From an uncultured Deinococcales bacterium (GTDB lineage Bacteria > Deinococcota > Deinococci > Deinococcales > JAAFIG01), in assembly GCA_964247135.1 (NCBI GenBank), contig CAXTTL010000136.1, forward strand, positions 1 through 13,145: a stretch of DNA of 13,145 nt, in the 5' to 3' direction. The notes below the pieces were generated by a model. It saw only the letters and a program-made list of their open reading frames with translations. It made no database searches and had not been told where the DNA came from. The position numbers and the translations under genes are program-made. This document shows positions 1 to 13,145 of the stretch, piece after piece (the stretch's first letter is position 1; each line of letters starts with the position of its first letter).

Positions 1-1848
1 TTGCTCGACGACATTTTTACGCTCTTGCAGGCAAACGACATTAAAATTTGTCTCGCCACCAGCACCGCCGCGCACCCCGCCTGGATGGCAACCAAATACC
101 CAGACATTTTGCGGGTTGATAACCAAGGTCGCAAACGCAAATTTGGTGATCGTCACAACTCCTGCCCCTCGAGCGAGGCTTATGCGCGGTTCGCCCCGCA
201 GCTTGCCACAGCCCTCGCAACCCGTTATAAGAATCACCCAGCACTCGAGTTATGGCATGTTTCCAACGAATTTGGCGGCAGTTGTTACTGCGAGAATTGC
301 GAGAAACGCTTTCGGGTCTGGCTACAAAAACGCTACCTCACGCTCGAGGCATTAAATACCGCCTGGAATGCCACATTCTGGAGTCAGATCATCACCGATT
401 GGGACGAAATTGTGGTGCCAAATCAGTTGACAGTGCAATGGTCAGAGCGTGGCAATACCATGCAAGGACTGGTGCTGGACTTCATGCGCTTTAACTCCGA
501 GAACATTCTGGGCATGTACAACCTCGAGTACGACGCGATCAAAGCCGTGATTCCCGAAGCCGTGATTACCACCAACCTGATGGGCATGTACCGTCCGCTC
601 GACTACCGACAATGGGCGAAACGCCTCGACATCATCGCCTGGGATTCGTACCCAGCGCCAGATCACAGCCCCGCCCGCACCGCGATGGCGCACGACCTGA
701 TGCGAGGCTTAAAAAACGGACAGCCTTTTTTGCTGATGGAACAAACCCCGAGCCAAACCAACTGGCAACCATACAATGCCCTGAAACGCCCAGGCGTCAT
801 GCGATTGCAAAGCTGGCAAGCCGTGGCACACGGTGCAGATGCCATCATGTTCTTCCAAATGCGGCGCTCCATCGCCGCCGCCGAAAAATTCCACGGCGCA
901 GTCATCGAGCACTCAGGGCGTTCCGACACTCGAGTTTTTCAAGAAGTTGCCGCACTGGGCAGAGAATTGCAACAACTCGGCGATGTGATTGTCGGCTCGA
1001 GAATGCAGAGCGATGTCGCCATCTGGTTTGACTGGGAAAGCTGGTGGGCGGCTGAAAATTCCCTCGGACCGAGCGCAGGACTGCATTACACCGAAGAAAT
1101 TGGCAAATACCATGCCGCGTTTCACAATGCCAATATTGCTGTGGACATGGTTGGTTATGACTCGAGTTTGCAGCAGTACAAAATCTTGGTTGCACCCGTG
1201 TTGTACATGCTACAACCTGGAATTGCCGAACGGATCAATGCTTTTGTGGCGAACGGCGGCACGCTTGTCACCAGTTTTTTAAGTGGCGTTGCCGATCAGA
1301 ATGACCGCGTTTTTGCTGGTGGACCACCTGGATTGCTGCGCGAAACCCTGGGCTTGTGGGTCGAAGAAATCGATGCGCTGCCACCAGAACAACACAACAC
1401 CATACTGCTTCAAAACCCGTTCAACTCGAGCCACCACGAATATACCTGCAACCTTTTGTTCGCCGTTGTGCGCCTCGAGACTGCCGAAACGATAGCGACG
1501 TATGGACAAGATTTTTACGCTGGCACGCCCGTTGTCACCCGCAACCAATTTGGGGCAGGGCAAGCCTGGTTTGTTGCCTCGAGTCCAGATGCCAATTTCT
1601 TAAACGATTTTGTGCAGCACCTTTGCAGTGAAAACTACGTGCAACCCGTGATGCTAGACGTTCCAACAGGCGTCAAAGTCACCAAGCGCAGCAAAGACGG
1701 ACACGATTATTTTTTTATTCTCAACCACACCAGCACCGCCCAAACCATGCCGCTCGAGATTCCGATGCAAGATTTATTGAGCGGTCAAACATTTACTGGC
1801 AACCTCAGCATTGAAGCTCGAGGTGTGATTGTTGCTGAGAGGGTTTAA
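1..1848 (+). CDS. Beta-galactosidase, glycoside hydrolase family 42 (5' end lies upstream of the window)
   Basis: ORF open from base 1. GH42 motifs: WHVSNEF (acid/base Glu), CYCENC metal-binding cluster, LLMEQ (nucleophile Glu), EKFHG, trimerization-domain region, and C-terminal YFFILNHT domain. Confidence 0.95.
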   Translation: MLDDIFTLLQANDIKICLATSTAAHPAWMATKYPDILRVDNQGRKRKFGDRHNSCPSSEAYARFAPQLATALATRYKNHPALELWHVSNEFGGSCYCENCEKRFRVWLQKRYLTLEALNTAWNATFWSQIITDWDEIVVPNQLTVQWSERGNTMQGLVLDFMRFNSENILGMYNLEYDAIKAVIPEAVITTNLMGMYRPLDYRQWAKRLDIIAWDSYPAPDHSPARTAMAHDLMRGLKNGQPFLLMEQTPSQTNWQPYNALKRPGVMRLQSWQAVAHGADAIMFFQMRRSIAAAEKFHGAVIEHSGRSDTRVFQEVAALGRELQQLGDVIVGSRMQSDVAIWFDWESWWAAENSLGPSAGLHYTEEIGKYHAAFHNANIAVDMVGYDSSLQQYKILVAPVLYMLQPGIAERINAFVANGGTLVTSFLSGVADQNDRVFAGGPPGLLRETLGLWVEEIDALPPEQHNTILLQNPFNSSHHEYTCNLLFAVVRLETAETIATYGQDFYAGTPVVTRNQFGAGQAWFVASSPDANFLNDFVQHLCSENYVQPVMLDVPTGVKVTKRSKDGHDYFFILNHTSTAQTMPLEIPMQDLLSGQTFTGNLSIEARGVIVAERV

Positions 1849-1855
1849 AACGAAA

Positions 1856-1884
1856 AGCAGGGCGCAGCAAGCAGCGCCCCTACA
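1856..1884 (-). repeat. GTAG-family REP, type A (left copy)
   Basis: AGCAGGGCGCAGCAAGCAGCGCCCCTACA is the exact reverse complement of 2399-2427. It reads GTAG-GGGCGC-TGCTTGCT-GCGCCC on the - strand. Confidence 0.9.
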
Positions 1885-2383
1885 TCACATCACTGTTTGG
1901 GTTGTTTGGGTTTTCTTCGTCTTCAGACCAGGATTGCGGATTGTTCAAAATATAGGCACGAATTCGCTCGAGTTCGGTTTCATCCCGAACAATACGATCC
2001 CAAAATCGTTTCTGCCACGCGGGTCGTTCAGCGCGTGCCAATTCTTGATTGATGGCTCGAGCGCTTAAGGATTTAAAAGCGCGTAAAACCGTTGAAATTG
2101 AGACAGCATCAGTCTGTGTCAAACAAATCACGCCATGAACATGATTTGGCATGATAACAAACGCATCCAATTCGATTGTAGGAAATCTCGAGGGCAATTC
2201 TTTCCACACCTCGAGTGTGCGTTCCCCCGCGCTCGAGAGAATCATTTCACCGTTGATGATTTCCCCCAAAATACATTCTCTTTGAAACACGCAAACCGTG
2301 ACAAAATACGCACCTGAACTCGAGTAATCGTAATTTTTCAATCTTGTCGATTTTCGATGGTGTTTTTCAGGATTGAATTTCAT
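1880..2383 (-). CDS. REP-associated tyrosine transposase (RAYT / TnpA-REP, Y1_Tnp HUH family)
   Basis: 167 aa with R-x-S-x-RL-x-x-YDYS-x-x-G-x-YFVT N-terminus, HUH motif MPNHVHG, WQKRFWDRIVRD, and catalytic Tyr in YILNNP. Flanked by REPs. Confidence 0.93.
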   Translation of the reverse strand: MKFNPEKHHRKSTRLKNYDYSSSGAYFVTVCVFQRECILGEIINGEMILSSAGERTLEVWKELPSRFPTIELDAFVIMPNHVHGVICLTQTDAVSISTVLRAFKSLSARAINQELARAERPAWQKRFWDRIVRDETELERIRAYILNNPQSWSEDEENPNNPNSDVM

Positions 2384-2398
2384 ATTTTTACATTCTGC

Positions 2399-2427
2399 TG
2401 TAGGGGCGCTGCTTGCTGCGCCCTGCT
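2399..2427 (+). repeat. GTAG-family REP, type A (right copy)
   Basis: TGTAGGGGCGCTGCTTGCTGCGCCCTGCT: GTAG followed by imperfect palindrome GGGCGC-T-GC-TT-GC-T-GCGCCC. Confidence 0.9.
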
Positions 2428-2883
2428 CTACTCCGTCAAGTCAAGTTGGATTGGATTAGAATTAATGAACCGCATTTTTTCTTCACAGGATTCAGTTTTC
2501 GTCTCGTTTTGTTCATTTGAATACTGAATTTCAATTGTTAAGATGAAGGGTTGCGAGTAAATTATTGCGTCAATAGAATGAAATTCGCCCGTGGTTAGGA
2601 GCTTCTTTCTGGCTATTAGATAATCGGAATCTATAATTTTCAACTGAATCTCTTCACTTATCCCTAAAATTAAAATTTTATTGAAAATATTAGTTTCTAT
2701 CAATTCAGGAATTGATTCCGAATCTGCCCAGCCATAAGCCTTTTCTGCAATAACTGTAACTTTAGAAACTACAATTTCACCAGGTCCAATATTTCTCAAA
2801 ACTAAAAAATTTGAATCTAAACTAAATCCATATACTAAACGACCCAATTGACCAATTTTTTTATTGATTAAAGTCTTCGTCAT
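2428..2883 (-). CDS. Hypothetical protein (AT-rich, 151 aa)
   Basis: Long ORF in AT-rich DNA with an AAGGAG SD 7 nt before the ATG. No family recognised. Confidence 0.7.
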   Translation of the reverse strand: MTKTLINKKIGQLGRLVYGFSLDSNFLVLRNIGPGEIVVSKVTVIAEKAYGWADSESIPELIETNIFNKILILGISEEIQLKIIDSDYLIARKKLLTTGEFHSIDAIIYSQPFILTIEIQYSNEQNETKTESCEEKMRFINSNPIQLDLTE

Positions 2884-2965
2884 GTCCTATCTCCTTACGA
2901 CAATATACTAAATTATCATTCCTCCAACTTGGAATTATTTCCAACTTATCCCAAATACGCCCGTT

Positions 2966-3529
2966 TTACTCGAGCTTCACGTCTTCGTAAACCTCCTCAA
3001 GCGTCATTGAAAAATCCAGACAAGCAAACTCGAGCGTTCCTGTTTCCTCGAGAATCGTGTACTGCCATGTGCCGTCGGGGTTGCGTTTGAACGTCTCGAG
3101 GAGTTTTTTGTTCTGGTGAATCAGGACATACATTTTGAGGCTGGCGGATTTTTGGTAGTTCAACCATTTTTCGCTGCGGTCAAGGTCTTCGGTGCTGTTG
3201 GATAAAACTTCGACAATCAGGCAAGGGTGGTGAATCAATAAATCGTCAACATCATCATCACAACTGACAACGACATCGGGATAATACCCAACGCCGTTTG
3301 GCGTGCGAAGTTTGACGTTTTCCATGTACGCGCCGCAATTGGGTTTGGCTCGAGCCGCAATTCTGGCTTTGGCATGAATGTTGCTGGCAATTAAATTGTG
3401 AACTTTCGTTCCACCAGCCATTGCGAACATAAAACCATCGACGAATTCGTGACGAATTTCTTGTTGCTCCTCGAGTTTGAGGTACTGCTCGAAGGTTAAC
3501 GGTTCGGTGTTGATCGCAACTCGAGGCAC
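2966..3529 (-). CDS. Uma2 family (DUF820) PD-(D/E)xK-like endonuclease
   Basis: LTFEQYL..E...RHEFVDG..AMAGG...HN, YYPDVVVSC, PCLIVEVLS.ST...DR.EK...Y motifs. Start moved from 3580 to GTG 3529, which sits 6 nt after a TATACT -10 box. Confidence 0.9.
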   Translation of the reverse strand: MPRVAINTEPLTFEQYLKLEEQQEIRHEFVDGFMFAMAGGTKVHNLIASNIHAKARIAARAKPNCGAYMENVKLRTPNGVGYYPDVVVSCDDDVDDLLIHHPCLIVEVLSNSTEDLDRSEKWLNYQKSASLKMYVLIHQNKKLLETFKRNPDGTWQYTILEETGTLEFACLDFSMTLEEVYEDVKLE

Positions 3530-3535
3530 GAAAGA

Positions 3536-3565
3536 AGTATAGGGCTTAGGTTTCGAGTTTGTCAG
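3536..3565 (-). promoter_or_regulatory. Sigma70-type promoter for a probable leaderless Uma2 mRNA
   Basis: - strand CTGACA-18nt-TATACT-6nt-GTG, with no SD upstream of the GTG. Confidence 0.55.
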
Positions 3566-3604
3566 CGTTTTTGGGTACAATAAAACGCTTTCTTGGAGGA
3601 CACT

Positions 3605-4354
3605 GTGAAACCATTACTCGCTTTAAATTGGAAGTTACAAAAAGGTCCCGCCGAAGCCCTCGCGTGGAGCAAAGCGCTGCTCGAGAAACTGCCTTCTCCC
3701 CTGCCAGCAGATTTGGCGATCATGTCACCCACAATCAGCCTTCAGGCTGTTTCGGGTGTGTTGCTTGGCTCGAAGGTGACGTTTGGGGCGCAAGATGTCA
3801 GTGCGCAGAGCAAGGGTGCGTTCACGGGTGAAACCGCCGCGCAATGGTTGCTCGAGTTGGGTTGCAAGTTCGCGGTGATCGGTCACAGTGAACGCCGCGA
3901 GTATCACGGTGAAACGGACGCAATTGCGAATGCAAAAGTGAAAGCAACGCAAGCCGCCGGTTTAACCCCGATTTTGTGCGTGGGCGAAAAGCTCGAGGTG
4001 CGTGAAGCTGGCAATGCCGAGTCGTTCACGGTGGGGCAACTCGAGGTGGCGCTGAGTGGTGTCGAAGTGAATTCTGATGATTCGTTGGTGATTGCTTACG
4101 AACCGATCTGGGCGATAGGTACGGGCAAAACCGCCACGCCAGACGATGCCGAAAACATGGGCAACGCGATTCGGGCGTTTTTGGATGGGAAGTACGGCGC
4201 TGCGTCGGCTCACATCCGTATTTTGTACGGTGGCAGCGTCAAACCGGACAACATCAAAGCCTTGTGCGCCCGCAGCAACGTGGATGGCGCGTTGGTGGGC
4301 GGCGCAGCCCTCGAGTTGGACAGCGTACTTGGCATGTTAAACGCTCTGGCGTAA
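3605..4354 (+). CDS. tpiA: Triosephosphate isomerase
   Basis: NWK, IGHSERR, AYEPIWAIGTG, LYGGSVK, DGALVGG motifs. GTG start at 3605 follows GGAGG SD (3595-3599). TACAAT -10-like box at 3576-3581. Confidence 0.97.
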   Translation: MKPLLALNWKLQKGPAEALAWSKALLEKLPSPLPADLAIMSPTISLQAVSGVLLGSKVTFGAQDVSAQSKGAFTGETAAQWLLELGCKFAVIGHSERREYHGETDAIANAKVKATQAAGLTPILCVGEKLEVREAGNAESFTVGQLEVALSGVEVNSDDSLVIAYEPIWAIGTGKTATPDDAENMGNAIRAFLDGKYGAASAHIRILYGGSVKPDNIKALCARSNVDGALVGGAALELDSVLGMLNALA

Positions 4355-4363
4355 TCTGGTTTC

Positions 4364-5209
4364 ATGATGAAATTTGGTGTGGTTGGTGCGGGTCAGATGG
4401 GTGCAGGCATCGCGCAAGTGGCAGCCTCGAGCGGGTTTGAGGTTGTGTTGCGCGATGTCGAAGTTTCTTTTCTCGAGCGTGGAAAAAGCATTGTTGAAAA
4501 GAGTTTGGACAAGTTTGTCGAAAAAGGCAAACTCGAGCTTCACGACCGCAATGCCGCACTGTCCAGAATTCGGTACACCACCTCGCTCAAGGACTTTGCG
4601 GATTGTGACTTGGTGGTCGAAGCGATTCTCGAGAACAAGAATCTAAAACTCGAGTTGCTCCAGCAGCTTGGACGGATCGTGAAACCGAGCGGTGTTCTTG
4701 CCAGCAACACCTCGAGCATCCCGATTACGGAACTTGCCACGGCGTCGGGCAGACCTGCACAATTTATTGGAATGCACTTCATGAATCCCGTGCCGCTGAT
4801 GGCGTTGGTGGAGGTGATTCGCGGCTATTCGACTTCGGATGCGACGCTGGAGTTCACGCTCGAGACAGCCAAAAAAATGGGCAAAACGCCTGTGCAGTGT
4901 AACGATTTTCCTGGTTTCGTCAGCAACCGCATTTTGATGCCAATGCTGAACGAAGCCATTCAATGCGTGATGGAAGGCGTTGCCGAACCCGAGGCGATAG
5001 ACCAAATCATGAAACTCGGCATGAATCACCCGATGGGTCCACTGACGCTGGCAGATTTTATTGGGCTTGACACCTGCTTGGCGATCATGGAAGTGCTGCA
5101 TGAAGGTTTGGGTGACGACAAATACCGTCCGTCGCCATTGCTGCGAAAAATGGTGCAGGCGGGGTTGTTAGGGCGCAAATCCAAACGCGGTTTTTACGAG
5201 TACAATTGA
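4364..5209 (+). CDS. hbd: 3-hydroxybutyryl-CoA dehydrogenase (3-hydroxyacyl-CoA dehydrogenase family)
   Basis: [10 protein letters not shown] Rossmann motif, [42 protein letters not shown]. Confidence 0.93.
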
Positions 5210-5212
5210 ACC

Positions 5213-5410
5213 ATGAAATTTGATCGAATCACTTTTAATCCAAATGTGATGGGCGGGAAACCTTGCATTCGTGGAATGCGGGTCACCGTTGGAACAATTC
5301 TGGGATTGCTTGCCGCCAACCGAACCCGCGAGGAGATTCTAAAAGCCTACCCGTATCTCGAGGATGCTGATATTTCGGCAGCGCTCGAGTTTGCAGCGTG
5401 GCAAGCCTAA
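5213..5410 (+). CDS. DUF433 domain protein (putative antitoxin, orphan)
   Basis: RIT.NP.VMGGKPCIRGMRVTV..IL.LLA...T.EEIL..YP.LE..DI.AAL.FAA matches the DUF433 pattern. Starts 3 nt after the hbd stop. Confidence 0.88.
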   Translation: MKFDRITFNPNVMGGKPCIRGMRVTVGTILGLLAANRTREEILKAYPYLEDADISAALEFAAWQA

Positions 5411-5425
5411 ACTGATGATCTGAAA

Positions 5426-5484
5426 GTAGGGTGCGCCCTGCGCACCGTCAAATACGTGTTCATGGTGCGCGAGGCGCACCCCAC
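5426..5484. repeat. Inverted REP doublet (REPIN-like), REP type B
   Basis: GTAG-GGTGCGC-CCT-GCGCACC (5426-5446, +) and GTGG-GGTGCGC-CTC-GCGCACC (5464-5484, -), with a 17-nt spacer and GTRG at the outer ends. Confidence 0.85.
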
Positions 5485-5601
5485 CAACATCTTTGTTTTC
5501 GGAAAAGCCTTTCATAAACAAAGGTCAATACACTTTTACCCATGTCTCCTGAAATTCTCGAGGACGCATGACCATGTGCCTCTGCGTTAAAATTCATCAT
5601 C

Positions 5602-6750
5602 ATGTTTTCCCTCAACTCCGACCAAACCGCGATTCTCGAGATGGTTCGTGATTTTTGCAAATCCGAAATTGCACCGCTGGCGGCGCAGTACGACCGCTCG
5701 AGCGAATTTCCTTGGGAGCAGTTAAAAGCGCTTGGTAAGATTGGTTTACTCGGTGCGATGATTCCTGAGGAATTCGGTGGGTCGGGTTTGGATTGCGTGA
5801 CCTACGCATTGTGTCTCGAGGAAATCAGTGCTGCGGATGCCAGCGTGGGTGTGATCGTCAGTGTCACCAACGGTTTACCGCAGCAAATGCTCTTGAAGTA
5901 CGGCACACCCGAGCAGCACAAAAAGTTTCTCGAGCCTCTGGCAAAAGGTGAAAAACTAGGCGCGTTTTGCCTCACCGAAGCCAACTCGGGTTCGGACGCG
6001 GCGAGCCTGCGCACCAAAGCCAGCAAAGACGGCGAGGATTGGATTCTCGAGGGGCAGAAGGTTTGGATTACCAGCGGTGGGCAAGCCGACACGTACTTGG
6101 TCATGGCGCGAACCGATGATGTCAAAGGCGCTCGAGGCGTGACCTGTTTTGTGCTCGAGAAAGGAATGCCCGGTCTGGGTTTTGGCAAGCCCGAAGAGAA
6201 AATGGGTTTGCACGCCGCGCACACGACCACGGTGCAATTTGACGGCGCTCGAGTGCCAGATGCCAACCGCATTGGCGGCGTGGGCGAAGGCTTGGTGATT
6301 GCCCTCTCGAGTTTGGACGGTGGTCGGATTGGCATTGCCATGCAAGCCATCGGCATCGCCCGAGCCGCTTTTGAAGCCGCCCGAGATTACGCCATGCAGC
6401 GCGAACAGTTCGGCTCGAGGATTTCTGAATTTGAGGGGATCAGTTTTAAGATCGCGGACATGGCAACCCGCATTGAAGCCTCGAGGTTGCTGGCATTGCG
6501 TGCCGCGAGTTTACGCGATGCAGGCAAGCATTACGCCAAAGAGGCGAGCATGGCAAAATTGTTCGCCTCCGAGACGGCAACGTTCGTCACCAAAGAAGCG
6601 ATTCAGATTTTTGGCGGTAACGGCTACAGCCGCGATTACCCAGTCGAGCGCCACTACCGCGATGCAAAAATCACCGAGATTTACGAGGGAACTTCTGAAA
6701 TTCAGCGGCTGGTGATCTCGAGACAAATTTTTAGAGAATTCAAACACTGA
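5602..6750 (+). CDS. Acyl-CoA dehydrogenase (short-chain/butyryl-CoA dehydrogenase-like)
   Basis: GAFCLTEANSGSDA, G.K.WITSG, KMGL, LDGGRIGIA.QA.G, R.QFG, QIFGG.GY, RDAKITEIYEGTSEIQR motifs. Confidence 0.95.
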   Translation: MFSLNSDQTAILEMVRDFCKSEIAPLAAQYDRSSEFPWEQLKALGKIGLLGAMIPEEFGGSGLDCVTYALCLEEISAADASVGVIVSVTNGLPQQMLLKYGTPEQHKKFLEPLAKGEKLGAFCLTEANSGSDAASLRTKASKDGEDWILEGQKVWITSGGQADTYLVMARTDDVKGARGVTCFVLEKGMPGLGFGKPEEKMGLHAAHTTTVQFDGARVPDANRIGGVGEGLVIALSSLDGGRIGIAMQAIGIARAAFEAARDYAMQREQFGSRISEFEGISFKIADMATRIEASRLLALRAASLRDAGKHYAKEASMAKLFASETATFVTKEAIQIFGGNGYSRDYPVERHYRDAKITEIYEGTSEIQRLVISRQIFREFKH

Positions 6751-7540
6751 GAATTCGCACTGGATTTGCGTAAACGTTAAACCGTTCATCGCGCAAAAAA
6801 CCGATCAACGTCAAATCAAATTCTTTCGCCAGTTCAACCGCCAAACTCGAGGGCGCAGACACACTTGCCAAAATTGGAACCCTGACGGCAAGGCATTTTT
6901 GTGCGATTTCAAAACCGCAACGCCCAGAGGTCAGCATCACAAAATCTTGGGTTTCAATCAGATTCTCGAGCAGCATCCAACCGATCAGTTTATCCACTGC
7001 GTTGTGCCGTCCAATGTCTTCTCGAGATGCAAGCAATTCACCCTCAAGTGTGAACAATGCCGCCGCGTGAATGCCGCCAGTTGCGTCAAAAACATCTTGT
7101 GAAGCCCGTAGTTTCTTGGGAAGCTCGAGCAAGGTTTTTGCATTCATTTGCGCTTGAGATTGCAGTTTTTGCGAACCTCGAGATTTCAGGTTCTCGAGTG
7201 AAGCTGTGCCGCACACGCCACAGGCGCTCGAGGTCAGGGTTTTGCGTTTGAACTGCTCGAGGTTGGGGCTGCTGTGCAATTCGACGTTTACCGTATTCTG
7301 GAGTTCGTCATTTGGATCGTGCGAGATGCTGTACACATTGTTCGAGTTTTGAATAATTCCCTCATTGAACAACCAACCCAAGCACAACTCGAGATCATGC
7401 CCTGGGGTGCGCATGGTCGTCGTTAACGTTTCGCCATTGACCCGCAACTCGAGCGGTTCTTCTGTAACCAGCACATCGTCACGCTCGAGGAATCTGTTGT
7501 TCTCGAGGGTTGTGATTTTGGTTTTGGTTTGAGGTTTCAA
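6740..7540 (-). CDS. fdhD: Formate dehydrogenase accessory sulfurtransferase FdhD
   Basis: EEPLELRVNG, TMRTPG.D.EL..G.L, SSACGVCG, F..TGG.HAA, REDIGRHNAVDKLIG, SAPSSLAV. Start placed at TTG 7540 because the longer ORF runs into the REP; the start is uncertain. The 3' end overlaps the convergent acyl-CoA dehydrogenase by 11 bp. Confidence 0.93.
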   Translation of the reverse strand: MKPQTKTKITTLENNRFLERDDVLVTEEPLELRVNGETLTTTMRTPGHDLELCLGWLFNEGIIQNSNNVYSISHDPNDELQNTVNVELHSSPNLEQFKRKTLTSSACGVCGTASLENLKSRGSQKLQSQAQMNAKTLLELPKKLRASQDVFDATGGIHAAALFTLEGELLASREDIGRHNAVDKLIGWMLLENLIETQDFVMLTSGRCGFEIAQKCLAVRVPILASVSAPSSLAVELAKEFDLTLIGFLRDERFNVYANPVRILSV

Positions 7541-7577
7541 AAACCACGCCCATGCCGAATGACACAATGTTGGTCTT

Positions 7578-7642
7578 GGGCGCAGCAAGCAGCGCCCCTA
7601 CGCGACAACATTTTTTCGTAGGGGTGAACCTTGTGTTCACCC
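7578..7642. repeat. Mixed REP doublet: type A (7578-7601, -) plus type C (7618-7642, +)
   Basis: GGGCGCAGCAAGCAGCGCCCCTAC is identical to the core of the RAYT-flanking REP. GTAG-GGGTGAAC-CTTGT-GTTCACCC has a perfect 8-bp stem. Both GTAGs lie on the inner side, with a 16-nt spacer. Confidence 0.85.
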
Positions 7643-7684
7643 ACGAACACAAATCGTATCTCTCGAGAATCAAAATTCATGCTT

Positions 7685-9922
7685 TTAATCCGCCGCCACA
7701 CCCAAGGTCACAAGCTCGAGTTTCACGGTTGCGTTGTAATCTGGCACGTGACTTTCGTTTGATCGTTTGTGCGCATCGAGTAAAACGTTGCCTTCGGGCC
7801 AGTGAACTTGCAGGTTGCTGGGTTTAACAGGGGCTATCAAAACTTTACCGCGCAATTCACCAAAACTCGAGATCAGTTTGACCGCATCACCGTCTTGCAA
7901 TCCGAGTTTACTGGCATCAGTTTGGCTGATGAGAATTGCATCTCGGGTCGCACCGTTTAAAGCATCTTTTTTGGCGTGAATCATGGAATTAAATTGCTTA
8001 CCGCGCCGTGTTGAAACCCTGAATTCGCCTTCGGGCAAGAGATCACGCTCGAGGTTGAAGCTCGAGAAAATGGCTTTACCCTCTGGTAACGAGAAGTTGC
8101 CACCTTCACATAATCTTGTGCCGCCGTACTGAAAGCTGTCGCTGCCATGCTCGAGTTTTTCGATGCCTGCGTAAAACGGTACAACTTTGGCGATTTCCTG
8201 GCGGATTCCTTGGGTACTCGAGAAGTTCAGTTTATCGGCAATTTCGGGTTTGACCAGCCTTGCCACCTCGAGCAGCACGTCCCATTCTGGTCGGGCGGCG
8301 GTCACTTTAGAACCCGTTATTTCTGGGGATAAGATCACGCGGCGTTCGGTGCTGGTTTCGGTGATCCCTCCAGGCACTTCGTAACGCGTGGTGGCGGGCA
8401 GTAAAATCACTTCTTCGCCATCCACGAACATTTGAGAACTGAGCACAATGTCTTGATGGATACGCAAAGGCACATGCTCGAGCGAGGCTTGCATGGCTTT
8501 GGGGTCGGGCATCACCTCGAGAAAATTGCCGCCGACACTCCAGAGCACGTCGAGTTTGCCTTCACTGGCAGCGTCAAGCATTTCTGGTGCGCTCAGACCA
8601 ACTCGAGCAGGAATTTCAAACCCCCAGTGTTGCTCGAGTTCAGATGCGTTTTCGGGTGTGATTGGTTTGCCGCCTGGAAGTGCGGTGGCGTAAGCGCCCA
8701 TTTCCGCGCCGCCCTGCACGCCAGAATGCCCACGGATGGGCACAAGCCCGCAGTGTTCGCGTCCAACAAAACCTCGAGCCAGCGCCAGGTTGACGATGGC
8801 GCGAACATTGTCCTCGCCGCAGGCATGTTGCGTGATGCCCATGCTCCAAATCAACACCGCGCTTTTGGCTTCGCCCAACAACTGCCCCAAAGCCTGCATC
8901 TCGAGTTTGGTGCTGCCCGATTGCGCCTCTAAAGTTTCCCAACTTGTTTGCTCCAGCATGGCGCGGGTGGTTTCAAAATTGTTGGTGTGGTTTTGTATAA
9001 AACTCGAGTCCTCGAGGTTGTTGTGCAAAATATGCTTCAGTGCGCCCGAGAGAAACGCGGCGTCTCCGCCCGTGTTGATTAGGTGAGTGCGTTCGACCAT
9101 GCGCGTGCCAAAAACCGCGCTTTCGGGAATGCTCGGAATCCAGTAGCGTTCCATGCCAGGCTCAATGTACGTGTTGATGCTGATGATTTTCGCGCCCGCC
9201 TTGACGGCGTAATGCAGGTATTTGGTGGCGACGGGTTGATTGTTCGCCACATTCGAGCCGGCAAACAAAATGACTTCCGCGCCAATCCAATCGCTGTAAC
9301 TGCAAGTGCTGGCTGCCACCCCGATACTCGCCTTCAGCGCCACCGTGGAGGGCGCGTGACAAACTCGAGCCGCATTGTCTATGTTCGGGCTGCCGAGCGC
9401 CCTGACGGCTTTCTGTGCGGCGTAGTAACCCTCGTTCGGCATCCCCCGAGAGGTCAGGTAGAACCCGAGGCGGTCGGGACTCGAGGCTTTGATTCGGGTT
9501 GCTATGGTTTTCACGGCTTCATCCCAGGAAATACTCGAGAATCCTGGCTCTCCTTTGCGGCGAATCATCGGGTGAGGAAGTCGTCCGAGTTCGCGCAGGT
9601 CACTACTCGAGCGGGTTTTGAGGCTCGAGATGTCAGATAAAAGATTGAGGTCGAAAGGCGGCATGGTGTTTAGCCGCAGCAAACGCAAGCGAATGTTGCA
9701 CAAGTGCGGTCCTGGCAGCGTCCAATCGCTCAAACCTTTTGTCCCGAGCGCACAACCATCGCACACGCCCTCGTTTAAAATCCGCCAAGCCCTGGGCAAT
9801 TCGTCACGGTTTTCCCACAGGGCGCGGGTTAGCTCGAGGTAATTGTTCGGGCGTTGCTCGCCAAAACCAAAAGGTTTCCAACTCGCCCAGTGTTTGGGAT
9901 TCCAGCTTTTCTCGAGTTTCAT
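7685..9922 (-). CDS. FdhF/YdeP family molybdopterin oxidoreductase (formate dehydrogenase alpha-like)
   Basis: CDGCALG, FYLTSRG..NE, NIDNAARVCHAPS (Cys Mo ligand), WSMGITQH, PIRGHSGVQG, TETSTERR, STRRGKQFNS, and C-terminal dinucleotide-binding domain. Adjacent to fdhD. Confidence 0.93.
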   Translation of the reverse strand: MKLEKSWNPKHWASWKPFGFGEQRPNNYLELTRALWENRDELPRAWRILNEGVCDGCALGTKGLSDWTLPGPHLCNIRLRLLRLNTMPPFDLNLLSDISSLKTRSSSDLRELGRLPHPMIRRKGEPGFSSISWDEAVKTIATRIKASSPDRLGFYLTSRGMPNEGYYAAQKAVRALGSPNIDNAARVCHAPSTVALKASIGVAASTCSYSDWIGAEVILFAGSNVANNQPVATKYLHYAVKAGAKIISINTYIEPGMERYWIPSIPESAVFGTRMVERTHLINTGGDAAFLSGALKHILHNNLEDSSFIQNHTNNFETTRAMLEQTSWETLEAQSGSTKLEMQALGQLLGEAKSAVLIWSMGITQHACGEDNVRAIVNLALARGFVGREHCGLVPIRGHSGVQGGAEMGAYATALPGGKPITPENASELEQHWGFEIPARVGLSAPEMLDAASEGKLDVLWSVGGNFLEVMPDPKAMQASLEHVPLRIHQDIVLSSQMFVDGEEVILLPATTRYEVPGGITETSTERRVILSPEITGSKVTAARPEWDVLLEVARLVKPEIADKLNFSSTQGIRQEIAKVVPFYAGIEKLEHGSDSFQYGGTRLCEGGNFSLPEGKAIFSSFNLERDLLPEGEFRVSTRRGKQFNSMIHAKKDALNGATRDAILISQTDASKLGLQDGDAVKLISSFGELRGKVLIAPVKPSNLQVHWPEGNVLLDAHKRSNESHVPDYNATVKLELVTLGVAAD

Positions 9923-9928
9923 GCCGCA

Positions 9929-9934
9929 AGTCTA
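9929..9934 (-). promoter_or_regulatory. -10 box (TAGACT) of a probable leaderless start for the FdhF/YdeP gene
   Basis: TAGACT-6nt-ATG on the - strand, with no SD. Confidence 0.45.
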
Positions 9935-9935
9935 C

Positions 9936-10670
9936 CTAAAACAGCAGCAATCGCAAGCCACTGAAAAATGCGAACACCAGCGCCACCCGTTCAAACCAAA
10001 CTTGATTGATACGATCCAAGATCGGTTTTCCCAAAAAAGCCCCCAGCAACACGAACGGCACGAGCTTCAGGTCAAACACCAAACTCTGCGGGTTGATGAT
10101 GCCCAAATTCAGTCCAAATGGCACTTTGAAGAGATTAACAATCAAAAAATACCAACTTGACGTGCCAATAAACTCGAGCTTCGGCAGTTTCATGGCGAGC
10201 AGGTAGACGCTCATGATCGGACCGGCGGCGTTGGCAATCATGGTCGCCACACCCGCCAGCACGCCGACACTGCCCGCCAACAATGGATTTTTGGGAGGCT
10301 CGAGTTGCCCACGGATTTCACGAATCACTTGCAAGATCACAATCGTCACGACAATCACACCGACCACACGGTTGATCGCGTGGTTGTCGAGTTTGTCCAG
10401 CATGAACCAGCCGAGCGCCACGCCGAATGCCGCCCAGGGAAAAATCCGCCACAACTGCGCCCAGTTTGCATGACGCCTGAACATGCTGACCGCCACGATA
10501 TCGCCCAAGATCAACAGCGGCAAAATGGCGCCCGTCACGACCTTGGCGGGCAAGACCAGGGTCAAACCGATTGAACCGACAATGCCAATGCCCACCAAAC
10601 CCGTTTTGGATAAACCCACCACCAGCGCACTGACGGCGGCAATGATCCAACCAGTAAGCTCGAGGTTCAC
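9936..10670 (-). CDS. TSUP (TauE/SafE, sulfite exporter family) membrane protein
   Basis: About 244 aa, multi-TM. GLSKTG..G.G, LPLL..GD..AV..FRRHA.W, G.ATM.ANAAGP....YLL, FIGT..W.F...NL.K.PF. Start placed at GTG 10670 because the upstream extension to 10829 is not protein-like. Confidence 0.88.
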   Translation of the reverse strand: MNLELTGWIIAAVSALVVGLSKTGLVGIGIVGSIGLTLVLPAKVVTGAILPLLILGDIVAVSMFRRHANWAQLWRIFPWAAFGVALGWFMLDKLDNHAINRVVGVIVVTIVILQVIREIRGQLEPPKNPLLAGSVGVLAGVATMIANAAGPIMSVYLLAMKLPKLEFIGTSSWYFLIVNLFKVPFGLNLGIINPQSLVFDLKLVPFVLLGAFLGKPILDRINQVWFERVALVFAFFSGLRLLLF

Positions 10671-11009
10671 AAGGCATTCTCGAGCGGGATTTGAGAGGTC
10701 ATAAGCGTATTTTGAGGCTGGCGGCAAGAAAAACACCAGAATCTTGAATAGGGTTCTCGAGCTTGAATGCCGTAAAAAACGGCAAAATGTTTGTTCTTCA
10801 CAGCTTGAATCACACCATTCTCGAGCCACCCAAAACCCAGAAATTTCTTAGCGCTTTCCTCATTTAACCAGCATTTTAAGGGCAGTTCTTTAACTGGGCT
10901 TCATTTCTAAAGATTTTTGAATGCTTCCTCACAGGCGACCAAAGTTCTGGCAGTACCTTTATGACACGAAAGCTCCAAGCCAGTGATTCAGGAGCAAAGG
11001 AGAATGACC

Positions 11010-11951
11010 ATGAAAACAGCCATCAAATTCGGAGCCGCAGTCATCACCGTCGCCCTCTCGAGCGTTCTTTCAAACGCCTTCGCCCAAAGCACCCCAATCG
11101 TTCGCCCACAAGCCGTGATCGTCAACCCAGTCGAAACCCAATTGCAAACCACCGTCAGCGTGGACCGTGGCAACAACAACCCGGTTTACAACATTGGCGA
11201 ACGCATCAAGATTTCGGTTTCGGTCAACGCCGACGCTTACGTTTACGTTTTCAGCATCCACAGCGACGGTGTGATCGATTTGATCCTGCCCAACCGTTTG
11301 TCAGGCGGCAATCAATTCTTACACGCCAATGAGACCCGTACCTTCCCACCCGCCGGTGCAAACTACCAATTGAGCGTTGACGGACCTGCCGGACAAGACA
11401 AAATTCTGGCGGTCGCCTCAAAACGCCAACTGAACCTGAACGAACTGACCAGCTTTAAAAGCAATCAACCGTTCGCCAACGTCACCGTTCAAGGGCAAGA
11501 CAACCTGGCTCGAGCGCTGGCAGTGGTCGTCACCCCAGTTCCAAGCACCGATTGGGTCACCAGCTACACGCAATTTCAAGTTCGTGGCGGTGGACTGGTC
11601 AACGCCCCAGCCCCACAACCACAACCCGTCGTCGTGGTTGCCCCACAACCACAACCAAGCAACGTGATCTTCGCCGACCTGAACTTGGTGATTTACCCCA
11701 ACGCCCAAATCGTGCAGTTTATCCAACGTTACGAAACCGACGGCGAAGTTGAAATTCTGTTTCGCAGCAACGCCACGATTGGACAACTGGCAAGCTTTTA
11801 CAAAAATGCGGTCGAAGCCCGTGGTTGGAGCACCCGCAAAGCAAAACTCCGCAACGACAATGCCAAGCTCGAGTTTCGCAAAGGTTCAGACAAACTGACG
11901 CTCGAGATTAACCGTGAGGATGGGATGTATCGGTTGACGATTCAGAACTAA
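11010..11951 (+). CDS. Secreted DUF4384 domain protein with Pro/Gln linker and C-terminal domain
   Basis: AAGGAG SD 7 nt before ATG 11010. Signal peptide ending AFA-Q. Y.IGE.I.ISV.VN.DAYVYVF.I..DG....ILPN (DUF4384-like), APQPQP repeats. Confidence 0.82.
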   Translation: MKTAIKFGAAVITVALSSVLSNAFAQSTPIVRPQAVIVNPVETQLQTTVSVDRGNNNPVYNIGERIKISVSVNADAYVYVFSIHSDGVIDLILPNRLSGGNQFLHANETRTFPPAGANYQLSVDGPAGQDKILAVASKRQLNLNELTSFKSNQPFANVTVQGQDNLARALAVVVTPVPSTDWVTSYTQFQVRGGGLVNAPAPQPQPVVVVAPQPQPSNVIFADLNLVIYPNAQIVQFIQRYETDGEVEILFRSNATIGQLASFYKNAVEARGWSTRKAKLRNDNAKLEFRKGSDKLTLEINREDGMYRLTIQN

Positions 11952-11979
11952 ACTGAAATCCTGAACCTCGAGCCATTGT

Positions 11980-12018
11980 TGGACGCGCCAGAGAGAACCT
12001 GGCGCGTTCAGTTTTTTT
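11980..12018 (+). terminator. Rho-independent terminator after the DUF4384 gene
   Basis: TGGACGCGCCAG-AGAGAAC-CTGGCGCGTTCA followed by GTTTTTTT. Confidence 0.85.
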
Positions 12019-12367
12019 AACGCTCCCAACCCGCAAGCGCCCGCACGAACCCCGCCACTTCCTCGAGTTCCTTGTCCGAAATCGTGGTTTTGTCAAACGC
12101 TGGCATTTGCGCCGCGCCCATGATGCGCCCCACCCGAATTCGGGTTTTGATGTAATCCAAACTTTTCAAGTTCACATTGTCCACCATGCGTTTGCCGTAA
12201 CCGCCATTGCCATTGTCATGACAGCGAATGCAGTTGTTCTTCTCGAAAATGTCCCGACCTTCAGGATGCAAGGCGGTGGCTCGAGACAAGGCTTGGGTGC
12301 TGTTGTCGCAGGAAACGAACAACAGTGTGGCAGCGAAAACAACAGCTGTAACTCGGGCAAACTTCAC
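12017..12367 (-). CDS. Monoheme cytochrome c lipoprotein
   Basis: Lipoprotein signal MKFARVTAVVFAATLLFVS-C, heme motif CIRCH, distal Met in QMPAF. GTG 12367 is preceded by CAGAAT-6nt (leaderless-type). Confidence 0.88.
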   Translation of the reverse strand: MKFARVTAVVFAATLLFVSCDNSTQALSRATALHPEGRDIFEKNNCIRCHDNGNGGYGKRMVDNVNLKSLDYIKTRIRVGRIMGAAQMPAFDKTTISDKELEEVAGFVRALAGWER

Positions 12368-12460
12368 AGGTTTATTCTGCCCCTTAAAACCAAAACAGCC
12401 TAGGGGCAAGCATCACCTGAAACTCGAGGTGCAGCCCGTTTGAAATTCTTTAAACTTAGG

Positions 12461-12625
12461 TTACTTCAGGAGGCTCACCAAGCTGGCAATAACTCCAGCG
12501 ATGATGGTCACAATGGCTGCCCAGAATTCCACTTTTGACTTCACGCTTTTCAACGTTTTGGCTTTTGGTGGTGTGCGTTTGCCTTGCGGCTTGGCACGTT
12601 TTTTGGTATGCTTCTTGTGTAGCAA
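12461..12625 (-). CDS. Small basic membrane peptide, candidate type I toxin (54 aa)
   Basis: TTG start 7 nt after a strong AGAAAGGAGG SD. MLHKKHTKKRAKPQGKRTPPKAKTLKSVKSKVEFWAAIVTIIAGVIASLVSLLK has a Lys/Arg-rich N-terminus and a single C-terminal hydrophobic helix. Confidence 0.7.
   Translation of the reverse strand: MLHKKHTKKRAKPQGKRTPPKAKTLKSVKSKVEFWAAIVTIIAGVIASLVSLLK
12584..12612 (+). promoter_or_regulatory. Putative antisense-RNA promoter embedded in the peptide ORF
   Basis: TTGCGG-17nt-TATGCT with an extended -10 TG (TGGTATGCT). Confidence 0.55.
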
Positions 12626-12689
12626 GGTAGTACCTCCTTTCTGGAGGCATACCCGCACCCTTCCGACAGGGTGCGGGTTCTCCGTTTTA
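12619..12689 (+). ncRNA. Putative cis-antisense antitoxin RNA (about 70 nt)
   Basis: Starts 6 nt after the -10 box and covers the start codon and SD of the peptide gene. Ends in a perfect 11-bp hairpin ACCCGCACCCT-TCCGAC-AGGGTGCGGGT (12651-12678) followed by TCTCCGTTTT. Confidence 0.5.
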
Positions 12690-12756
12690 TCGGTCATCCG
12701 ACCCTGAATTCACAACCCAAGTTGTCAAGGAACATTTTCAAACGGGCTACGCCAGC

Positions 12757-12765
12757 AGCATAACA
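12757..12765 (-). promoter_or_regulatory. Extended -10 promoter for the peptide mRNA
   Basis: - strand TGTTATGCT followed by 6 nt gives a predicted +1 at G12750, exactly the first base of the inverted repeat. No well-spaced -35. Confidence 0.5.
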
Positions 12766-12780
12766 TGAAGTTCAAGCATC

Positions 12781-12813
12781 AAAAAAGTGCGCCGCTCGAG
12801 TTGCAACGCACTT
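12781..12813 (-). terminator. Rho-independent terminator of the DnaJ-class gene
   Basis: - strand AAGTGCGTTGC-AACTCGA-GCGGCGCACTT-TTTT (G-U pairs on this strand), 15 nt after the stop codon. Confidence 0.75.
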
Positions 12814-12828
12814 CAAAATGGCAATGGA

Positions 12829-13145
12829 TTAAACCGTTATTTTGGCGAGCTTCTCGTACAACTCGAGTTCTTCCGCGCTGGGTTCTTTGGGAACCGCAAT
12901 CCGAATCTCGAGCAGCGCATCGCCGCGCGATCCATCGCGTTTGATCCAACCTTGCCCGCGAAGGCGCATCACACGCCCAGCTTGCGAGCGGGCTGGAATG
13001 TTCACCTCGCCGCGTCCCTCGAGTGTGGTGGCGGTAATCGTTCCGCCCACCACGGCAATCGGCGCTGGAACTTCGGTGACGATGCGCACGTCATCACCCT
13101 CGAGTTTGATGTTCGGGTCAGAATCGAGTTTGACGGTCAGCATGA
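12829..13145 (-). CDS. DnaJ-class chaperone (CbpA/DnaJ C-terminal domain), 3' portion only
   Basis: GDD......V....AV.GG.I...TLEG...V.IP..SQ.G..MRLRGQG......RGD.L.EI.I.VP..PS.EE.ELYEKL is a DnaJ_C pattern. The gene extends beyond the window. Confidence 0.88.
   Translation of the reverse strand, partial: MLTVKLDSDPNIKLEGDDVRIVTEVPAPIAVVGGTITATTLEGRGEVNIPARSQAGRVMRLRGQGWIKRDGSRGDALLEIRIAVPKEPSAEELELYEKLAKITV

What the first reader, a model, noticed from the sequence alone, without database searches (positions are those of the whole stretch)
12431..12765. Candidate novel type I toxin-antitoxin locus (peptide, sequestered SD, 5'-3' mRNA pairing, antisense RNA)
Seen in sequence: (a) a 54-aa ORF (12625-12461, TTG) with a very basic N-terminus and one C-terminal TM helix; (b) its strong SD is folded into a hairpin TGCCTCC-AGAAA-GGAGGTA; (c) an extended -10 TGTTATGCT predicts +1 at 12750, and that 5' end is complementary to sequence starting at the stop codon (12431-12462); (d) an opposite-strand promoter TTGCGG-17-TATGCT inside the ORF predicts a ~70-nt RNA covering the start codon and SD, ending in an 11-bp hairpin; (e) the unit is insulated by the dnaJ terminator and lacks CTCGAG between about 12430 and 12794. 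Established: SD sequestration, 5'-3' fold-back and a cis-antisense RNA over the translation initiation region are hallmarks of hok/Sok and AapA/IsoA type I systems. Inference: this is a type I TA system of a peptide family I do not recognise, easily missed or mis-started by annotation.
Basis: partly seen in the sequence, partly recalled or inferred. Interest (0 to 1): 0.85.

Follow-up and report, generated by a model that had tools for sequence, protein, structure and literature searches.

The report
Type I toxin-antitoxin-like module, Deinococcales
A small, self-contained gene for a 54-residue membrane peptide, wrapped in a conserved RNA fold and overlapped by a conserved antisense RNA gene, looks like a so far undescribed toxin-antitoxin family of the Deinococcus group, though toxicity has not been tested.

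Summary
The unit recurs as a complete module in 33 loci. These come from two uncultured Deinococcales genera (up to 6-7 copies per genome) and, single-copy, from about a tenth of the genomes of a third genus that is probably Deinococcus.

Conserved across the copies:
- a sense extended -10 promoter;
- a 30-40 nt pairing between the 5' and 3' ends of the mRNA, with compensatory changes (32 of 32 loci);
- a GC-rich hairpin;
- a hairpin that sequesters the Shine-Dalgarno sequence;
- a weak start codon (AUC, AUA, AUU, UUG or CUG in 30 of 33 loci);
- a peptide under purifying selection;
- an antisense promoter inside codons 5-15 (33 of 33 loci).

Six "orphan" loci keep only the antisense RNA gene, which shows that promoter is conserved without any coding constraint.

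Short metatranscriptome contigs from four studies cover only the unit. Strand, transcript ends and toxicity remain unshown. No Pfam, NCBIfam, PADLOC or Rfam family matches, and no paper describing it was found.

Best reading, at 0.68: a new type I toxin-antitoxin-like family, analogous to hok/Sok and AapA/IsoA but not homologous to them.

The parts
12829..13143 (-). 3' part of a dnaJ/cbpA-like gene (context, upstream neighbour)
   Evidence: Pfam DnaJ_C, E = 2.6e-15
12781..12814 (-). Intrinsic terminator of the dnaJ-like gene; it insulates the module
   Evidence: 12-bp stem plus U6, -19.6 kcal/mol, z = -3.2. Also present at the orthologous loci L006 and L007.
12757..12765 (-). Sense promoter: extended -10 element TGTTATGCT, predicted +1 near 12750
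   Evidence: TGTTATG[CT]T found in 24 of 24 main-family copies whose upstream DNA is held. The second subfamily has TGTTATAGT or TGTTATATT. Not called by the consensus scan.
12706..12752 (-). 5' arm of the long-range 5'-3' mRNA helix
   Evidence: 6 of 11 core pairs show compensatory changes.
12651..12678 (.). GC-rich 11-bp hairpin. It forms in the mRNA leader. On the plus strand, followed by TCTCCGTTTT, it is the predicted terminator of the antisense RNA.
   Evidence: 5 of 10 pairs with compensatory changes. The loop differs in every paralog of a genome.
12631..12649 (-). Hairpin that sequesters the Shine-Dalgarno sequence (CCUCC / GGAGG)
   Evidence: The probability that the SD is unpaired is about 0.02 in 24 of 24 copies.
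12461..12625 (-). Peptide ORF: TTG start, 54 aa, polybasic N-terminal half and a C-terminal transmembrane helix
   Evidence: dN/dS is 0.42. It is the only frame open in 24 of 24 copies.
12430..12475 (-). 3' arm of the long-range helix; spans the last codons, the stop codon and the 3' UTR
   Evidence: An adapter-joined contig end in an RNA run falls at the equivalent of about 12435.
12584..12612 (+). Antisense promoter: TTGCGG, 17 nt, TGG-TATGCT (extended -10), inside codons 5-15 of the ORF
   Evidence: TTGnnn (TTAnnn in one locus) - 17 nt - TGnTAnnnT in 33 of 33 modules and in 6 of 6 orphan loci. Synonymous-site invariance.
12619..12688 (+). Predicted antisense RNA of about 70 nt (candidate antitoxin). 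It covers the start codon, the SD hairpin and the GC hairpin.
   Evidence: Expression and strand are not shown.
12509..12619 (-). Internal helix within the ORF: CACAA (12619-12615) pairs with TTGTG (12513-12509); further pairs lie at CAAA and TCTG
   Evidence: The ATT and GTG codons are invariant at synonymous sites in 23 of 23 rows. One pair shows compensatory change.

Best explanation
The region 12765-12430 is an autonomous module resembling a type I toxin-antitoxin system.

The minus strand gives an mRNA of about 320 nt from an extended -10 promoter. It encodes a 54-aa tail-anchored peptide with an unstructured, strongly basic N-terminal half and a C-terminal membrane helix. The mRNA appears built to be poorly translated:
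- its first roughly 40 nt pair with the last codons and the 3' UTR, closing the molecule;
- the strong SD sits in a hairpin;
- the start codon is a weak one (UUG here; AUC, AUA, AUU or CUG in relatives).

The plus strand carries a second extended -10 promoter inside codons 5-15. It would give an RNA of about 70 nt that is fully complementary to the start codon, the SD hairpin and the GC hairpin, and that ends at the GC hairpin followed by a U-rich tail. By analogy with Sok and IsoA, this RNA would bind the mRNA through the two complementary hairpin loops, block ribosome access, and probably trigger cleavage of the duplex.

Shown here: the anatomy, its conservation and covariation, purifying selection on the peptide, multicopy dispersal, and an independent orphan gene for the antisense RNA.

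Inferred: transcription of the antisense RNA, its antitoxin role, and toxicity (membrane damage) of the peptide.
For: Family and copy number.
- The peptide is found in 4 of 5 other genomes of the window's genus at E <= 2e-9 (G005's best match is only E 0.23) and in 7 of 8 genomes of a second genus of the same family, with up to 6 copies per genome; the fifth genome of the window's genus, G005, was reached only by RNA model R1 and the 28-peptide profile.
- Order-wide, 25 of 363 genomes carry it, including 11 of 111 genomes of a third genus, one copy each.

Whole-unit conservation from promoter to terminator.

RNA structure on 23 aligned units.
- 96.8% of cells are paired, against 37-48% when the partner columns are slid.
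- 12 pairs show compensatory change, and 0 of 500 shuffles reach the observed values.
- The 5'-3' helix has 6 of 11 pairs with double changes.
- 5'-3' duplex energies: cognate mean -38.9 against non-cognate -29.6 kcal/mol; within groups -34 to -39 against about -24 across groups.
- In 8 of 8 further, more diverged loci the duplex is -48 to -66 kcal/mol, beyond all 100 shuffles.
- The sense strand pairs better than its complement in 18 of 24 loci for the end helix and in 22 of 25 for the hairpins. This favours RNA-level selection on the mRNA.

Start codon 5-9 nt after GGAGG: ATC in 9, ATA in 7, ATT in 2 and TTG in 7 of the 25 main-family copies; TTG or CTG in 5 of 5 copies of the third genus.

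Coding.
- dN/dS is 0.42 overall and 0.32 for the membrane helix.
- Only this frame is open in 24 of 24 copies.

Antisense promoter.
- It is present in 33 of 33 modules.
- Codon 7 of the alignment encodes 5 different residues, yet its third base is T in 23 of 23 rows.
- Codon 8 encodes 4 residues, yet its first base is A and its third base is C in 23 of 23 rows.
- These are exactly the TA and TG positions of the antisense TGnTAnnnT motif, and the variable base is the n.

Orphan loci. In 6 of 6 genomes of the window's genus, conservation is confined to TTG (-35), a variable 17-nt spacer, TGnTAnnnT, 6 variable nt, a block of about 68 nearly invariant nt with the two hairpins, and a run of 6-7 T. 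There is no ORF and no sense promoter.

GC-hairpin loop. It is distinct in every paralog of a genome (6 of 6 in G013, 4 of 4 in G017), and 19 different loops occur among 23 copies on near-invariant stems.

Flanking genes differ from copy to copy: rpoC, aroC, dnaJ, P-type ATPase, MazF, PIN, Dam methylase, SNF2.

Decayed copies keep the RNA elements: L002, L077, L078, L080.

RNA libraries. Short contigs of 140-326 nt, 90-95% alike, from 4 metatranscriptome studies cover only 12458-12734.
Against: - No experiment or stranded read shows the antisense RNA. The contigs cannot give strand, ends or level, and DNA carry-over cannot be formally excluded.
- Toxicity is untested.
- The consensus promoter scan found nothing in this region.
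- Folding predicts a sequestered SD in the full-length, 3'-trimmed and nascent forms alike (unpaired probability about 0.02). The hok/AapA-style activation step is therefore not reproduced, and no route to translation is identified.
- Part of the antisense extended -10 motif (the CA bases on the sense strand) also lies in a predicted intramolecular helix with one covarying pair. This gives a second explanation for that invariance.
- The antisense U-tract is weak in the second subfamily and in the third genus.
- The three loci of the second subfamily use ATG, so a weak start is not universal.
- The window copy has no clear intrinsic terminator on the minus strand before the cytochrome c gene.
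- The topology (basic N-terminus, C-terminal helix) is the reverse of most characterised type I toxins. This comparison is recalled; the review read describes N-terminal or central helices.
Confidence: 0.68

Rival explanations
1. The ORF encodes a harmless small membrane protein, for example a stress or envelope factor. Its translation is tightly throttled by a structured leader (SD hairpin, possibly temperature- or IF3-sensitive through the weak start codon) and tuned by a cis-antisense RNA. There is no toxin-antitoxin logic.
For: The peptide is under purifying selection and is a plausible tail-anchored membrane protein. The SD is sequestered in all predicted forms, as in RNA thermometers. 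Nothing here shows toxicity.
Against: Dispersed paralogs, up to 6-7 per genome, sit in unrelated contexts. The distribution between genomes is patchy. Decay of the ORF alone recurs while the RNA elements persist. Three stacked layers of translational repression plus mRNA end-pairing are what is seen for toxic peptides; this last comparison rests on the abstract of PMC5416894 and on recalled hok literature.
Confidence: 0.2
2. The unit is a small non-autonomous mobile element (MITE-like). The '5'-3' pairing' would then be its terminal inverted repeats, conserved for a transposase and not for RNA folding.
For: It is a multicopy unit of about 330 bp with inverted repeats of 16-40 nt near its ends, dispersed between unrelated genes. 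Several copies lie at contig ends. Inverted repeats would also change in step at both ends.
Against: The conserved block extends beyond the repeats on both sides, taking in a promoter (-35/-10) and, in the second genus, a terminator. The repeats are therefore internal, and the boundaries are those of a transcription unit. One-sided changes are mostly G-U on the sense strand, and the sense strand pairs better in 18 of 24 loci. The ORF is under purifying selection. The repeats differ completely in sequence between subfamilies while the pairing is kept. No target-site duplication was noticed, but none was searched for systematically.
Confidence: 0.05
3. The main product is the RNA. The structured transcript of about 320 nt or the antisense sRNA of about 70 nt acts as a regulatory RNA on other targets, and the ORF is incidental or secondary (a dual-function RNA).
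For: The orphan sRNA gene is kept in 6 of 6 genomes of the window's genus without any ORF. Nucleotide-level conservation is very high across the leader.
Against: dN/dS is 0.32-0.42, there is synonymous variation across the membrane helix, and only one frame is open in 24 of 24 copies. The strong SD lies at the right distance from a start-type codon in all copies.
Confidence: 0.07

Closest known systems
hok/Sok (and hok-homologous chromosomal loci) of Enterobacteria
   Same: A small membrane peptide. The full-length mRNA is closed by pairing of its 5' and 3' ends. The translation initiation region is sequestered. A short cis-antisense RNA comes from a promoter inside the 5' part of the locus. 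The loci are multicopy with decayed copies.
   Different: There is no sequence similarity; no Pfam family reaches its cut-off. No overlapping leader ORF like mok was seen. The peptide topology is reversed: basic N-terminal half and C-terminal helix. The start codons are weak. Opening of the SD after 3' trimming is not predicted. The lineage is Deinococcales.
aapA1/IsoA1 of Helicobacter pylori
   Same: The full-length mRNA fold impedes translation. Two stem-loops are available for loop-loop contact with a fully complementary antisense RNA that covers the 5' region. The family was recognised through conserved mRNA structure and not through peptide sequence (abstract of PMC5416894).
   Different: AapA1 is 30 aa, against 53-54 aa here. 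In aapA1, 3' processing makes the SD accessible; here it stays paired in every form folded. No homology: Rfam and Pfam give nothing.
Multicopy chromosomal type I families with paralog-specific antisense RNAs (Ibs/Sib, Ldr/Rdl, Zor/Orz)
   Same: Several dispersed copies per genome, each with its own cis-encoded antisense RNA. Hypervariable loop positions could give cognate specificity. The comparison is recalled.
   Different: The peptides are unrelated. Here there is also an orphan antisense-type sRNA gene without a toxin in each genome of the window's genus.
yonT/SR6 of Bacillus subtilis prophage SPbeta
   Same: A type I toxin of similar size, 58 aa (abstract of PMC5848175, seen in the listing). 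It combines one hydrophobic helix with a long polybasic stretch; its composition is recalled, not checked.
   Different: In yonT the order of the domains is the reverse (recalled), the antisense RNA overlaps the 3' end (abstract), and no homology was tested.

Membership tests
Type I toxin-antitoxin system (general class) | Small (under about 60 aa) hydrophobic or membrane peptide ORF | tested here: met
   54 aa. Kyte-Doolittle windows reach 2.2-2.4 over residues 32-54. AlphaFold2 helix at 20-53. The frame is conserved and under purifying selection.
Type I toxin-antitoxin system (general class) | The peptide is toxic when expressed | not testable with these tools
   Only indirect hints: several ORF-only pseudogenes and layered translational repression.
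Type I toxin-antitoxin system (general class) | The antitoxin is an antisense RNA that base-pairs with the toxin mRNA | tested here: inconclusive
   The promoter is conserved in 33 of 33 modules and 6 of 6 orphan loci. There is synonymous-site constraint and a terminator-like hairpin. However, the RNA contigs give no strand.
Type I toxin-antitoxin system (general class) | The toxin mRNA is folded so that translation is blocked (SD sequestration, long-range pairing) | tested here: met
Type I toxin-antitoxin system (general class) | An autonomous module with its own promoter, dispersed or multicopy, with a patchy distribution | tested here: met
Hok/Gef family (Pfam PF01848) with Sok RNA | Sequence match to the Hok/Gef peptide model or to the hok/sok RNA models | tested here: not met
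   Pfam gives only a sub-threshold CD20 hit, E = 0.039. Rfam gives no match at gathering or at E <= 1.
AapA/IsoA family | 3' end trimming rearranges the mRNA and exposes the SD | tested here: not met
   The SD unpaired probability stays near 0.02 in the full-length, -20 nt, to-stop and nascent forms in 24 of 24 copies. This is a thermodynamic prediction only.
Known anti-phage defence or NCBI-named families | A match to any PADLOC or NCBIfam model | tested here: not met
   0 of 23 members match PADLOC. NCBIfam gives only E >= 0.008, far below the cut-offs. ESM Atlas best score is 0.86, to unnamed clusters.

The most novel reading that the evidence does not exclude
This would be the first type I toxin-antitoxin family of the phylum Deinococcota, with three unusual traits.
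1. The toxin is tail-anchored: a roughly 30-residue polybasic, probably nucleic-acid-binding, cytoplasmic arm on a C-terminal membrane helix.
2. Translation is gated by near-cognate start codons (AUC, AUA, AUU, UUG, CUG) on top of SD sequestration. Toxin synthesis would then respond to the fidelity of initiation (IF3 level or stress).
3. A conserved orphan copy of the antitoxin sRNA acts in trans as a shared safeguard or regulator of the paralogous toxin mRNAs, while hypervariable hairpin loops give each cis pair its own specificity.
Probability: 0.3. Interest if true: 0.78.

Novelty: new variant of a known kind. Interest (0 to 1): 0.64.

Why it matters
As far as the papers found here show, type I toxin-antitoxin systems have been described mainly in Proteobacteria, Firmicutes and Epsilonproteobacteria. 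Two full-text searches pairing Deinococcus with type I toxin-antitoxin or with small RNA, antisense and toxin returned no paper on such a locus.

A family found by its RNA architecture in Deinococcales would extend the class to a deep-branching, stress-resistant lineage that has cultured, tractable members. Proteins of the family carry source names from Deinococcus carri, D. metallilatus and Deinococcus sp. S9.

It also shows how such genes escape annotation. Only 15 cluster representatives turn up among 1.84 billion proteins and 35 among 5.8 billion. Those inspected are mostly mis-started, because the real starts are AUH, UUG or CUG.

The combination of mRNA end-pairing, an SD hairpin and near-cognate initiation gives a clean natural system for studying layered translational silencing.

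Tried and rejected
- **Family searches.** Pfam, NCBIfam and PADLOC for the peptide gave nothing above cut-off. Rfam at gathering and at E <= 1 gave nothing. The ESM Atlas gave only unnamed clusters scoring under 0.9. tblastn against PLSDB plasmids with the peptide of the third genus gave no match.
- **Promoter scan.** The consensus scan found 0 sites in 12000-13145. It is uninformative for extended -10 promoters.
- **Activation by 3' trimming.** Not supported by folding.
- **Anti-anti-SD box.** An upstream ACGGAG box could pair with the anti-SD arm and open the SD. The box is kept in most copies and in the second subfamily, but not in the L035/L036 lineage, where only the antisense T-run is kept. 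This is left open.
- **Longer 78-aa ATG form.** Rejected. The upstream extension runs through the hairpins, its length varies by non-triplet indels, and in several copies the frame is closed 1-7 codons upstream of the conserved start.
- **In-frame GTG inside GGAGGTG.** It occurs in most copies of the second genus. Rejected as the start, because no SD spacing is left and it is out of frame in the window's genus.
- **Plus-strand ORFs over the locus (68 aa and 31 aa).** Rejected. The antisense frames carry stops in 13-24 of 24 copies.
- **Metatranscriptome contigs.** They give no strand, level or reliable ends. One adapter-joined end near 12615 could be a fragment end of the mRNA or the start of the antisense RNA, and could not be resolved. 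Parts of the stretch without cover are not interpreted.
- **Tools and sources not available.** Supplementary files of papers were not consulted. Complex prediction was not used, because membrane peptides are poor cases for it.
Full report
**1. The observation**

The minus strand of 12840-12360 carries, in order:
- the end of a dnaJ-like gene (Pfam DnaJ_C);
- its terminator, a 12-bp stem plus U6;
- TGTTATGCT at 12765-12757;
- a leader of about 125 nt holding an 11-bp GC hairpin (12678-12651) and the hairpin TGCCTCC-AGAAA-GGAGGTA (12649-12631);
- TTG at 12625, and a 54-codon frame ending at 12461.

The peptide has 13 K/R in its first 33 residues and a hydrophobic C-terminal segment. AlphaFold2, run on a 28-sequence alignment, gives a helix at 20-53 with block mean pLDDT of 90 and 93 for residues 31-50, and a low-confidence N-terminus.

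The RNA from 12752 to 12425 folds to -128.2 kcal/mol (z = -6.9; 0 of 100 shuffles as good). In that fold the first roughly 45 nt pair with the last codons and the 3' UTR, and both hairpins form.

On the plus strand, TTGCGG-17-TATGCT (12584-12612, preceded by TGG) faces the same two hairpins. There the GC hairpin is followed by TCTCCGTTTT, a site the scan lists as terminator-like. The 74-nt stretch folds at -32.5 kcal/mol, z = -5.2.

CTCGAG occurs 106 times in the window against 3.4 expected. The gap of 372 nt around the unit is the fifth largest of 105.

The consensus promoter scan found no site. Both promoters depend on extended -10 elements.

**2. The unit is a conserved, repeated module**

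*Peptide searches.*
- A six-frame peptide search of 41 related genomes found the peptide in 4 of 5 other genomes of the window's genus at E <= 2e-9; the fifth, G005, gave only E 0.23. It also found it in 7 of 8 genomes of a second genus of the same family, with up to 6 copies per genome, and found a second copy in the window's own genome. G005 was reached later by RNA model R1 and by the 28-peptide profile, which matches all 5.
- Record titles of relatives read 'Deinococcales bacterium' or 'Deinococcota bacterium' MAGs.

*Conservation of the whole unit.* Alignment of 26 loci shows conservation from a -35/-10 promoter to a terminator, with unrelated DNA outside.

*Flanking genes.* They differ from copy to copy: rpoC, aroC, dnaJ, P-type ATPase, MazF, two PIN genes, a Dam-type methylase, a PD-(D/E)XK transposase, caspase-DUF4384 and SNF2.

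*Covariance model.* A model of the leader found further copies and two things the peptide search had missed.
- A second subfamily in the window's genus. It is a full module with a different GC hairpin sequence, its own end-pairing and an ATG start.
- Homologous single-copy modules in a third genus. These encode 53-aa peptides with TTG or CTG starts. The SD variant GGUGA is paired to UCACC, and the modules have their own end-pairing and terminator.

*Distribution.*
- With a 28-peptide profile, 25 of 363 genomes of the order carry the family. By family of genomes the counts are 12 of 18, 12 of 125, 0 of 128, 0 of 23 and 0 of 68.
- In a phylum sample of 301 genomes searched with the 23-peptide profile A1, before the second-subfamily and third-genus peptides were added, only the window's family scored.
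- Protein databases hold very few members: 15 representatives among 1.84 billion and 35 proteins among 5.8 billion. These are named 'hypothetical' or carry evidently spurious names. Three carry source names of cultured Deinococcus species, which is the basis for calling the third genus Deinococcus.

**3. RNA structure**

*Alignment counts.* On 23 aligned units, RNAalifold recovers the end helix, the GC hairpin, the SD hairpin and an internal helix between codons 3-9 and the Phe-Trp...Ile-Val codons. Counting the pairs gives:
- 96.8% of cells paired, against 37-48% for slid partners;
- 12 pairs with changes on both sides;
- 0 of 500 shuffles reaching the observed percentage paired, covariation score or number of compensatory pairs;
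- for 'further pair types', 82 of 500 shuffles reach the observed value, so that measure does not discriminate.

By helix:

| Helix | Pairs with compensatory change |
|---|---|
| End helix | 6 of 11 |
| GC hairpin | 5 of 10 |
| SD hairpin | 0 (only one-sided G-U changes) |

The SD hairpin is therefore supported by conservation alone, plus the shifted UCACC/GGUGA version in the third genus.

*End-pairing energies.*
- Cognate mean -38.9 against non-cognate -29.6 kcal/mol. Within groups -34 to -39, across groups about -24.
- In the 8 extra loci, -48 to -66 kcal/mol, beyond all 100 shuffles each.

*Strand bias.* The sense strand pairs better than its complement in 18 of 24 loci for the end helix and in 22 of 25 for the hairpins. 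This is a moderate bias towards selection on the mRNA.

*SD accessibility.* The SD has an unpaired probability near 0.02 in the full-length, 3'-trimmed and nascent forms.

**4. Coding and initiation**

- Only the proposed frame is open in 24 of 24 copies.
- dN/dS is 0.42 overall, 0.27 for the N-terminal motif, 0.65 for the middle and 0.32 for the helix. The pairs are not independent.
- The codon 5-9 nt after GGAGG is ATC in 9, ATA in 7, ATT in 2 and TTG in 7 of 25 copies, and never ATG or GTG.
- The third genus uses TTG in 3 copies and CTG in 2. The second subfamily uses ATG in 3.
- Gene callers pick upstream codons, giving forms of 77-81 aa, or miss the gene.

**5. The antisense gene**

*Promoter conservation.* TTGnnn (TTAnnn in one locus) - 17 nt - TGnTAnnnT is present in 25 of 25 and 8 of 8 modules.

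*Synonymous-site pattern.* In the codon table, alignment codon 7 encodes R, H, P, S or A but always ends in T. Codon 8 encodes T, N, I or S but is always A-n-C. Codon 9 is only AGA or AAA. The Gln codon that supplies the -35 TTG is CAA in 23 of 23 rows. The invariant bases are those of the antisense motif, and the variable one is its n.

*Caveat.* The C-A of codons 8 and 9 also lies in the predicted internal helix. The T-A of the -10 element does not.

*Orphan loci: the strongest evidence.* There are six orphan loci, one in each genome of the window's genus, including the window's own genome (contig C53). They have no toxin ORF and no sense promoter. Conservation is confined to the -35 TTG, the extended -10 element and, after six variable bases, a nearly invariant block of about 68 nt. 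That block carries the two hairpins and ends in a run of 6-7 T. This is the signature of an sRNA gene, and it shows that the promoter is conserved free of any coding constraint.

*Hairpin loops.* The GC-hairpin loop differs in every paralog of a genome, and 19 different loops occur among 23 copies, while the stems hardly vary. This fits loop-loop recognition specific to each pair, although neutral drift is not excluded.

**6. Expression**

- One search for runs returned 19 runs, all with small shares of the sampled words.
- Contigs of four metatranscriptome runs from four studies were laid on 12150-13000 at 85% likeness.
- Seven contigs of 140-326 nt, 90-95% alike and therefore from relatives, cover only 12458-12734. 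None reaches the dnaJ-like or cytochrome c genes.
- One 326-nt contig spans nearly the whole predicted mRNA and ends, joined to adapter, at the equivalent of about 12435, inside the 3' pairing box.
- Another contig ends, joined to adapter, near 12615.
- Contigs give no strand or level. I read this as a weak hint that the unit is transcribed as a discrete RNA.

**7. Decay**

- The window genome's second copy (contig C13) carries an insertion and an in-frame TGA in the helix codons, but keeps all the RNA elements.
- Another copy carries an insertion of about 200 nt bounded by inverted repeats (L077).
- One copy has lost its start codon and its helix (L078).
- One copy of the third genus has an in-frame TAA (L080).

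**8. Interpretation**

The anatomy, its covariation, the multicopy and patchy distribution, the ORF-only decay and the independent sRNA gene fit a type I toxin-antitoxin module. It would work like hok/Sok (recalled) and aapA1/IsoA1 (abstract read). It is not a member of those families: no Pfam or Rfam match, no activation predicted on 3' trimming, and a reversed peptide topology.

Rivals:
- a non-toxic but tightly regulated membrane peptide (0.20);
- a primarily RNA function (0.07);
- a MITE-like element (0.05).

The MITE reading is weakened because the conserved block is bounded by a promoter and a terminator and not by the repeats, and by the G-U bias and the coding constraint.

**9. Literature**

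- Full-text searches for 'type I toxin-antitoxin' with 'Deinococcus' returned 25 papers, 15 of them listed. A search for 'Deinococcus', 'small RNA', 'antisense' and 'toxin' returned 54 papers, 15 listed. No listed paper has both topics in its title or abstract as a described locus.
- The review PMC8309996 does not mention Deinococcus (find mode).
- I saw listings and abstracts only, apart from the passages and the abstract.

**10. Verdict**

Toxicity and antisense expression remain to be shown. I classify it as a new variant of a known kind.

Noticed in passing
whole window (for example 11901, 11967, 12062, 12280, 12423, 12795, 12862): CTCGAG occurs 106 times in 13,145 nt, against about 3.4 expected from base composition. 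It is a highly iterated palindrome, also frequent in the related loci. Its role is unknown.
   Followed up: partly
own genome G000:C53:13624-13758 (L067); also L068, L070, L072, L073, L075: An orphan sRNA gene homologous to the module's antisense RNA: -35 TTG, extended -10, a nearly invariant block of about 68 nt with two hairpins, and a T-run terminator. There is no toxin ORF. One copy occurs in each of 6 of 6 genomes of the window's genus. No Rfam match.
   Followed up: partly
own genome G000:C13:28151-28369 (L002): A second copy of the module in the same genome. An insertion and an in-frame TGA interrupt the helix codons, while the promoter, hairpins, end-pairing and antisense promoter are intact.
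   Followed up: partly
L077 (G013:C67) and L078 (G014:C52): Decayed copies of a diverged subfamily. In L077 an insertion of about 200 nt bounded by inverted repeats (MITE-like) splits the ORF. In L078 the start position reads ACG and the helix is lost.
   Followed up: no
window 12017-12409 (-): A cytochrome c gene (Cytochrome_CBB3, E = 3.4e-11) lies directly downstream of the module. A GTG near 12369 followed by a lipoprotein-like signal looks a more likely start than the TTG at 12409 given by the ORF list (read; not tested). No minus-strand terminator was found between the module and this gene.
   Followed up: no
window 10983-11951 (+) and L033:1768-3042: A DUF4384 protein lies in the window. 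A caspase-DUF4384 protein sits next to a paralogous module in another genome. This may be coincidence.
   Followed up: no
L029, L032, L027, L037: Several paralogs sit beside type II toxin genes (MazF/PemK, PIN), or beside a Dam-type methylase and a PD-(D/E)XK transposase. These look like variable or defence-like islands.
   Followed up: no
P0020, P0021: Database relatives of the window-type peptide carry an extra segment inside the helix region, at about the place where the window genome's second copy is interrupted. This may be a recurrent insertion site.
   Followed up: no
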